Shown: positions 1 to 64,000 of the stretch, piece by piece
How the letters are laid out: each line of letters begins with the position of its first letter
Numbering within the stretch: the stretch's first letter is position 1
Assembly (NCBI GenBank): GCA_963765205.1
Contig: CAVXVB010000002.1
Location: forward strand, 150,635-214,634
Direction: 5' to 3'
Origin: an uncultured Verrucomicrobiae bacterium
GTDB lineage: Bacteria > Verrucomicrobiota > Verrucomicrobiia > Opitutales > JABDGR01
DNA length: 64,000 nt
Translations under genes and position numbers: made by a program
The notes under the pieces: model-generated
The model's input: the letters and a program-made list of their open reading frames with translations, nothing else
The model's database searches: none
What the model was told of the DNA's origin: nothing

Positions 1-1039
1 GCACGCGCATGGGCTTTCCATCGGGTCCCGTTAGAGTGTATTCAAACGGGAACCGAAAAACCAGGTCGGACGGCAGCATGCGTAGGATCTTCTGATCCAG
101 CGTCGAAAAATCCGTGAGTGGGGCGTAGTAAGTGAGGCCGTCGCTCAACAGGGTGTATTTGATCGTGCTGGCCGAGCGGCCCTCGATCCGCAGGTTCAGC
201 GTCTTGCCCGTGTTATCGGTCAAAATACATTCCAGAGGAACATTGAGGTAGACGTTGGGGCCCGCCAACTGGACGAGTTTTTGATCCAGCGCGCTCAGCT
301 CACTCAGGGGAACGTATCGTTCGGCGCCATCGGCCAAACCCAGTTTGACCACCGTATTGCTGCGTCCAAGAATGGTATCAGCCAAAATTTTACCTTGGGT
401 GTCCTTGACCGTGTAGGAAATCGGGAACTCCGCCCGGATCTCATCGGGTAACTGCTGCAAAACAATTTGGTCGCTGGTCGAAAATGCGGAAATGGGGGCG
501 TAATGGGTTGCATGGTCGTCCAATGACGTATACTTTACCCAATCGTCATTGCGGCCTTCGATGCGTACCAGCGCGGGCTTGGCCCCGTCGGGGCCCATTT
601 GACATTCAAAAGGATAGGCGAACTTGAGCTGTTGGTCCAAATGCTGCACAAACTCCTGGTCCGTGCCGGACAAAGTGGACACGGCCACATACTGCGTCGA
701 GTTATCGTCCTTCGAAACATATTGAATGACATCCTTGTTGCAGGCGACCAGGCGCCCGGTGATTGCGTGACCTTGCAAGTCCGTCAAAGTTCGATTTTGG
801 GGCAGTTGATAGCGCCAGTAAAAATGAAAATACACCCAACCGGACACCGCCGCCACCGCCAGCACAAAGATCACCGCCTTCCAAGGGAACATTCGAACCG
901 GCTCCGGCGGCGGAACATAAACCGCTTGTGGAGCCCGGTTTGGATTGCCTAGGGGACGCGGCGGAGGGGTTGGCGTCGAGGCCGGCGCAGGCGTTGATTT
1001 TGCGGGGATACCCTGATCCGATGGTGTCGGGGAGTCCAT
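1..1039 (-). CDS. Membrane-anchored protein with tandem SHD1 (SLA1 homology domain 1)-like repeats, 3' end outside window
   Basis: Manually translated frame open from ATG 1039 to the window edge (absent from the ORF track because it has no stop). Pro-rich N-terminus, one TM (AVIFVLAVAAVSGWVYF), then at least 4 ~60-aa units such as RTLTDLQGHAITGRLVAC...YVAVSTLSGTDQEFV and ILTDNTGKTLNLRIEGRS...YAPLTDFSTLDQKIL. Confidence 0.75.
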   Translation of the reverse strand, partial: MDSPTPSDQGIPAKSTPAPASTPTPPPRPLGNPNRAPQAVYVPPPEPVRMFPWKAVIFVLAVAAVSGWVYFHFYWRYQLPQNRTLTDLQGHAITGRLVACNKDVIQYVSKDDNSTQYVAVSTLSGTDQEFVQHLDQQLKFAYPFECQMGPDGAKPALVRIEGRNDDWVKYTSLDDHATHYAPISAFSTSDQIVLQQLPDEIRAEFPISYTVKDTQGKILADTILGRSNTVVKLGLADGAERYVPLSELSALDQKLVQLAGPNVYLNVPLECILTDNTGKTLNLRIEGRSASTIKYTLLSDGLTYYAPLTDFSTLDQKILRMLPSDLVFRFPFEYTLTGPDGKPMRV

Positions 1040-1292
1040 GGCGCAACGGACGTTGGAAAAATGATGCAGGCCGTCAATCGGCAAGGCTTATTGGCGATTC
1101 CTCATTACGTTGGGAGCATCCCCTTTCCGCCAAAGTTGTCAAGGGTGCTTTTGGCGGAAAGCTCCGATTCTGCTGAGTGCTTGCGGGTTATTTGCCCTCC
1201 GCGCTTTTGCGCTTGTGCTCCCGGCCCTTCCTGCGCTATGAAGACTCTTTGCACCGTTGGGTCCGGGCTGGCTTGGACACGATGGCGCGCAG

Positions 1293-1369
1293 CGGAGTGT
1301 AGCTTAGCCTGGTAGAGCGCTACGTTCGGGACGTAGAGGCCGTGGGTTCGAATCCCACCACTCCGACCA
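1293..1369 (+). tRNA. tRNA-Pro (anticodon CGG)
   Basis: CGGAGTG acceptor stem pairs with CACTCCG; anticodon arm CTACG-TTCGGGA-CGTAG; GGTTCGAATCC T-loop; encoded CCA; 77 nt. Confidence 0.97.
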
Positions 1370-2624
1370 TTTTCAGTTTTGGACAATCTTGGACAGACAG
1401 GGACGGAAGCGGATAAACTTGCCCATTATCAATGGGTTGCGAATCTGGTATCACGACTTGGGATTTTTCGGTTTGGACAGGCTTGGACTCCAAAACCCCG
1501 TTTTGGCCACTTTTAAGTGGCAATGGGCGTGGCACGTTTTGAATATGGTCGGTAGGTTTTGCCGCGATTCCGGCCAGGGCTTGAAGCCCCTCCTTCAAAG
1601 GTAGCTGGGTGGCATCGGTATAGACCCAATCCGTATGCTTGAGGCTTTTATGCCGCGCCAGTTGCATGATCACCCGCGACGGCACCCCGGCCTTTTGCAG
1701 TTGGGTAATGAAGGTGCGCCTGAAAGTATGAATGCCCGCAGAACGCCCCAAGGAATCTGCGCGGGCAATCCCTGCTTTCGCCATGTCCAGATGCAGCGTG
1801 TCGTTCTTGACCACCCCGCGCCAGAAGACGGGAGTCTCCGGCTTGGCCCATACTGGACGGGCGTCGCATAGCTCAGGCACCAGGGCGGGCAGAATCGGCA
1901 ACCAATCGGCGCGGCGGCTTTTGGTTGCTTCTGGGCGCAAGTAAAGACCAGGGTTTTCGCCGTCCAACTGGACATCCTTCCAGAGCAAGCGCCTGGATTC
2001 CTCGTGCCGCAGACCTGTCATCGCCATAAAACGGTAATAGAACTGCCGACGGGGCGCGGCGGCGCAGAGGCGGGCAAGCTCATCCTCGGTAAACGCCCGT
2101 GGCCCGTCCATGGATTTTTGGGGCTGAGGCAGTTTTTGGATGCGTTTGAGCGGATTGGACACCTCGTAAGTGCGCTCCGCCCAGTTCAGGAACACCGTCA
2201 CCGAGTCGAGAAAATGGTTTTGTGTGCGCACCGCATAGCCATGGTTCGAGTTGCGCCAGTCCAGGAAGCTTTTGGCGGTTATGTCGCTTAGCGTTTTCCA
2301 GTGGCAGAATTTCAGCGTCGCCGGGAAACGAATTTTGAGACTGCGCAGGTATTCGCTTGAACGCTCGCGTTTGCGCACCTCCTTGAGAAATTCCTCGAAT
2401 AGCTCCATGAGCGGACGCTTCATGGCCTTGCGTGTGTCCGCAGCGGGAATCAACCCGTCCTCTTCGCGCTGAGCGTCCTCAAATATCTCCTTGAGGCGCT
2501 TTTCGGCGACTTCCTTGACGGTGGTATGCAGCGTGACCTCATGCACTTTCGGGTTGTCACCCACCCGGTAACGGCCCCGATAGCTGCGGCGCGCGCCTTT
2601 CGGCGGTATTAGGTATTTTTGCAT
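1320..2624 (-). CDS. Tyrosine recombinase/integrase
   Basis: Catalytic set present: TGLR, K, HTFRRT, ARHK, WVY. The C-terminus runs antisense through the tRNA 3' half. Confidence 0.93.
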   Translation of the reverse strand: MQKYLIPPKGARRSYRGRYRVGDNPKVHEVTLHTTVKEVAEKRLKEIFEDAQREEDGLIPAADTRKAMKRPLMELFEEFLKEVRKRERSSEYLRSLKIRFPATLKFCHWKTLSDITAKSFLDWRNSNHGYAVRTQNHFLDSVTVFLNWAERTYEVSNPLKRIQKLPQPQKSMDGPRAFTEDELARLCAAAPRRQFYYRFMAMTGLRHEESRRLLWKDVQLDGENPGLYLRPEATKSRRADWLPILPALVPELCDARPVWAKPETPVFWRGVVKNDTLHLDMAKAGIARADSLGRSAGIHTFRRTFITQLQKAGVPSRVIMQLARHKSLKHTDWVYTDATQLPLKEGLQALAGIAAKPTDHIQNVPRPLPLKSGQNGVLESKPVQTEKSQVVIPDSQPIDNGQVYPLPSLSVQDCPKLKMVGVVGFEPTASTSRT

Positions 2625-2833
2625 GGCTGGATTCCTTTCCCTTTTTCGATCTGGCGTTGAATGTATTTATACACTTCCGATGCCTGAACATGCCGTGTCG
2701 CACCGAGCTTGTAGCTGGGTAGATGCCCCTGGCTAATCAGGCGGCGAACCGTCTTGACACTCTTACGGAGAATTTTCGCCGCCTCTTCCAAGGTGCCGGG
2801 TGGTTCAAAGTTATCGGGATTAGGAGCGTTCAT
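2609..2833 (-). CDS. Excisionase-like helix-turn-helix DNA-binding protein (HTH_17/MerR-like)
   Basis: TLEEAAKILRKSVKTVRRLISQGHLPSYKLG motif; overlaps the integrase start. Confidence 0.85.
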   Translation of the reverse strand: MNAPNPDNFEPPGTLEEAAKILRKSVKTVRRLISQGHLPSYKLGATRHVQASEVYKYIQRQIEKGKGIQPCKNT

Positions 2834-3012
2834 GGCTTGGACTTTTTTCGAGACCGTGGGGCCTTTTTGAGAGGTGAAGAGATGGGAGTGTCAGTAGAGG
2901 ACGGTCTAATGGGCCGGGAGGGGTGCATTTGTTCGTAAGCGTCTCGTCGCTCTTGTTCATCAAACTCATCTTCATTATGTTCATCTTCGGCATCTTCGTC
3001 GAGGGTGGCCTT
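2830..3012 (-). pseudogene. 3' remnant of a gene upstream of the excisionase (acidic then basic tail)
   Basis: Frame reads KATLDEDAEDEHNEDEFDEQERRDAYEQ...KKAPRSRKKSKP* and its TGA overlaps the xis ATG (ATGA coupling). In-frame stops upstream; no start at the 5' end of the fragment. Confidence 0.4.
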
Positions 3013-3400
3013 TTAAAGGTTTTAGCGTCAATCATATTCTTGGTTATATTCTGCCTTTTGTGTGTATGTTATCGCTACTTGGTCTGTTAATTGAAAACTT
3101 AAGTCATCGTATTGGGCCAAAGTATTAAGGATGAGGATCACCGCTCGCGAAGTGAACCCTTACGCCAATCAGCCCCACAGTGAAGGCCCGCGCTGCCTCG
3201 CACCACCCGACAATATTAATGAATTGTTTATTTGTGTGTTTATTTGCTATCGTTGTTTTTAAGACAAAGCCATTTCCGCAAACACGCCGGCTTTTCTGTA
3301 CATCGTAATGACACCGTCACAATAATTCAACCTGCAGCCAAAGCAATTTGAACTTTGGTCAGCCCTTTCCGTTGCAACTACTTGGCCAAACAGCTTTTTA

Positions 3401-3424
3401 GGTTCGAATCACTCCGGCCATTTT
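3401..3424 (+). repeat. Degenerate att direct repeat of the tRNA-Pro 3' end
   Basis: GGTTCGAATC-ACTCCGGCCATTTT versus tRNA GGTTCGAATCccaccACTCCGACCATTTT (1345-1373): a 5-nt deletion plus 1 mismatch. Confidence 0.8.
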
Positions 3425-3517
3425 TTCTAAAGCAGCCGGGAGCCGGGAGCGCGGAACTGGGAGTTGACGGAGAATGAATACGTCCGCAGCTTAATCTGCG
3501 CCAAGAAAACCGGCCTG

Positions 3518-5479
3518 CTACAAACCGCCTGCCGGGGGTTTGGGCGGCGCCGGGCTGGCCAGGTCGAGCACGTAGAAAAACCCGTCGTCGAAGCGGTGGG
3601 TGCGCGACTGGGCCAGTTCTGCCAGGTCGTCCTGGAACGCAAACGAGAGCGCGGTCTCCTGGTTCATCACCCGGCCCATCGAGGGGTCGAGGTTAAAGCG
3701 GTAAATCGCGCGCGGATAGTTGGCCTGTGTTTTATAGGCATAAATGATATAGCGGATGTTTTGCTTGAGCAGGTAGGCCGCCACGGCCTCGCCGCCCTGG
3801 TGGACGGGCAGCCCGGAGGGCGGGCTGGATTCTCCCGGCCAGTCGGCGACATAAATGGGATTGCGGTTAAAATCGAACAGATAGGGCTCGTCGGTGTAGG
3901 CGAGAATTTTGGCGCCCGCGGGTACGTTGACCTGCACCGAGTGGACGAGGCCGGCCCATTCCGTCCAGTCGTTCGCCTGGCCCTCCAGGCTGTTGGCCAG
4001 ATCGTGGGGCACGATTTGGCCGTAGGTCATATACAGTTCTTTTGCGTGGCCCAGCAACAATGCGGCCAGCAGGACGGGGCCGGCGTGGCGCGCCCAACGC
4101 CCGCTGGGTGGCCCGCCCAGTTTAAGGCCGGCGTGCCAGACGCAGGCCAGCGCCATGGTCAGCGCCGTCATTTGGGCCGCCGCCAGATAGCGTTCGACGT
4201 TGTTGTATTCAGTCGCCATCGCGATCAGTGGCCACGCAATCAGCCACCCGCCAACGATGGCCAACGTGACGCAGGCAACGGGGCCGCCCGCGGCCGCGCG
4301 CACGGCGGGGCGGGACCAGGCGAGCAGCAGGCCCGCAAGGATTATGCATGGCAATATTAGGCCGGTTTTCAAGGCTTGCACGGCATCGCCATGAAACGGC
4401 GCGGGCACCGAGGGGAAAAAGACCTCCACTTGAAATCCCCGGCCCAGCAGGGGATAGAGCGGCGTGCCAGCGGAATGATATTGCCACCACATCCATGGCA
4501 GCATCACGGCCACGCCCGCCAGCGCCACGAGCAAACCGAGGCCCAGTGGACGCCATTTTTTTTCGGCCAGCGCGCCCAGGCCCGCGGAGCCCGCGACCAG
4601 CACGACTGCCGTGGGAATGGTTGTGCTCTTGAGTGAGCAGGCGGCTCCGAGGAGCAATCCGGCCCTCAGCAACCATGGCCTTCGCGGCGTTGTGGGACCA
4701 TATAATTGCACCAATGCCGAACAGAGCGCAAGGAGTACGGCCACCGTCGTGGTGGTACTGCTGATGTTGACATACCAAGGGCGGAAGATCAGCGGCACGA
4801 GCATCAACAACGCCGCCCCGGTGCGCCCGAGTTGCAGCCGCACTCCCAGGCCCGCCGCGGCGAGGCACGCCGCTGCCAGCCCCACGCCACCTTCGATGAT
4901 ATGCACGTTGTCCGGCGCAAAGAGGGCCAGCGCCATCGCGTTGAGAAAATGTTGCGCACCCAGGGCGGACATCAACTGCCGGGAATTGAACGGATCCGCG
5001 CCGATCGTGCCCGTCTGCAACATTCGTTCAGGCGAAACCAAATAGGACATCGAATCGTCCTGGGGATTAAAGTAGGAATGTCCCGCCCACGCCGCGTAGG
5101 GAAAAAAGGTTTTTATCAACACGCTGCCCGCAAAGCGCAGCGCGAGCGCGCCCAGAGGCAGCGCCAGCCACCCCAGCCATGGCCAATCTCTTGCCTTGCG
5201 CCGCCAAGTGACGGGATGCGGCATTTTTTTCAAAGGCGAGATGAGAGAACAACCCGCCAGCGCGCAGCCGGCCAAAACAAAAACAACCACACTTATGCGC
5301 GTGGCCAGCCCGCCTAAATTCAGCAAACTGCCGATGAAACTGCTCAGAGCGATGCCCCACGCCGGCGCCTCCAGCCAGTCGGCTGCCGCGTGGCTCTGCC
5401 GGGCCAGCAAGCGCCCCCAACCCGCCAACGCGGCCAACACTGCCAGACCCCACAACAGCACCGGAAGGAAATTGTCCAT
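3518..5479 (-). CDS. Polytopic membrane protein, possibly a GT-C-fold glycosyltransferase
   Basis: Many hydrophobic segments, a DD-containing loop (NPQDDSMSY) after the early TMs and a soluble C-terminal domain. Start MDNFLPV chosen over the longer ORF call. Confidence 0.6.
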   Translation of the reverse strand: MDNFLPVLLWGLAVLAALAGWGRLLARQSHAAADWLEAPAWGIALSSFIGSLLNLGGLATRISVVVFVLAGCALAGCSLISPLKKMPHPVTWRRKARDWPWLGWLALPLGALALRFAGSVLIKTFFPYAAWAGHSYFNPQDDSMSYLVSPERMLQTGTIGADPFNSRQLMSALGAQHFLNAMALALFAPDNVHIIEGGVGLAAACLAAAGLGVRLQLGRTGAALLMLVPLIFRPWYVNISSTTTTVAVLLALCSALVQLYGPTTPRRPWLLRAGLLLGAACSLKSTTIPTAVVLVAGSAGLGALAEKKWRPLGLGLLVALAGVAVMLPWMWWQYHSAGTPLYPLLGRGFQVEVFFPSVPAPFHGDAVQALKTGLILPCIILAGLLLAWSRPAVRAAAGGPVACVTLAIVGGWLIAWPLIAMATEYNNVERYLAAAQMTALTMALACVWHAGLKLGGPPSGRWARHAGPVLLAALLLGHAKELYMTYGQIVPHDLANSLEGQANDWTEWAGLVHSVQVNVPAGAKILAYTDEPYLFDFNRNPIYVADWPGESSPPSGLPVHQGGEAVAAYLLKQNIRYIIYAYKTQANYPRAIYRFNLDPSMGRVMNQETALSFAFQDDLAELAQSRTHRFDDGFFYVLDLASPAPPKPPAGGL

Positions 5480-5768
5480 GCGTGGCAAAAGGGAAAGGAC
5501 TGGGCGGCTTGACCAACGCAAACCATCGGATGAGGCGCTGGCAACGCAAATGTGGAAGGCCGCGCCCTTGGGTTTCGCCGGCATTTTCCTCAATTAAAAC
5601 GGTCGTTTGAATCGAAGGGGAGTCGCATGACAAGGGTTTTACATTCCGCCGGTTGTTTCGCAAGTTGTTGGTTTATAGCGGCGAAATGGCTGTTGGCCCG
5701 GGCGGATTCCAGGGCCGTGGAAAATGCGCGCGACATTTTTTTCAAAGAGGTGGTATAATGGTTCCATC

Positions 5769-6365
5769 ATGAGCTCCGCCGACCTTACTGCTGACAAACT
5801 TTTGCTCGAACGCTTCCGCCAGGGCGACAATCGCGCCTTTGACGACATTGTGCATCGCTATTACGAACCGATCTTCCGCCGTGTCTTTGGCTTGCTGAAA
5901 AACCACGAGGACGCCGAGGAAGTCACCCAGGACACATTTTTGCGCGCGCGCCGCGGGTTGGAGGCCTTTCGCGGCGACGCCGCGTTTTCCACCTGGCTCT
6001 ACCAGATCGCCACCAACCTCGCGCACAACCGCTACTGGTTTTGGTGGCGGCGCGGTCGGCACGCCGCCGTGTCGCTCGATGCCTCAGTCAGCCCCGAGGC
6101 CGGGCTGACCTTGGCCGAGGTGCTGCCGGATGAGGAGCCGGACCCGGGAAAAAACGCGGTCACCCAGGAGCTGGTGGAGCGGGTCGAGGCGGCGATGGGT
6201 CGGCTCAGCCCCGCCCACCGCGAAATCCTGACCTTGCGTAATGTGCGCGATCTGTCATATGAAGAGATTGCCGCTTTGCTGAACCTGAGCTTGGGCACGG
6301 TCAAGAGCCGCATCGCCCGGGCGCGCGAGGCGCTTAAACAGGTTCTGGGCGACCAAGCCGCATGA
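5769..6365 (+). CDS. ECF (sigma-70 group 4) RNA polymerase sigma factor
   Basis: DAEEVTQDTFLRA / FSTWLYQIATN (region 2) and LSYEEIAALLNLSLGTVKSRIARAR (region 4). Confidence 0.93.
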   Translation: MSSADLTADKLLLERFRQGDNRAFDDIVHRYYEPIFRRVFGLLKNHEDAEEVTQDTFLRARRGLEAFRGDAAFSTWLYQIATNLAHNRYWFWWRRGRHAAVSLDASVSPEAGLTLAEVLPDEEPDPGKNAVTQELVERVEAAMGRLSPAHREILTLRNVRDLSYEEIAALLNLSLGTVKSRIARAREALKQVLGDQAA

Positions 6366-7395
6366 CGGAAAAACAATTCGACGATCTCACCAATCTCTAC
6401 CTCGACCACGAGATTGGCGGGAATGACTTGCGGGAATTGAAGGATGCCATCCGCCACAACGTGCTGCTGCGGCGCAAGTTCGAGCGGGCTTGTGAAATCC
6501 ACCAGGCGGCGCGCAAAGCCTTGCTTTCGCAGGCGGGCGGCCATGTTCCCGGCGAAGGCACTGGCACGGGGGCTAGATCCAGCCCTGCGGCGCGGACGGC
6601 CTCCTCCACCGGGTCAGGTTTGACCCGGCCTCGCGGCGGGCGGCCTGTGGCGGCGGGGCCCAGTTCCGGCAAGCAAAAGCAAAGCCAGGCGCACCGCAAT
6701 GCCTCGGTTGTGTCTTTGGCCGAGCGGCAGCTAAACAAAGGCGCGGCCAGCGAGGTGGACTTGAACCGGATCAGCCTCGAATCGCACGGCTCGTCCAAAC
6801 CCGCTGTCGGCGGCCGGCACATTTTTTCATTTTTTGATTCTCCGGTGGGTTTGATGATCGGCGGCCTTTTGCTGATTCTCGGGGGGGCGGTCTTGTATTT
6901 CACCTTCAAGTTCACCACGCCCGAGCAGAACGACGACGGTAATCGGTCAAAAATACCGCCCTCCACCAATCGGATGTCGTCATTGACCCGAAGGTGCTGC
7001 GGGAATTGTCCGCCGACCAAAAAAACAAGCCGCCGGCCGAGGACGCGGCGCACGCGCGCAATTACCAGGCGGCGTTGACCGGGCAGGCGGCGGTCACGAC
7101 CCCGCCGGCGAATGATTACGCGTCCACGGCGAATACCTCCTCCGCGACTAGCGCGGCACCCACCGGGCCCACCGCAGTCGACCTGGCTTTGCCGGCCGCA
7201 CCGGGCGCGCTAATCCCTGGCGCGGTCAACCTGACTCCATCGGCGCTTATCAATGCGCCGGGCGCGAGCGCCCTCGCACCCACGCAGGATCCTTGGGTGC
7301 AATTATCCATGCCCTCCCCGTTGCCACCCGCCTCTTCGCCGGATGATAAAAACCCGCCCACCAACCAAACGAATGTGCCGGTGATGCTGCCGTGA
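6362..7395 (+). CDS. Putative single-pass anti-sigma factor (frameshift near 6941-6948)
   Basis: ATGA overlap with the sigma gene; N-terminal FDDLTNLYLDHEI anti-sigma-like helix, one TM and an Ala/Pro-rich tail continuing in the 6994-7395 frame. Confidence 0.6.
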
Positions 7396-7422
7396 GTGCA
7401 GGGCTTTCAACTCCCCCTTATC

Positions 7423-8293
7423 CTACACATCGAAATTCGAAAAAGCTAATATTGCCAAAAGATAAAAGGCTACTGGCCCGGCGAGGAGCAGACTATCCGC
7501 CAAGTCCAACGCGCCGCCGATGCCGGGGATGCACCGTCCAGAATCTTTGACGCCCGCGCGGCGCTTGAAGACGGATTTCGGACAGGTCGGAGACGATGGC
7601 GGCAATGCCTATGGGAAACGCCAAACAGACGGCGCGGATGGGCGTCAGCCACTCGGGGAAGAATTGCGGGGCAAACTGCACCGGCAAATATGCGACTAGC
7701 GCTGACAGCAATAGCCCCCCCGCGACGCCTTCCCAAGTCTTTCCCGGGCTGATGGACGGCGCCAGTTTGTGCCGGCCAAATATCGAGCCAATAAGGTAAC
7801 CGCCGACATCCGTAAATTTCGCGACGGCAATCACCCAAATCGCCAAGCTTAGGCCATTATTACCCCCAAACTGCGGACCAATGATTATAAATATTAATAA
7901 ATAATGTATCATCATAAACGGAACATAAACGAGTGCGAGTACAGACCCGGCCAAACGGTTGATGGCAGTCGTGCCTTGGGCGCTGGCCAGCGCACCAACG
8001 ACAAGCGCAACAGGAACGAGCATAAGGATTAGAGGAAGCAATACGAATTGCCAGTAAGACGATAGACCGAAAACGACCATCATTCCAAATACCATCATTA
8101 TAATAAATCCGAGCGTCAAAGTTGGTGTTTTCCACGGCGGCAGCCCGGATTTTTCCAGCAGGCCTTGAAATTCGTATTGCGCGAGCAGCGTGAAAACGGC
8201 CAGCAGCACGACTCCGCCGGGCGCGCCGAATAAATAGATGGTCCCGAGGACGACCGTCCACAACCCGACTGTGCTGAGCGTGCGTTTAATCAC
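7423..8293 (-). CDS. cdsA: Phosphatidate cytidylyltransferase (apparent 1-nt insertion near 7577)
   Basis: ISPGKTWEG motif; [32 protein letters not shown] completed after a frame change; coupled to uppS. Confidence 0.92.
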
Positions 8294-9075
8294 TTGGGCG
8301 AAGCGGGTTCGGGCGCGGGCAGGCGCACTTGTTCCCCCGTCTGTCCGAAACGCCGCTCGCGCCGTTTGTAGGCTTCAAGCGCCTCGACGAAGTGCGCGCG
8401 GCTGAATTCCGGCCAATACACCGGGCTGAAATACATCTCTGCATACGCCGCTTGCAGCAGCAGGAAATTGCTCAGGCGGCTTTCTCCCGAGGTACGGATG
8501 ATGAGGTCGGGGTCGGGCAGGCCGTTCGTGGAAAGGTATTGGGCCAGGCGCGCCCAGTCCAACTCGGCGGGATTTTCCCGGCCCGCGCGCACGGCCTCGG
8601 CATACTCCCGTGCGGCCTCGACCGCTTCCTGGCGCGAGCCGTAATTGAGCGCCAGTACCAGCGTATGTTCGGTGAAGTGGGCGGTGCGGGCCAGGGCGCG
8701 TTCGAGGCAGGCGCGCGCCCGCTCGGGCAATTGGTCAATGCGGCCGATGGTGCGCAGGCGCACCTGGTTTTGCTCGAGTTCGCGCGTGTAGCGTTCGAGA
8801 AAAATCTCCAGCAACCCCATCAGCGCGCCGACTTCCTCGGCCGGCCGGCGCCAATTCTCCGCGGAGAACGCGTAGAGCGTGAGGTAGGGCACGTCGAGGT
8901 CGCGCGCCACCTCGACAATGCGTCGTACATTTTCCACGCCCTGTCGGTGGCCCTCGATGCGTGGCAATCCGCGCGCGCGCGCCCAGCGGCCGTTGCCATC
9001 CATGATGATGGCCACGTGCTGTGGGTTCGTGGATTGCTCGGCGGCGGATTTCGGACACAGGGTTGGGCCGGTCAA
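8290..9075 (-). CDS. uppS: Undecaprenyl/isoprenyl diphosphate synthase
   Basis: HVAIIMDGNGRWA, YAFSAENW, IRTSGESRLSNFLL. Start uncertain (TTG 9075, or GTG 9058 with a 1-nt artefact). Confidence 0.95.
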   Translation of the reverse strand: MTGPTLCPKSAAEQSTNPQHVAIIMDGNGRWARARGLPRIEGHRQGVENVRRIVEVARDLDVPYLTLYAFSAENWRRPAEEVGALMGLLEIFLERYTRELEQNQVRLRTIGRIDQLPERARACLERALARTAHFTEHTLVLALNYGSRQEAVEAAREYAEAVRAGRENPAELDWARLAQYLSTNGLPDPDLIIRTSGESRLSNFLLLQAAYAEMYFSPVYWPEFSRAHFVEALEAYKRRERRFGQTGEQVRLPAPEPASPK

Positions 9076-9157
9076 AATAAGTTACGGAAGTATGTATTTA
9101 ACGCACAGACATAAATGGGCGCAAGCCCTTGTTGGCATCCTTTTGATTTTCGGGTTT

Positions 9158-9478
9158 TTAGGCGGAATTTTCCTTTGTCCCCACGCAAATAAAAACGCCA
9201 TGTTGAAGGAGTCCCGGCTCATGGGGAGTGCAAGGGTCTTCTTTAAGTTTAATGGAAGCATCGGCAAACGCTTCTTTGATAATGCCTCCCCATTCCTTAA
9301 CTTCATCTCCGTTGCACCGGATAAAAATACCCCGGTGACTGTGGAGAATTTTAAGCGTCGGTTGAACAGTGGGACATCCTGCATCATTCAGGACGGCATC
9401 AATTTCATTGGCGTAGTTTTCAATTTCCTCGCCATCACAATGCCAAACCCTGACTGCAATTGGAGGTGCGATTGGAGA
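9158..9478 (-). pseudogene. 3' fragment of an IS passenger gene
   Basis: Start-less open frame ...IAVRVWHCDGEEIENYANEIDAVLNDAGC...GVFICVGTKENSA* begins where transposase similarity stops. Confidence 0.5.
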
Positions 9479-10101
9479 ATGGCATTTTTGAGCGTATGGC
9501 CGGATACGTCAGCAACCACTCTCCGATGAATGTTGCCGTCGCGCTCTACCATTGCGAAAACTGGCGTTTTCGAGGTGCCCCGTCCGCGCTTGTGCAATCC
9601 GGTTCCCGGACGGGGTTTCCCTCCAATGTAGGTTTCATCGCACTCCACCTTTCCTTTGAGCCGGGGCGACGTTTCCGAGGTAATAGCAAATCTGACGCGG
9701 TGCATCAAGAACAGGGCCGACTTATAGCTAATCTGGCAATGCCGTTGAATTTCCAAGGCACTGACCCCCTTTTTTGAGGTGCTAATGCGCCAGAAGGCAT
9801 AACACCAGTGTTTAAGGGGCAAGCGGGAATCCTCAAAGACCGTGCCAATACGCACGCTGAATTGCTCTTTGCAGACCCGGCAACGCCAAAGGAAACGGGA
9901 ATTGCGGGTCTTGCCATCAGCACTCATCATCATTTTGGGGTTGGGAGCCTCGCAATGGGGGCAGCGAGGGGTGTTTCCCCAACGTTGGGCCTCCATTAGC
10001 TCTACCGCTGCCGTCTCATCCGCACAGGCCATTGGCAGCAAATCCCTTATAAGAGACGAGCGTTCTAGTTCTGGGTGTTGGTAGGTCGTTTTCATTATCA
10101 T
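9388..10101 (-). pseudogene. IS1595-family transposase, C-terminally truncated
   Basis: Zn ribbon CPHC...CRVC, HTH and first catalytic Asp (ECDETYIGG). Similarity ends near NAILQS (~9470), before the second Asp and third catalytic residue. Confidence 0.85.
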
Positions 10102-10907
10102 TACAATACTTCACGCACAGGCTTTTGTCAAGTGATTTTGAACAGATTTTTCAGGTATTTCTAAGCTGGCTTTTAGTGCCAAATTGTCTCGACTTGCCCA
10201 CTTTAATCCGTCCATAAGTTCCGACTGCATAGCCAAATAAAAAGAAAGAGAAATCTCCCATTACCACGGCGAAAATCTGCGCTTTTGACCAATGAGGAAT
10301 TACGAAAATTACTCTCTCAAAGACCTTACTGCTCGTAAAGCTGTTTTGGATGGTTTCCTTATCGGGTATGGTGGCGGCGTGGTTGTTTGCACTCTGATAG
10401 CTTATGGCTTTGCACATTTTGATAACCGATGAGGAGGATTCAAAAAGCGGGCGGAATTAAATGCAGTAATTTCCGCGATTGAAAAAGAATATCCCGATCT
10501 AGCCTTGTGGGCACACCCTGCAAAAAAATGAGAATTTTACGCGAGATTTTAAGAATTAACTTATGCAATCCAAACAAACCAAAGAAAAGACAGGCGAGCG
10601 CGACCCCTACGGCAAGCAAGACAAGCCGGGGCCAAGGCCGGAGACCCTTAAATTCGAGGGGCATTGGCATGATGCTGTCAAAATGGCCCTACACAAAAAG
10701 CGCCCGGCTGACGGCTGGCCTAAAATGCCGCGCAAGTAATTCAGGGAAATTCAGGCTTTTTCAGGGATATTCAACCCTTCCGCTATCTGTGCGTTAAATA
10801 CATACTTCCGATAAGTTAATAGTGGGGCCGCGCCCGCAGCCCGCTGGGTTTGCACCGTAAAGCGGCGCGTCTAAAAGGCAATTGTAAAGCCCCGCGTGCC
10901 ACCGGCC

Positions 10908-12071
10908 TCAAGGCCCCTGCCACGGTGCGCGGGTGGCGTGTTGGGGGAGGTATTTGGTTTTCAGCAGCCGCCAGGCCACCACCACAAACGCGGTCAGCGG
11001 CACGCCGAGAATAATGCCCAGCAAGCCGTGCAGCGCCTGCCCCCAGAAAAAAATCGAAACAATGATAACCATCGGATGCAGGCCCGTGCGCTCTCCCATG
11101 ATTTTCGGCGTGAGGTAATACGCCTCCACCACTTGCACGACCCCGATCACTGCGCCGGCTGCCGCCAGCAGCCCCCACCCGCCGTCCGGCTGGATATAGG
11201 CCACCGGCAAAATCACCGCCAGCCCGAGAATCACGCCGAGAAATGGCACCAGGTTGAGGAAACCGAAAAACAGCCCGAGCACAAAGCCGCCCTGCAAGCC
11301 GATGGCCATGAAACCGATTGCCTGCAATACGCCCATGATCAGCCCGATCAGCAGCCGACCATGGAAAAACGAAACCATGATCCCGGCAAATTCCCGGATC
11401 AAAAACACCACGTCCTCCCGCACCTTGGGTGGCAAAAAGGTCAGTTGCTCGCGGAAATCACGCGCGAAGTTGCGGTTCGATTCCAGCAAAAAAAACAAGT
11501 AAATCGGAATCACCGCCACGGCGGCGGAGAACTCGAAGAGCCGGCCCAGCGTGGACGGCGCGGACAACAGCAGGGCGAGCACGCGCTGGTTCGCCTCGTT
11601 GACGCGGGCCAGCAGGTTCTGTTCATCAAGGTAATTCCGCACCATCTGGTAAACGTCCGGGTATTGGCGCAGGACGTTTTTCACGCGCGTGAAGGCGTGC
11701 CGGGCGGAATCCGGCCCGGCGTGCATCAAATCCACCAACTGGCTCATCAGCAGCGGCAGCACTAGCAAACCTAGGGCCAGGCACGCCGCCACCACTAAAA
11801 AATACAGCAGCAAAATCGCCCGCATTCGCGGCAGCTTGAGATTGTGTTCGAGGCTGTTGACCACCGGCCGCAGCAGCACGGCCAGGATGCCTGCGATGAC
11901 CAGCGGCCAGATCACATGCCCGAACTCCGCCAGGAACAGCCGCAGCCCCCAGACTACGAGACACGCCACCGACAGCAAAAATAAACCGGCCAGTGCCGAC
12001 ACCGCCAGTGCCGTCAGGCGGCGCTGGCCGGGCGTGAGCCACGGGTGGTGGGGTGGGGGAAGGTCGTTCAT
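10908..12071 (-). CDS. AI-2E family (PerM/TqsA-like) transporter
   Basis: LNLVPFLG, YLTPKIMGERTGLHP and GLLGIILGVPL motifs; multiple TMs. Confidence 0.9.
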   Translation of the reverse strand: MNDLPPPHHPWLTPGQRRLTALAVSALAGLFLLSVACLVVWGLRLFLAEFGHVIWPLVIAGILAVLLRPVVNSLEHNLKLPRMRAILLLYFLVVAACLALGLLVLPLLMSQLVDLMHAGPDSARHAFTRVKNVLRQYPDVYQMVRNYLDEQNLLARVNEANQRVLALLLSAPSTLGRLFEFSAAVAVIPIYLFFLLESNRNFARDFREQLTFLPPKVREDVVFLIREFAGIMVSFFHGRLLIGLIMGVLQAIGFMAIGLQGGFVLGLFFGFLNLVPFLGVILGLAVILPVAYIQPDGGWGLLAAAGAVIGVVQVVEAYYLTPKIMGERTGLHPMVIIVSIFFWGQALHGLLGIILGVPLTAFVVVAWRLLKTKYLPQHATRAPWQGP

Positions 12072-12093
12072 TCGGGTTGGTTTGGGCAATGGC

Positions 12094-12375
12094 TCAGTCC
12101 TCTTCGTCGCCCAGCCCCAGTTCCTTTTTGATTTCGGGGACTTGTTCCAGCTCGTCGAGCAATTCATTCACGCTGAAATCGGCGACCACAAAATCGCCGT
12201 ATTCAAACGTCGGCGTCAGCGCCTGCCCGCTGATCTCCACCATACGCAACATGGACGCTTTGCTTGCGGTCACATCGCGCACGTCGAGTTCAACCCCATG
12301 CTGGGAGAAAAACGCCATGGCCTCCCGGCACCACGGGCACCCGGGCTTGATGTAGAGAATGGGTTTATGTTTCAT
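12094..12375 (-). CDS. Glutaredoxin-family protein
   Basis: LYIKPGCPWC redox motif, SGQALTP cis-Pro motif; AAGGAGG ribosome site upstream. Confidence 0.88.
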   Translation of the reverse strand: MKHKPILYIKPGCPWCREAMAFFSQHGVELDVRDVTASKASMLRMVEISGQALTPTFEYGDFVVADFSVNELLDELEQVPEIKKELGLGDEED

Positions 12376-12500
12376 GAGTGGCCTCCTTCTTCCCAATATC
12401 GCCCCATTCCCGGCGGCGTTCAATGGCAAATCCTCGCAAAAATATGTGCGTTGAGGGTTGAGGGACGTGCAATTTTGGCCGATACTGAAAGTTTGTCTCC

Positions 12501-15374
12501 ATGAGCCTGGACTCCGCCCTCCCTCTCGCCGCCGCGCCGCCCGCCTGCATCCACATCAAGGGCGCGCGCGAGCACAACTTGCGCAACCTCGAACTGCGCC
12601 TGCCGCGCCAGAAGCTCATCGTCATCACCGGCGTCAGCGGCTCCGGCAAGTCCTCGCTCGCCTTCGACACGATTTACGCCGAAGGCTATCGCAAATACAT
12701 GGAGAGCCTCTCTGTGCGCGCGCGGCAGTTGCTCGACCAGTTGAAGCGGCCGGAGGTGGACTTCATCACCGGGCTGCCGCCCGTCATCGCCATCGAGCAG
12801 CGCACTGGTGCGGGCGCCAACCCGCGCAGTACCGTCGCCACCGTCACGGAAATCGCCGATTTCGCGCGGCTGGCCTGGACGCTGGCCGGCGAGCAGCGCT
12901 GCCCGCTCGACGGCGGGGCTATTGAGCGCCGCACGCTCGATGATTGCGTGGCGCGAATTTTCCAGGAACCGGCCAACAGCAAGCTCGTGCTCCTCGCGCC
13001 GGGCGAGACGGCCAAGCCCGCGTTTTGGCGCGAGGAAATTCCGCGCCTGCGCCAGCGCGGCTTCACCCGCGCGCGCGTCAACGGCGTGCTGCGCGAATTG
13101 CAGGAGCCGGATTTGCTGGATGGCCGCGCGCGCGAAATCACCCTCGATTTGGTCGTGGATCGCCTGGTCATCGAGCCGGCGCAGCGCAGCCGGCTGGCGG
13201 ACTCTCTCGAACTCGCCTTCCGTGAAGGCCGCGACCGCGCGCTTGCGCTGGTGCAAAGGGCCGCCGGCGGCGCGTGGAAGGAAATTCCGCTGAGCCAGAA
13301 GCTCGCCTGCGCGGTGTGCGGCACGGTATATGAGCCGCTCACGCCGCGGTATTTTTCCTACAACCATCCCGAAGGCGCGTGCGCGGAATGTGGCGGCTTG
13401 GGCCGCACGCTGCAATTCGTGCCCGAGCTGGTCGCGCCCGACCCGGAAAAAACCGTGCGGCACGGCGCGATCAAGCCCTGGCGCTTCGGCTCGAAGGCGA
13501 TGATCATCAAGCGCAACGCCATCCTGTGCCAGCTCGCCGCCCAATTGCCCTTCGACCCCGAAGTGCCCTGGCGCGAATTGCCGGAGGCCGCGCGTCACGC
13601 CATTATGCACGGAGCGGGCGAGCGCCTGTTCTCCTTCAAGTTGCGCGCGGGTAATCACAAGCCCGAGGCGCTGCCTTTCGCCGGCGTGCTGGCCGACCTC
13701 GAAGAAACCCGCCGCAATTCATCGAGCGACGGCTTGCGCGCGCGGCTGATGGCGTTTCAGGTTTCCACGCCGTGCCTCGCGTGCAAGGGCCGGCGGCTGA
13801 ACCCGCGGGCGCGCGCGGTGCGCGTGCGGGGCCAAGGCTTCGATGACTTCATGGCGATGACCGTGGACGCCGCGCTGCACTTTGCGGGCGAGACCCGCGC
13901 GGGCGCGACCGGCTTCACGGCGGCGGTGGACGAAGCCTGGCGCGGCCTCGAACACCGCATGCATTTCCTTGGCGAAGTCGGCCTGGGCTACCTGACGCTC
14001 GAACGCGAATACGGCACGCTCAGCGGCGGCGAGACCCAGCGCGCGCGCCTTGCCACCCAACTCGGCACCGGCCTGGTCGGCGTCGCCTACGTGCTTGATG
14101 AGCCGAGCATCGGCCTGCATCCGCGCGACAACCGCGCCCTCGTGCGCCTGCTGCTCGACCTGCGCGACCGTGGCAACGCCGTCCTCGTTGTCGAGCACGA
14201 CGCGGATATGATGCGCGCCGCCGACCACCTTGTTGAACTCGGCCCCGGCGCGGGCGCGCAGGGTGGAAAAATTCTTTTCGAAGGCACGCCGGCGGAATGC
14301 CTGACGGCGCCCGCCTCGCGCACCGGGCCGTATCTTTCCGGCCGCGCAAAGTTGGAGAAAAGCTTGCCCGACCGCATCCCCGATGGCCGCTGGCTGACGG
14401 TGCGCGGCGCGACGGAGCACAACCTGCAAAACGTGGACGCGGCCTTTCCCCTGCAAACGTTCACGGTCGTGTGCGGTGTGTCCGGCTCCGGCAAAAGCAC
14501 GCTCGTGAACGAAATCCTTGGCCACGCCGCGGCGTGGAAGCTCAATGGCGCGAAGACCATTCCCGGCCGCCATCGCGCGCTCGACGGCCTCGAAAACTTC
14601 CAATCCGTCGTGCGCGTGGACCAGGAGCCGATTGGCCGCAGCCCGCGTTCGAACCCGGCGACGTATACCAAGCTGTTCGATTTGCTGCGGGAGTTGTTTG
14701 CCCACTGCGCGCTGGCCAAGGTGCGTGGCTACAAGGCCAATCGTTTTTCCTTCAACGTGCGCGGCGGCCGCTGCGAGCGCTGCCAGGGCGACGGTGTCAT
14801 CCGGCTCGACATGCAATTTTTGGAGGAGGTGCATGTCGAGTGCCCCGGCTGCCGCGGCCGGCGCTACAACCGCGAGACCCTCGAAGTGCGCTTCAAGGGC
14901 CTCAACATTGCCGACACGCTCGACTTGACCGTGGCCGAGGCGCTGGCGTTTTTCCGCGCGCAGCCGCGTTTGGTGGACAAACTGCGCACGCTCGACGCCG
15001 TCGGCCTCGGCTACCTCAAGCTCGGCCAGCCCGCGACGACGCTCTCCGGCGGCGAAGCGCAGCGGCTGAAACTTTCGCTCGAACTGAGTAAGCGTCAGCA
15101 GGGCGGGACACTCTATTTGCTCGACGAGCCAACCACTGGACTGCACTGGGAGGATATCCAGCGCCTGCTCGATTTGCTGTTCCAATTACGTGAGGCGGGC
15201 AACACCATCGTCGTCATTGAGCACCACCTCGATGTGATCCGCCAAGCCGACTGGGTGTTGGAACTCGGGCCCGGCGGCGGCGCGGCGGGCGGACGTTTGA
15301 TTTTCGCCGGGGCGCCCGCGGCCTTGGCGCGCGCGGACACGCCGACGGGCGTTTGCCTCAGGAACCCGGGGTGA
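12501..15374 (+). CDS. uvrA: Excinuclease ABC subunit A
   Basis: Two Walker A (GVSGSGKS), two LSGGE signatures and zinc fingers; 957 aa. Confidence 0.97.
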
Positions 15375-16197
15375 TGGCCGGGCCGCCTTCCGGGACGATC
15401 AGGCCCGACGGCTCGGCCAGAGTCGCCGCCTCGACGCGGCTGATATGAACGACCAGATACTTATACAATGTCACCGGTTTGATGGGCACATCCGGGCGGG
15501 TCGGCGCCAGGCGTTCCGACAGGAGAAAACAGGAATAGGATCCCGCCCGCGCAATCGCGTCTTTCGTCACCACCGTCGCCGCCGTGACGGGCAGGAAGGT
15601 TCCCGGCACGGTGGGGTTGGCCACCCACTTTACTTCCGTGGAATCGTATAAATGCACGCTGAACCAAATCCCGTCCTGCGTTTCCATGCGGGCGAGGAAA
15701 TAGATGATTTGGCCCAAGGGCAGCGAATAACCCAGCGGGTGGCCCGCCTTGTCCGCGTCGAGCACCATCACATTGTCCGACCGGGTCTTTGCGCCCATGA
15801 CGCACATCAATTCGACGGGCTTGAAATCCACCGCATTTTCCGGTTTCCATTGCGCTTCGGACAGGGAAAAGTCCGTCATGTCCGGTGGTGGCTTATAGAT
15901 GGATTCCATCTCGCCCACCTCGACACTCAGCCATTCCTGGTGCATTTCCGCGGGCTTGTAGTCAGAGGCAAAATCAGCAAAGTCCATTGGGAGATTGGGC
16001 TTGTGCGGCCCCGGGGAAGCCGGGGCTGGCGCGGGCGATGGACTTGGGGCCGGCGTGGTGGTTGCAGTCGTGGCGGCAGTTGCCGCATCGTCAGCGGCGC
16101 GGGTGGGTGTTAATGCACTGGCCAGCGCGAGTGCGCCGAGGAAGCACCAAGTCGGGTGCTGGCGAAACTTCCGTAATGGAGAAAAGGGAGATTTCAT
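15358..16197 (-). CDS. Hypothetical secreted protein
   Basis: Signal peptide, Thr/Pro linker and a globular domain; co-oriented with neighbours. Confidence 0.6.
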
Positions 16198-16226
16198 GGC
16201 TGTTATTGCGGACGCAGAGCCGGCTG

Positions 16227-16787
16227 TCAGTTTTTCATCGAAAAATTGTTCTGGATGTAATCAATGTCCGCCTGGAGATCCTTCAGTTCCTCGGCCCAGT
16301 AATATTCGATCACCATGATGTTGTGGTGGTCGCTGTTGAAGATGAAAACCTTGATCCCGCCGGGGTAGGTGTCGAGAATCTTGCCCTTGAGGTGCATGCC
16401 GGTGCCCTTGAACTGGCCCCATTCATCAATCTTCGTTTTCGTCAGTGCGTTGATGGCGTAGCCGTCGAGGCCTTCAATCGTCGAGGCCAGCAATTTGACG
16501 GTGTCGGCGGTCTTGTCCACGATGTCAAAGGAAACGTAGCTCTGCTTTTTGTCCGGGCCGTTGAGGGTGAAGTGGCTTTCCGCCTTGTAGTCCGGGTCGT
16601 CCGTGGCCTCCTTCCACGCGGTGGGGTATTTGAGGGCAAAATTCGTGCGGTCAATGACTTTGAATTCGGCGGCAGCCGGGGCGTCGTCCGCGCGCGCCGT
16701 CGCCAGCAAAGCCAGCGCCGCCACCGCGGCGAATCGCCCGCGCGAGAGGAAACGTCGCAGCCCGGCAAAAAAGAAACAATTTTTCAT
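16227..16787 (-). CDS. Hypothetical secreted protein (possibly PsbP/DcrB-like fold)
   Basis: Signal peptide ending ARA-D; FALKYPTAWKE motif. Confidence 0.65.
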   Translation of the reverse strand: MKNCFFFAGLRRFLSRGRFAAVAALALLATARADDAPAAAEFKVIDRTNFALKYPTAWKEATDDPDYKAESHFTLNGPDKKQSYVSFDIVDKTADTVKLLASTIEGLDGYAINALTKTKIDEWGQFKGTGMHLKGKILDTYPGGIKVFIFNSDHHNIMVIEYYWAEELKDLQADIDYIQNNFSMKN

Positions 16788-16919
16788 GGACGGGGAAAAG
16801 ACGAAGGAGCGGGGCAGGGGAAAAGCTGCTAGCCCAGCTGATCAGGCTTCGTCAAGCCCCCGTATGATTGCACAAAGACTGCCGCTGGCAACCATCATTT
16901 TTTCCATCCAACTTCTTAA

Positions 16920-18278
16920 TCACACTTCGGTCGCCTCGCCCGGCACGGGGTCAATCACGCGCGGGGCGTGGGGCGCACGGGCGAGTTCCCCGGCAAACCA
17001 GGCGCGCGCGGGCGGGTCGCCGTGGGTGATGACGACGGTGCGCGGACGGCGGGCTAACGCGTAGGCGAGCAGTTCCTCCCGCTCGGCGTGCGCGCTCAAG
17101 TCGAATCGCTCGACCCGCGCCCGCACGGGGGTGACGAACGGCAGGGTGTCAAAGGTGAATTTTTCGCCGGGTTTGGTGGCCAGCAGCTTGCCGCCGGGCG
17201 TTTCCGGGTCGCAATAGCCCGCGAAATAAATCGCGTTGCGCGGCTGCGCCAGCAGGCCCGCGGCAAACGCATACGACGGCGTGTTCTCGACCATCATGCC
17301 GCTGCTCAACACATACAGGCCGCGCTGGCCGGGTTCGCGCCCCGGCCCAAGTTTCTGCCGCAGCGGCTGCACGTTCATCTCCTGCAGGATGCGGCGGCGA
17401 AAGCGGATGGTGGGGTTCGTTTTCGCCAGTTCGTCAAAATGGTTCACCAAGTCCAGCCCGAGGCCCGAGGCGAAAATCAGCGACTCCGGCAATTTCCGCG
17501 CGCGCCGCGCGGCGTGCAGCAGCGCGAGCACTTCCTGCATCCGCCCGAGCGCGAACACTGGCACCAGCGCCGTGCCGCCGCCCGCCAGGGTTTGCCCGAG
17601 CGCCTCGATGAACCGCGCCGCCTCGGAGTCCCGCGTCGTGCCCACTGCGCGCCCCCGCGCCCCCCGCGTGATCTCAGTGACGACGGTGTCAAACTTGTCC
17701 TCGGGAAAACGCGCCCCCGTCAGCGTCAATTGGTCGGCAAACAGCACGTCGCCGGTGAAAAATATCCGCTCCTTCCCGTAAACAACACGCAGGCCCGCCG
17801 CGCCCGCGACGTGGCCTGCCGGGAAAAAAGTAAGTTCGAGCCGGTGTCCTTTTTTGACCAGGGTGTGGGGCTTGGCGAACGGCACGGCCCGCAACCGGCC
17901 TTCGAGGCGCTCGACTTCGCCATAGGTGAACAGCGGCAGCTCGCTCAGGCCGAGTTCCTCGCGCTGGCGCAGCATCACCCCGCACGAATTGCGCAGCATC
18001 CGCGGCAGCAGCACCTGCGTCGGCGGCGTCACGAAAATCTGCGCGGAGGGCTGATAGCGCGCCAGCACCGGCAACCCGCCGATATGGTCGAGGTGGCTGT
18101 GCGTGATGACGATGAAATCCAGCGAATCGTCGGCCAATTTTGCCAGCGCGGGCAGCGAACCGGCGCCGGCCTTTTTCGGGTGCATCCCGCAGTCGAACAC
18201 GAAACGGAAGGGCCCGAGTTCGATGAGGAGGCAGTTCGAGCCAATGTCGCGCGCGGGATTGAGGTCGGTCAGTTGCAT
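16920..18278 (-). CDS. MBL-fold beta-CASP ribonuclease
   Basis: IGSNC, DCG, HSHLDH, AGHVAG, TGD, PVFALGRMQE, SSGM, SAHA motifs. Confidence 0.92.
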   Translation of the reverse strand: MQLTDLNPARDIGSNCLLIELGPFRFVFDCGMHPKKAGAGSLPALAKLADDSLDFIVITHSHLDHIGGLPVLARYQPSAQIFVTPPTQVLLPRMLRNSCGVMLRQREELGLSELPLFTYGEVERLEGRLRAVPFAKPHTLVKKGHRLELTFFPAGHVAGAAGLRVVYGKERIFFTGDVLFADQLTLTGARFPEDKFDTVVTEITRGARGRAVGTTRDSEAARFIEALGQTLAGGGTALVPVFALGRMQEVLALLHAARRARKLPESLIFASGLGLDLVNHFDELAKTNPTIRFRRRILQEMNVQPLRQKLGPGREPGQRGLYVLSSGMMVENTPSYAFAAGLLAQPRNAIYFAGYCDPETPGGKLLATKPGEKFTFDTLPFVTPVRARVERFDLSAHAEREELLAYALARRPRTVVITHGDPPARAWFAGELARAPHAPRVIDPVPGEATEV

Positions 18279-18316
18279 GGGTGGCGGGCATAAATTATTC
18301 GCAAAGGTTTTGTTTC

Positions 18317-18343
18317 GTAGCGCGGTGCTTCAGCCCGCGCTGC
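18317..18343 (+). repeat. GTAG-type REP-like palindrome
   Basis: GTAGCGCGG-TGCTTCAGC-CCGCGCTGC stem-loop; related inverted pair at 57651-57716. Confidence 0.45.
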
Positions 18344-18394
18344 TTGTCCTTATCAGTATTCGCGAGCATGGTCTAGGTTCTGTTTTAAAACTAA

Positions 18395-18484
18395 ACCACA
18401 GATGGCACGGATAGCACGGATGGCTTTCATCCTAAGGGCTGCAGCCGTGATCTCTTTATCCGTGCTATCCGTGTCATCCGTGGT
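18395..18484. repeat. Hairpin with arms made of 9-nt units (CACGGATAG-like)
   Basis: ACCACAGATGGCACGGATAGCACGGAT / ATCCGTGCTATCCGTGTCATCCGTGGT, 27 bp with 2 mismatches. Confidence 0.85.
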
Positions 18485-18508
18485 GTCTTGGGGATTTAAA
18501 ACACAGTT

Positions 18509-19392
18509 GCTGTGTTGAAAACATAAATGGCCGCGTTTGTCCACTATCTGTGGAGGGCGTAGGCAAGGACACGCAGGGTGGCCTCTTTGAGTAATTGGGT
18601 TTCGGTGCGGCTGTTTAAGGCGCTGCCGAACTTGCGTTTGAGCGCGCTGAAGAAACTTTCCACCTGCCAGCGGCGGCCATAGCCGCGGGCCCGCAGGTGT
18701 TCCGGCGTCATGCGGGAACGCCACTGCCCCCCGAGGGTTCCGTCCGCCCGATGCACCACTGGCCGGATCAGGCTTTCGGTGCCTTGGGCGTGTGCGCGGA
18801 CAGGCACCCATTCGGCGTCGTCGCCGGCGTCGGCGTAGAGCCGCGCGGGCGCGGTGGCCGCAAAGGTTTGTTCCAGCAATGGCGCCGCGTGGCATTTGTC
18901 GTTGCGCGGCCCCCAGCCCACCACCAGCCCCACGGGCAGCAGGCTGCCGCACAACACGGCGGCGGAAACTTTCACGAACCGGTGCCGTGTTCGGCCAGTG
19001 CGGCTAAGGTCATGCGCGCTGGCCACCGTCTTTTCCAGCCCGGTGGCGTCCACCGCCGCGCTGACCCGCCGCCCCTGCCGCCGGGCGGCCGCCTTGGCCG
19101 CGCCGCCCAACTGGGCCAGGATGGCCGCCGCAATGGCCTGCACCTGCGCGCGGGCGCTGAACTTTTGCAGCGTGGTGTAATGCGGCAGTTTGTCCGTGAA
19201 GCCCAGCTGCTGGCGCAACACCTCGCTGGTGGCCAGCACCTCCAACACCCCGCGGTAGGTCGTCTTGAGGCAGGCCTTCAGGAGCAGGCCACTCATCAAC
19301 TGGCGTTGGGTGAAGTCGTGGCGGCTCTTGGCCGCGCCGCAGGCATCGAGGTGGCGCGCCCCCAGCCGCATCGCCAGTTCCGTAAATCGCGC
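18509..19392 (-). mobile_element. IS5/IS4-like (DDE_Tnp_1) element with one end lost; transposase 18544-19392 lacks its first codons
   Basis: VDATG, YADAG, YGRRWQVESFFSALKR motifs; probable terminus GCTGTGTTGAAAAC at 18509; cut by the adjacent IS. Confidence 0.8.
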
Positions 19393-19394
19393 TA

Positions 19395-20240
19395 GAGGCT
19401 GTCCGAAAAGTCTGATTTGGTCAAGTGATGGGCAGATGGGGTAGTGCGATCATGAGGCAGCCGAGGGTGGCGAAGGCGCAAAAGAGCGAGGCGTGTTTTT
19501 CCCAGCGGGTTAAAAGTCGGCGATGGTAGCCCAGCCAGGCGATGGTGCGTTCGACTTTCCAGCGGCGGCGGTAGCGGCGCAGAGGCCGGCCATCTTGGGT
19601 GACATTTTCAGGCAGGCGGTTTTGGCGGTGTGGGGCGATCATCTCGATGCCCAGTTCGGCGAGCGTTTCGTCCAGTTCGTCCACGTCGTAGGCTTTGTCG
19701 CCGATGAGCCGTTTGGGTTGGGCCACAGGTTCACCCAGTTCAAGGGTTTGTTGCACCAGGTCGTGCTCGGCCACCCCGGAGGCCTCCACCGACAGCGCCA
19801 AAGGAATCCCTTGTCCATCAACGATTACCTGCAGCTTGGTTCCTTTGCCCTTGGGGCTGAGGCCCACTGCGTCACCCCCACCCTTGGCGGCGGCAAAGGT
19901 GGCGTCCACAAAGCACTCTTCCAAGTCGATGCGCCCCGCTTCCACCCGTTGGCGGATGACCTTGGCCAGCAGGGAGCGGAAGGCCCGCGACTGGCTCCAG
20001 CGTTGCCGGTAGTCATGCACGGTGGACTTGGGCGGAAAACTCCGCGGCAGGTATTCCCACTGAATCCCGGTGTGCAGCACGAACAACAAGGCCTCGAAGA
20101 CCCGCCGGGCGTCGGCCCGCGGCCGCCCATACCGGCTGGTCTTGGGCCGTTCCAACACCGGCTTCAATAACTCCCATTGTGCATCAGTTGTAAACATATT
20201 GTCCTATAAGCACAAACCTTGCCACTTTTCGGATAGACTC
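19395..20240 (-). mobile_element. IS5-family element (IS427/IS1031-like)
   Basis: Inverted repeats GAGGCTGTCCGAAAAGT / ACTTTTCGGATAGACTC (15 of 17 match), flanked by TA on both sides. Confidence 0.9.
19421..20197 (-). CDS. IS5-family transposase
   Basis: FTTDAQWELL, TGIQWEYLP, VDATF, IGDKAYD, RWKVERTIAWL. Confidence 0.93.
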   Translation of the reverse strand: MFTTDAQWELLKPVLERPKTSRYGRPRADARRVFEALLFVLHTGIQWEYLPRSFPPKSTVHDYRQRWSQSRAFRSLLAKVIRQRVEAGRIDLEECFVDATFAAAKGGGDAVGLSPKGKGTKLQVIVDGQGIPLALSVEASGVAEHDLVQQTLELGEPVAQPKRLIGDKAYDVDELDETLAELGIEMIAPHRQNRLPENVTQDGRPLRRYRRRWKVERTIAWLGYHRRLLTRWEKHASLFCAFATLGCLMIALPHLPIT

Positions 20241-20242
20241 TA

Positions 20243-20424
20243 ATGCCAAATCCCCAGCCATGGATGTCCCTAATTCTCGCCTTTGTCCAGATATGGTTCA
20301 CGGTAACCAGAAAGACCACGTTGTTTGACAGAGCCATTGAATGCTGAAGAAAGTTTCTAATCAGACTGCCGAAGAGTTCACTTAATTGCTCTTGCAGTGT
20401 TGGTATTGTTTTGTCATCGCTCAT
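20243..20424 (-). pseudogene. AT-rich hypothetical gene truncated at its 3' end by the IS5 element
   Basis: ORF MSDDKTIPTLQEQLSELF... runs directly into the IS terminus. Confidence 0.45.
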
Positions 20425-20554
20425 GTTCGTTCAATTAAAGGCATCCAGCCGTTTTTTTGCCAGTAAAATATTGGCAATGTAGCATCTGGAACCGAATGCT
20501 CAAATGCCATTGCAAGGCCTAGGTCATGGAAAGGCGGCTCCGTCGCCGACGTTC

Positions 20555-21586
20555 TCAGTCCCTTTCCCTAAATTCCCCCGCCCAGCCCGCGGCAAAATAA
20601 GTCAGGATGATGTCCGCGCCGGCGCGGCGGATGGCCAGCAGGGCTTCATCGCGCGCGGCGCGCCAGTCGAGCCAGCCGCGCTCGCCGGCGGCGAAAATCT
20701 GCGCGTATTCGCCTGAGACCTGGTAGGCCGCCACCGGCAGCCGCGAGTGCGCGCGCAAATCGGCGATGATATCGAGGTAAAGCAGCGCCGGCTTGACCAT
20801 GAGGATATCCGCGCCCTCGGCTTCGTCCAGCGCAGCCTCGCGCAACGCCTCGCGGCGGTTGGCGGGGTCCATCTGGTAGGTCGCCTTGCTCAGCGGCGGC
20901 TGGCCGGGCGCGCGCTTGCTGCCGACGGCGTCGCGAAACGGTCCATAATAGGCCGAGGCGTATTTCGCACAATAGGCCAGGATGCCGGTCGCCTCATGGC
21001 TGGCGGCGTCGAGCGCGCGGCGAATCGCTCCCACCCGCCCATCCATCATGTCCGACGGCGCGACGAAATCCACGCCCGCCCGCGCGTGCAACACCGCCAT
21101 CTCGGCCAAAATCGCCACCGTGCGGTCGTTGTCCACCTCATCACCCCGCCGCGTCAGCACGCCGTCGTGCCCATGGGTCGTGTAGGGGTCGAGCGCGAGG
21201 TCCGCAAAAATCGGCAGCACCGGCGCGGCGGATTTGACCTCGCCCACCGCGCGTAGAACCAGCGACCGCGGATTGAGCGCCTCGCGGCCCAGATCGTCCT
21301 TGCGCTTCGGATTCACTTTCGGAAACAGCGCCACGCCGCCCAAGCCGAGGTTGGCCAGCTCCCGGCAATGCGCGCCCAGGCCGCCCAAGGGAATCCGCGC
21401 CACCCCCGGCAGCGACGGAATCGGCTCCGGTTCCTTCCCCTCGCACACAAACACCGGCTGGATCAACTGCGCCGGCACGAGGTGCGTCTCCCGCACCAAG
21501 GCGCGCAGGGCCGCCGTGCGACGCAGGCGGCGCGGCCGTTGCGGCAAATCGAGGCGAACCAAACCGGTTTTATCAGCCTTGGGCAT
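20555..21586 (-). CDS. hemB: Porphobilinogen synthase (delta-aminolevulinate dehydratase)
   Basis: RPRRLR, ALDPYTTHGHDG, APSDMMDGRV, LMVKPA, AYQVSGEY. Confidence 0.96.
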   Translation of the reverse strand: MPKADKTGLVRLDLPQRPRRLRRTAALRALVRETHLVPAQLIQPVFVCEGKEPEPIPSLPGVARIPLGGLGAHCRELANLGLGGVALFPKVNPKRKDDLGREALNPRSLVLRAVGEVKSAAPVLPIFADLALDPYTTHGHDGVLTRRGDEVDNDRTVAILAEMAVLHARAGVDFVAPSDMMDGRVGAIRRALDAASHEATGILAYCAKYASAYYGPFRDAVGSKRAPGQPPLSKATYQMDPANRREALREAALDEAEGADILMVKPALLYLDIIADLRAHSRLPVAAYQVSGEYAQIFAAGERGWLDWRAARDEALLAIRRAGADIILTYFAAGWAGEFRERD

Positions 21587-21666
21587 CGGAACCGACAATC
21601 CTGCCAGAATCCGCCCCCCGGCGAAAGCCAGAAAAATCACCAAAATAATCTGCTTTGCCTGCTCCG

Positions 21667-21710
21667 TTTTTACTTCTTAATTCTTAAACCTTACTTCTTA
21701 ATTCCTGATT
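21667..21710 (+). repeat. Single arm of 7-nt periodic repeats directly upstream of cysS
   Basis: TTTTTAC TTCTTAA TTCTTAA ACCTTAC TTCTTAA TTCCTGA. Confidence 0.65.
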
Positions 21711-21716
21711 CACCCC

Positions 21717-23178
21717 ATGTCTCTGCGCCTCCACAACACCCTGACCCGCGCGGTCGAGCTTGTCGCGCCCACCGCGCCCGACGGCGTCTTCCGCCTGTAT
21801 TGCTGCGGGCCGACGGTGTATGGCCCCGCGCATATTGGCAATTTCCGCACCTTCGTCGTGCAGGACGTCCTCCGCCGTGCTATCGAAATCGAATGCGGCC
21901 CCGCCCGCGTGCTGCACGCCCGCAACCTCACTGACGTGGATGACAAAACTATCCGCGAGTCCCAGGCCGCCGGCCAGTCCCTCGCCGATTTCACGCGCGG
22001 CTGGACGGAAAAATTCCGCGCCGACGGCCTCGCCCTCAGTTTGCGGCCCGTCCATTTCGAGCCGGGCGCCATCGCCCATATCCCCGAACAAGTCGCCCTC
22101 ATCGAAAAATTGCTCGCCCACGGCCACGCCTACCGCGCGGACGACGGCTCGGTGTATTTCAAAGTCTCGTCCTTTGCGCGCTATGGGCAGCTTTCGCACT
22201 TGAAGCTCGCAGAGTTGGAAACCCAGCACGCCAACAGCGCCGGCCAGCTCAATGAAGCCGACGAATACTCGCGCGAGCACGTCGCCGATTTCGCGCTCTG
22301 GAAGGCGCGCAAGCCCGAGGACGGCCCCAACTTCTGGCCCAGCCCCTGGGGCGAAGGTCGCCCCGGCTGGCACATTGAGTGCAGCGCGATGATCGAAAAA
22401 GTCTTCGACGGCGCGACCATTGACCTGCACGGCGGCGGCGTGGACCTGATGTTCCCGCACCACGAAAACGAAATCGCCCAATCCTGCTGCGCGCACGATG
22501 GCGACGCCAGTTACGCCTTCGTGCGCCACTGGTTCCACAGCGCGCACCTGCTTGTGGACGGGCGCAAGATGTCCAAAAGCCTCGGCAATCTCTACACGCT
22601 CGCCGACATCGAAAAAATGGGCTTTGCCCCCACCGTGCTGCGCTACGCGCTCCTCGCCGGCCACTACCGCTCGCCCCTCAATTTCTCCAAGCACGGCCTC
22701 GAAGCCGCCGATAGCGCCGTCCACAAACTCGACAAAAACCTGCGCGCCCTCGCCGCGCGCGCGGCGGGCGACCCCGCGAAGGCGCCGGAACTCATTGCCC
22801 GCCTGAAAAAATCCGCGCCCGAAGCCCTCCGCTGGGGTCGCTACGCCACCGCCTGGACCGCGCTGTCAGACGACCTCAACGTCCCCGGCGCCCTCGGCGA
22901 AATTTTCAAAATCGAGCCAAAAACCGCCACGATTGAGCAGGCAATGGAAGACCTTGAAGGCTTCATCAAAATCACCGTCGTCGCGCTCGGGCTGGACCTG
23001 CCCCTGCCCGAGATTCATGACTGCAGCCCCCGCCGAAATCACCGCCCTCGCCCAAGCCCGCTGGGACGCCAAACAAGCCAAAAACTTCGCCCAAGCCGAC
23101 GCCCTCCGCCAGCAAATCGAATCCCACGGCTGGAAAGTCCTCGACCGCAAGGACGGCTTCGGGCTGGAAAAGCTTTGA
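21717..23178 (+). CDS. cysS: Cysteine--tRNA ligase (apparent 1-nt insertion at 23013-23016)
   Basis: [23 protein letters not shown]; the anticodon-binding tail ([14 protein letters not shown]) is in the next frame. Confidence 0.95.
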
Positions 23179-23241
23179 GCACACACCGTCGAATATACAA
23201 TGTCTGGTCGCCACCAAAAGCTTCGGTTTGTGTACAGCCTA

Positions 23242-24267
23242 GAGCATTTTCGATTTAGATAGACGCATATTGGGCATGACCAAAGAAGCCTTGGCAATGG
23301 GTGGAGGTGAAGGAGGCGAGGGCTGGAACCAAAGCGGTTTGGAGGTCCGTGAGGGTTCGTGCGGCGGCTTGCCGAAGATGGGCTTTGAGTTTGGCGAAGG
23401 CCTGTTCGATGGGGTTGAGATCGGGGCTATACGGCGGCAGATAGCGCACGCGGGCGCCGCGGGCGGCCAGCACCGCGGCGACGCTGGCCGTTTTGTGGGT
23501 GGCGAGGTTGTCGAGGATCACGGTGTCGCCCTCCCGCAATTCCGGGCCGAGCACTTGTTGGAGGTAGGCGGTGAACACGTCGGTGTCCACTGCGCCTTCG
23601 ATCAGAAAAGGCGCAGTCACGGCGTCCACGCGCAACGCGGCGATAAAGGTGGAAGTGTGCCAGTGCCCGTGGGGCACGCGCCCGAGGCAACGCTGGCTGC
23701 GCGGGGCCCGCCCATACAGCCGCGCCATCTTGGTGTTCAAGCCGGTCTCGTCGATGAAGACCAACCGTCGGCTGTCCCAGCTGGGCTGATCCTGGCGCCA
23801 CTGGTGCCGGGCCGCTTTAACGTCGGGTTCGATCTTGCTCGGCGGCGCGCGTCGTTTTTTTTATAGCTCAAGCCCAGCCGCTCCAGCCGGTGCCACAGCG
23901 CGTTGAGGCCCAGCCGCACGCCGAGTTGCTCGCGGCAGCGCGTTTGCAGTTGCGCCAGCGTCAGGTCGGGCTGCGCCGCGATCCACGCCCGCACCTTGCG
24001 CTCATGCTCCGCCAGCCGGGAGCGGCGGCAGCCGCCGATTTGTTTCGGCCGGCAGTGGCCCCGGCGGCGGTATTGGTTCCAGAAGCGTTCGGCGCTGCTG
24101 CGGCTGACCCCAAAACGGCGGCAGACCTCGCCCGTGCCTTCCCCGGCTTCGCGCGCCCGCACGATGCGCTGGCGCAAATCTTCCGAGAGTGGTTTCATGG
24201 TGGTGGCCTCCTTTTCCACCATTATACACCGCTTTCAGCAATACGTCTATTTAAATCGAAAATGCTC
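23242..24267 (-). mobile_element. IS630-family element; two-ORF transposase (ca. 24198-23255) with A8 slippage site
   Basis: Inverted repeats GAGCATTTTCGATTTA(G/A)ATAGACG, TA duplication within CTAG; FIDETG, ILDN, LPPYSPDLNPIE; YKK slippery run at 23855-23862 plus one extra base near 23829. Confidence 0.93.
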
Positions 24268-24701
24268 TAGAAGGCAAGCTTGACGTACTTTACGGGAACA
24301 GAGAAAGTCTAGGAGACAAGGAACAAAGTCATCGTTATAATGCCAACCAATACGTCGGGTCTCGACCATAGATATGGCATCCCTGGTAGTTAATCGGATG
24401 ACGGAAATCGCCAAAAACACAAAATTTGATGACAAAATGGTTCCGGTAAAATGCTTACGGCGGGCCATCAGAGAAGCCAAAGAAGAAATTTATGAGGCGC
24501 AGGGAATGAAAAATTGCACGCCTTTGGAAAAAGAGAAGTTTTTCTTTAACAAACCAACTGATTTTCTGCTTGGGTAACAGAGCAGTATAGCGCACTTTCA
24601 AAGAACAGCATTATTTGGCCAGAAGATATGCGTGCCGGAACTTTAGATTTTATTGAATCAGTGAGTCATCGAGCGGGCATTACCCATTGGAAAGGTTCGG
24701 C

Positions 24702-25577
24702 CTACTTTTTCTTCCCACTTTTCTTGGGCGGAGGGCGTTTGGCAGGGGATTTGGGCTTTTCCTCGTCCTCGTCGTCCTCATCTTTGTCTGCGTCCACGGT
24801 GTCTTCTTCTTCGTCGACCTTGTCCTCCGTGTCGGCTTCGTCGTCCTCGTCTTCGTCGTCGGCGAGGGCGTCGAGGTCTTCAGTGGCTTCCTCTTCCTTT
24901 TTCTCCTCTTCGTCATCCCACTTCATGGTTTCGTCTTCCTCGATTTTTTCATCTTCGATTTCGGGGAAATCCTCGGCGGCGGCCTCTTCGGTGGCGCCCT
25001 TTTCGGACTCCTCGTGCGTATGCTCCACGTCCTCGTCCACCTCGAAGCCCTTGGGGACGTATTCTAGGATGTCGGTGATTTCCTGGAAGGCGTGCAGCGC
25101 GCGGCCTTCGAGGAAGGCGTTGTGGTGGTCCTCGCGGATTTCCTCCTCGAGGTCCTCGACGGTCAGGTGTTTTTCCAAGTCAATGGCGTCGTTGAGGAAC
25201 TTGACGCGCAGCTTGGTGATGTGGTCGAGGAAGTCCGCGTAGGGGCCTTTTTCCTCATCCACCTGGTCGGGCAGGGCAAAGAGTTTTTCGTCGGATTCAA
25301 GGAGCGACTCGTGCGCGCGGGAGAGCTTGACCTTGTTGTCGGGGAGGGTCTCCTTGATGGTGAAGGGGATAAATGCGGCGTCGAAGATGTCGGGCTGAAA
25401 GCCGTAGTCGCGCAGCGGGTCGAGCAGGTCGAGGATGTGGGCGAGCTGGCGCGGGTCAATGATGGACAGGCCGTCCACGTCCCAGCGGACGCTGTCGCTG
25501 ACTTCAGCGACCCACCAGTTGAGGTCGTCACCGAGGCGCACGATGCACCATTCGAGTTTAGGCAAGGGCTTTGGCAT
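24702..25577 (-). CDS. Hypothetical protein with long Asp/Glu-rich tail and basic C-terminus
   Basis: GC3-rich codon use; globular ~185 aa, then EDED-rich region, ending KPKSPAKRPPPKKSGKKK. Confidence 0.8.
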   Translation of the reverse strand: MPKPLPKLEWCIVRLGDDLNWWVAEVSDSVRWDVDGLSIIDPRQLAHILDLLDPLRDYGFQPDIFDAAFIPFTIKETLPDNKVKLSRAHESLLESDEKLFALPDQVDEEKGPYADFLDHITKLRVKFLNDAIDLEKHLTVEDLEEEIREDHHNAFLEGRALHAFQEITDILEYVPKGFEVDEDVEHTHEESEKGATEEAAAEDFPEIEDEKIEEDETMKWDDEEEKKEEEATEDLDALADDEDEDDEADTEDKVDEEEDTVDADKDEDDEDEEKPKSPAKRPPPKKSGKKK

Positions 25578-25765
25578 AAGAAGGCTTTGCCTTCCCCAAA
25601 AAGGCATCGCCCGGCATTTGTCAACCTATGTAATGAAATATATTTGAGGCGGGGGTGGGGGGTGGGAGGTGTCTGCCGGGCGGTGCGGGGACGGGAAACG
25701 GAGGGCTTTACCTTGGTGCGGAGATGATTGCCAAGCGCGGATGACGTCCATAAGGTGGGCGTTCC

Positions 25766-26824
25766 ATGGGTGTCATTTACGAAAAGATCTTCCGGCCCCG
25801 GCTGTTCAGCCACGACGCCGAGAAGTCCCACGAACAGGCGCTGGTGGCGCTGCAAACCCTCGCCAAGGCGGGGCCGCTGTGCTCCCTGCTGGCCTGGGCC
25901 AACCGCGTCCACGGCGCGCGGCCCATTGAACTGTTCGGCCTGAAGTTCCCCAACGCAGTCGGTCTGGCTGCCGGGTTCGATAAGAACGCCGTAGGCTGCC
26001 GCGCGGCGCCGGCGCTGGGCTTTGGTCATGTCGAGATCGGCACGGTCACGCTCCACGCGCAGCCCGGCAACGCCCGCCCACGGATGTTCCGCCTGCCGGA
26101 GCAGGAGGCCCTCATCAACCGCCTCGGTTTCCCCAACGATGGTTCGGAGGCCGTCGCGCAGCGCTTGGCGCGGTTTCCGTTGAAGCTGCGCCGCATCCCG
26201 CTGGGCGTCAATCTCGGCAAGTCGAAGAGCGTGCCCCTCGAACAGGCGGCCAACGATTACCTGGCCTCGTTCAACCTGCTGGCCGACCACGCGGACTATT
26301 TCGTCATCAACGTCTCCAGCCCGAACACGCCGGAATTGCGCCGGCTCCAGACGCAGGAATTTTTGCCGGGGCTGCTCAAGCTCATGCGCAAAAGCGCGCG
26401 CGACCGCGCCCGCAAGCTCGGCGCGCGCCCCGTGCCGCTGCTGCTCAAAATCGCGCCCGACCTGACCTTCGCGGAGATTGACGAACTACTCGCCACCGTC
26501 GCCGAGCACGAGCTGGACGGCGTCATCGCCACCAACACCACGGTCGCGCGCCCCGGCATTGAGGGTGCCACCGAATCCGGGGGCCTCAGTGGCCGCCCGC
26601 TGCACGCGCGCGTCGTCGAGATCGTCCGCTTCATTTCCCTGGCGACGCAGGGCCGGCTGCCCATCATCGGCTGCGGCGGCATCCTCGGCCCCGCCGACGC
26701 GCACCGGCTGATGGACAACGGCGCGGGGCTGGTCCAGCTCTACACCGGGCTGGTTTACCGCGGCCCGTTTTTCGCGCGCGACCTCGCCCACGCGCTGGCC
26801 TGGCGGCACAAGGAGTGGGTCTAA
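25766..26824 (+). CDS. pyrD: Quinone-dependent dihydroorotate dehydrogenase
   Basis: GLAAGFDKN, INRLGFPN, NVSSPNTP, KIAPD, GGLSG, VQLYTG. Confidence 0.96.
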   Translation: MGVIYEKIFRPRLFSHDAEKSHEQALVALQTLAKAGPLCSLLAWANRVHGARPIELFGLKFPNAVGLAAGFDKNAVGCRAAPALGFGHVEIGTVTLHAQPGNARPRMFRLPEQEALINRLGFPNDGSEAVAQRLARFPLKLRRIPLGVNLGKSKSVPLEQAANDYLASFNLLADHADYFVINVSSPNTPELRRLQTQEFLPGLLKLMRKSARDRARKLGARPVPLLLKIAPDLTFAEIDELLATVAEHELDGVIATNTTVARPGIEGATESGGLSGRPLHARVVEIVRFISLATQGRLPIIGCGGILGPADAHRLMDNGAGLVQLYTGLVYRGPFFARDLAHALAWRHKEWV

Positions 26825-26826
26825 TT

Positions 26827-26908
26827 AATGGAAAATGGAAGATGGAAAATGGAAAAATAAATTTCCACGAGTCCGGTTTTTTCCATTTTCCATCTTCCAT
26901 TTTCCATT
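26827..26908. repeat. Perfect 31-bp hairpin of 7-nt units (AATGGAA)x4 between pyrD and the GT2 gene
   Basis: 26827-26857 is the exact reverse complement of 26878-26908, including the variant unit GATGGAA/TTCCATC. Confidence 0.92.
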
Positions 26909-26911
26909 CTC

Positions 26912-27640
26912 ATGGTTTCTTACTCCATCGTCATCCCCGCCTACAACGAGGAGGCGCATCTGCCGGGGACCTTGGCCGCCGTGCATACGGCGATGCGTGC
27001 GGTGCCCGAGCCGGGCGAGGTCGTGGTCGTGGACAACAACTCGACCGACCGCACCGCCGCGGTGGCGCGCGAGCAGGGCGCGCGCGTCGTCTTCGAACCG
27101 GTCAACCAGATTTCCCGCGCGCGCAACGCCGGGGCCAAGGCCGCGCAGGGCGCCTGGCTGGTGTTCCTCGATGCCGACACGCTGCTGCCCGCGGAGCTGC
27201 TCGCGCGGGCCATCGAAAATCTGCGCGCGGGGAAAATCGCCGGCGGCGGCGCGCTGATGGAAATGGACGGGCCGATTGACCCGCGTTACCAGCGGGTCGT
27301 GGACGGGTGGACGTGGGTCTCGCGCAAACTGCAATGGGCGGCGGGCAGTTTTGTGTATTGCACGCGCGAGGGCTTCGACGCCGTGGGCGGCTTTTCGCTG
27401 AAGGTTTACGCCGGCGAGGAAGTGTTTTTCTCCCATGCTTACACGAAATGGGCGCGGCGGCAGGGGCGCACTTTTTGCATCGTGGAAAGCCCGCGCGTGC
27501 GCACCTCCGCGCGCAAGATGCAGTGGTATTCCCCCGCGCAAATGCTGGGCCTGCTCGGGGTGATGATCGTCTGCCCGATGGCCGTCCGCAGCAAACGCCT
27601 CTGCGCGTTTTGGTATCGCCGGCCCAAGCCGGCGGCCTAA
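26912..27640 (+). CDS. Family 2 glycosyltransferase
   Basis: SIVIPAYNEE, VVDNNSTD, ARNAG, FLDAD, TSARK. Confidence 0.92.
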   Translation: MVSYSIVIPAYNEEAHLPGTLAAVHTAMRAVPEPGEVVVVDNNSTDRTAAVAREQGARVVFEPVNQISRARNAGAKAAQGAWLVFLDADTLLPAELLARAIENLRAGKIAGGGALMEMDGPIDPRYQRVVDGWTWVSRKLQWAAGSFVYCTREGFDAVGGFSLKVYAGEEVFFSHAYTKWARRQGRTFCIVESPRVRTSARKMQWYSPAQMLGLLGVMIVCPMAVRSKRLCAFWYRRPKPAA

Positions 27641-27674
27641 AGCGATGGAGACGCCTTTTCAACCCCAAATAAAA

Positions 27675-27756
27675 TTCACCGCCAAGGCGCAAAGAACGCA
27701 AAGGATGATTTTAGAATTACCGCCATTCTTTGCGTTCTTTGCGCCCTGGCGGTGAA
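27675..27756. repeat. Hairpin with arms of ~9-nt units (CGCAAAGAA-like) between convergent genes
   Basis: TTCACCGCCAAGGCGCAAAGAACGCAAAG / CTTTGCGTTCTTTGCGCCCTGGCGGTGAA, 29 bp with 1 mismatch. Confidence 0.88.
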
Positions 27757-27776
27757 CATCAGTTTGAAAACCGAAC

Positions 27777-28733
27777 TTAGCTCGCCGTGGCGGCGGCCAT
27801 TTCGGTGCGGGCTTTTTCGGCCAGCGCGGTCGAGATGTAGCGTTCGCCGGCGCTCGCGGCCACGACGACGATTTTCTTGCCCGCCGAGCTGGGGCGCTTG
27901 GCGACTTCCAGCGCGGCCCAAATCGTTGCGCCACTGGAGATGCCGACGCAGAGGCCTTCCTCGGTCGAGAGTTTCTGCGCCGTGGCAAAAGCGTCCTCGT
28001 TAGTCACCTGGATGGTTTCGTCAAGGATGGCGGTGTTGAGATTTTTCGGGATGAAGCCGGCGCCGATGCCTTGGATTTTATGCGGGCCGGGCTTGCCCCC
28101 GGAAATCACCGCGCTGTTCGTCGGCTCGACGGCGATGGAATGCAGCTTGCGGCGCTGTTTGATGACTTCGGAGACGCCGGTGATGGTGCCGCCGGTGCCG
28201 ACGCCCGCGATGAAGATGTCCACCTGGCCCTCGGTGTCGCGCCAGATTTCCTCGGCGGTGGTGGCGCGGTGGATGGCGGGGTTGGCGGGGTTGTCGAATT
28301 GCTGCGGCATGAAGCCGTTCGCGCCGTGCTCGGCGAGGATTTGGTTCGCGCGCTCGATGGCGCCGCGCATTCCGGCCGAGCCGGGCGTTAGCACGATTTC
28401 CGCGCCCAACATGCGCAGCAGCACGCGGCGCTCCATGGACATCGTCTCGGGCATCGTCAAAATGATCCGGTAGCCCTTTGCGGCGGCGACGAAAGCGAGG
28501 GCGATGCCGGTGTTGCCGGAAGTCGGCTCGATGATGACCATGCCGGGCTTGAGGCGGCCGTCTTTTTCGGCGGCTTCGATCATCGCGCGCCCGATGCGGT
28601 CCTTGACGGACGAGAGCGGGTTGAAGAACTCGCACTTGACGATGACTTCGCCCGGCAGCCCGGCGGAGAGTTTATTCAGGCGCACCAAAGGCGTGTTCCC
28701 GACGGTGGCGACGATGCTCGAGTAGATGTTCAT
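27777..28733 (-). CDS. cysK: Cysteine synthase A
   Basis: SVKDR (PLP lysine), [27 protein letters not shown]. Confidence 0.96.
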
Positions 28734-28964
28734 GGGGGGAAGAGTTTTTTAGTGTTTTGGTTTTTGGTTCTCTAGTTGGGCCGGCTTGTAGGTGCTTAGT
28801 TGAAAGGAGGATGGGAGAAAAGAATGAAGTGCAAAAAGTGGTTTGTTGGGTATCTTGGGTTAGATACTCAAGATAAAAACCAAATGAACAGGGTTAACGC
28901 AAGCCAAAAGCGAAGATTATTATGTGTAGAATGGTGGCGCGATGGGCCGTTTGGTTGAATTAGT

Positions 28965-30008
28965 TTACCGCGCCCCGAGCGATTCCCACACCTGTTTGGC
29001 TTTATCGGCGAGAGTTTGGCGGCAGGCGGCGACGGCCGCTTCGCGACTTTTGAGGTTTTCGTTGGCGATGGCGGCGAGGTCGTCGAGGTTGAAGAGAAAA
29101 ACGTTTTCCAAGCCCGCCGCCGCCGGCTCGATGTTGCGGGGCACGGCGAGGTCAATCACGAAGAGCGGGACGCCGGCGCGCCGGGCGGTGGCTTCCGCGA
29201 GTTGCGCGCGTGTTATGATAGGTGTTTCGGTGGTGAGCGCGCCGAGCACGATGTCGGCTTGGGCGAGTTGTTCGGGCACGCGGTTGAGTTCCACGGCGAC
29301 ACATTCGTGTTTCATGGCGACCTCGAAGGCGTGCGCGAGGCTGCGACTGGCGATGGTCACGTCGCGCGCGCCGCGGGTGCGCAGCGCCTGTAGCACGCTC
29401 TGGCCGGCTTCGCCCGCGCCGATGAGCAGCACGCGGCTGTGGCCCAGCCCGCCAAACATGCGGGTGGCCAACTCGACGGCGACTGAGCCGATGCTGACCG
29501 CGCCGCGCCCGATGGCGGTGTTGGTCCGCGCCCACTTCGCCGCCTGGAAACTTTTTTGGAAGACGCGGTTGAGCACCGGCCCCGCCGCGCCGCGCTGGGT
29601 GGCGTCGGCATACGAATCCTTCACCTGCCCGAAAATTTCCGTCTCGCCGAGCATCTGCGAATCCAGGCCCGCGGCGACGCTGAAGGCGTGCTCGACCACG
29701 GCCGCGCTCTGTTTGAAAAACGTGTAGGGTTCGACTTCGCCCGGCTCGAGTTGGTGCAGGCGGCTAATTTCCTCGAGCAGGCGCGCGCGCAACGCCGCAG
29801 CCTCGACCGCGTCTTTCGCCACGCCGTAAAGCTCAACGCGGTTGCAGGTATTGAGGACGAGGCACTCGGACAAGTTCATCTTCTCGCGCAGTAAGGCATA
29901 AATCGCCTCGAGGCGCTCCGGCGGCACGGACAACCGCTCGCGCACCGCCAGCGGTGCGGTGCGGTGCGTGCTGCCGAGCAGGAAGATGCCGGGGCCGGAG
30001 GAATCCAT
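28965..30008 (-). CDS. hemA: Glutamyl-tRNA reductase (short form without dimerisation domain)
   Basis: HRTAP, TCNRVE, GLDSQMLGETEIFGQVK, GAGE, DLAVPRNIE. Confidence 0.95.
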   Translation of the reverse strand: MDSSGPGIFLLGSTHRTAPLAVRERLSVPPERLEAIYALLREKMNLSECLVLNTCNRVELYGVAKDAVEAAALRARLLEEISRLHQLEPGEVEPYTFFKQSAAVVEHAFSVAAGLDSQMLGETEIFGQVKDSYADATQRGAAGPVLNRVFQKSFQAAKWARTNTAIGRGAVSIGSVAVELATRMFGGLGHSRVLLIGAGEAGQSVLQALRTRGARDVTIASRSLAHAFEVAMKHECVAVELNRVPEQLAQADIVLGALTTETPIITRAQLAEATARRAGVPLFVIDLAVPRNIEPAAAGLENVFLFNLDDLAAIANENLKSREAAVAACRQTLADKAKQVWESLGAR

Positions 30009-30871
30009 CAGTGGGAGGCGGTTGGGGTTGAGGACACGGCATTGTTCGCCGCGGGCGCGTTGTCCTGTTGGGCGCGCGAAACGGGCCACAAAGAAAAAAT
30101 GGCGAGCGCAAACAGCCCGACGCAACACCACGCATACGAACGCGCGACAAGGCGGTTGCGCCAGCGCAGCCACGCGACCACGAGGTAGCCGGCCCAGACG
30201 CCGATGGTCACAATTAACTTGGCCGGGCCGACGCCGCCGGGTTCCTGGATCCAGTCGAGCACGCCGAGGGCAACGGCCACGCTCAAGGCCCACGCGCCGA
30301 CGAGGAGCAATTGCCGGTTCAGCGCGTCCAATTCCGCCAGCGAGGGCAGCAGCCGGAAAATCCCGGTGAAACGCTTGCGCTCCAGCCCGTGCCGCTGGAG
30401 CAGATACATCAGCGCTGTGACCGCGAGCAGCCCAAACACGCCATAGCTGAAGACGGCGAGCGCGACGTGAAATTCAATCCACGGGTTGCCCGCCCCGGCG
30501 ACGCCCGCGGCCTGTGCCTGCGCGCTCGGCAGGAAGAGCGACCCAACGCCCAAGCCTGCCGCCAGCCCGGCGGCAAATAACCCGAGCAGCCGCAATTGCA
30601 GCGTCGCGCGCAAAATCAATTGCAGAAAAACGGTGACCCAGGCCAGCGACTGCACCAACTCGAAGGCGTTGCCCACCGGCAGCGAATGCGTCTCCAGGCC
30701 GCGCAGGTAAAGCCCGGTACTCTGGGCGAGGAACGCGGGGAGGATCAGTGCATAAAAAATGGGCCGGTCGTGCTCGCGCCCGCGCGCCGCCGCGGAGACC
30801 GCGTAGCCGAAACCGAGCAGATAAAGCACGGTTGCGGCATACAAGAAGGCAATGGGCGGGTTGTCAAACAT
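30008..30871 (-). CDS. ccsA: Cytochrome c assembly family membrane protein (CcsA/HemX-like)
   Basis: About 8 TMs, WIEFHV, MYLLQ...LPSLAELD pattern; TGATG coupling to hemA. Confidence 0.8.
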   Translation of the reverse strand: MFDNPPIAFLYAATVLYLLGFGYAVSAAARGREHDRPIFYALILPAFLAQSTGLYLRGLETHSLPVGNAFELVQSLAWVTVFLQLILRATLQLRLLGLFAAGLAAGLGVGSLFLPSAQAQAAGVAGAGNPWIEFHVALAVFSYGVFGLLAVTALMYLLQRHGLERKRFTGIFRLLPSLAELDALNRQLLLVGAWALSVAVALGVLDWIQEPGGVGPAKLIVTIGVWAGYLVVAWLRWRNRLVARSYAWCCVGLFALAIFSLWPVSRAQQDNAPAANNAVSSTPTASH

Positions 30872-31064
30872 GCGGCGGCAGGGTGGGGCAACCCGGCATC
30901 CTAGCGCGCGCCCGGGTCGCGCTCAAGGCGGAAGTGGCCCTGGGGTAGTTTCCAGCGCAAACCTGGTTGGTTGGGCCAGGCCGGCGATTCGTAAATATAT
31001 TTCCTGTGGCGCTGTTTCCGTTGCTTTATCCCCAATTTGAGGTAAGATGCCTTCTCTTTTCCCC

Positions 31065-31988
31065 ATGAACATCAAATCATTCGCCCTGCTGGCGTTCGCC
31101 GTCAGCTTCCTAGTCGCCGCCAGTCCGCGCACCGCGGCCCAAACCGCGCCTGCGGCCACGCCAGCGTCGGCCGCCGCCGCTTCGTCTGATGTTAAGCCGC
31201 AATTGCAGGCCCTCGTCCAAAAGATCAACACGAAGTTGCAAGCAGGCGCCCATAGCGAAAGCGACCTGGCGCCGGAATTGAAGGAATTCGACGCCATTCT
31301 CGCGGCGCATAAGGGGGAAAAGTCCGACGACCTCGCCCAAGTCGCGTTCATGAAGGCGCAATTATATCTGGAGGTCTTTGATCAGGCGGACAAGGCGCTG
31401 CCCATGCTTCAGCAGTTGGTGAAAGATTTCCCAGACACGGCCGTGGCCAAGCAAATTGCACCGGCCCTGCCCCAGCTCGCCGCCCAGATTGCAGCCGACG
31501 CGGGGGCGGCGGCCATCCGCGCCCAGCTCGCCGTGGGCACGGCGTTCCCGGATTTTTCCGTCAAGGACCTCGCCGGCAAGCCGCTGTCCGTGGCCAATTA
31601 CAAAGGCAAGGTCGTGCTGGTGGACTTCTGGGCCACCTGGTGCGGGCCGTGCGTGCAGGAGATGCCCAATGTCATCGCCGCCTATGGTAAATATCACGAT
31701 AAGGGATTTGAGATTATCGGCGTCAGCCTGGACGATGACGCGGATAAGGGTCGCGACAAGCTCACCGCCTTCATCACGCAGAATAAAATGCCCTGGGTGC
31801 AGTATTACGACGGCAAGCACTGGCAAACCGACCTGGCGGTGAAATACGGCGTCCATCAGATCCCCACCAGCTACCTGCTTGATGGCACGGGTAAAATTAT
31901 CGCCCTATCGCCGCGTGGACCGGACCTGGCCCCGGCGATTGAAAAAGCCCTGGCCACGCTGGCCCCGGTGACCAAGCCCGCGAACTGA
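31065..31988 (+). CDS. TlpA/ResA-family thiol-disulfide oxidoreductase, secreted
   Basis: Signal peptide; LVDFWATWCGPC; YGVHQIP. Confidence 0.92.
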   Translation: MNIKSFALLAFAVSFLVAASPRTAAQTAPAATPASAAAASSDVKPQLQALVQKINTKLQAGAHSESDLAPELKEFDAILAAHKGEKSDDLAQVAFMKAQLYLEVFDQADKALPMLQQLVKDFPDTAVAKQIAPALPQLAAQIAADAGAAAIRAQLAVGTAFPDFSVKDLAGKPLSVANYKGKVVLVDFWATWCGPCVQEMPNVIAAYGKYHDKGFEIIGVSLDDDADKGRDKLTAFITQNKMPWVQYYDGKHWQTDLAVKYGVHQIPTSYLLDGTGKIIALSPRGPDLAPAIEKALATLAPVTKPAN

Positions 31989-31994
31989 GGCGGC

Positions 31995-32849
31995 TTATTT
32001 CCCACTCACGGCGTGTTCCTCGCCCCAGCGGAGTTTGTCGCGCAGGATGGCGAAGTGCGAATGGCCGGGTGGCTGGAGCAGCGCGAGCGTGCGTTCGTCG
32101 AGGGTGACTTCAAGGGGCCAGACCTCGCCACCTTGAAAGCAGGGCTGCCCATCGCAGGATACGACGGGGTGAGTGTCCTCGTCCAGGCCACGGACTTCGA
32201 GCCGGGTGTCTTCGGCGAAAATCACCGAGCGGTTGGTCAGTGTATGAGGGCAGATGGGCGTGAGGGCCAGCACGCGCGCGTGCGGATGGATGAGTGGGCC
32301 GCCGGCGGACAGGTTGTAGGCGGTCGAACCGGTCGGCGTCGCAAAAATCAGGCCGTCGGCATGGTATTCGTTGACCACTTTGCCGTCGGACATGACCTCG
32401 AGCGAGATGAGGCGCGAGAGGCTGGGGTGCTTCAACACGATGTCGTTGAGCGCGAGCGCCGTGCGCCCGTCCCCCGTGCGCGCGCGCAGCAGGGTGCGGC
32501 GCGCGAGATGGTAGTCGCCCGCGAGCAGACGCGCGAAAATCACCGGGGCCTCCTGCACGGGAATGGTCGCCAAAAAACCCAGCTTGCCGCGGTTGATGCC
32601 GAAGACGGGAACTTGCGCCGCGACCGCCTCGCCCACCACGCTCAAAATCGTGCCGTCGCCGCCGAGCACGCAGCAGGCGTCCTGGTTTTTCAGGAAACCC
32701 GCGGGGATGGGAAATTGGTCCGTCAGGGCAACTTTAACTTTTTGGGCGCGCGCAATCTTCGCCAACTCGGCGGCCAGTTCGGCCGCGCCGGGTTTGGCGC
32801 GGTTGACGACGAAGGCCAGGCGGCGCAGCGGCGGCGAAGAGGCGGGCAT
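31995..32849 (-). CDS. nadK: NAD(+) kinase
   Basis: LGGDGT, GKLGFL, ALND, DGLIFATPTGSTAYNLSAGG. Confidence 0.95.
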   Translation of the reverse strand: MPASSPPLRRLAFVVNRAKPGAAELAAELAKIARAQKVKVALTDQFPIPAGFLKNQDACCVLGGDGTILSVVGEAVAAQVPVFGINRGKLGFLATIPVQEAPVIFARLLAGDYHLARRTLLRARTGDGRTALALNDIVLKHPSLSRLISLEVMSDGKVVNEYHADGLIFATPTGSTAYNLSAGGPLIHPHARVLALTPICPHTLTNRSVIFAEDTRLEVRGLDEDTHPVVSCDGQPCFQGGEVWPLEVTLDERTLALLQPPGHSHFAILRDKLRWGEEHAVSGK

Positions 32850-32904
32850 AAGAAAATTCAATCCTACCCGGATGGAAAAGGGAAGCGTGGAATGAGCGTG
32901 AATG

Positions 32905-33046
32905 GTGAAGTGTGAAGTGTGGAGTGTGAAGTGTGGAACTGGAGCGTCAGACAGCTTGGAAGTTTGACGGTGAACAAGCTTTAATAGTTCAGAGAGAACC
33001 GCTTACTCGGTGGTTTCAACTTCACACTTCACACTCCACATTTCAC
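32905..33046. repeat. Imperfect hairpin of 7-nt units (GTGAAGT) between tlyA and nadK
   Basis: GTGAAGT GTGAAGT GTGGAGT GTGAAGT GTGGAAC versus ACTTCAC ACTTCAC ACTCCAC ATTTCAC; ~80-nt loop; the right arm contains the tlyA stop. Confidence 0.85.
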
Positions 33047-33837
33047 GCTTTTTTCTCCAGCCCCACCAAAAACTCCACGTTGCCGTCGCCGCCGCGCAGG
33101 GGTGACTCCAGTTCGCCGAAAATTGTGGCGCCGGGCAGTTCGGTTAGGCAGAATGATTGGATATTTGTTAATATTCGTTGATGAATGGCGGGGTCGCGGA
33201 TGATGCCGCGCCCCGCGGAGGCCTCGCTTTTCGTCGCCTCAAACTGCGGCTTGACCAGCGCGACCAGCCGGCCGCCGGGCCGCACCCGCGCCCACGCGGC
33301 GGGCAGCACTTTGGTGAGCGAAATGAACGATACGTCCACCACCACCAAGTCGTAAACCGCGCGGGGCAACGGGATGTTTTCCAAATGCCGTGCGTTGATT
33401 TTTTCCAGGCTGGTCACGCGCGGGTCGGCGCGCAATTTGGCGTGCAACTGCCCGTGGCCGACTTCCACGCACGTCACATCCATGGCGCCGCGCTGCAGCA
33501 GGCAGTCGGTGAACCCGCCGGTCGAAGCGCCAATATCCAGTGCGTGCAGGCCGGTCACCTCGAGCGCAAACTGGGACAAAAAGGCCGCCAGTTTTTCACC
33601 GCCCCGGCTAACGAAAGGCGGCGGCTGGGCAACCGTAAGTGAAGCGTCGGCTGGCAAAAGCTGCCCCGGCTTGGCCACCATGGTGTCGGGGCCGCGGCGT
33701 ACTTGGCCGGCAAGGATCAAGGCTTGCGCTTTGGTTCGGGAATCGGCCAATCCGCGATCAACCAAGAGTTGGTCAGCCCGACGGCGGTTTGGCCTGGGTT
33801 GGGAGATGCTTTTGCCTGCGGAACTCAATTTTGGCAA
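33043..33837 (-). CDS. tlyA: TlyA-family rRNA 2'-O-methyltransferase
   Basis: S4 domain, [40 protein letters not shown]. Start approximate. Confidence 0.93.
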
Positions 33838-33902
33838 TATAAGTGTTCAAAAAGTCACCTAAAAAAGGTGAAAATTTCGAAAAAAAAGTTAAGCGAAAAA
33901 CG

Positions 33903-33943
33903 TTGACGTGGGGTATAGTAGAGAATTATGGGTCATTGTGGGG
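33903..33943 (+). promoter_or_regulatory. dcw promoter region with MraZ-binding repeats
   Basis: TTGACG at 33903, then GTGGGG / GTAGAG / ATGGGT / GTGGGG at 33908, 33918, 33928, 33938 (exact 10-bp period). Confidence 0.7.
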
Positions 33944-33971
33944 CAAATAGTAGCCCCTTTTGCCGCTCCTT

Positions 33972-34463
33972 ATGCCTCCGCCCAACAACGAGACTCCTGT
34001 CGACCCGGTTGTCGGCTCTTTCGTAGGCACGTATCGACATACGCTCGATGCGAAGGGTCGCCTGACAATTCCGGCCCGCTGGCGCTTCGAAGGCGACCAG
34101 GAAACGAGGACGTTCCTGGCTTTGCCCAACCCGGACGGAAGCATTACTGTCTATCCGCCGGAAATGACGGCGCGGGTGCGGACGCTGATCCGGGCCAGCG
34201 GCGGTCCCATGGGCAACCCGAAGGAAACCGACGCGCTCGGCAAAATCATGGCCAGCGGAGATCAATTCGGCTGTGACGCGCAGGGGCGGATTGTCCTGGC
34301 CGAGAAACTCCGCAAATACGCCGGGCTGACCAAGGAGGTCGTGCTGGTCGGCCGCTTGGAGACCTTTTCCCTGTGGGCGCCGGAACTGTGCCCGGTGCCG
34401 CCGGAAATCACGCGCGAAACCCTCGCGCTGGATCCCGCCATCGTCAAAAGCCTCGGACTGTAG
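33972..34463 (+). CDS. mraZ: Transcriptional regulator MraZ
   Basis: HTLDAKGRLTIP and DAQGRIVL motifs; first gene of the dcw cluster. Confidence 0.93.
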   Translation: MPPPNNETPVDPVVGSFVGTYRHTLDAKGRLTIPARWRFEGDQETRTFLALPNPDGSITVYPPEMTARVRTLIRASGGPMGNPKETDALGKIMASGDQFGCDAQGRIVLAEKLRKYAGLTKEVVLVGRLETFSLWAPELCPVPPEITRETLALDPAIVKSLGL

Positions 34464-34541
34464 GCGCGCGGCGCCCCGCTGTGCTTGGGCCATCATTTCC
34501 CCACTATACACCAAATTTCCCAAACCTAAACCAAAAAAACC

Positions 34542-34745
34542 ATGAGCCACTCGCGACATGACTTCGCCCATCGCTTCCTGCAGCGCCCATTGCGCGGCGA
34601 TGCGGAGCCTTGGCAATATGTGGGCGTTTCCGTGCCCACGCGCGCCTTGTTCGACCCGGCCTCCAGCCGGATGCGCCACCGTCCTTCCCTCAAAGTCAAT
34701 GCCGCCGGCTGGCGGACGCTGCTCAATGTATTGCGGATTAGATAG
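34542..34745 (+). CDS. Small basic hypothetical protein between mraZ and rsmH
   Basis: 67-aa ORF with an A/C-rich unstructured leader, filling the intergenic gap on the operon strand. Confidence 0.45.
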   Translation: MSHSRHDFAHRFLQRPLRGDAEPWQYVGVSVPTRALFDPASSRMRHRPSLKVNAAGWRTLLNVLRIR

Positions 34746-34749
34746 CGCC

Positions 34750-35764
34750 GTGCGCTCGCGCAAGGAGGAACCGGGTTCGGCGGCGCCGAACGCCGGCTCG
34801 CTTGGGCTGCCTGCCACGGGCGAGCCGGTCTTCAGCCATACGCCCGTACTAGTGGCCGAGGTGCTGTCCCTGCTCCAGCAAAATCAGGCGGAAGGTTCGC
34901 CAAATTATTTAGATTGTACCTTTGGAGGTGGCGGGCACACAAAGGCACTCCTGGAATCCGACCCCATGGCGCACGTCACGGCCCTCGACCGCGATCCCGC
35001 CGCGCAAGTACGGGCGGCGGTGCTTGCCACGCAATTCCCAGGTCGGCTGGAATTTCACGATATGCCTTTTTCCCGGATGGATGAACTGAACGAAACCAGA
35101 TACGCCGGGGTCCTGATTCGACCTCGGCGTGTCGTCTTTCCAACTAGACGAGGCGGCGCGCGGGTTTTCCTTCCGCTACGCCGGCCCGGCGGATATGCGC
35201 CTCGACCCGCGGTCGGGGATTCCCGCGGCCCAATTTCTCGAAGAGGCCACCCGGGAGGAACTCGTTGCCGCCGTGCGCAACGCCGGCGAAGAGCCGCGCT
35301 GGCGGCGGGTCGTCGAGGCCATCCTGCGTTCGCGCGGCACCGGTCTGCTGGCGCGCACGGACACCCTGGCGGGCGTGGTGGCTGCCGCAGTGGGCGGCCC
35401 ACCGACCCGGCTCCACCCCGCCACCCGCACCTTTCAGGGCCTGCGCATCACGTTGAACACCGAACTGGACGAGTTGGCGGCGGCCCTGCCCAAAGCGGTG
35501 GAACGGCTGGCGCCAGGTGGCGTGCTTGCCATCATCAGCTTTCACTCCCTCGAGGACCGTATCGCCAAGCGATTCCTCAACCGCCTCTGCGGCCGCGCCG
35601 AGCACGAGCACGATGCCACGCCGGCGCAACTGCGCACGGCCCGCGCGGAGCTGCTCACCCGCCGCCCCCTGGCGGCGGGCGAGGCGGAAGCAGCCGCAAA
35701 CCCCCGCAGCCGGTCGGCCCGCTTGCGCGCGGCGCGGATGCTGCGCGCCACCCTGCGCGGCTAA
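34750..35764 (+). CDS. rsmH: 16S rRNA m4C1402 methyltransferase (apparent 1-nt insertion at 35116-35119)
   Basis: [55 protein letters not shown]. Start approximate. Confidence 0.93.
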
Positions 35765-35841
35765 ACCCGATTTTTTGAGGCTTCCAATATCACAATAAGA
35801 CATCAAGAAACTTTATTATTTAACCTAAATTATCCAATCCC

Positions 35842-36241
35842 ATGCGCGAAAATACCTCCTGCTGGCTCCGGGCCCTGACCGCCGCCTTGTTTCTATTGCT
35901 GCTGGCCGGCGCGGCCGGCGCGGCGCTGACCATTGTGCGCCTTCGCGAGGAAGTCAGCCATCTGGCCGCGGCGACCACCCAACTGCAGGCCACCGCGGGC
36001 GAGACCACTCGGCTGCTCCAGGAAATGGGCGCCGCGGTGGCGGCAGCCCAACAGCCCGAGGTGCTCCGCGCGCGTCGTCGGCAACCGGCTCGCTCCGATG
36101 AGCGAAAAGCAAATTGTCTGGGTCCGCGCCACGGGCACCACCGCCCACCCCGAGGCGGCCACGCCACCGCCCGCGCCGACGCTTTCCTTTCCCCGCATAG
36201 CCACACTTGAACCGGCCACCGGGCCGGGAGTTTTACGATGA
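35842..36241 (+). CDS. ftsL: FtsL-like cell division protein (apparent 1-nt insertion at 36073-36076)
   Basis: One TM plus coiled coil between rsmH and ftsI; the corrected frame ends in an ATGA overlap with ftsI. Confidence 0.65.
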
Positions 36242-38059
36242 GTCGCGCCTTTGTCTCCCCTTATCGCCTCGGCACGATGACGTTCGTCATCGTGGCGGGC
36301 TTTGCCACGGTGTTTGGCCGGCTGGTGGACTTGCATGTGCTGCAGCGGCCCAAGCTGCTCGAGGTGGCAAAGCACGAGCGCGAAAAGGTGGACCTGCTCT
36401 ACTCGCGCCGCGGCGACATTGTGGACCGGCTGGACAACCCGTTGGCGACATCTCGCACGGTGATGGAAGTTGGCGTGGACCCTTCGGTGGTTGAATTATC
36501 CGACCAGGCCAGGGCGAAGTGGCCTGCGCTGGCGCAGCTCCTCGGCGTGCCGGAGGCGGACCTCGAAAAGGCCTTCACCACCCAGTTCCAAGAGGTGAAC
36601 TCGGACGAGGGAACGGAGCACCAGGCCATTCGTTGGAAGGTATTGAATCCCGGCCTCGAACCATCGGCTTATGAGCAGGTGCAGGCGCTGAAAATCAAAG
36701 GGGTTTACGGCAACCTCAAATACGATCGCATTTACCCGGACGGCCAGCTGGCCGCGCATGTGCTGGGCTATTTGGACAAGGATGGCGCGCCCCAATCCGG
36801 CATCGAGGCGGCCATGAATTTTTATCTCCGCGGTCAGGACGGCTGGCGGGAAACCGAGCAAGACGGCCACCACCGCGAGTTGGAACAATACAGCCGCGAG
36901 GTCAAACCCGCGGATGGCCTCAAGGTCGAGCTGACCATTGATTTGCGCCTCCAAGATTACGCGGAGCAGGAGGTGGACCGCCTGGTCAAGCAATACCAAC
37001 CGCTGGGCGTGACCATCATCATGAGCGAGCCATCCTCGGGCGAAATTCTCGCGCTGGCCAATTACCCGACCTACGACCCGAACCATTATAGTGACTACCC
37101 GCTGGTGAATCTCAAAAACCGCGCGCTCAGCGATGTTTACGAACCCGGCTCGACCTTTAAGATCGTGACCGCCGCGGCGGCGCTTAATGAAGGCGTCGGT
37201 CCAACCCTCGGACACCTTTGACTGCTCGAAGGCGACTATTGATGTGAACGGCCGCACGCTCACGCTGCCCCACGATGATGAGCCGAATGGCATCCTGACG
37301 GTTGATCAAATTGTGGCGCGCTCCTCCAACCGCGGTGCGGCGAACATCGGCGTGTTGCTGGGTCCGACGCGGCTGCACGACTACGCGGCTGCCTTTGGTT
37401 TCGGCCAGACGACGAACTTCGGCCTGGCGGGCGAATCGCGCGGGGAGTTGCACTCCATCCGGGATTTCGACCTCGACAAATTGTTGATTACCCGCGTGCC
37501 GATGGGACAAGGGGTGGACGCCACCGCGCTGCAAGTCCACCAGGCTATGTCGGTCGTGGCCAACCACGGGGTGCTGATGGAACCGCACATTGTCCGTAGG
37601 ATCATGGACGCCAATAAAGCGACCGTGGTGGAATTCGACCCTAAAGCGGTGCGGCGCGTTATCACCAACAACACGGCGGATACGCTCAACACCATGCTTT
37701 GCGAGGTGGTCAAGGAAGGCACCGCGACGCGCGCGAGCCTGGGTGATATCACCGTGGCGGGCAAAACTGGCACGACGCAGAAACTCGTGGATGGCAAGTA
37801 TTCGACCGACCACCACGTATCAACCTTTTCCGGCTACCTGCCCGCCGAGCTGCCGCGCCTGGTCATCACCGTGATTGTGGATGACGCGAAAATGAAAGGC
37901 AACGCGACCGCCTATGGCGGCATCGTTTCCGCCGCGGCCTTCAAGCAGTTGGCCACGGACGCTGTGAATTACCTGGGCATCCAGCCCTACACCCAGCCCG
38001 GCGCCGGGCGCAATAACCTTGTCGCAATGAAAGGAGACAATCTTGATTGGTTTCGCTGA
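36238..38059 (+). CDS. ftsI: Class B penicillin-binding protein FtsI/PBP3 (apparent 1-nt insertion at 37195-37198)
   Basis: RRGDIVDR, RIYP, YEPGSTFK (SxxK), SSN, KTGT. Confidence 0.93.
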
Positions 38060-39641
38060 TCTGGAGAACAGACTCGGTGCCAGCCCCTTCCTGCTGGCCG
38101 CGCGACTCGCGGCCCGGGCGGAGAGCGAACGCCGCGGTCGCGCCTGCATGGACCACACGCTGAAACATTTGCTCGCCGGCACCACGGTGCTGGCCTGGCG
38201 CGGCGATGCCGACCGCACCGTCACCAGCCTGGTGACGGACAGCCGCCGGGTGGTGCCGGGCGCGCTCTTTTTCGCGCTCGAAGGCACGCGGGTTAACGGC
38301 GCGGACTTTGTCGAGGAGGCGGTGGGCCGCGGCGCGGTCGCCGTGGTGTCCGCGCGCGCGCCCTCGAAGCATTTGCCCGTCGTGTGGGCGCAAGTGCTCA
38401 ATGTGCGCGTGGCCATGGCTGAAATCGCGCGGCGCTTTTACCGCAACCCGGACGAGGACATGTTCATCACTGGCGTCACCGGCACCAACGGCAAGACGAC
38501 AGTTTCGATGATGGCGCAATTCCTGTTGCGCGAGCCGGACGCGCTCTGCGGCCTGATCGGCACGGTGCGTTATGAAGTCGGCCCCCGCACGCTGCCCTCC
38601 TACAAAACGACGCCGGAGTCGGTGGATCTGTTCGCGCTGTTCGATCAGATGCGCGAGGCGGGTTGCACGGCCTGCGCGATGGAAGTCAGCTCCCACGCGC
38701 TGGCGCAGGCGCGCGTGCATGGGGTGCGCTTTGACGCGGTGGGCTTCACGAATTTGACGCAGGACCACCTCGACTACCACGAGACGCTGGATAATTATTT
38801 CAACGCGAAGGCGCAATTGTTCACGGGTGAGAGCGGCCACCAGGCGGGCGTGGCCGTAATTAATGTGGACGACCCGTATGGCCGCGTGCTCGTCGAGCGT
38901 CTGCCAGCGGGGGTCGAGGCGGTGACTTACGGATTCTCCGCGTCGGCCAGCCTGCGTGCGGTCAACGTGGTGCTTTCGCCCGGCGGCAGCCAGTGCGAAG
39001 TCGAGTGGGCGGGCGGGCGGGCGCGCCTCCACCTCGGCCTGCCGGGCCGCTATAATATATTGAATGCCTTGTGCGCCCTCGGACTGGCCCGCGCGGCGGG
39101 GCGCGATTTGAATTTGCTCGTGCCGCGGCTGGCGCGCTTCCCGGGCGTGCCGGGCCGCATGGAAAAAATCGAGGCCGGCCAACCCTTCCAAGTCTTGGTG
39201 GATTATGCACACACGGACGACGCCCTCAGCCACGCGCTCACCATGTTGCGCGACGTGTGCGCCGGGCGTTTGCTCGTCGTCTTCGGCTGCGGCGGCAACC
39301 GCGACCGGGCCAAGCGCCCGCGCATGATGGCGGCCGTCCAGCGCTGGGCCGATTTTGCCTGGGCCACCGCTGACAACCCGCGCAAAGAGCCGCTGGCGCA
39401 GATTTTCACCGACATGCGCGCGGGCGTCACCGCGCCGACCCGCGTGCGCTTCGTGGACGACCGCCGCCGCGCCATCGCACTCGCGCTCGAGGATGCCAAG
39501 CCCGGCGACTGCGTGCTCATCGCCGGCAAGGGCCATGAGACTTACCAGGAATTTGCCGACACCGTCGTGCCGTTCGACGACCGCCAGGCCGCCCGTGAAT
39601 TGCTCAACTGGCGCTACGGCGCGCCTCCCGCCCGCTCGTGA
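38043..39641 (+). CDS. murE: UDP-MurNAc-tripeptide synthetase (meso-DAP type)
   Basis: GVTGTNGKTT, TTPES, MEVSSH, DHLDYH, DYAHT, DNPR, GKGHE; AAAGGAGA before TTG 38043 (alternative ATG 38148). Confidence 0.96.
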   Translation: MIGFADLENRLGASPFLLAARLAARAESERRGRACMDHTLKHLLAGTTVLAWRGDADRTVTSLVTDSRRVVPGALFFALEGTRVNGADFVEEAVGRGAVAVVSARAPSKHLPVVWAQVLNVRVAMAEIARRFYRNPDEDMFITGVTGTNGKTTVSMMAQFLLREPDALCGLIGTVRYEVGPRTLPSYKTTPESVDLFALFDQMREAGCTACAMEVSSHALAQARVHGVRFDAVGFTNLTQDHLDYHETLDNYFNAKAQLFTGESGHQAGVAVINVDDPYGRVLVERLPAGVEAVTYGFSASASLRAVNVVLSPGGSQCEVEWAGGRARLHLGLPGRYNILNALCALGLARAAGRDLNLLVPRLARFPGVPGRMEKIEAGQPFQVLVDYAHTDDALSHALTMLRDVCAGRLLVVFGCGGNRDRAKRPRMMAAVQRWADFAWATADNPRKEPLAQIFTDMRAGVTAPTRVRFVDDRRRAIALALEDAKPGDCVLIAGKGHETYQEFADTVVPFDDRQAARELLNWRYGAPPARS

Positions 39642-41077
39642 AACTGATGCCGACCTTCGCTCGCGCCATGCCCCTCTATAACCCAGCCGATCTGGCCGCC
39701 TGGACCGGCGGCGCGTGGCGCGGCCCCCTTCCGGGGCCGGCGCTGGGCCCGCTCGTCGCCGACACGCGGCGGCTGCGTCCGGGGGAAATTTTTGTCGCGC
39801 TGCGCACCGCGAAACGCGACGGCCACGATTTTCTGGAAGCCGCGCGCGCGGCGGGCGCGGGTGGGGCCCTCGTCGCGCGGGTGGATGAAAAAATTAAGTT
39901 TCCGCAGTTGCTGGTGGCTGACCCGGCGGCGGCGTGGCGCGCGGTGGCCGCCGCGCACCGGAAGAATTTCCCCGCCCCGATTGTGGGCGTGACGGGCAGC
40001 GCGGGCAAAACTTCGACCAAAGAATTATTGCGCGGCCTGCTCGGCCCCGCCGTCCACGCCACGCAGGCCAATGAAAACAATTTGTTCGGCGTGCCGCTGA
40101 CGCTCTGCGGGCTGGATCCGGTCGCCCATCGCTTCGGCGTCATCGAAGCCGGCATCAGCGAACGCGGCGAGATGGCGGAACTCGCGAAGATGATCCAACC
40201 CGACATCGCGGTCATCACGCTCGTGGCGGCGGCGCATTTGGAAAAACTCGGCTCCATCGAAGGCGTCGCGCATGAAAAGGCGCGGCTGGCGCAGGCCGTG
40301 CGCCCCGGCGGTTGGGTGGTGATGCCCGCGTCGTGCCTCGAGTATTACGTTTTTCGGCGTCTCCCCGTGCAAGCCGCGGTGGTGGCGCCAGCGGACGGTC
40401 CGGCCCCGGTCGGCCCGTCCGCACGGCTTTTTCTGTATCGCACGGAATTCCAGCCACGCACGGGCTGGCGGCTCGAAGTGTTCGAAACCGGTGGCGATGC
40501 GCAGTCGTGGAATTTGCCGCCGGCGATGACGCCCGGCTTGGCGGCCAATGCGGCACTGGCGGTGGTGACGGCGCATTTGCTCGGCGTGGCCGACGAGAAG
40601 ATGCAGGCCGCGCTGGCGGCCTGGCAGCCGGCGCCGTTGCGCGGAGAATGGCTGCACCACGGCCAAAATATTTATCTGGCCGACTGCTACAATGCCAATC
40701 CCGCATCGCTGGCGGACGCGCTCGCGGGCTTCGCATTGCGCGCGCCGGCGGATCTCCCGCGACTGTATGTCCTCGGCAGCATGGCCGAACTGGGACCGAA
40801 CGCGCCCGCGCTGCACCGTATGGCGCTGGCCGGCCTGCGCCTGCGTGCACAAGATCGCGCGCTGCTCCTCGGCCCCCACGCGGAGGATTACCGCACGGCG
40901 CTGCTGGCCACCGGCCACGCGGTGGGGCAAATCGGCGTCGGATCACTAGAAGAAGCGGAGGCCGAGGTCACGAACTTTTCCGGTGCCGTGTTTTTGAAAG
41001 GCAGCCGCGCCTATGCGCTGGAGCAGTTGTTGCCGCAATCATTGCGCGAGGGCAGGGAGGCCCACGTCCCATGCTGA
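39638..41077 (+). CDS. murF: UDP-MurNAc-pentapeptide synthetase
   Basis: TGSAGKTSTKE, NNLFGVPLT, DCYNANPAS, LKGSR. Confidence 0.95.
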   Translation: MKLMPTFARAMPLYNPADLAAWTGGAWRGPLPGPALGPLVADTRRLRPGEIFVALRTAKRDGHDFLEAARAAGAGGALVARVDEKIKFPQLLVADPAAAWRAVAAAHRKNFPAPIVGVTGSAGKTSTKELLRGLLGPAVHATQANENNLFGVPLTLCGLDPVAHRFGVIEAGISERGEMAELAKMIQPDIAVITLVAAAHLEKLGSIEGVAHEKARLAQAVRPGGWVVMPASCLEYYVFRRLPVQAAVVAPADGPAPVGPSARLFLYRTEFQPRTGWRLEVFETGGDAQSWNLPPAMTPGLAANAALAVVTAHLLGVADEKMQAALAAWQPAPLRGEWLHHGQNIYLADCYNANPASLADALAGFALRAPADLPRLYVLGSMAELGPNAPALHRMALAGLRLRAQDRALLLGPHAEDYRTALLATGHAVGQIGVGSLEEAEAEVTNFSGAVFLKGSRAYALEQLLPQSLREGREAHVPC

Positions 41078-42174
41078 CCTGGCTGGCCGATTACGAAAAA
41101 TACTGGGGGCCGCTGCGCCTGTTCCGCTACGAGACTTTTCGCGGCCTGGGCGGCGCGGCCACGGCCTTGCTCCTGGGCTTCATTTTTGCGCCGTGGATGT
41201 TCGCAAAGTTGCGCTCACTCAAAGCCAGCCAGGCCTTCCGGCAGGCGGACGAGCTGGGCGTGCTCACCGCGCGCCACAATGCCAAATCGGGCACGCCGAC
41301 GATGGGCGGACTGCTAATTTACGCGGTGGTGACGGCCAGCGTGCTGCTCTGGGCGCGGCTGAATCTTTACGTCATGGTTTGCCTGCTGGTGTTCAGCGGG
41401 TTGGCAGCCATTGGTTTTGCGGATGATTATTTAAAAGTAACCAAAAAGAACAGCAAAGGGTTGTCCAGCCGCTGGAAGCTCGCCGGGCAGGCCGTGTTGA
41501 CTTTGGTTGCGATTGCGCTGCTGTTTTCCAACTCGGACACGAACCATGCCATGAGCGAATTGCGCGCGCCATTTCTGAAGTCGCCGTTGATTCCGGATAT
41601 GCCACTGTGGTTTGTCGCGCCGTTTTTCTTCCTGGTGATGGCCGGTTCAAGCAACGCCATCAACCTGACTGATGGAATGGACGGTCTGGCCATCGGCTGC
41701 ACGATCACGGTCGCGCTGGTTTACGCCATTTTCGCCTATTGCGCGGGTAACGTGCGCATCGCCGACTATCTTAACATCGCCTATGTGCCCGGCGTGGGTG
41801 AGCTGGCCATCGTGTGCGCGGCGCTGGTGGGCGGCGGGCTGGCGTTTCTTTGGCACAACGCGCCGCCGGCCTCGGTGTTCATGGGCGACACCGGCTCGCT
41901 GGCGCTGGGCGGCATCATCGGCGCGGTGGCCTTCATGACCCAGCAGCCGCTCACCCTGGTCATCGTCGGCGGGATCTTCGTGATGGAGGCCGGGTCGGTG
42001 CTGTTGCAAGTGGCTTCCTACAAATTGCGCGGTGGCAAGCGCATCTTTCTGATGTCCCCGCTGCACCATCATTTTGAAATGCTCGGCTGGCCGGAATCGA
42101 AGCTCGTCATCCGCTTTTGGATTTTATCCGTGCTGTTCGCGCTGGCCGGTTTGGGCACGTTGAAACTGCGCTAA
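41071..42174 (+). CDS. mraY: Phospho-N-acetylmuramoyl-pentapeptide transferase
   Basis: KSGTPTMGG, DDY, NLTDGMDG, FMGDTGS, PLHHHFE. Confidence 0.97.
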   Translation: MLTWLADYEKYWGPLRLFRYETFRGLGGAATALLLGFIFAPWMFAKLRSLKASQAFRQADELGVLTARHNAKSGTPTMGGLLIYAVVTASVLLWARLNLYVMVCLLVFSGLAAIGFADDYLKVTKKNSKGLSSRWKLAGQAVLTLVAIALLFSNSDTNHAMSELRAPFLKSPLIPDMPLWFVAPFFFLVMAGSSNAINLTDGMDGLAIGCTITVALVYAIFAYCAGNVRIADYLNIAYVPGVGELAIVCAALVGGGLAFLWHNAPPASVFMGDTGSLALGGIIGAVAFMTQQPLTLVIVGGIFVMEAGSVLLQVASYKLRGGKRIFLMSPLHHHFEMLGWPESKLVIRFWILSVLFALAGLGTLKLR

Positions 42175-42194
42175 AAACTGTTTTATCATTCGCC

Positions 42195-43508
42195 ATGACT
42201 CTCCCCGCCGCCATCGCTTCCGCCGCGCGCCGCCCTGTGGCCGTGCTCGGTTTTGGCGTCAGCGGCCAGGCGGCGGCGGCGCTGCTGCGGCAATGCGGCT
42301 GCGGGGTCGAGGCTTACGACGAGAAACCCGTCCCCGGCGTGCGTGGTGAATTCGGCCCGACCGAGGCCAAGCGCCATGATCTTGTGATCTATAGCCCCGG
42401 CTTTCGGCAGGAGCATCCGTGGCTGGTGGCGGCGCGCGAGGCAGGCTGCCAGTGCCTCGGCGAAATGGATTTTGCGTCGTTGTTCTGGCAGGGCCGGCTC
42501 ATCGCCGTTACCGGCACCAACGGCAAAACGACGCTGACCGAATTTCTTGCGACCGCCCTGCGCCGCCAGGGTCTGTCCGCCGTGCCCGCCGGCAACATCG
42601 GTCATCCTCTGTCGCGGCTCGACGATCTGGACGCGACCCAGGACCGCGTCGCGGTGTGCGAAGTCAGCTCGTTCCAGGCCGAAGGTTTGCAATACCTGCG
42701 TCCGCACGCGGTGTTGTGGACAAATTTTGACGAGGACCATCTCGACCGCTATGTGGATTTGCGGGCCTACTTCGAGGCGAAATGGAATTTAGTTGAGCGG
42801 CTGGCGCAGCCGCGCCTGATTATTGGCGAGAGCGTGGCGCGGATGGTGGAGAAATTTGGGCATAAGCTGCCGGGCCACGCGGTGGTGGTAACCCGCGCAG
42901 GTGCCATGCATCTGGTCCCGTCCGGCTCGGTGTTCGACAGCTACCCACAGAGTGAAAATTACCTTGTCGCGCTGGCGTATTGGGAATTGGAGGGCTACCC
43001 GATCAAAGTTTTGGAGGAGACGGCGCAATCGTTTTCCACGCGCCGGCACCGGCTCGCGCGCGTTGCGGAGTGGGAAGGCGTGGCGTATTGGAACGACTCG
43101 AAGGGCACGAATTTTCACGCCACGCTCGCGGCGCTCGAGACTTTTCCCCATTCGGTGGTGTGGATCGGAGGCGGCAAGTCCAAGGGGGGCGACATCGAGG
43201 GTTTTGCCGAGCGGGCGGCGGCGCGCGTGCGCGAGGCGTTCCTCATCGGCGAGACGGCGGGGGTGCTGGCGGCGGGGCTGCACCAACGCGGCGTGGCCGC
43301 GGCGCAATGCGAGAACCTGCGCGAGGCTGTGCGGAAAGCCCACGAAGCCGGCCGGCAAAGCACCCCGGCGCAGGTGTTGTTCAGCCCGGGCTTTTCCAGT
43401 TTCGACATGTTCCACGACTATGCCGAGCGCGGCCTCGCCTTCGAGCAGGCGGTTTTGGGTTTGAAGGCCGCGCGGCCCGGCGTTATACCGGAAGCGGCCC
43501 CGGCCTGA
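42195..43508 (+). CDS. murD: UDP-MurNAc-L-Ala:D-Glu ligase
   Basis: TGTNGKTT, GNIG, EVSSFQ, DHLDRY, NDSKGTN, SPGFSSFD. Confidence 0.96.
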   Translation: MTLPAAIASAARRPVAVLGFGVSGQAAAALLRQCGCGVEAYDEKPVPGVRGEFGPTEAKRHDLVIYSPGFRQEHPWLVAAREAGCQCLGEMDFASLFWQGRLIAVTGTNGKTTLTEFLATALRRQGLSAVPAGNIGHPLSRLDDLDATQDRVAVCEVSSFQAEGLQYLRPHAVLWTNFDEDHLDRYVDLRAYFEAKWNLVERLAQPRLIIGESVARMVEKFGHKLPGHAVVVTRAGAMHLVPSGSVFDSYPQSENYLVALAYWELEGYPIKVLEETAQSFSTRRHRLARVAEWEGVAYWNDSKGTNFHATLAALETFPHSVVWIGGGKSKGGDIEGFAERAAARVREAFLIGETAGVLAAGLHQRGVAAAQCENLREAVRKAHEAGRQSTPAQVLFSPGFSSFDMFHDYAERGLAFEQAVLGLKAARPGVIPEAAPA

Positions 43509-43574
43509 CTCCGGGGCCACGCACCCACCACCACCCACCTATCCAATAATTGTTTTAAATCCTAGGAAATAATT

Positions 43575-44621
43575 ATGAATACGCAACACAAGAAGCTCCT
43601 GGCCCTCGCCGCGGTCGTGGCGCTGCACGTCGGCGTCATCGCGCTCATGCTCGCGCAGCATGGCTGCAAGTCCGGCGCGCAAAACAGCAGCGCGCCCGCG
43701 CCCGTCACGCCGGCCCCGGCCGCGGCGCCGGCGCCCAGCCCCGTCGCGACCGGTGACACCGGATTTTATCCACCGACCCAGCCGGCGCCTGAACCCGCGC
43801 CCGCCCCGCTCCCCGCCCCCTTGCCGGTGGCCCAGTTCACCGAGCCGCTCGCCAATATCACGGCCACCCCGGCCCCTGCGCCGGCACCCGCGCCCACTGT
43901 CACTTGGAAAGTGGCCAGCGGAGACACACTAACTTCCATCGCCCGCAGAAATAGCGTCACTGTGGACGAGTTGGTTGCGGCCAATGCGCCGAAAGTAACC
44001 AAGGCATCTCTCTTGACTCCAGGTCAGGTGCTGACCGTGCCGACCCACACCATCGCACCCGCGACCACCGCCCCGGTGGCCGCCACCGATGCCGATGCGC
44101 GCACTTATAAAGTGGTTGCGGGAGACTCGCTTTCCAAGATCGCCAGCCGCAACGGTACCACGGTCAAGGCGTTGAAAGATCTCAATGGATTGACTTCAGA
44201 CTCCATCCGCGAGGGTGCCGTGTTGAAGCTGCCTGCTGCTGCATCTGGCGCGGCCGCCAGCCCGAGCTCGGCGAGCTCTCCTGTTTCTGCCTCTACCGAT
44301 GCCGGCGGAGGGACTTATGTCGTCCAGAGCGGCGATACCCTGGGTAAAATCGCCGTGAAAGTAGGCGCCAAAACTGCGGAGTTGATGACGCTCAATGGCT
44401 TCACGGACGCGACGGCACGGAACCTCCGACCCGGGCAAACCTTGAAGTTGCCCGCCTCCGCGCACGCGCCTGACGCCGCCTCCACCACGGTCGCGCCGGT
44501 GACACCCGCGACCGTCACGCCGACGACCATCATCACGCCTTCCACCTCGCCAGTGCCGGTGACCGCGTTCCCGGCCCCGTCAGGCGCGACCTCGCCACCC
44601 GTCACCCCCATCAATCCTTGA
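43575..44621 (+). CDS. Membrane-anchored protein with three LysM domains
   Basis: Hydrophobic N-terminus ending QHGC; LysM starts WKVASGDTL, YKVVAGDSL, YVVQSGDTL; Pro/Ala/Thr linkers. Confidence 0.92.
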   Translation: MNTQHKKLLALAAVVALHVGVIALMLAQHGCKSGAQNSSAPAPVTPAPAAAPAPSPVATGDTGFYPPTQPAPEPAPAPLPAPLPVAQFTEPLANITATPAPAPAPAPTVTWKVASGDTLTSIARRNSVTVDELVAANAPKVTKASLLTPGQVLTVPTHTIAPATTAPVAATDADARTYKVVAGDSLSKIASRNGTTVKALKDLNGLTSDSIREGAVLKLPAAASGAAASPSSASSPVSASTDAGGGTYVVQSGDTLGKIAVKVGAKTAELMTLNGFTDATARNLRPGQTLKLPASAHAPDAASTTVAPVTPATVTPTTIITPSTSPVPVTAFPAPSGATSPPVTPINP

Positions 44622-44643
44622 ACCGCACCCTTCTTCTTCAACC

Positions 44644-45807
44644 ATGAGTGCTCCTGCCATGTCCCTTCCCCGTCCACGCATCCGCTGGCCCAGCGCGGGT
44701 GCAATCATCTTCGCTTGCGCGCTCGCCTTGACGCTGCTTGGGCTGGTGGTACTCAGCAGTGCGGGCCAGGAGGCGAGCAAGGAGGCCCTCACCGACCCTC
44801 TGTTTTATTTCAAACGGCAAGTCTTGTGGTGCGGAATGGCGATGATCCCGCTGGTGCTGATGGCGTGGACTCCGCTCGAATACCTGCGGCGCTACAGTTG
44901 GATTATTGGCTTGGCGGCGGTACTCGTGCTTCTGGCGGTGCTCAGTTCACATGTGGGTGTCGTCCACAAAGGCGCGCGGCGCTGGCTGGAATTCCACGGC
45001 CTGCGCCTGCAACCCTCCGACTTTGGCAAGCTGGCGCTGGTGATTTGCCTGGCGAGCTATCTGGCGGCCAACCAGCGCCACATTGCGAGTTTTTGGCGAG
45101 GGTTTGTGCTCCCCATGGGTATCGTGGGCGTATTCTGTGCGCTCATCATCCGCGAGCCGGACTTCGGCACAACAGCGCTCTGCGGGCTGGTGGGTTTTGT
45201 GCTGTTGTATCTGGCCGGTGCGCGGCTGCGGTTCTTGATTCCCTCGCTGCTGGCCAGCGGGGTGCTCTTTTCTGCGATGGTGTATTTTGACCCGGTGCGC
45301 TTCAAGCGTATCTTGTCCTTCATGCACATGGATGACCCGGCCACGCAGGCGGACGGAGCGTATCAACTCTATCAAGGCATCGTCGGGTTTGGTTCGGGCG
45401 GGCTAACAGGCGTTGGGCTGGGACAGGGCCGTCAGCAACTCGCGTTTTTACCCGAGGCGCATACGGACTTTGTGCTCGCTGTCGTGGGTGAGGAACTGGG
45501 CCTGGTGGCGACGATGGGCGTAGCCCTGGTTTTTCTGGTTATTTTCCTCGTGAGCCTGCGGGCGCTGCGGCGCGCGCCAAATCTTTACGAATTTACCCTG
45601 GCCGGTGGCGCACTATTGTTGCTTACGGGCCAGGCGCTCATCAACATGGGCGTGGTCACGGGTCTGCTGCCGACGAAGGGCATGTCGCTGCCATTCCTCA
45701 GCTACGGCGGCACGAACCTCATGCTGATGTTTGCGCTGGTGGGCCTGTTGATGAACTGCTTCCGGCGATGGGAGCGCCCGGTTTTACCCCGGGCGAGTGA
45801 ACTATGA
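44644..45807 (+). CDS. ftsW: SEDS peptidoglycan polymerase FtsW
   Basis: GARRW, QPSDFGK, EPDFG, LPEAHTDF, LPFLSYGG. Confidence 0.95.
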   Translation: MSAPAMSLPRPRIRWPSAGAIIFACALALTLLGLVVLSSAGQEASKEALTDPLFYFKRQVLWCGMAMIPLVLMAWTPLEYLRRYSWIIGLAAVLVLLAVLSSHVGVVHKGARRWLEFHGLRLQPSDFGKLALVICLASYLAANQRHIASFWRGFVLPMGIVGVFCALIIREPDFGTTALCGLVGFVLLYLAGARLRFLIPSLLASGVLFSAMVYFDPVRFKRILSFMHMDDPATQADGAYQLYQGIVGFGSGGLTGVGLGQGRQQLAFLPEAHTDFVLAVVGEELGLVATMGVALVFLVIFLVSLRALRRAPNLYEFTLAGGALLLLTGQALINMGVVTGLLPTKGMSLPFLSYGGTNLMLMFALVGLLMNCFRRWERPVLPRASEL

Positions 45808-46931
45808 GTACCTTTGCGATTTCCTGCGGCGGTACTGGCGGCCATTTGTCGCCGGGCATCGCGCTGGCCGAACGGCTGGCCGCGCAAGGCCACCGCCTGA
45901 CTCTACTGATCAGCAAGAAGGAGGTGGATTCGCGCCTCATTCGCAAATACCCGCAGATGGAAACCGTCACCGCACCCGGTGCGGGGTTTGGAATGGCGCC
46001 GGCGACGCTGGCGAAATTCGCGGTGTCGCAAACGGCCAGTTTTTTGTTCGCGCTGAATTTTTTGCGGCAAAACCGGCCGGATGTGATTGTGGGCTTCGGC
46101 GGATTTATGACAGCGGGCATCACGCTGGCCGGCTATTTTCGCGGCATCCCGGTCGTGCTGCATGAGTCAAATCGCAAGCCCGGGCGGTCGGTGCGGCTAC
46201 TGAGCGGTTTTGCCCGGCGCATCTATCTGCCGCCCGGCGTCCAGTTGCGTGGCCTGCCGCCGCAAACGCTAAGACATTGCGGCTTCCCGGTGCGGCAGGA
46301 AATCCGCGCGTTGCCGCGCGAGGTTGCGCGCCTCCGCCTGGCGCTGCCCTTGGACGGCAAGGTGCTGCTGGTCTTGGGCGGCAGCCAGGGCGCCCGGACG
46401 CTCAATAATTGGCTGTCGAATAATTTCGGGAAATTGGCTGCGCGCGGCATCAGCGTCGTGTGCGTGACGGGGCCGGGCAAAGGCAGCGAGGGCCAGATCG
46501 AATGTGCCGACCCGCAGGGCAAACGCCGTGTGGCGCGCCTGCTGCCCTTTTGCGACGACATGGCGGCGCTGCTCTCGTGCGCCGACCTCGCCGTCTCGCG
46601 CGCGGGGGCGGGGAGTCTGGCGGAATTCATCCGTTGCCGCCTGCCGGCCATCCTGGTGCCCTATCCCTACGCCGCGGACAACCACCAATGGGAGAACGCC
46701 CGTTACTTCGAGCGCCAGGGCGGCGGCCTCGCCATGGATCAGGCCGAAATGGAACGCCTGGCTGACGAGGTGCTCGAACTCATTTTCAACGATTTTCTGC
46801 TGGAATCCTTCCGCCGCAACCTCGAACGCATGGAGCATTCCAATTCGCTCGACGTATTGCTGCATGACCTCCAGGACCTGGCCGCCCAAAGCCGCCAATT
46901 CGCCGCCGAGGAAATGCCCGCCACGGTCTGA
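45804..46931 (+). CDS. murG: Lipid II GlcNAc transferase
   Basis: GGTGGH, GFGG, HESN, GGSQGA, SRAGA, HQWENA. Confidence 0.96.
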   Translation: MSTFAISCGGTGGHLSPGIALAERLAAQGHRLTLLISKKEVDSRLIRKYPQMETVTAPGAGFGMAPATLAKFAVSQTASFLFALNFLRQNRPDVIVGFGGFMTAGITLAGYFRGIPVVLHESNRKPGRSVRLLSGFARRIYLPPGVQLRGLPPQTLRHCGFPVRQEIRALPREVARLRLALPLDGKVLLVLGGSQGARTLNNWLSNNFGKLAARGISVVCVTGPGKGSEGQIECADPQGKRRVARLLPFCDDMAALLSCADLAVSRAGAGSLAEFIRCRLPAILVPYPYAADNHQWENARYFERQGGGLAMDQAEMERLADEVLELIFNDFLLESFRRNLERMEHSNSLDVLLHDLQDLAAQSRQFAAEEMPATV

Positions 46932-46963
46932 TTCCACCCACCTTGGCCTCCATCCATGCGACC

Positions 46964-49291
46964 ATGAGCGACTCCCGCGAAAGCGTTTTCTTCCTCGGCC
47001 TCGGCGGCATGGGCATGGCGCCCCTGGCCCTCTATCTCGACGAGGCGGGCTGCCGTGTGCGTGGCTGCGACGACCATTGGCGCGAACCGGTCCGCCGCCT
47101 GCTCGAGCAACGTGGCATCGCCGCCATTGCGTGCGAGGAATTGCCTTCGGATATTTCGCGGGTGGTTTATTCCAGCGCCATCGCAACCGGGCATCCGCTC
47201 TTGTGTGCGGCACGTATCCGCGGCCTGGGTATCTTGCGCCGTGGTGAAATGCTGGCCGAAATGGTGCGCGGACGCCGGCTCATTGCCGTGGTTGGCAGCC
47301 ACGGGAAGACGACCACCACCGCGCTGCTCATCCACGCCCTGCGGGCCGCCGGCCACGATTTCGGCTACCTGCTTGGCGCGCTCTTCGCCGACCCCGCCAC
47401 GCCGCCCGCCCGCCACGCCACCGCGCCCTGGGTCGCCGCCGAAGTGGATGAAAGCGACGGCACCATTGACCATTTTGCGCCCGAAATCACCGTGGCGGTG
47501 AATTTCGATTGGGATCATGCCGACCGCTACCGCACCGAGGCCGAACTTGAGGCGACTTTCATCAATCTTTTTCGCCGCACGCGCCAACTCGTGCTTTTGC
47601 CGCAATGGGATGCACGTCTGCGCCGCTTGGCCGAAACGGCCGGCACGCCCTTCCGCACGTTCGGGCCGGAAGGGGATTTTTCTGTCCGAGCCAGTGGTGA
47701 CGATGGCGCGCGCCAGCGCCTGGCCTTGAATGGCGCCTTTGTGAAGTCAGTGGTCGAGGTTCCGCTAGGTGGTGAGTTCAACGCCGCAAACGCCGCCGCC
47801 GCCCTCGCCGCCGCGCACACGGCGTTTGGAAGCATTGCGGAGGAGCCGTTTGGCGGCTATCGCGGCGTGTCCCGCCGCCAGGACGTGCTGTTGCGCCGCC
47901 CAGGGTTGTCCGTTTACGCCGATTACGCGCACCATCCGACGGAAATTGCCGCACTGCTGCGCAATCTGCGCGCGCATTCGCCGGGCCGCCTGCTGGTCGT
48001 GTTTCAGCCGCACCGCTATACGCGCACGAAACAATTCGCGGCGGATTTCGCCGCGGCGCTGGGCGCGGGCGACCACGTGTTCCTCCTGCCGGTTTACGCC
48101 GCCAGCGAGCCGCCGCTGCCGGAAGGCGACTCCGCCGCCATCCTCGCCGCCGCACCGACCGGCGAGAATAAATTTTCCCTGCACGATTCTTTCAACGATT
48201 TGGAACGCACCCTTCGGGCTGCGCTTGCGAAACATTCTGAAGAGATCACGCTGGCCTTGGTGGGCGCGGGGGACATTGACGAGTTCGCCACGGCATTCGT
48301 CCGCCGATTGGAAGATAAATCCTCTCCGCCGCCCGCTTCCGTGATTAATCAAAAGAGCACCCTCGATTGGTTTGACACACTATGTGCGCGCCTAAGTCCA
48401 GACACTCTGGCGCAGCGCGATGAGCCGCTCGCCGACAAAACCACGCTTGGGGTGGGTGGCCCGGCCCATTATTATGCCGAGCCGGCCACGATCGAAGACC
48501 TCGCGCAGTTGCTTCGTGCCGCCCGGGCCGCAGGCGTGCAGGTGTTTTGCCTGGGGCGTGGCTCAAATTTAATTGTCACTGACACCGGTTATCCCGGTCT
48601 GGTGCTGCGGCTGAATCATGCGGAATGGAAGAAACTTCGTTTGGAAAGCCCGGATCGGATTTTCGCGGGCGCCGGCGTGCGGCTCAAGGAATTATGCGGC
48701 TTTGCGGCGCGGCATGGCCTCGCGGGGTTGGAATTTCTCGAAGGCATTCCCGGTTCGGTCGGCGGGGCGCTGCGGATGAACGCCGGCGCGATGGGGGGGT
48801 GGATTTTTGACCTCATTGCCGAGGTGGAATATGTCACTGCGGCCGGTGAAACACGGCGGGCTCCGCGCCATGAATTTCACCCTGGCTACCGCCAATGCCC
48901 CGAATTGCTCGACGCGGTCGCCATTGGCGCGGTGTTTCACGCGCCTGGGGGTGGCCCGCCGGAGGAGATCCGCCGCCGGATGGAGACTTTTGCGCTCAAG
49001 CGCAAAGCCACCCAGCCGCGGGAGCGCAGCGCGGGCTGCCTGTTCAAAAATCCTCCCGGCGGCCACGCGGGCAAGCTGATTGACGAAATGGGCCTCAAGG
49101 GCCGGCGCGTCGGCGCCATCGAAGTCTCGATCGTTCACGCGAATTTCATTATCAATCATGGCGGCGGCACGGCGGCGGAAGCATTGGCGCTGGCGCGCCA
49201 GGTTCGGGGCGAAGTGTTTGCGCGCAGTGGCATCAAGCTCGAACCCGAGGTGCTGCTACTCGGGGCCAATTGGGAGGAAGTGCTGCAATGA
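46964..49291 (+). CDS. murC/murB: MurC-MurB fusion protein
   Basis: N-part GLGGMGM, GSHGKTTT, EVDESDG, DYAHHPTE, FQPHRY; C-part GRGSN, GIPGSVGG, MNAG, SAGCLFKNP, HANF; one uninterrupted ORF. Confidence 0.95.
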   Translation: MSDSRESVFFLGLGGMGMAPLALYLDEAGCRVRGCDDHWREPVRRLLEQRGIAAIACEELPSDISRVVYSSAIATGHPLLCAARIRGLGILRRGEMLAEMVRGRRLIAVVGSHGKTTTTALLIHALRAAGHDFGYLLGALFADPATPPARHATAPWVAAEVDESDGTIDHFAPEITVAVNFDWDHADRYRTEAELEATFINLFRRTRQLVLLPQWDARLRRLAETAGTPFRTFGPEGDFSVRASGDDGARQRLALNGAFVKSVVEVPLGGEFNAANAAAALAAAHTAFGSIAEEPFGGYRGVSRRQDVLLRRPGLSVYADYAHHPTEIAALLRNLRAHSPGRLLVVFQPHRYTRTKQFAADFAAALGAGDHVFLLPVYAASEPPLPEGDSAAILAAAPTGENKFSLHDSFNDLERTLRAALAKHSEEITLALVGAGDIDEFATAFVRRLEDKSSPPPASVINQKSTLDWFDTLCARLSPDTLAQRDEPLADKTTLGVGGPAHYYAEPATIEDLAQLLRAARAAGVQVFCLGRGSNLIVTDTGYPGLVLRLNHAEWKKLRLESPDRIFAGAGVRLKELCGFAARHGLAGLEFLEGIPGSVGGALRMNAGAMGGWIFDLIAEVEYVTAAGETRRAPRHEFHPGYRQCPELLDAVAIGAVFHAPGGGPPEEIRRRMETFALKRKATQPRERSAGCLFKNPPGGHAGKLIDEMGLKGRRVGAIEVSIVHANFIINHGGGTAAEALALARQVRGEVFARSGIKLEPEVLLLGANWEEVLQ

Positions 49292-50232
49292 ATCCTCCTG
49301 ACCAGACGACGGTGGCCGTGCTCGGCGGCAGCAATTCCGCCGAACGTGCGGTTTCGCTCGTCACGGCGCAGGCCATCGCTGGCGCGCTGAAAGAGGAGGG
49401 TTTTGCCGTGGAATTTTTTGATCTGCCCGGCTGTGTGTTGCCGGACGCGTTGGATCCGGCGCGACACGTCGTTTTTCCCGCGCTGCATGGCGGCTGGGGT
49501 GAAAACGGCGGTGTGCAAGCCGCGCTCGAATCACACGGCTTCGCTTACGCGGGCTGCGGGCCTTATGCCAGCCGCTTGTGCATGGACAAGGTGGAGGCCA
49601 AGCGCGTCCTCGCCGCCGCCGGGCTGCCAGTGTTGCCGCACGTTATCTTCACGGGGGAGCGACCATCCGCCGCCTCGTCGCTTATGACCAAATTGGGTCC
49701 GGACATTATCATCAAGCCCATCGCTGAAGGCAGCAGTGTCGGCTTGCGCCGCGCGGCTAATCGCCGCGAGCTGGAGGCGGCGCTCGAGGGGTTAAGCCCC
49801 GGCCGGTGGATGGCGGAGCCGTGGGTGCGCGGGCGCGAAGTGTCCGTCGGCGTGCTGGCGGGCCGGGCGCTGGGGTTGGTGGAAATCCGGCCCAAGGACG
49901 GCGCATCCTACGATTTCGAGCACAAATACACCGCCGGAATGACGGAATACTTTTTCCCCGCGCCGCTGGATGCCGCGCTTGCGGAACAAATCCAGTTGGC
50001 TGCGGCCGGTGCATTTGCGGCGTGCGGCTGCCGGGATTTTGCGCGCGTGGACTTCATGTTGCCGCCGGAAGGCGGCTGCGTGATTTTGGAAATCAACACC
50101 ATGCCCGGCTGCACGCCCACCAGTTTGCTGCCCAAGAGCGCCTCGTGCTGTGGCTATACTTTCCCGATACTTATCCGGGCCATGCTTGACCCCGCCTTGG
50201 GCCGTTTTGCCGCCGTGGCGGCCGCACTATGA
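49288..50232 (+). CDS. ddl: D-alanine--D-alanine ligase
   Basis: GGSNSAERAVS, LHGGWGENG, MDK, EGSSVG, YDFEHKY, EINTMPG. Confidence 0.96.
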   Translation: MNPPDQTTVAVLGGSNSAERAVSLVTAQAIAGALKEEGFAVEFFDLPGCVLPDALDPARHVVFPALHGGWGENGGVQAALESHGFAYAGCGPYASRLCMDKVEAKRVLAAAGLPVLPHVIFTGERPSAASSLMTKLGPDIIIKPIAEGSSVGLRRAANRRELEAALEGLSPGRWMAEPWVRGREVSVGVLAGRALGLVEIRPKDGASYDFEHKYTAGMTEYFFPAPLDAALAEQIQLAAAGAFAACGCRDFARVDFMLPPEGGCVILEINTMPGCTPTSLLPKSASCCGYTFPILIRAMLDPALGRFAAVAAAL

Positions 50233-51173
50233 AAAAATCCCTCACTGCTGCGGAAGGCTTGCGCACCTGGCAGGACATCGGCCAGCATGCCACCCACCGC
50301 GCTCTCTCGCCTGTGGCGCGGCGCAACCGCCTCATCCACTGGATCGGCTCCGGCCTGATGTTTGCGTTCGCCACGTTGATGTTATTACTCGGCGCCTGGG
50401 CCTTGCGTGGCTCGACGGCCGTGCCCGCGCGCACCCGTGCCAGCCAGCCTTTCGCCGCGCTCGGCCAATTCGAGTTTAAGACAGACGGGGTGCTGACCCA
50501 GGATTGGGCGATGAATTTCCTCCACTTGCAGCCGGGTGATTCATTGGAGAAGGTGGACGTGTTTGCACTGCGCGCGCGTTTGCTGTCGTTGCTCCAAGTG
50601 CGCGATGCAACGGTCGAGCGCGTGTTGCCGGGCACCTTGCGCGTCAGTGTTGTGGAGCGCAAACCCTGGCTGCGGGTGGCCACCGATGACGGACAGGGCG
50701 GCTACAAGCTTTACCTCGTGGCGCGCGACGGCACCGTGTTCGCCGGCCAGGACTTTCCCGAGCAAATCCTCAACCAACTGCCCTGGATGTCCGGACTGGC
50801 CTTGCACCGGGCGAAGGACGGCGGCTTCCAGCCGGTGCCGGGCATGGACGAGGTTTCCGATTTGCTCTTTGCCGCGCGTGCGCACGTGCCCACAATCGCC
50901 GCGCAATGGACCGTCGTGGATTTGAGCCAGTTCGATCCGCGCCCGACGACGCCGCTCCATGGATCGGTCATTAAAATCCAATCGGGCAATTTGGGCACCC
51001 TGACTTTTGCCCCTGCCGATTTTGAAACGCAAATCCACCGGCTGAGTTTCGTGGCTGATCAACTCGCAGCGAAGCCGATGCTTTTGCACGGTCTTGACTT
51101 CTCTCTGTCCAACCAGGTGATTGTACAACCCGTTGTGCCCCCGCCGCCGCTGGCTGCCAGCAGTCTGCATTAA
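50229..51173 (+). CDS. ftsQ: Cell division protein FtsQ/DivIB
   Basis: One TM, POTRA-like VERVLPGTLRVSVVERKP; lies between ddl and ftsA. Confidence 0.85.
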   Translation: MKKSLTAAEGLRTWQDIGQHATHRALSPVARRNRLIHWIGSGLMFAFATLMLLLGAWALRGSTAVPARTRASQPFAALGQFEFKTDGVLTQDWAMNFLHLQPGDSLEKVDVFALRARLLSLLQVRDATVERVLPGTLRVSVVERKPWLRVATDDGQGGYKLYLVARDGTVFAGQDFPEQILNQLPWMSGLALHRAKDGGFQPVPGMDEVSDLLFAARAHVPTIAAQWTVVDLSQFDPRPTTPLHGSVIKIQSGNLGTLTFAPADFETQIHRLSFVADQLAAKPMLLHGLDFSLSNQVIVQPVVPPPPLAASSLH

Positions 51174-51194
51174 ATCCCTTTGTTTTTCTTCCCG

Positions 51195-52412
51195 ATGAGC
51201 AAATCCCAAATCGTTGCCGCGCTCGACATCGGCACCTCCAAGGCCGTGGTGCTGGTGGGCGAAATTTTTCGCGGCGACCGGCTGAACATCCTCGGCGTGG
51301 GGCAGGCATCATCGCTCGGCGTGCGCAAGGGGGACATCCTGGATTTCATGGCCGCGTGCAATTGCGCGCACGCCGCATTGCTGGGGGCCGAGCAAAATGC
51401 TCGCGCGCAGGCCGAGGTGGCGTTCCTCGCGCAATCCGGCGCGCACCTCGATGGTTTCGCGCAGCATGCCGAAGTGGCCGTCAGCGCGGCGGACAACCGG
51501 GTGCGCCCGATTGACGTGCAGCGGTTGCTGGCCGAGGCGCGCAAGAAGGAGCTGCCTCCCGGCCGCCTTGCCATCCACCACATCCGCAATTCCTTCAAGC
51601 TCGACGGCCGCCCGGTCGGCGATCCCATCGGTCAGTTGGGCGAAAAACTGGAACTGGGTTTTTGGACGGTTACGGGTGACGAATCGCACCTCAGCAACGC
51701 CATCCATCTGGTCAACGGCTACAACGGCCTCGAAGTGAAGGACATCATCGTATCGAGCGTTGCCGCGGCCAACGTCGTCACGCCCGAGATGGATAAAAAA
51801 ATCGGCGCCCTCGTGCTCGACATTGGCGCGGGCATCACCGATTACGCGCTCTACCGTGACGGCCACATTGTCAAAACCGGCGTCATCCCCATCGGCGGCG
51901 ACCATTTGACCAACGACCTGAGCCTCGGCCTGCGCATCAGCCGCAAACACGCGGAACGAGTGAAGTTGAGTTTCGGCCAAGCCGAGGTGGACGCGCAGGC
52001 CCGCGCGGAAAAAGTCTGGATGGTCGGCGACAAGAGCGTGGGCGACCGCTATATCCCGCGCCTGGCCATCTGCCAGATTCTCGAAGCGCGCGTCGAAGAA
52101 CTTTTTTCCATCGTCAAAAAACACCTTGGCTCGCTCTTGACGCCGGAGGATGTGGCCGGGGGCGTGATCCTCACTGGCGGCACCTCGCGCCTGCCCGCCA
52201 TCGAGCGCGTGGCCGAGCGCGTTCTCGGACTGCCCACCCGCCGCCCCGCCGAGCCCGCGTGGCTGACGGAGTCGCTGCGCGGCCCGGAATACAGCGTGGC
52301 CGTGGGCCTGCTGCTCTTTGCGCTCAACGCGCCCCAACGCGAAAACCCTAAATCAGCCGCGCACGGTGGCGACGGGCTGATGAGTCAGATGGCGCGCTGG
52401 TTCGGCACCTGA
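51195..52412 (+). CDS. ftsA: Cell division protein FtsA
   Basis: LDIGTSK, DIGAGITD, GGDHLTNDL, LTGGTS; C-terminal amphipathic helix. Confidence 0.95.
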   Translation: MSKSQIVAALDIGTSKAVVLVGEIFRGDRLNILGVGQASSLGVRKGDILDFMAACNCAHAALLGAEQNARAQAEVAFLAQSGAHLDGFAQHAEVAVSAADNRVRPIDVQRLLAEARKKELPPGRLAIHHIRNSFKLDGRPVGDPIGQLGEKLELGFWTVTGDESHLSNAIHLVNGYNGLEVKDIIVSSVAAANVVTPEMDKKIGALVLDIGAGITDYALYRDGHIVKTGVIPIGGDHLTNDLSLGLRISRKHAERVKLSFGQAEVDAQARAEKVWMVGDKSVGDRYIPRLAICQILEARVEELFSIVKKHLGSLLTPEDVAGGVILTGGTSRLPAIERVAERVLGLPTRRPAEPAWLTESLRGPEYSVAVGLLLFALNAPQRENPKSAAHGGDGLMSQMARWFGT

Positions 52413-52440
52413 TTATTTTCCTCCGCAACCTCCCTCCTCT

Positions 52441-53748
52441 ATGAACACCTCCGCCCATACGTCCTCCAGCGCCGACCAAATCCTGTCCGGCCAGATGCCG
52501 GAGGACGGCGTGCGCGTGAAAATCGTCGGCGTTGGCGGCGCGGGCACCAACGCGGTGGACCGGCTGCAGCTCGACCATGTCGGCCTGCGGCTGCGCATCG
52601 CCGCGCTGAACACTGACGCGCAGGCGCTCAATTCCTCGCCCGCGCCGGAAAAATTGCTCATTGGACGCGGGCTGACGCGCGGTGTGGGCACGGGCGGCGA
52701 GGCGGACGTCGGCCGCGCGGCCGCCGAGGCCGACCGCGAGCGCATCACCAAAATTTTCCAGGGCATGGACCTGGTGTTTATCGTGGCCGGGCTGGGCGGG
52801 GGCACGGGCAGCGGCGCGGCGCCGGTCATCGCGCAAATCGCCACGCAGGCGGGCGCGCTGGTCGTCGCCTTCGTCATGCTGCCGTTCACCAACGAGGGCG
52901 GCCGCCGCCGCCAACTCGCCGACCAGGCCCTCGCCGAATTGCGCCAGACCTGCGACGCCGTCATCCCGCTGCCCAACGATCTGCTCCTGCAACACCTGCC
53001 CGACGACGCCACGGTGCTCGACGCCTTCGGCCAGGCCGACGCGTGGATTGGCCGCGCCATCCGCTCCATCTCCGCGATTTTGTTCCACACCGGCCTCATC
53101 AACCTCGACTTCGCCACGCTGCGGCGCACCTTCACGCCCCGCGGCGGCAAGACGCTCTTTGGCCTCGGCCACGGTTCCGGCGAGAATTGCGTGGCCGAGG
53201 CGTTGCACGACCTCATGCTCTGCCCGCTGCTGCACACGCCCGAGTTGTCGCGCCGGGCGGACCGGCTGCTGGTTAACATCGTCGGCGGCCCCGAGCTGAG
53301 CCTGGCGCGCGTCAATGAAATCGTTGCCGTCATCGCCGAAAAATTCGGCAGCCGCGAGCAGACTGTTCTCGGTGCGGTGATTGACGAGCGCTTGATCGGG
53401 AAACTGGAAATTTGCGTCATCGGCATGACGGAAGTGCGGGCCAAAGGCTCGTCGCTGGCCTCGCTGCGCACCGCCCCACCCGGCCTGCGGGCCGACGCGC
53501 CCGCCCCGGCCCCGAACCAGGCCCCGGCGATTTTCGCCCGGCCCCCGGCCGCCGCCGTGGCCGCGCCGCCCGTGCATGAATCCAAGCTGCGCGGGCACAA
53601 GGACGGCGGCGCGCCGCAAAACGAATTTCACTTTGTCGGCGAGGACGAGCAGCGAGGCTATTTCGACCAGACCGAGCGCAACTTCTTTGAAGGCGAAGAC
53701 CTCGACGTGCCCGCCTATTTGCGGCGGGGGATTAAAATTCAGTTGTGA
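52441..53748 (+). CDS. ftsZ: Cell division protein FtsZ (divergent T7 loop)
   Basis: VGVGGAGTN, NTD, GLGGGTGSG, PFTNEG; C-terminal DLDVPAYLRR. Confidence 0.96.
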   Translation: MNTSAHTSSSADQILSGQMPEDGVRVKIVGVGGAGTNAVDRLQLDHVGLRLRIAALNTDAQALNSSPAPEKLLIGRGLTRGVGTGGEADVGRAAAEADRERITKIFQGMDLVFIVAGLGGGTGSGAAPVIAQIATQAGALVVAFVMLPFTNEGGRRRQLADQALAELRQTCDAVIPLPNDLLLQHLPDDATVLDAFGQADAWIGRAIRSISAILFHTGLINLDFATLRRTFTPRGGKTLFGLGHGSGENCVAEALHDLMLCPLLHTPELSRRADRLLVNIVGGPELSLARVNEIVAVIAEKFGSREQTVLGAVIDERLIGKLEICVIGMTEVRAKGSSLASLRTAPPGLRADAPAPAPNQAPAIFARPPAAAVAAPPVHESKLRGHKDGGAPQNEFHFVGEDEQRGYFDQTERNFFEGEDLDVPAYLRRGIKIQL

Positions 53749-53751
53749 GGC

Positions 53752-54801
53752 TCACTTCACCAGCAGCGTCGCCAGCCCCAAGAACAGGCCCATGCTGGCC
53801 ACGTTGGTCGCGGTGGTGAGGAAAATGCTTGAGGCGGTGACGGGGTCGGCGCCGAATCGCTTAAGGATCAGGGGCACAACCGCGCCGCAGACACCGCTGA
53901 TCACGCAACTGCCGACCATGGAGAGGAACACCACGAGGCCGAGCATGGGGGCGGTGGACAAATGATGGACGGAGGCGACCCCATACATGGCCAGCCCCGC
54001 GACCAACCCGATGAGCGTGCCATTCATCAAACCGAGCAGGCCTTCTTTGATGACCTGCGCCTTGATCTTGCCTGTTTTCAGATCACCCAGGATCATTCCG
54101 CGCAGGGTGATCGCCAGCGCCTGGCTGCCGGCGTTGCCCGACTGGTCGGCCAGCACTGGCAGAAAAATGGTGAGAATCAGCAGCCGGTCAATGGTGCCTT
54201 GGAACAAACCGACCACGGCGGCGGCGGCAAAGGAGGTAAGCAGGTTGACCTGCAGCCAGGGCAGCCGGAGCCGCAGGCTTTTTAACCAGGGCGTGGAGGA
54301 ACGGACTTCCTTTTCAACGCCCACCATCGCGCCGGGCTGGGCGGTCAACTCGAACGATCTTTTCTGTTCCGCGACGACGCGCTCGTAGAGATTCTTCGTT
54401 TCCTGATGCAGCAGGCGCACTTCGAGCAGGTTATGAACCCGGAGCAACACCTCGGCCAGGTCGAACGGTTTGCTGACGAAATCTTTCGCCCCGGCTTTCA
54501 GCGCGCGCAGTTTATGCTCCGGTTGGGCCGTCAGCACGATGACCGGCAGATAGCTGTCCTTTTCGATTTCCTTCAACTGTTCCATTACCTGGAATCCGTC
54601 CAGGCTGGGCATCTGCAAATCGAGCAGGATCAAGTCATAATGGTGTTGGCGGTGCAGCGCGCCGACTTGGCCCGAGTCCATTGTGGTCGTGATGGCATCA
54701 TAGCCGGCCCCGCGCAGCATCTGCTCGAGCAGTGCGACATTGGCCTGTTGATCGTCAACAATCAGGATTTTGCCGTGCAGGATGTCCGCTGAACTGATCA
54801 T
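53752..54801 (-). CDS. Response-regulator receiver domain fused to an MgtE-type membrane domain
   Basis: IVDD...LLDLQMP...LTA...SKP receiver; helical linker; RLPWL, PVLADQSGNAGSQALA, ADPVTASSIFLTT MgtE motifs; no CBS domains. Confidence 0.88.
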   Translation of the reverse strand: MISSADILHGKILIVDDQQANVALLEQMLRGAGYDAITTTMDSGQVGALHRQHHYDLILLDLQMPSLDGFQVMEQLKEIEKDSYLPVIVLTAQPEHKLRALKAGAKDFVSKPFDLAEVLLRVHNLLEVRLLHQETKNLYERVVAEQKRSFELTAQPGAMVGVEKEVRSSTPWLKSLRLRLPWLQVNLLTSFAAAAVVGLFQGTIDRLLILTIFLPVLADQSGNAGSQALAITLRGMILGDLKTGKIKAQVIKEGLLGLMNGTLIGLVAGLAMYGVASVHHLSTAPMLGLVVFLSMVGSCVISGVCGAVVPLILKRFGADPVTASSIFLTTATNVASMGLFLGLATLLVK

Positions 54802-54816
54802 GGCCTGGGTCCTGTG

Positions 54817-57366
54817 TTAGACAATCGAGCCATGGGTTTTTTCGGCAAATTCCAGGGCGTCGTTCAAGGTTTCACTGAATTCCCGGACCTTAATGGGTTT
54901 GGTGAGGTAGCGAAAGAATCCGACCTCGAGGCCCACTTCAATGTCGCGCAACATCGCGTTGGCGCTGATGGCCACGACAGGGATGTGGGCCGTCGCCTGG
55001 TCTTCGCGCAGGATTTTCAAGGCGTCAATCCCGCTGATGCCGGGCAGGTTGATGTCCATCAGGATCACGTCGGGCTGGCTGGCGCGGGCCAGCTCGATGC
55101 CGAGGGTGCCGTTCACCGCCGTCAACAGCTTGATGTCTGCGCGCTGCGCGATGAGTTGCTCGACGAGCATCATGTTCGCCGGGTTGTCCTCGATATAGAG
55201 CACGGTGTGCATGCGCGCGTCAATCAGGCCGTGCGGTTGCGCGCCAGTGGCTGGCTCGGTCCTTTCCAGGACCAGGGTGGGCGCCGCGGTCGAGAGCAGT
55301 TCAATCCAGAACACGCTGCCCGCTCCGACGGTGCTTTCCACGCCGAGGACGCCATCCATCAGTTCGGCCAGTTGTTTGGTGACCACCAAGCCGATGCCGG
55401 TGCCCGCGACGCCGCCGGCCTCCTGGCCGAGGCGGTTGAACGGCTGGAAGAGCTGCGCAAGTTTTTCCGGCGCCAGGCCCGCGCCGGTGTCCCGGACGCT
55501 GATGCGCGTTCGATCCGGGACGATCGTGGCGCAGTCCACGACCACCGTGCCTTTCTCCTTATTGTATTTGATCGCGTTGGAGAGCAGGTTGATGACAATT
55601 TGCTTCAAACGCGTGCGGTCGGCCCAGACAAAACTGGGCTGGTCGAACCGGGGAAAAGTCATATGAATCCCGCGCTGTTGCGCCTGCGGCTCCATCATGG
55701 CCTGGCATTCGGACATGACGTCGGTGAGCGACACCGGCTCCAGCGACAGGGAGACTTTGCCGGACTCGATGACCGCGAGGTCCAGGATTTCGTTGATCAG
55801 TTTGAGCAGATGCCAGCCCGCCTGGAGGATCTGGGCGATACGCGCTGTCTGGACGGGCGTGGGCAACGGTGTCGCCGTCTCCATCAATTGCGCGAAGCCG
55901 AGGATTGCATTGAGCGGGCTGCGCAGTTCATGGCTCATGCTCGAGAGGAACCCCGATTTGGCGAGGTTGGCCTTTTCCGCGGTGGACTTGGCGCTCTCCA
56001 GCTCGACGTTGGATTCCTGCAAGGCCTGCTCGAAGCGCTTGCGCTCCGTCACGTCGCGTGCGGCGGCGAACACGCCTTGCAGTCGCCGGTCGCGGTCATA
56101 GAAGGTGGTCGCGTTGTAAGACACCACGGTTTCCTTGTCATCGCGTGCGCGCGCGGTGAGTTCGTAGTCGGTGACCTTTTTCTCGTTTAGCACCAGCTTG
56201 ATGGCGGCTTCGGCCCGCTCCGGGTCGGTGAAATAGTTTTTGAACGGCGCGCCGATCAATTCGTCGCGCGTGCAGCCGGTGAGCGCCTCCATCTGCTTGT
56301 TGACGTCGGTGATGATGCCGAGGGGGTCGGTGGTCATCAGCGCGTCAATGTTGGATTCGATGAGGGAGCGGGTGTAGAACTGCTGGTCGCGCAAGCGCTG
56401 ATCCAGCTTCTTCTGCTCTTCTTCGACCTGTTTGCGCGCGGTGTTATCCGTGCCAATCAACAGGTAGCCGATGATGCCGCCCTCATCTCCGCGCAACGCC
56501 GTGACCGACACGACGGCGGGAAAGCGGCTGCCGTCCTTGCGGATGTAGGTCAATTCGTAGATGTCCTCGATCCCGCGCGAGGCCTTGAAAACCAGCGCCT
56601 CGAAGCCCGGCATGATGGTGGTCGCCAGTTCGACGCTCAACGTTTTGGCCCGCGCAATGAGTTCCTGCGAATCGGAAATATCGGCCGGCGTGATTTTGTT
56701 CAGCACTTCCGCCGCGGTGTAGCCGAGCATGCGTTCGGCGCCGACATTGAACAACTGGATGACGCCCTTTTCATCCGTGGCGATGCTCGAGAAATTGGCG
56801 CTGTTGAAGATGGCGCTCTGCAAGGCCCCGGCCTCGAGCAGCGCCTCTTCCGCGCGCTTGCGGGCGCTGTTGTCGGTGCCGATCAGCAAATAGCCGATGA
56901 TGCCGCCCCGCTCGTCGCGCAGCGCCGTGACCGACACGACGGCGGGAAAGCGGCTGCCGTCCTTGCGGATGTAGGTCAATTCGTAAATGTCCTCGATGCC
57001 GCGCGAGGCTTTAAACACCAGAGCTTCGAAGCCTGGTGCAATCGTGGTCCCCAGTTCAAGGCTCAAGGCGGCGGCGCGCGCGATGACTTCCTGCGGGTCG
57101 GAAATGTCCGCGGGCGTGATTTTGTTCATCACGTCTGCGGCCGTGTAGCCCAGCATGCGCTCGGCGCCGACATTGAAAATCTGAATAACGCCCTTTTCAT
57201 CGGTGGCGATGCTCGAGAAATTGGCGCTGTTGAGAATTGCGTTCTGCAAGGCTCCCGTCTTTAGCACCGCCTCCTGGCGGCGGACTTCCGTGATGACCTC
57301 CACCGTGCCGTCGGCCAGATGTTCGACTTCCGGGGTAAATAATACGGGAATTTTCGTGCGGTTCAT
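54817..57366 (-). CDS. Cytoplasmic hybrid histidine kinase (3 PAS + HisKA + HATPase + receiver)
   Basis: MSHELRSPL H-box, NLLSNAIKY, DTGAG, GTGIGL, YIED...LMDINLP; no TM segments. Confidence 0.95.
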   Translation of the reverse strand: MNRTKIPVLFTPEVEHLADGTVEVITEVRRQEAVLKTGALQNAILNSANFSSIATDEKGVIQIFNVGAERMLGYTAADVMNKITPADISDPQEVIARAAALSLELGTTIAPGFEALVFKASRGIEDIYELTYIRKDGSRFPAVVSVTALRDERGGIIGYLLIGTDNSARKRAEEALLEAGALQSAIFNSANFSSIATDEKGVIQLFNVGAERMLGYTAAEVLNKITPADISDSQELIARAKTLSVELATTIMPGFEALVFKASRGIEDIYELTYIRKDGSRFPAVVSVTALRGDEGGIIGYLLIGTDNTARKQVEEEQKKLDQRLRDQQFYTRSLIESNIDALMTTDPLGIITDVNKQMEALTGCTRDELIGAPFKNYFTDPERAEAAIKLVLNEKKVTDYELTARARDDKETVVSYNATTFYDRDRRLQGVFAAARDVTERKRFEQALQESNVELESAKSTAEKANLAKSGFLSSMSHELRSPLNAILGFAQLMETATPLPTPVQTARIAQILQAGWHLLKLINEILDLAVIESGKVSLSLEPVSLTDVMSECQAMMEPQAQQRGIHMTFPRFDQPSFVWADRTRLKQIVINLLSNAIKYNKEKGTVVVDCATIVPDRTRISVRDTGAGLAPEKLAQLFQPFNRLGQEAGGVAGTGIGLVVTKQLAELMDGVLGVESTVGAGSVFWIELLSTAAPTLVLERTEPATGAQPHGLIDARMHTVLYIEDNPANMMLVEQLIAQRADIKLLTAVNGTLGIELARASQPDVILMDINLPGISGIDALKILREDQATAHIPVVAISANAMLRDIEVGLEVGFFRYLTKPIKVREFSETLNDALEFAEKTHGSIV
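56420..57260 (-). repeat. Intragenic tandem duplication of a PAS module, period 426 bp
   Basis: Near-identical blocks, e.g. GGCGGGAAAGCGGCTGCCGTCCTTGCGGATGTAGGTCAATTCGTA at 56515 and 56941. Boundaries approximate. Confidence 0.9.
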
Positions 57367-57800
57367 GGTGGATGGTTTTCTACGAGTGGAGCGGTCGGAC
57401 GCAAATTTGGGGCAGGCTGGCAACGGCGAACCGATGTACAACCCGCCCAAGCAAACCGTATTTTACGGCACAGGTTGACAATGCCCGAAAACGCCCGCGC
57501 GGGCTATGGGGTGTAACCCTTCTTAAGCGCAGCTCTGCCGAGGGATTCTCTGCTCGCGGCGGATCCCCTCAGCCGCGAGTCGCGCGATGGTCTGGCCGCC
57601 GGAAAACGCAAGAACGAAGCATCAATTATTACTCGCCAGATCCAGACGCAGTTTCGTAGCGCCGCGGTTCGCTCGAATCGCAAAGAAGCGCTGGCTGAAG
57701 CTCAGTGCTACGATACAAGCAATTTTTCAAAACAAACCACCGTGGCACCCTTTGGAGAAGATGCCATTCATAATCCGCCGGGCGGTCCCGCCACCGTGAT

Positions 57801-59198
57801 TTAGGTCAGGGACAATTTGCCGGTGCTGTCACCGAGCTGGTCATCCGAGGCGCCCACATGGTCGAGCATGGAGAGCCAGAGGTTGTTGATGGGCGCGCCT
57901 GCGGCATCCATGTGGCGGCCGGTCTTGATGGCATTACCGCCGGCTTTGCCAAGCAGGATCAGCGGCAGGTCATCGTGGTTGTGGCGGTTGCCGTCACTGA
58001 TGGCGCCACCGTAGGAGATGAGCGAGTTGTCGAGCAGCGAGCCGTTGCCTTCCTTGATCGAGTCCAGCTTGTCCAGCATATAAACGAACTGCTGCAAGTG
58101 GTAAGCATTGATTTTTTGCAGCAGCGCCATTTTTTCCGGGCTGCCCATGTGGTGGGAGGTGCCGTGGTGCGGAACATTGGCGCCGCCCCAGGGGTAGGAC
58201 TGGTTGCTGCCTTCGTCGGCGAAGGGGAAGGTCACGATACGGGTGAGGTCGGCCTGGAAAGCCAGCACCATCATGTCAATCATCAGTTTGATATGCGTGG
58301 GGTATTCGGTGCTCGAAGTGGAAATGCCCACCTTTTGTTCCAGACTCGAATCGTAGGCCGTCGCGGGCCGCACCGCGCCGGCCGGCAGGGGAGGGGGCGG
58401 TTCGTTGGCGGCACGTTGGAGACGGACTTCAATTTCCCGGACAGAGGTCAAATACTGGTCGAGTTTATCCCGGTCCGTGGCGGTGAGGCCTTTTTGGACG
58501 TTGTTGGCGTCATTAAGGACGAAGTCCAGAATGCTTTTGCTGTCTTTTTCGCGCAAGGCCTTGGCTTCGGGTGTTTCGCCCGGATTGCCGTTGGAGAAAA
58601 GGCGGTCAAAGACGGACTGGGGGTCCACGTCCTTGGCCAGCGGGGTGGTGGGATTGCGCCAGGCGAGATTATGCTCGTAAGCCTTGAGATAGTTGTTGTC
58701 TGTCGCCGCCTTTTTGCCGTCCTCGATCCCGATTTCCAGCGAGGGAAACTTGGTGAAATGGCCGATTTTTTGCGCGGCAATCTGGTCGGCGGAAACGCCG
58801 AGATGCATGGGCACCGGCGGCTTCCACGGATGCACACCTGTCAGGTAAGCGGCATTGCCGCGGGCATGGTCGCCGCCCCCTTCGCCGTAGGCGTTGGCCT
58901 TGTCGCAGACGAGGTTGCTGATGACCAGCATGCGGTCGCGGTAAGCCTTCATGACGCTGAGGGTGGGCGTAAGTTCATAATCCGCGCCCAAGGTGGCGGG
59001 GGTCCAGTTCTGCATGTCAATGCCGTTAGGGACGTAGATCCAGGCCAGGCGCTTGGGGCCCGCGGCGGCCTTGGCGACGGCGGTGTCGGAGATGGCGGCA
59101 AAGGAGCGGCAGGGCAGGAGGGATTCGAGAAAGGGCAGCGCCATGGCGGTGCCCAGCCCACGCAATACTTTCCGACGGCTGATGGTGTGTGTGATCAT
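57801..59198 (-). CDS. DUF1552 (HXXSHH) domain protein
   Basis: ISRRKVLRGLG leader, YVPNG, SADQIAA, VFDRLF, HHGTSHH, GNRHNHDDLP. Confidence 0.92.
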   Translation of the reverse strand: MITHTISRRKVLRGLGTAMALPFLESLLPCRSFAAISDTAVAKAAAGPKRLAWIYVPNGIDMQNWTPATLGADYELTPTLSVMKAYRDRMLVISNLVCDKANAYGEGGGDHARGNAAYLTGVHPWKPPVPMHLGVSADQIAAQKIGHFTKFPSLEIGIEDGKKAATDNNYLKAYEHNLAWRNPTTPLAKDVDPQSVFDRLFSNGNPGETPEAKALREKDSKSILDFVLNDANNVQKGLTATDRDKLDQYLTSVREIEVRLQRAANEPPPPLPAGAVRPATAYDSSLEQKVGISTSSTEYPTHIKLMIDMMVLAFQADLTRIVTFPFADEGSNQSYPWGGANVPHHGTSHHMGSPEKMALLQKINAYHLQQFVYMLDKLDSIKEGNGSLLDNSLISYGGAISDGNRHNHDDLPLILLGKAGGNAIKTGRHMDAAGAPINNLWLSMLDHVGASDDQLGDSTGKLSLT

Positions 59199-62121
59199 GA
59201 TTGGTTGTCTCCGGTTGATGATTTTTCTCCTGGTGGATTGCCGCGTCTTTGAAGGAAGGCATCGCTGTGGACGATGGCATGAATCAACGCGGAAAATTTA
59301 TCACCGTTCTTGTGCATGGTCGAGACGATATCGTTGGTGGTGCGGACGTCAAACGGCTCGACATTGCGCCCGAGGGCGTAGGTCAGCATTTTGGTGGCCA
59401 GGCAGCGGCAAAACTGATCTTTGGAGGCCAGCAGGGTTTGTTCCAATTCCTTGGCGCCGTTAAAAGTGGTTCCATCGGGCAGGTGGCCGGAGGCGTCAAT
59501 GGGATCATTATTGATGTCCTTGGTGCGCCAGGCGCCCGTGACATCAAAGTTTTCGAGGCTGAAGCCAATGGCATCCATGCGCTCATGGCAGGAGGCGCAC
59601 ACGGGATTGGTCCGATGTTGCTCCATTTGCTGGCGCAGCGTGCCCTTGAGTTGTTTTTCGTCGTCGAGGGCGGGAACGTTAGGGGGGGGCGGGGGGGGGC
59701 GGAGTCCAGTAGGTTCTCCAGCACCCATTTGCCGCGCTGCACCGGGGAGGTGCGCGTGTTGTAGGACGTGATGGCGAGGATGCTGGCCTGGGTGATCAGG
59801 CCGCCGCGCGGGGAGTTTTTCGGGAAGGTAACCCGTTGGAACGCATCGGTGAAATTGCCCTCCAGGCCGTAGAGCTTGGCCAGTGGCGCGTTGACAAAGC
59901 TGTAATCGGCATCAATGAAATCAAGCACGCTGCGGTCTTCATCCTTGATGCTGGAGAAAAACATCTGTGTTTCCGTCAGCATCGCCGTCTTTAGTTCAGG
60001 GGTGAAATTGGGAAATTTATCGGAGTCGGGATTGACGTCCTCCACTTTGCGCAATTGCAGCCACTGACCGGCAAAATTGTTCACGAGGGCCTCGGCCTTC
60101 GGATCCTTGAGCATGCGCGTGACCTGCTCGTCAAGATGGGCATGCAACTGGCCTTTGGCGGCCAGGGCGAACAACTCGTCGTCGGGCATGGTGCTCCACA
60201 GGAAATAGGACAGACGGGAGGCCAGCTCGTAGTCGTTGAGGGTGTGAATGTTATTCGGCTCGCCCGGCTGCGGGTCTTGCTCAATGCGGAACAGGAAATT
60301 GGGGTTGAGCAGCACCGCTTGCAGCGCAACAGTCACGCTTTTTTCAAAAGGACGGTCGGGGGTGTCCACGGAAGTAAAGAGGCCCATGAATTTGTTCACC
60401 TCGTCATCGGTGGCGGGCCGGCGGTAGGCGCGGGTGACAAAGTTGCGGATGATTTTTTCCGCCGCCTGGGTCCTGGTCAAAGTATTGGAGGGGTGCGCGA
60501 CCATCACGCTCTGGTAGCTCTTGGGCATGCGCTCGGGCATCTCGGTGGCGTTGGTGAACTGGGGGCCTTCCACTTTGAGGCTAAGGACGCCGAGGATGGT
60601 CGCGCCGGGGACGACGGGCGTGGGCCCCGGGGGGGGGCCTCCACGACGGCCAGCACCCGCGCCGGCAAAATTTCGACCGGCGGTGCCCCGGGCACCGGCT
60701 GGAGCAGCCGATGAGGCGGCGGCGGGCGCAGCAGCCGGAGCGGCACTGGCCGCAGCATCGCTGCCACCGGCAGAGGCGGCGGGATCGGCAGCGGCAATGG
60801 CACCGGCAGGAGCGGAGGACGAGATGGAAGCAGGCGCGGCGGAGGGTGTAGGAGCCGTTTGGTCAGCGGCCGGACTGGCCGCACTGGGGCTGGGATTAGC
60901 CGCAGCAGTTGCAGCCGCCGTCACGGCGGCATTGTAATCATCAAGTGTGGCACCATTGCGGAAAGCCAAAGTTATGCTATGCGGGCCAGCCGTGACGTGA
61001 ATTTTCGGCGAGGCAACTTCCTGCGGGGCGTTCGCTACGGCCGAGACCTTCAGGGAATACCGGTCGGGATTCTGATCTGCTCCTTGGATGTTGGCATCAA
61101 CCACCGGTATATTGCCATCAAGGTAGAAGAGAACATTAGCGGTAGGCCCGGCGTTGCCACGGCCTCCGCCGTTGCCGCCACCCGCGTAGCCCTTTAGACT
61201 AAAAATGTAATCGCCCTCCACGGGAAAATTGTAATTCACATAAATGTAGCCGGATCGTTGGAAAACGCGGCCGAGTACCACGGGTGGGCCACCTCGGCCG
61301 CCGCGCCCGGCACCGGCATTCTGACCGGCATTCTGGCTGGCCGCAGCCAACGCCGCCGCTGCGGGCACGGGCGGAGCCGCCGGGGCCGGATTGGTTTTGG
61401 GAATGTCCCCTTCGAGGGCTGTGGCGTCAAATACTTTGCTCGGGGGCGGCACCGTCGGGTCGGTGAACACGGCGGCATCCAAGGATACCTCGGCGGCTTT
61501 GATATATTTCTCGAACAGCACGGGTGCAATGTTCAGCGCGTCACCATTGTTGTCGAAACCATCGCCGGCGTCATCCGCCGGGAAGCTGTCCGCGGGATGC
61601 AGGTCAATGGCGAGCAAATCGCGGACGGTATTGTCGTATTCGACGCGGTTGAGGCGGTGGATGGTGACGCGGCCCGGGTCAATGGGTCCGCTGGCATAAT
61701 AGCTGGTTGTGTATTTATCCATCCAGGCGACGACCGTGTGATACTCGTCTTCCGTGGGCCGCTTCTCTTCCTTGGGCGGCATTTTGCGGGTGTTAAGCAT
61801 CTCCATCGCCTTCGCGATGGTGGGGACGCCTTTGGCCAGCGAGGCATCATCGTGGAACGTATCCAAGCGCACATCCCCTTCGGTGTCATCGGGGCCATGG
61901 CATTCGTAACAATGCGCGGCCAGAAAGGGCTGAACAGTCTGCTGGAATTCCGCAAAAGTGGGGATCGCGGGTTGCGGCGGCGGGGTCTGCGCCAGCTTGG
62001 GATTCGAGCACGCCAGCAGCACCAAGGCGGTAAGACTCGAGGCAATGCTGATCCGTTGGAAGGGCCGTTGGGAAAAGCCGGCCGGTTCCTTTGCTTGGTG
62101 GGGTTTACCAAGGTGAAACAT
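59195..62121 (-). CDS. DUF1592/DUF1588/DUF1595-type PVC cytochrome c protein (homopolymer frameshift at 59682-59699)
   Basis: CYECH and CASCH heme motifs, RLNRVEYDNTVRDL, RAYRRP, ELASRLSYFLW, TSPVQRGKWV, TYALGR. Confidence 0.9.
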
Positions 62122-62387
62122 AAATATCGCGACAGGGTTAACTAGGGGGCATAGGCTGGCAAACCATTAATGCAAATATTCAGATAGTTTACAAGCCTGA
62201 TTGTGGTTGCTAATAGGCGTCATCCAGCCGACTAAAAAAAGCAAAAAATTTTCGACTACACCAGCGCCTTAGGCCCAACTGGTTCTGCTTCGAAAATATC
62301 TTGCGTTTCTTATCTGGCAGGATTGCGATATAGCCCACAACGGCTTCAACCCCAATAAACGGGAACAGTTTCAGTTCTTTCCACCCC

Positions 62388-64000
62388 ATGAAACATTATC
62401 TCCTCGCGGTTTTTTTGGCCGCCCCCATCGCTCTCTACCCCGTCCGGGCCTCCGCCCAGACTCCCATCGCCCCTACCCCGGTCGAACCGTCTTCGGCTCT
62501 GCAAGGCGAAGCCATTCCTGTGCCCGGCCAGCCCGCCCCGGCCGGTCGCCGGGGTGGTGGTGGCCCGACGGCGGCCGCCACCCATAGTTTCACGGCCGAC
62601 GAATTGGCGCAATTGCATGCCAAGCTGGATGAATTGAACGCCGCCATCAAGGCGCTCAAGGATGCCAAAGCCGATGATGATTTGGTGGTGGATGCCGAAT
62701 CCTGCGGCTGGATTGTTGAAACCGCCTTGCGCGTCCCGAATAACTTTGGGGCCGATACCCCTGCAACTGCCAACCCTTTCAGCAAGTGCATCGCCAGTCT
62801 TGATGCGGGCCTGCGCCGCGCCCAGCAGATTAAGGATGGCACGGCGGTGTGGCCCAAAATCACTGGCTCGGTCAAACGGGCCTATCGCTCGGTGGTGGAT
62901 GGCACAGCCCAGCCGTATGAATTGTCCATCCCGGCCTCTTATGACCCGGCCAAACCCATCGCACTTTACGTTTACCTCCACGGCATGAGCCATTATGTCC
63001 CTGATTTGGGTTGGGATTGGACCGGGGGCAACGACCAGCCTGGCAGTCGGGGCGGCAGCAATAACTACATCAGCATGAACGTCTTCGGACGGGGCAACAA
63101 CTCCTTCCGCTGGGCCGGAGAAACGGATGTCATGGAAGCCATCGCCTCCGTGCGCAAGCGCTACAATATTGACCCGGACCGCATTGTGCTGGCCGGTTTT
63201 TCGATGGGAGGCGCGGGTTCCTGGCAAATTGGCCTGCATAACCCGGATATGTTCTGCGGGCTGGAGATTGACGCCGGCGTCATCGGCAACCGCCTGAACC
63301 TGGATGGCCTGACCCCCGCGCAAAAAGCCGCGACGGCCACCTACGGCATTATGATTCCGCACGCCGTCAACGTGGTGGACGTTCCCCTCGTGGGCTATGC
63401 CGGGCAAAACGACGCCCAACTGGCCTCCTCGAAGAGCATCTCCGCGCAGCTCGTGCGCGAGGGTTACCACATGCAGGAGGTTTCCCCGCTTTATTCTGTG
63501 GGCACGGACATCTTCACAGTCTGGCTGGCTTCGCCCGGCCAGGGCCATTCGCACGCCGCCCACGACAATGTGCAGGACACCCTGGGCATAATTAATAATT
63601 TCACCAACGCCAACATGGTGCGCGGGCGCGTCAACCCGGACCACATTCGCTTCGTCACCTACACCCTGCGCTACAACCACGATTTTTGGCTCACCGTGGA
63701 CGCGTTGCAACAGCAGTTTGACCAGGCTCGGGTGGATGCCACGCGCGATGCCGCCAAGGCCAATTATACGATCACGACGCAAAACATCTCGCGCCTCGTG
63801 CTCAACGAAACCGCGGCGGCCAAACAAATTACCATTGATGGCGATACCCTCGCGGTGACGTTTGCGCCCAGCATTACCCTCGCGCGCAATGCCGCCGGCC
63901 ACTGGCAAACTGCCAGCGCCACCGCCGACACGGGCCTGCGCAAGCAGCACGACCTGCAAGGCCCCGTCAACGACGCGTTTTTTGACTCATTCCTCTGCGT
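62388..64000 (+). CDS. Secreted alpha/beta-hydrolase (esterase/peptidase-like), 3' end outside window
   Basis: Manual translation MKHYLLAVFLAAP... with RAYRSVVDGTAQPY, VYLHG and GFSMGG nucleophile elbow; no stop seen before the window end. Confidence 0.88.
   Translation, partial: MKHYLLAVFLAAPIALYPVRASAQTPIAPTPVEPSSALQGEAIPVPGQPAPAGRRGGGGPTAAATHSFTADELAQLHAKLDELNAAIKALKDAKADDDLVVDAESCGWIVETALRVPNNFGADTPATANPFSKCIASLDAGLRRAQQIKDGTAVWPKITGSVKRAYRSVVDGTAQPYELSIPASYDPAKPIALYVYLHGMSHYVPDLGWDWTGGNDQPGSRGGSNNYISMNVFGRGNNSFRWAGETDVMEAIASVRKRYNIDPDRIVLAGFSMGGAGSWQIGLHNPDMFCGLEIDAGVIGNRLNLDGLTPAQKAATATYGIMIPHAVNVVDVPLVGYAGQNDAQLASSKSISAQLVREGYHMQEVSPLYSVGTDIFTVWLASPGQGHSHAAHDNVQDTLGIINNFTNANMVRGRVNPDHIRFVTYTLRYNHDFWLTVDALQQQFDQARVDATRDAAKANYTITTQNISRLVLNETAAAKQITIDGDTLAVTFAPSITLARNAAGHWQTASATADTGLRKQHDLQGPVNDAFFDSFLC

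Follow-up and report, generated by a model that had tools for sequence, protein, structure and literature searches.

Does the uncultured Verrucomicrobiae bacterium whose DNA is analysed here (a stretch of 64,000 nucleotides, the window) possess a two-component system that controls ion flow directly instead of gene expression? The question is raised by a gene for a hybrid histidine kinase that is followed on the same strand by a gene for a 349-residue protein, REC-MgtE, in which a receiver is joined to an MgtE transmembrane domain. Such direct control is possible because the receiver stands in the place of a Mg sensor and a likely kinase adjoins it, and we consider it an evenly balanced proposition that the two genes encode a phosphorylation-gated cation channel, its ion uncertain, and the PAS kinase that serves it.

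A sequence-only reading of this DNA had described a two-gene unit with a 15-bp gap, and the open reading frames are as claimed, with REC-MgtE downstream of the kinase (Table 1). The kinase frame in full occupies 54817-57450(-) and would encode 877 aa if the in-frame upstream TTG at 57450 is used; the end coordinate given earlier, 57366, is its in-frame ATG start. Both domains of the 349-aa protein exceed their Pfam cut-offs, the receiver with 95.5 bits against 30.2 (PF00072, residues 12-122) and the MgtE domain with 84.2 bits against 27.6 (PF01769, residues 214-342).

Table 1. Features of the kinase and REC-MgtE genes, in positions of the window (kinase residues in the 877-aa numbering)
Feature	Position	Strand	Basis
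REC-MgtE gene, 349 aa	53752-54801 (end includes stop codon)	-	ORF and Pfam
MgtE transmembrane domain, TM1-TM5, residues 188-347	53761-54240	-	Pfam, phmmer, Foldseek
N333 codon, TM5 (TtMgtE D432)	53803-05	-	codon read
D219 codon, TM2 (TtMgtE G325)	54145-47	-	codon read
Connector 'TAQPGAMVGVEKE...' and plug helix, residues 154-187	54241-54342	-	homology to CBS-MgtE
Linker helix, residues 123-153, continuing receiver helix 5	54343-54435	-	AF2
Receiver domain, residues 12-122	54436-54768	-	Pfam Response_reg
K111 codon	54469-71	-	codon read
F108 codon	54478-80	-	codon read
T91 codon	54529-31	-	codon read
D61 codon (phospho-acceptor)	54619-21	-	codon read
D17 codon	54751-53	-	codon read
D16 codon	54754-56	-	codon read
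Intergenic gap, 15 bp, kinase stop to REC-MgtE start	54802-54816	-	ORF list and sequence
Soluble hybrid histidine kinase gene, 849 aa from ATG 57366	54817-57366	-	ORF, ATG read
Kinase C-terminal receiver (Asp799 codon 55054-55056)	54865-55203	-	Pfam Response_reg 750-862
Kinase HATPase_c catalytic domain	55297-55620	-	Pfam 611-718
Kinase HisKA dimerisation/phospho-acceptor domain (His507 codon 55930-55932)	55759-55962	-	Pfam 497-564
PAS unit 3, residues 361-477	56020-56370	-	Pfam PAS_9/PAS 361-469; NCBIfam sensory_box 361-477
PAS unit 2, residues about 204-344, tandem duplicate of unit 1	56419-56841	-	Pfam and blastp
PAS unit 1, residues about 62-202	56845-57267	-	blastp bounds, not Pfam

The fusion is not a singleton. 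At least 193 protein clusters (90% identity) from many assemblies have both Response_reg and MgtE; among the matches listed, both domains are present in 120/120 of the best relatives, and a second search gave 72 further clusters with both, plus P0122 itself. Named genomes contribute 15 full-length loci, and five phylum-level labels are represented overall (Verrucomicrobiota, Pseudomonadota, Thermodesulfobacteriota and Myxococcota in the tree, and one Bacteroidota-labelled cluster). Overall dN/dS lies at 0.18-0.21, and the receiver, linker and transmembrane parts taken separately give 0.06-0.25, which indicates purifying and not relaxed selection. Logan contigs X1 (988 nt, 53931-54895) and X3 (192 nt, 54259-54450) cross the REC/TM junction, including the ~54340-54400 interval where the sequence-only reading had asked for spanning reads, with zero differences; their support is only weakly independent, because X1 possibly represents the source sample itself and X3 belongs to the same study, and the many orthologs are stronger support for the fusion. 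That the gene is decaying, or arose through an error of assembly or annotation, is refuted by the clusters, the intact frame, the dN/dS of about 0.2 and the junction-spanning contigs; this reading has practically no probability, and no points favouring it were found, X1 possibly being the window's source run. Full-text literature searches found no paper describing a receiver-MgtE fusion, in line with the earlier statement that no characterised example was known.

The receiver is intact, as had been claimed: the acidic pair, the phospho-acceptor D61 in its LLDLQMP motif, T91, F108 and K111 can all be read from the codons, and among 120 family members D16, D17, D61 and F108 are present in every one, T91 in 119 and K111 in 118. 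The AlphaFold2 (AF2) monomer model (mean pLDDT 81.1) has the (beta-alpha)5 fold, with strands at 12-15, 37-40, 57-61, 87-91 and 107-110 and helices alternating, and it matches solved receivers with Foldseek TM-scores (target) of 0.86-0.90. This conservation, with a receiver dN/dS of 0.20-0.25, weighs against a vestigial or merely structural receiver on a constitutive housekeeping channel that supplies Mg2+ to a genome without CorA and canonical MgtE. Such a channel would suit the host genome (92% complete), whose single MgtE domain is this fusion and in which CorA and NIPA were not found, and the related Opitutales genome G001, where the fusion is the only MgtE and CorA was likewise not found. 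However, the host genome has an MgtA-type P-type ATPase (1142 bits against a cut-off of 610.75), the fusion gene was found in only 3/6 other genomes of the genus and 1/3 other genomes of the family, of five other host genomes four also have CorA and three a canonical MgtE, and the pore Asp is replaced by Asn (below). We give the housekeeping role a very small chance.

Pfam gives the kinase three PAS stretches, and blastp shows 85% identity between units 1 and 2 over 141 aa. Its hybrid-kinase features are complete (HisKA with His507, HATPase_c and a C-terminal receiver with Asp799). We call it soluble, as did the sequence-only reading, because no 19-residue window reaches a Kyte-Doolittle hydropathy of 1.6. 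Synteny extends beyond the window's host: an orthologous kinase (54-88% identity) lies upstream on the same strand in 9/15 full-length REC-MgtE loci, being adjacent in six and separated by one or two paralogous response regulator genes in three, and the kinase ortholog is also upstream in three further relatives' loci (L108-L110). From this gene arrangement the adjoining PAS kinase is likely the kinase of REC-MgtE. No Hpt domain was found in it by Pfam at E<=0.01, a point absent from the sequence-only reading, and the five Hpt matches in its own genome all lie outside this region of the contig. That phosphate passes straight to Asp61 is therefore an assumption, which counts against the channel reading.

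The nearest unfused relatives of REC-MgtE are CBS+MgtE proteins, 63-66% identical from residue 146, where the homology begins, to the C-terminus. Judged by this relationship, a canonical MgtE clade had its CBS sensor exchanged for the receiver, which upholds the earlier proposal that it replaces the MgtE sensor. The resemblance of the linker to the helix of receiver-cyclase proteins is also real, in that same-operon paralogs carry 'LY..VVAEQK.S' before a cyclase; the fusion shares this linker up to 'AEQK.S' and then runs on as 'FELTAQPGAMVGV', like CBS-MgtE. All ten scanned neighbouring paralogs carry Response_reg, with outputs of HD-GYP (three), cyclase (two), a second receiver (two), GGDEF (one), DUF1003 (one) or none (one), and by these comparisons the receiver and linker are a module that neighbouring paralogs attach to varied outputs. 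That the module serves outputs of known dimeric type, fed by a coiled coil, within these operons favours the channel reading. The often multi-output nature of the system had escaped the sequence-only reading. The same REC module has been joined a second time, independently, to another MgtE clade just before 'MVGV'; the transmembrane domain of this second fusion is 76-79% identical to an MgtE_N+CBS+MgtE clade and 46-49% to the first REC-MgtE family, and it keeps the canonical G/D pore pair.

These arrangements bear on the direction of signalling. The MgtE domain could instead do the sensing, whether of the state of the membrane, of Mg2+ or of another cation, and tune phosphorylation or dephosphorylation of the receiver, so feeding ion status into the PAS-kinase network. 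The cytosolic and transmembrane parts of canonical MgtE are allosterically coupled both ways, and phosphate could be competed for by the receiver within the kinase and, in relatives, by several further response regulators. Against this reverse flow, the receiver and linker are N-terminal to the second domain in 9/9 scanned sibling paralogs that have one (an enzymatic or membrane domain in seven, another receiver in two), the receiver displaced MgtE's regulatory sensor and not an effector, and neither receiver nor linker shows any sign of an ion site. We consider it improbable.

How might the receiver reach the membrane? In the AF2 model receiver helix 5 and the linker form one unbroken helix (115-153). 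A homodimer model supports pairing (ipSAE 0.61; runs 0.61, 0.59 and 0.65; best of three controls 0.00), the homodimer mark being one reached by 20/30 proteins solved as one-chain pairs and 1/23 solved single chains. The runs share at least 94% of contacts with partner pLDDT of at least 79. At the modelled interface lie receiver residues 94-120, linker positions in a 3-4 spacing, the plug, TM1/TM2 and residues 218-220, 329, 333 and 337. The modelling thus supports a dimer, although in the transmembrane part it may merely reproduce the MgtE dimers that have already been solved. Linker contacts at 124-125, 127-128, 131-132, 134-135, 138-139, 141-142, 145-146 and 148-150 predict a parallel coiled coil. 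Proteins of 349 and 377 aa differ by one block of exactly 28 residues in the linker, that is, four heptads (lengths among 120 relatives: 377 in 57, 349 in 35, 380 in 13, 378 in six, 350 in four, 348 in three and 376 in two), and linker lengths thus appear, from these two forms, to be held to heptad multiples. The plug helix and connector are, by homology, retained as an inheritance from CBS-MgtE, and connector residues M159, V160 and G161 are invariant in 50 sequences; the sequence-only reading had passed over the plug helix. Mechanical coupling is weakest in the model at 151-170, between coiled coil and plug, where confidence is low (pLDDT 50-57).

Beyond the linker the model has helices at 172-199, 208-238, 243-278, 284-315 and 320-347, and a plug and five TM helices in the MgtE fold (AF2, Foldseek) agree with the claimed joining of a receiver to a 5-TM MgtE domain. 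The phmmer matches of this part include the MgtE TM-domain chains 4u9n, 4u9l and 8h5e. Pfam gave no match to MgtE_N or CBS in REC-MgtE, and the full-length MgtE equivalog TIGR00400 stays far short of its cut-off of 232.75 bits, reaching 84.4 over profile positions 281-447 only. The canonical TM5 pore Asp (Asp432 of Thermus thermophilus MgtE, TtMgtE, at the M1 selectivity site) is Asn333 here, and Asp219 on TM2 stands at the position of TtMgtE G325; the earlier reading mentioned neither change. In the part of PMC4241985 available to us, Asp432 is the sole widely conserved acidic pore residue and the TtMgtE mutants D432N and D432A have no Mg2+ transport activity. Conduction of Mg2+ by REC-MgtE is therefore not to be assumed. 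At the TM5 position 120 members have N (91), D (27) or S (2), and the (TM2, TM5) pairs are D/N (71), G/D (21), G/N (16), D/D (4), A/N (3), D/S (2), S/D (2) and Y/N (1). As 20/120 members have a carboxylate at neither position, the TM2 Asp is not a universal compensation, and the change from G/D to D/N looks like a single event on the tree and so is not replicated covariation.

The MgtE-derived domain may accordingly have lost transport and become a dimeric anchor or scaffold, with the receiver a membrane-tethered phosphate sink or a recruiter or regulator of a membrane partner. The lost pore Asp, the inactivity of D432N as given in the available part of PMC4241985, and the members with neither carboxylate favour this reading. 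Where hybrid kinases have more than one receiver, some of these commonly act as phosphate sinks, and the REC module also occurs joined to DUF1003, a membrane domain whose function is unknown. Against it, P215, Q220, G225, Q227, S324 and T330 of the polar pore-lining motifs are invariant in 50 sequences, although a domain that only anchors could do without such motifs; conservation is highest in TM2 (14/31 positions invariant), the plug helix and connector are kept and conserved, the second fusion has the canonical pore, and the dN/dS of the TM domain is 0.17-0.19. We regard a non-conducting domain as unlikely, though the likeliest of the rival readings.

On the reading that we prefer, a phosphorylation-gated channel, the kinase and REC-MgtE would form a non-transcriptional two-component unit whose output is cation flux. 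The soluble PAS kinase would sense a cytoplasmic signal and phosphorylate Asp61, with His507 as the immediate donor or an unlinked Hpt protein as go-between. REC-MgtE would be a parallel homodimer in which the receivers pair by their alpha4-beta5-alpha5 faces, helix 5 extends as a two-stranded coiled coil, and this leads through the conserved connector to the pair of plug helices, placed where an MgtE-type pore built by TM2 and TM5 of both subunits opens to the cytoplasm. As in Rec-coiled-coil-GGDEF cyclases, phosphorylation would alter how the two receivers pack and so make the coiled coil shift or rotate, and we infer that movement of the plug helices would either open or close the pore. Asp219 is predicted to lie level with Asn333, one helix over; the pore may still admit Mg2+, may admit a different divalent cation, or may have changed selectivity.

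REC-MgtE shares the plug and five-helix transmembrane part of T. thermophilus MgtE (PDB 2yvx/2zy9 full length, 4u9l/4u9n TM domain; Foldseek 4u9l_B TM-score (target) 0.88, rmsd 2.7, 185 columns), its TM2 'PV...GN.G.Q' and TM5 'DP' motifs and, as predicted, a homodimer with TM2 and TM5 at the interface. The two are just 26% identical, the second Pro of the TM5 'DP.....P......D' is Ile in REC-MgtE, and a receiver and coiled coil stand where TtMgtE has MgtE_N and a CBS pair.

The Rec-coiled-coil-GGDEF cyclases (DgcR of Leptospira biflexa, and WspR) likewise have an N-terminal receiver, a helix into a dimeric coiled coil and a dimeric output; the continuity of helix 5 with a parallel dimeric coiled coil in REC-MgtE is from models only (AF2 115-153; contacts 124-150). 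Foldseek aligns 146-155 model columns with WspR (PDB 3i5a/3bre), beyond the receiver alone, and REC-GGDEF paralogs with the same REC module occur in related operons. According to the available part of PMC8041772, pseudo-phosphorylation switches the heptad register of the DgcR linker, and the heptad-multiple indel of REC-MgtE fits such a register-based mechanism. The cyclase output is a soluble enzyme, whereas REC-MgtE has a membrane domain and adds a connector of ~20 residues and the plug helix before it.

The receiver-class III nucleotidyl cyclase paralogs (e.g. L002:3563-4663 and L007:7160-8296), for which literature searches found no characterisation, are 70-71% identical to REC-MgtE over residues 1-152 and have the same operon and upstream kinase, but after 'AEQK.S' they continue into a Guanylate_cyc domain (215-225 bits) and not the MgtE connector. 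The CBS-MgtE proteins of Acidobacteriota/Thermoanaerobaculia (L016-L021; P0124), whose 63-66% identity includes 'AQ.G.MVGV.KEER..TPW', branch as sister to the fusion clade in a tree of TM domains (SH-aLRT 88); they have a CBS pair and the canonical G/D, where the fusion has a receiver and, in the subclade of the window's protein, D/N.

The hybrid histidine kinase gene and the gene for the 349-aa fusion of a receiver to an MgtE transmembrane (TM) domain, REC-MgtE, lie 15 bp apart with the kinase gene upstream (see table). In Pfam searches the kinase has three PAS stretches, HisKA, HATPase_c and a receiver but no Hpt domain, and REC-MgtE has Response_reg at residues 12–122 (95.5 bits) and the MgtE transmembrane domain at 214–342 (84.2 bits). 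The sequence-only reading had called the kinase soluble and the receiver intact, and both descriptions hold: no 19-residue hydrophobic window of the kinase reaches 1.6, so it is soluble, and the phosphorylation residues of the REC-MgtE receiver are all present (D16, D17, D61, T91, F108, and K111). The space between the convergent ftsZ and REC-MgtE genes is too small for a terminator. Rfam gave zero matches at E<=0.1 in 53000–58500, so an M-box riboswitch is absent there. A promoter scan found 0 sites, leaving the unit without a sigma-70-like promoter, and terminator-like sites number 3 where 5.1 are expected from shuffles, with none between kinase and REC-MgtE and none between ftsZ and the REC-MgtE stop. 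The two ORFs upstream of the kinase resemble, we presume, DUF1552/DUF1592-type pairs, which are common in Planctomycetes and Verrucomicrobia. By eye, the translation of the 782-aa ORF that precedes ddl, ftsQ, ftsA, and ftsZ looks like a MurC-MurB fusion.

Locations of the gene pair, its surroundings, and features discussed from other contigs and loci
Feature	Location	Strand	Remarks
REC-MgtE gene	window 53752–54801	minus	349-aa ORF
Kinase gene	window 54817–57366 (57450 from upstream TTG)	minus	849/877 aa ORF
PAS units 1 and 2 of kinase	window 56419–57267		
ftsZ	window, end 53748	plus	3 bp from REC-MgtE stop; genes converge
465-aa gene	window, end 57801	minus	other flank of gene pair
465- and 912-aa ORFs	window 57801–62121	minus	upstream of kinase
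782-aa ORF	window 46943–49291		
MgtA-type P-type ATPase	own genome, C7:109971–112664		1142 bits
Receiver+linker-DUF1003	L009:3394–4347		88.7 bits
First tandem REC-MgtE gene	L010:1966–2973		335 aa
Second tandem REC-MgtE gene	L010:3144–4277		serine at TM2 position

REC-MgtE belongs to a sizeable family. Both Pfam domains are present in all 120 best relatives from a large protein collection, whose lengths are 349 or 377–380 aa, and at 90% identity at least 193 clusters carry both domains, a lower bound to which a second search contributed 72 further ones. Clustering at 50% identity shrinks the family to very few representatives (P0121 and P0122), which makes it a tight clade across several phyla. 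Species-representative genomes hold 15 loci with a full-length relative, in Opitutales, Gallionella, Sideroxydans, Sterolibacterium, Rhodocyclales, Moraxellaceae, Rhodospirillaceae, Geobacteraceae, Desulfuromonadaceae, and Myxococcales. Against a Gallionella ortholog the gene has a dS of only 0.71, and dN/dS is 0.18–0.21 overall and 0.06–0.25 when receiver, linker, and TM portions are each analysed alone. Contigs from public sequencing runs, the check being made on assembled contigs only, cross the domain junction with zero differences. A singleton under relaxed selection, or a junction that reads fail to span, had been named as grounds for giving up the fusion; the number of clusters, the dN/dS values, and the run contigs speak against both, and we regard an artefact as having a negligible chance. 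The hosts that have names tend to be taxa of iron cycling or of acidic or peaty freshwater (Gallionella, Sideroxydans, Ferrovum, Geobacteraceae, a mine drainage metagenome), which may be sampling bias. One locus, that of Candidatus Gallionella acididurans (L010), has two tandem REC-MgtE genes behind the kinase; the C-terminal end of the shorter, first one diverges from the family, and this gene may be frameshifted or truncated.

The pairing with the kinase, for which the sequence-only reading had proposed looking, also recurs. Of the 15 full-length loci, 9 have a kinase ortholog (54–88% identity) upstream of the fusion and on its strand, directly adjacent to it in six (L001, L002, L006, L010, L011, and L012) and separated from it by one or two paralogous regulator genes in three (L004, L007, and L009). 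Locus L003 is cut 655 nt upstream, no kinase ortholog was found in the flank of L005 or L008, and in the three Myxococcales loci a kinase of 31–39% identity is downstream of the fusion. Closer to the window organism, the fusion occurs in three of six other genomes of its genus and one of three others of its family, and the MgtE genes of the order's other families are only canonical ones (35–46% identical). The genus and family provide four relatives' loci (L107, one of the four, and L001 being a single contig); in all four the kinase is upstream, and ftsZ never adjoins the pair. This patchy occurrence and the relatives' loci without ftsZ make the unit look mobile. Genome G008 has additional receiver paralogs downstream; the window locus is a unit reduced to kinase plus channel. 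Since the nearest receiver paralog elsewhere in its own genome is only 41% identical to REC-MgtE, the kinase has one obvious partner there. PAS units 1 and 2 of this kinase duplicate each other in tandem, with 85% identity over 141 residues. In one public run (X5) several contigs join across 433–537 nt, from about 56382–56611 to 56856–57149, approximately one PAS unit, which could reflect relatives with one unit fewer or an assembly-collapsed repeat; the many short pieces in that run, 90–95% alike, probably come from kinases of other organisms. The only PDB match of the PAS region in a sequence search is weak (3lyx_A, E 3.6e-4), so a ligand clue is absent.

The nearest unfused relatives of REC-MgtE are Acidobacteriota MgtE channels with a CBS pair. 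They share 63–66% identity with it over the stretch that starts at residue 146 and reaches the C terminus, which takes in the connector 'AQ.G.MVGV.KEER..TPW' as well as the plug helix. A maximum-likelihood tree of the TM domain was built by a quick search (IQ-TREE; from the protein collection, 40 of the 120 best relatives, every third one, plus P0121 and P0122; the CBS proteins P0174, P0200, and P0224 were left out because the anchor motif was not found). In it, 57 fusion proteins group in a single clade (SH-aLRT 99), sister to the Acidobacteriota CBS-MgtE (SH-aLRT 88). Judged from these sequence relationships, the receiver has replaced the MgtE sensor. The N-terminal 150 residues are a promiscuous receiver-plus-linker module; paralogs with 60–74% identity over residues 1–152 are encoded in the same operons at related loci. 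Response_reg was found in 10 of 10 paralogs scanned, and their outputs are class III cyclase (two), the HD-GYP-type HD_5 (three), GGDEF (one), a second receiver (two), DUF1003 (one), and none (one). DUF1003 is a membrane domain of unknown function; through it, L009 gives this type of operon a second output embedded in the membrane. The short linker of REC-MgtE, LYERVVAEQKRS, matches the receiver-cyclase linker as far as 'AEQK.S', after which the cyclase proteins continue with 'ERLLLNVLP' and the fusion with FELTAQPGAMVGV, like CBS-MgtE. This match lends support to the earlier suggestion of a domain swap at the linker helix and puts the junction near residues 145–148. A single block of exactly 28 residues, or four heptads, separates the 349-aa form from the 377-aa one, and the linker is long in the basal clade members whose length is known from their loci (L005, L007, and L012–L015).

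Proteins P0122 and P0271 (328 and 332 aa) have the same kind of receiver, joined by a very short linker to a different TM domain directly before 'MVGV'. The P0122 receiver is 69 and 76% identical to those of P0001 and P0028 of the main family; its TM domain is 76–79% identical to a clade with MgtE_N, CBS, and MgtE domains (P0338, P0342, P0343, and others), against 46–49% for the main fusion family, and this lineage retains the canonical G/D pore pair (see below). By these blastp identities, on which the separate origin is based rather than on the tree, where P0122 sits on a long branch, the two proteins represent a second, independent REC-MgtE fusion. That the joining happened twice, and at almost the same point, suggests that control of an MgtE-type pore by a receiver is useful.

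An AlphaFold2 model of REC-MgtE (50-sequence alignment, mean pLDDT 81.1) continues receiver helix 5 as a single helix (115–153), followed by a low-confidence connector (pLDDT 50–57 over 151–170), a plug/TM1 helix (172–199), and four further long helices. In Foldseek searches the C-terminal half superposes on the solved MgtE TM-domain chain 4u9l_B (TM-score 0.88, rmsd 2.7), and the N-terminal part matches receivers and also the Rec-coiled-coil-GGDEF protein WspR, including its stalk. Modeling as a dimer, the check that had been proposed, favours a homodimer: the score was 0.61 (runs 0.61, 0.59, and 0.65; best of three controls 0.00) in a test whose mark 20 of 30 solved homomers but only 1 of 23 single chains attain, with contacts agreeing between runs at >=94% and a pLDDT >=79. 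Since MgtE dimers similar to the TM part have been solved, that part may score well because the model has memorised them; for the receiver/coiled-coil part a solved counterpart joined to MgtE does not exist. The modeled interface comprises the receiver alpha4-beta5-alpha5 face (94–120), linker residues 124–150 with the 3–4 spacing typical of a parallel coiled coil, the connector and plug, and TM1/TM2 plus a TM5 stripe (329, 333, and 337).

We give about an even chance to REC-MgtE being a phosphorylation-gated MgtE-type cation channel. The kinase would phosphorylate Asp61, the receiver dimer would then repack, the coiled coil would shift register or rotate as in DgcR, and the plug helices would be displaced. 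For DgcR, a Rec-GGDEF enzyme, such a register change or rotation of the coiled coil has been shown (PMC8041772). Reverse signalling, with the MgtE domain as the sensor, strikes us as quite improbable.

The pore itself departs from the canonical one. In alignment with the Thermus thermophilus channel TtMgtE, whose numbering was verified from Q304, E307, E311, and P321 as named in PMC4241985, TM5 Asp432 corresponds to Asn333 of REC-MgtE and TM2 Gly325 to Asp219. That paper describes Asp432 as the sole widely conserved acidic pore residue, holding hydrated Mg2+ at the M1 site, which the Pro321 and Leu324 carbonyls also line, and reports zero Mg2+ transport for D432A and D432N. With Leu324 at M1 as described there, the Gly325 equivalence makes Asp219 the neighbor of a position known to line M1. 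In the dimer model, 218–220 and 333 all belong to the interface. The pore carboxylate may thus have moved within the M1 site. Among the best 120 relatives the TM2/TM5 pairs are D/N (71), G/D (21), G/N (16), D/D (4), A/N (3), D/S (2), S/D (2), and Y/N (1). On the tree G/D is basal, as in CBS-MgtE, D/N arose once, and it was within the D/N group that G/N and A/N appeared. We rejected compensatory covariation as an account of D219/N333 versus G/D, since the tree has essentially one such transition followed by D to G/A losses, and 20 of the 120 have an acid at neither position; the pair is a structural observation only and not statistical evidence. The ion of REC-MgtE may be Mg2+ or another cation. 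The main rival to a gated channel is a non-conducting, membrane-anchored receiver, which we think rather unlikely; if it is correct, the finding reduces to an odd protein of that kind.

The assembly of the window's genome (4.02 Mb in 12 contigs; 92% complete) yielded no other MgtE domain, CorA, or NIPA. Besides the fusion its only recognized Mg2+ uptake candidate is the MgtA-type ATPase, and there are three CNNM-domain matches, one broken by a TGA stop. Among other host genomes CorA is present in four of five and canonical MgtE also in three, from which we conclude that the fusion is an accessory, conditional system rather than a housekeeping channel. A housekeeping role as sole Mg2+ channel was set aside as the main reading because MgtA is present and only some genomes of the genus have the gene. 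The same two observations count against a constitutive channel, which we consider marginally less probable even than reverse signalling.

A receiver-gated MgtE, if that is what REC-MgtE is, would extend the range of two-component outputs to the direct control of ion flux, and would provide an MgtE channel whose gate is set externally, by phosphorylation or BeF3-, and not by Mg2+/ATP themselves. The family offers natural experiments in its two independent fusions, its linker forms four heptads apart, its pore variants (G/D, D/N, D/D, and G/N), and its siblings, whose shared receiver-linker module works a cyclase, HD-GYP, GGDEF, or DUF1003 domain, so the coupling of a receiver dimer and coiled coil to different machines is testable in one system. 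More tentatively, it is possible that REC-MgtE is the first response regulator with an ion-channel output, turning a cytoplasmic PAS signal directly into cation flux, in parallel with the cAMP/cGMP and c-di-GMP enzymes that share the receiver module in relatives, and that moving the carboxylate from TM5 to TM2 (D/N for G/D) retuned the MgtE selectivity filter so that a non-Mg2+ cation is conducted.

Characterized two-component outputs are transcription factors, enzymes, and protein-binding domains, and we know of no transport pore among them, nor did we find one. Our full-text search of the literature found no paper describing a receiver-MgtE fusion; the 'mgte-rec' match PMC5529423 concerns ATP modulation of MgtE, and in PMC7005997 mgtE figures solely as a transporter gene. 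Members of the family are catalogued under automatic names only ('response regulator', 'magnesium transporter', 'CheY-like chemotaxis protein/cation transporter-like permease'). Both the domains and the principle of transduction have precedents in other systems; it is their combination that appears to be new.
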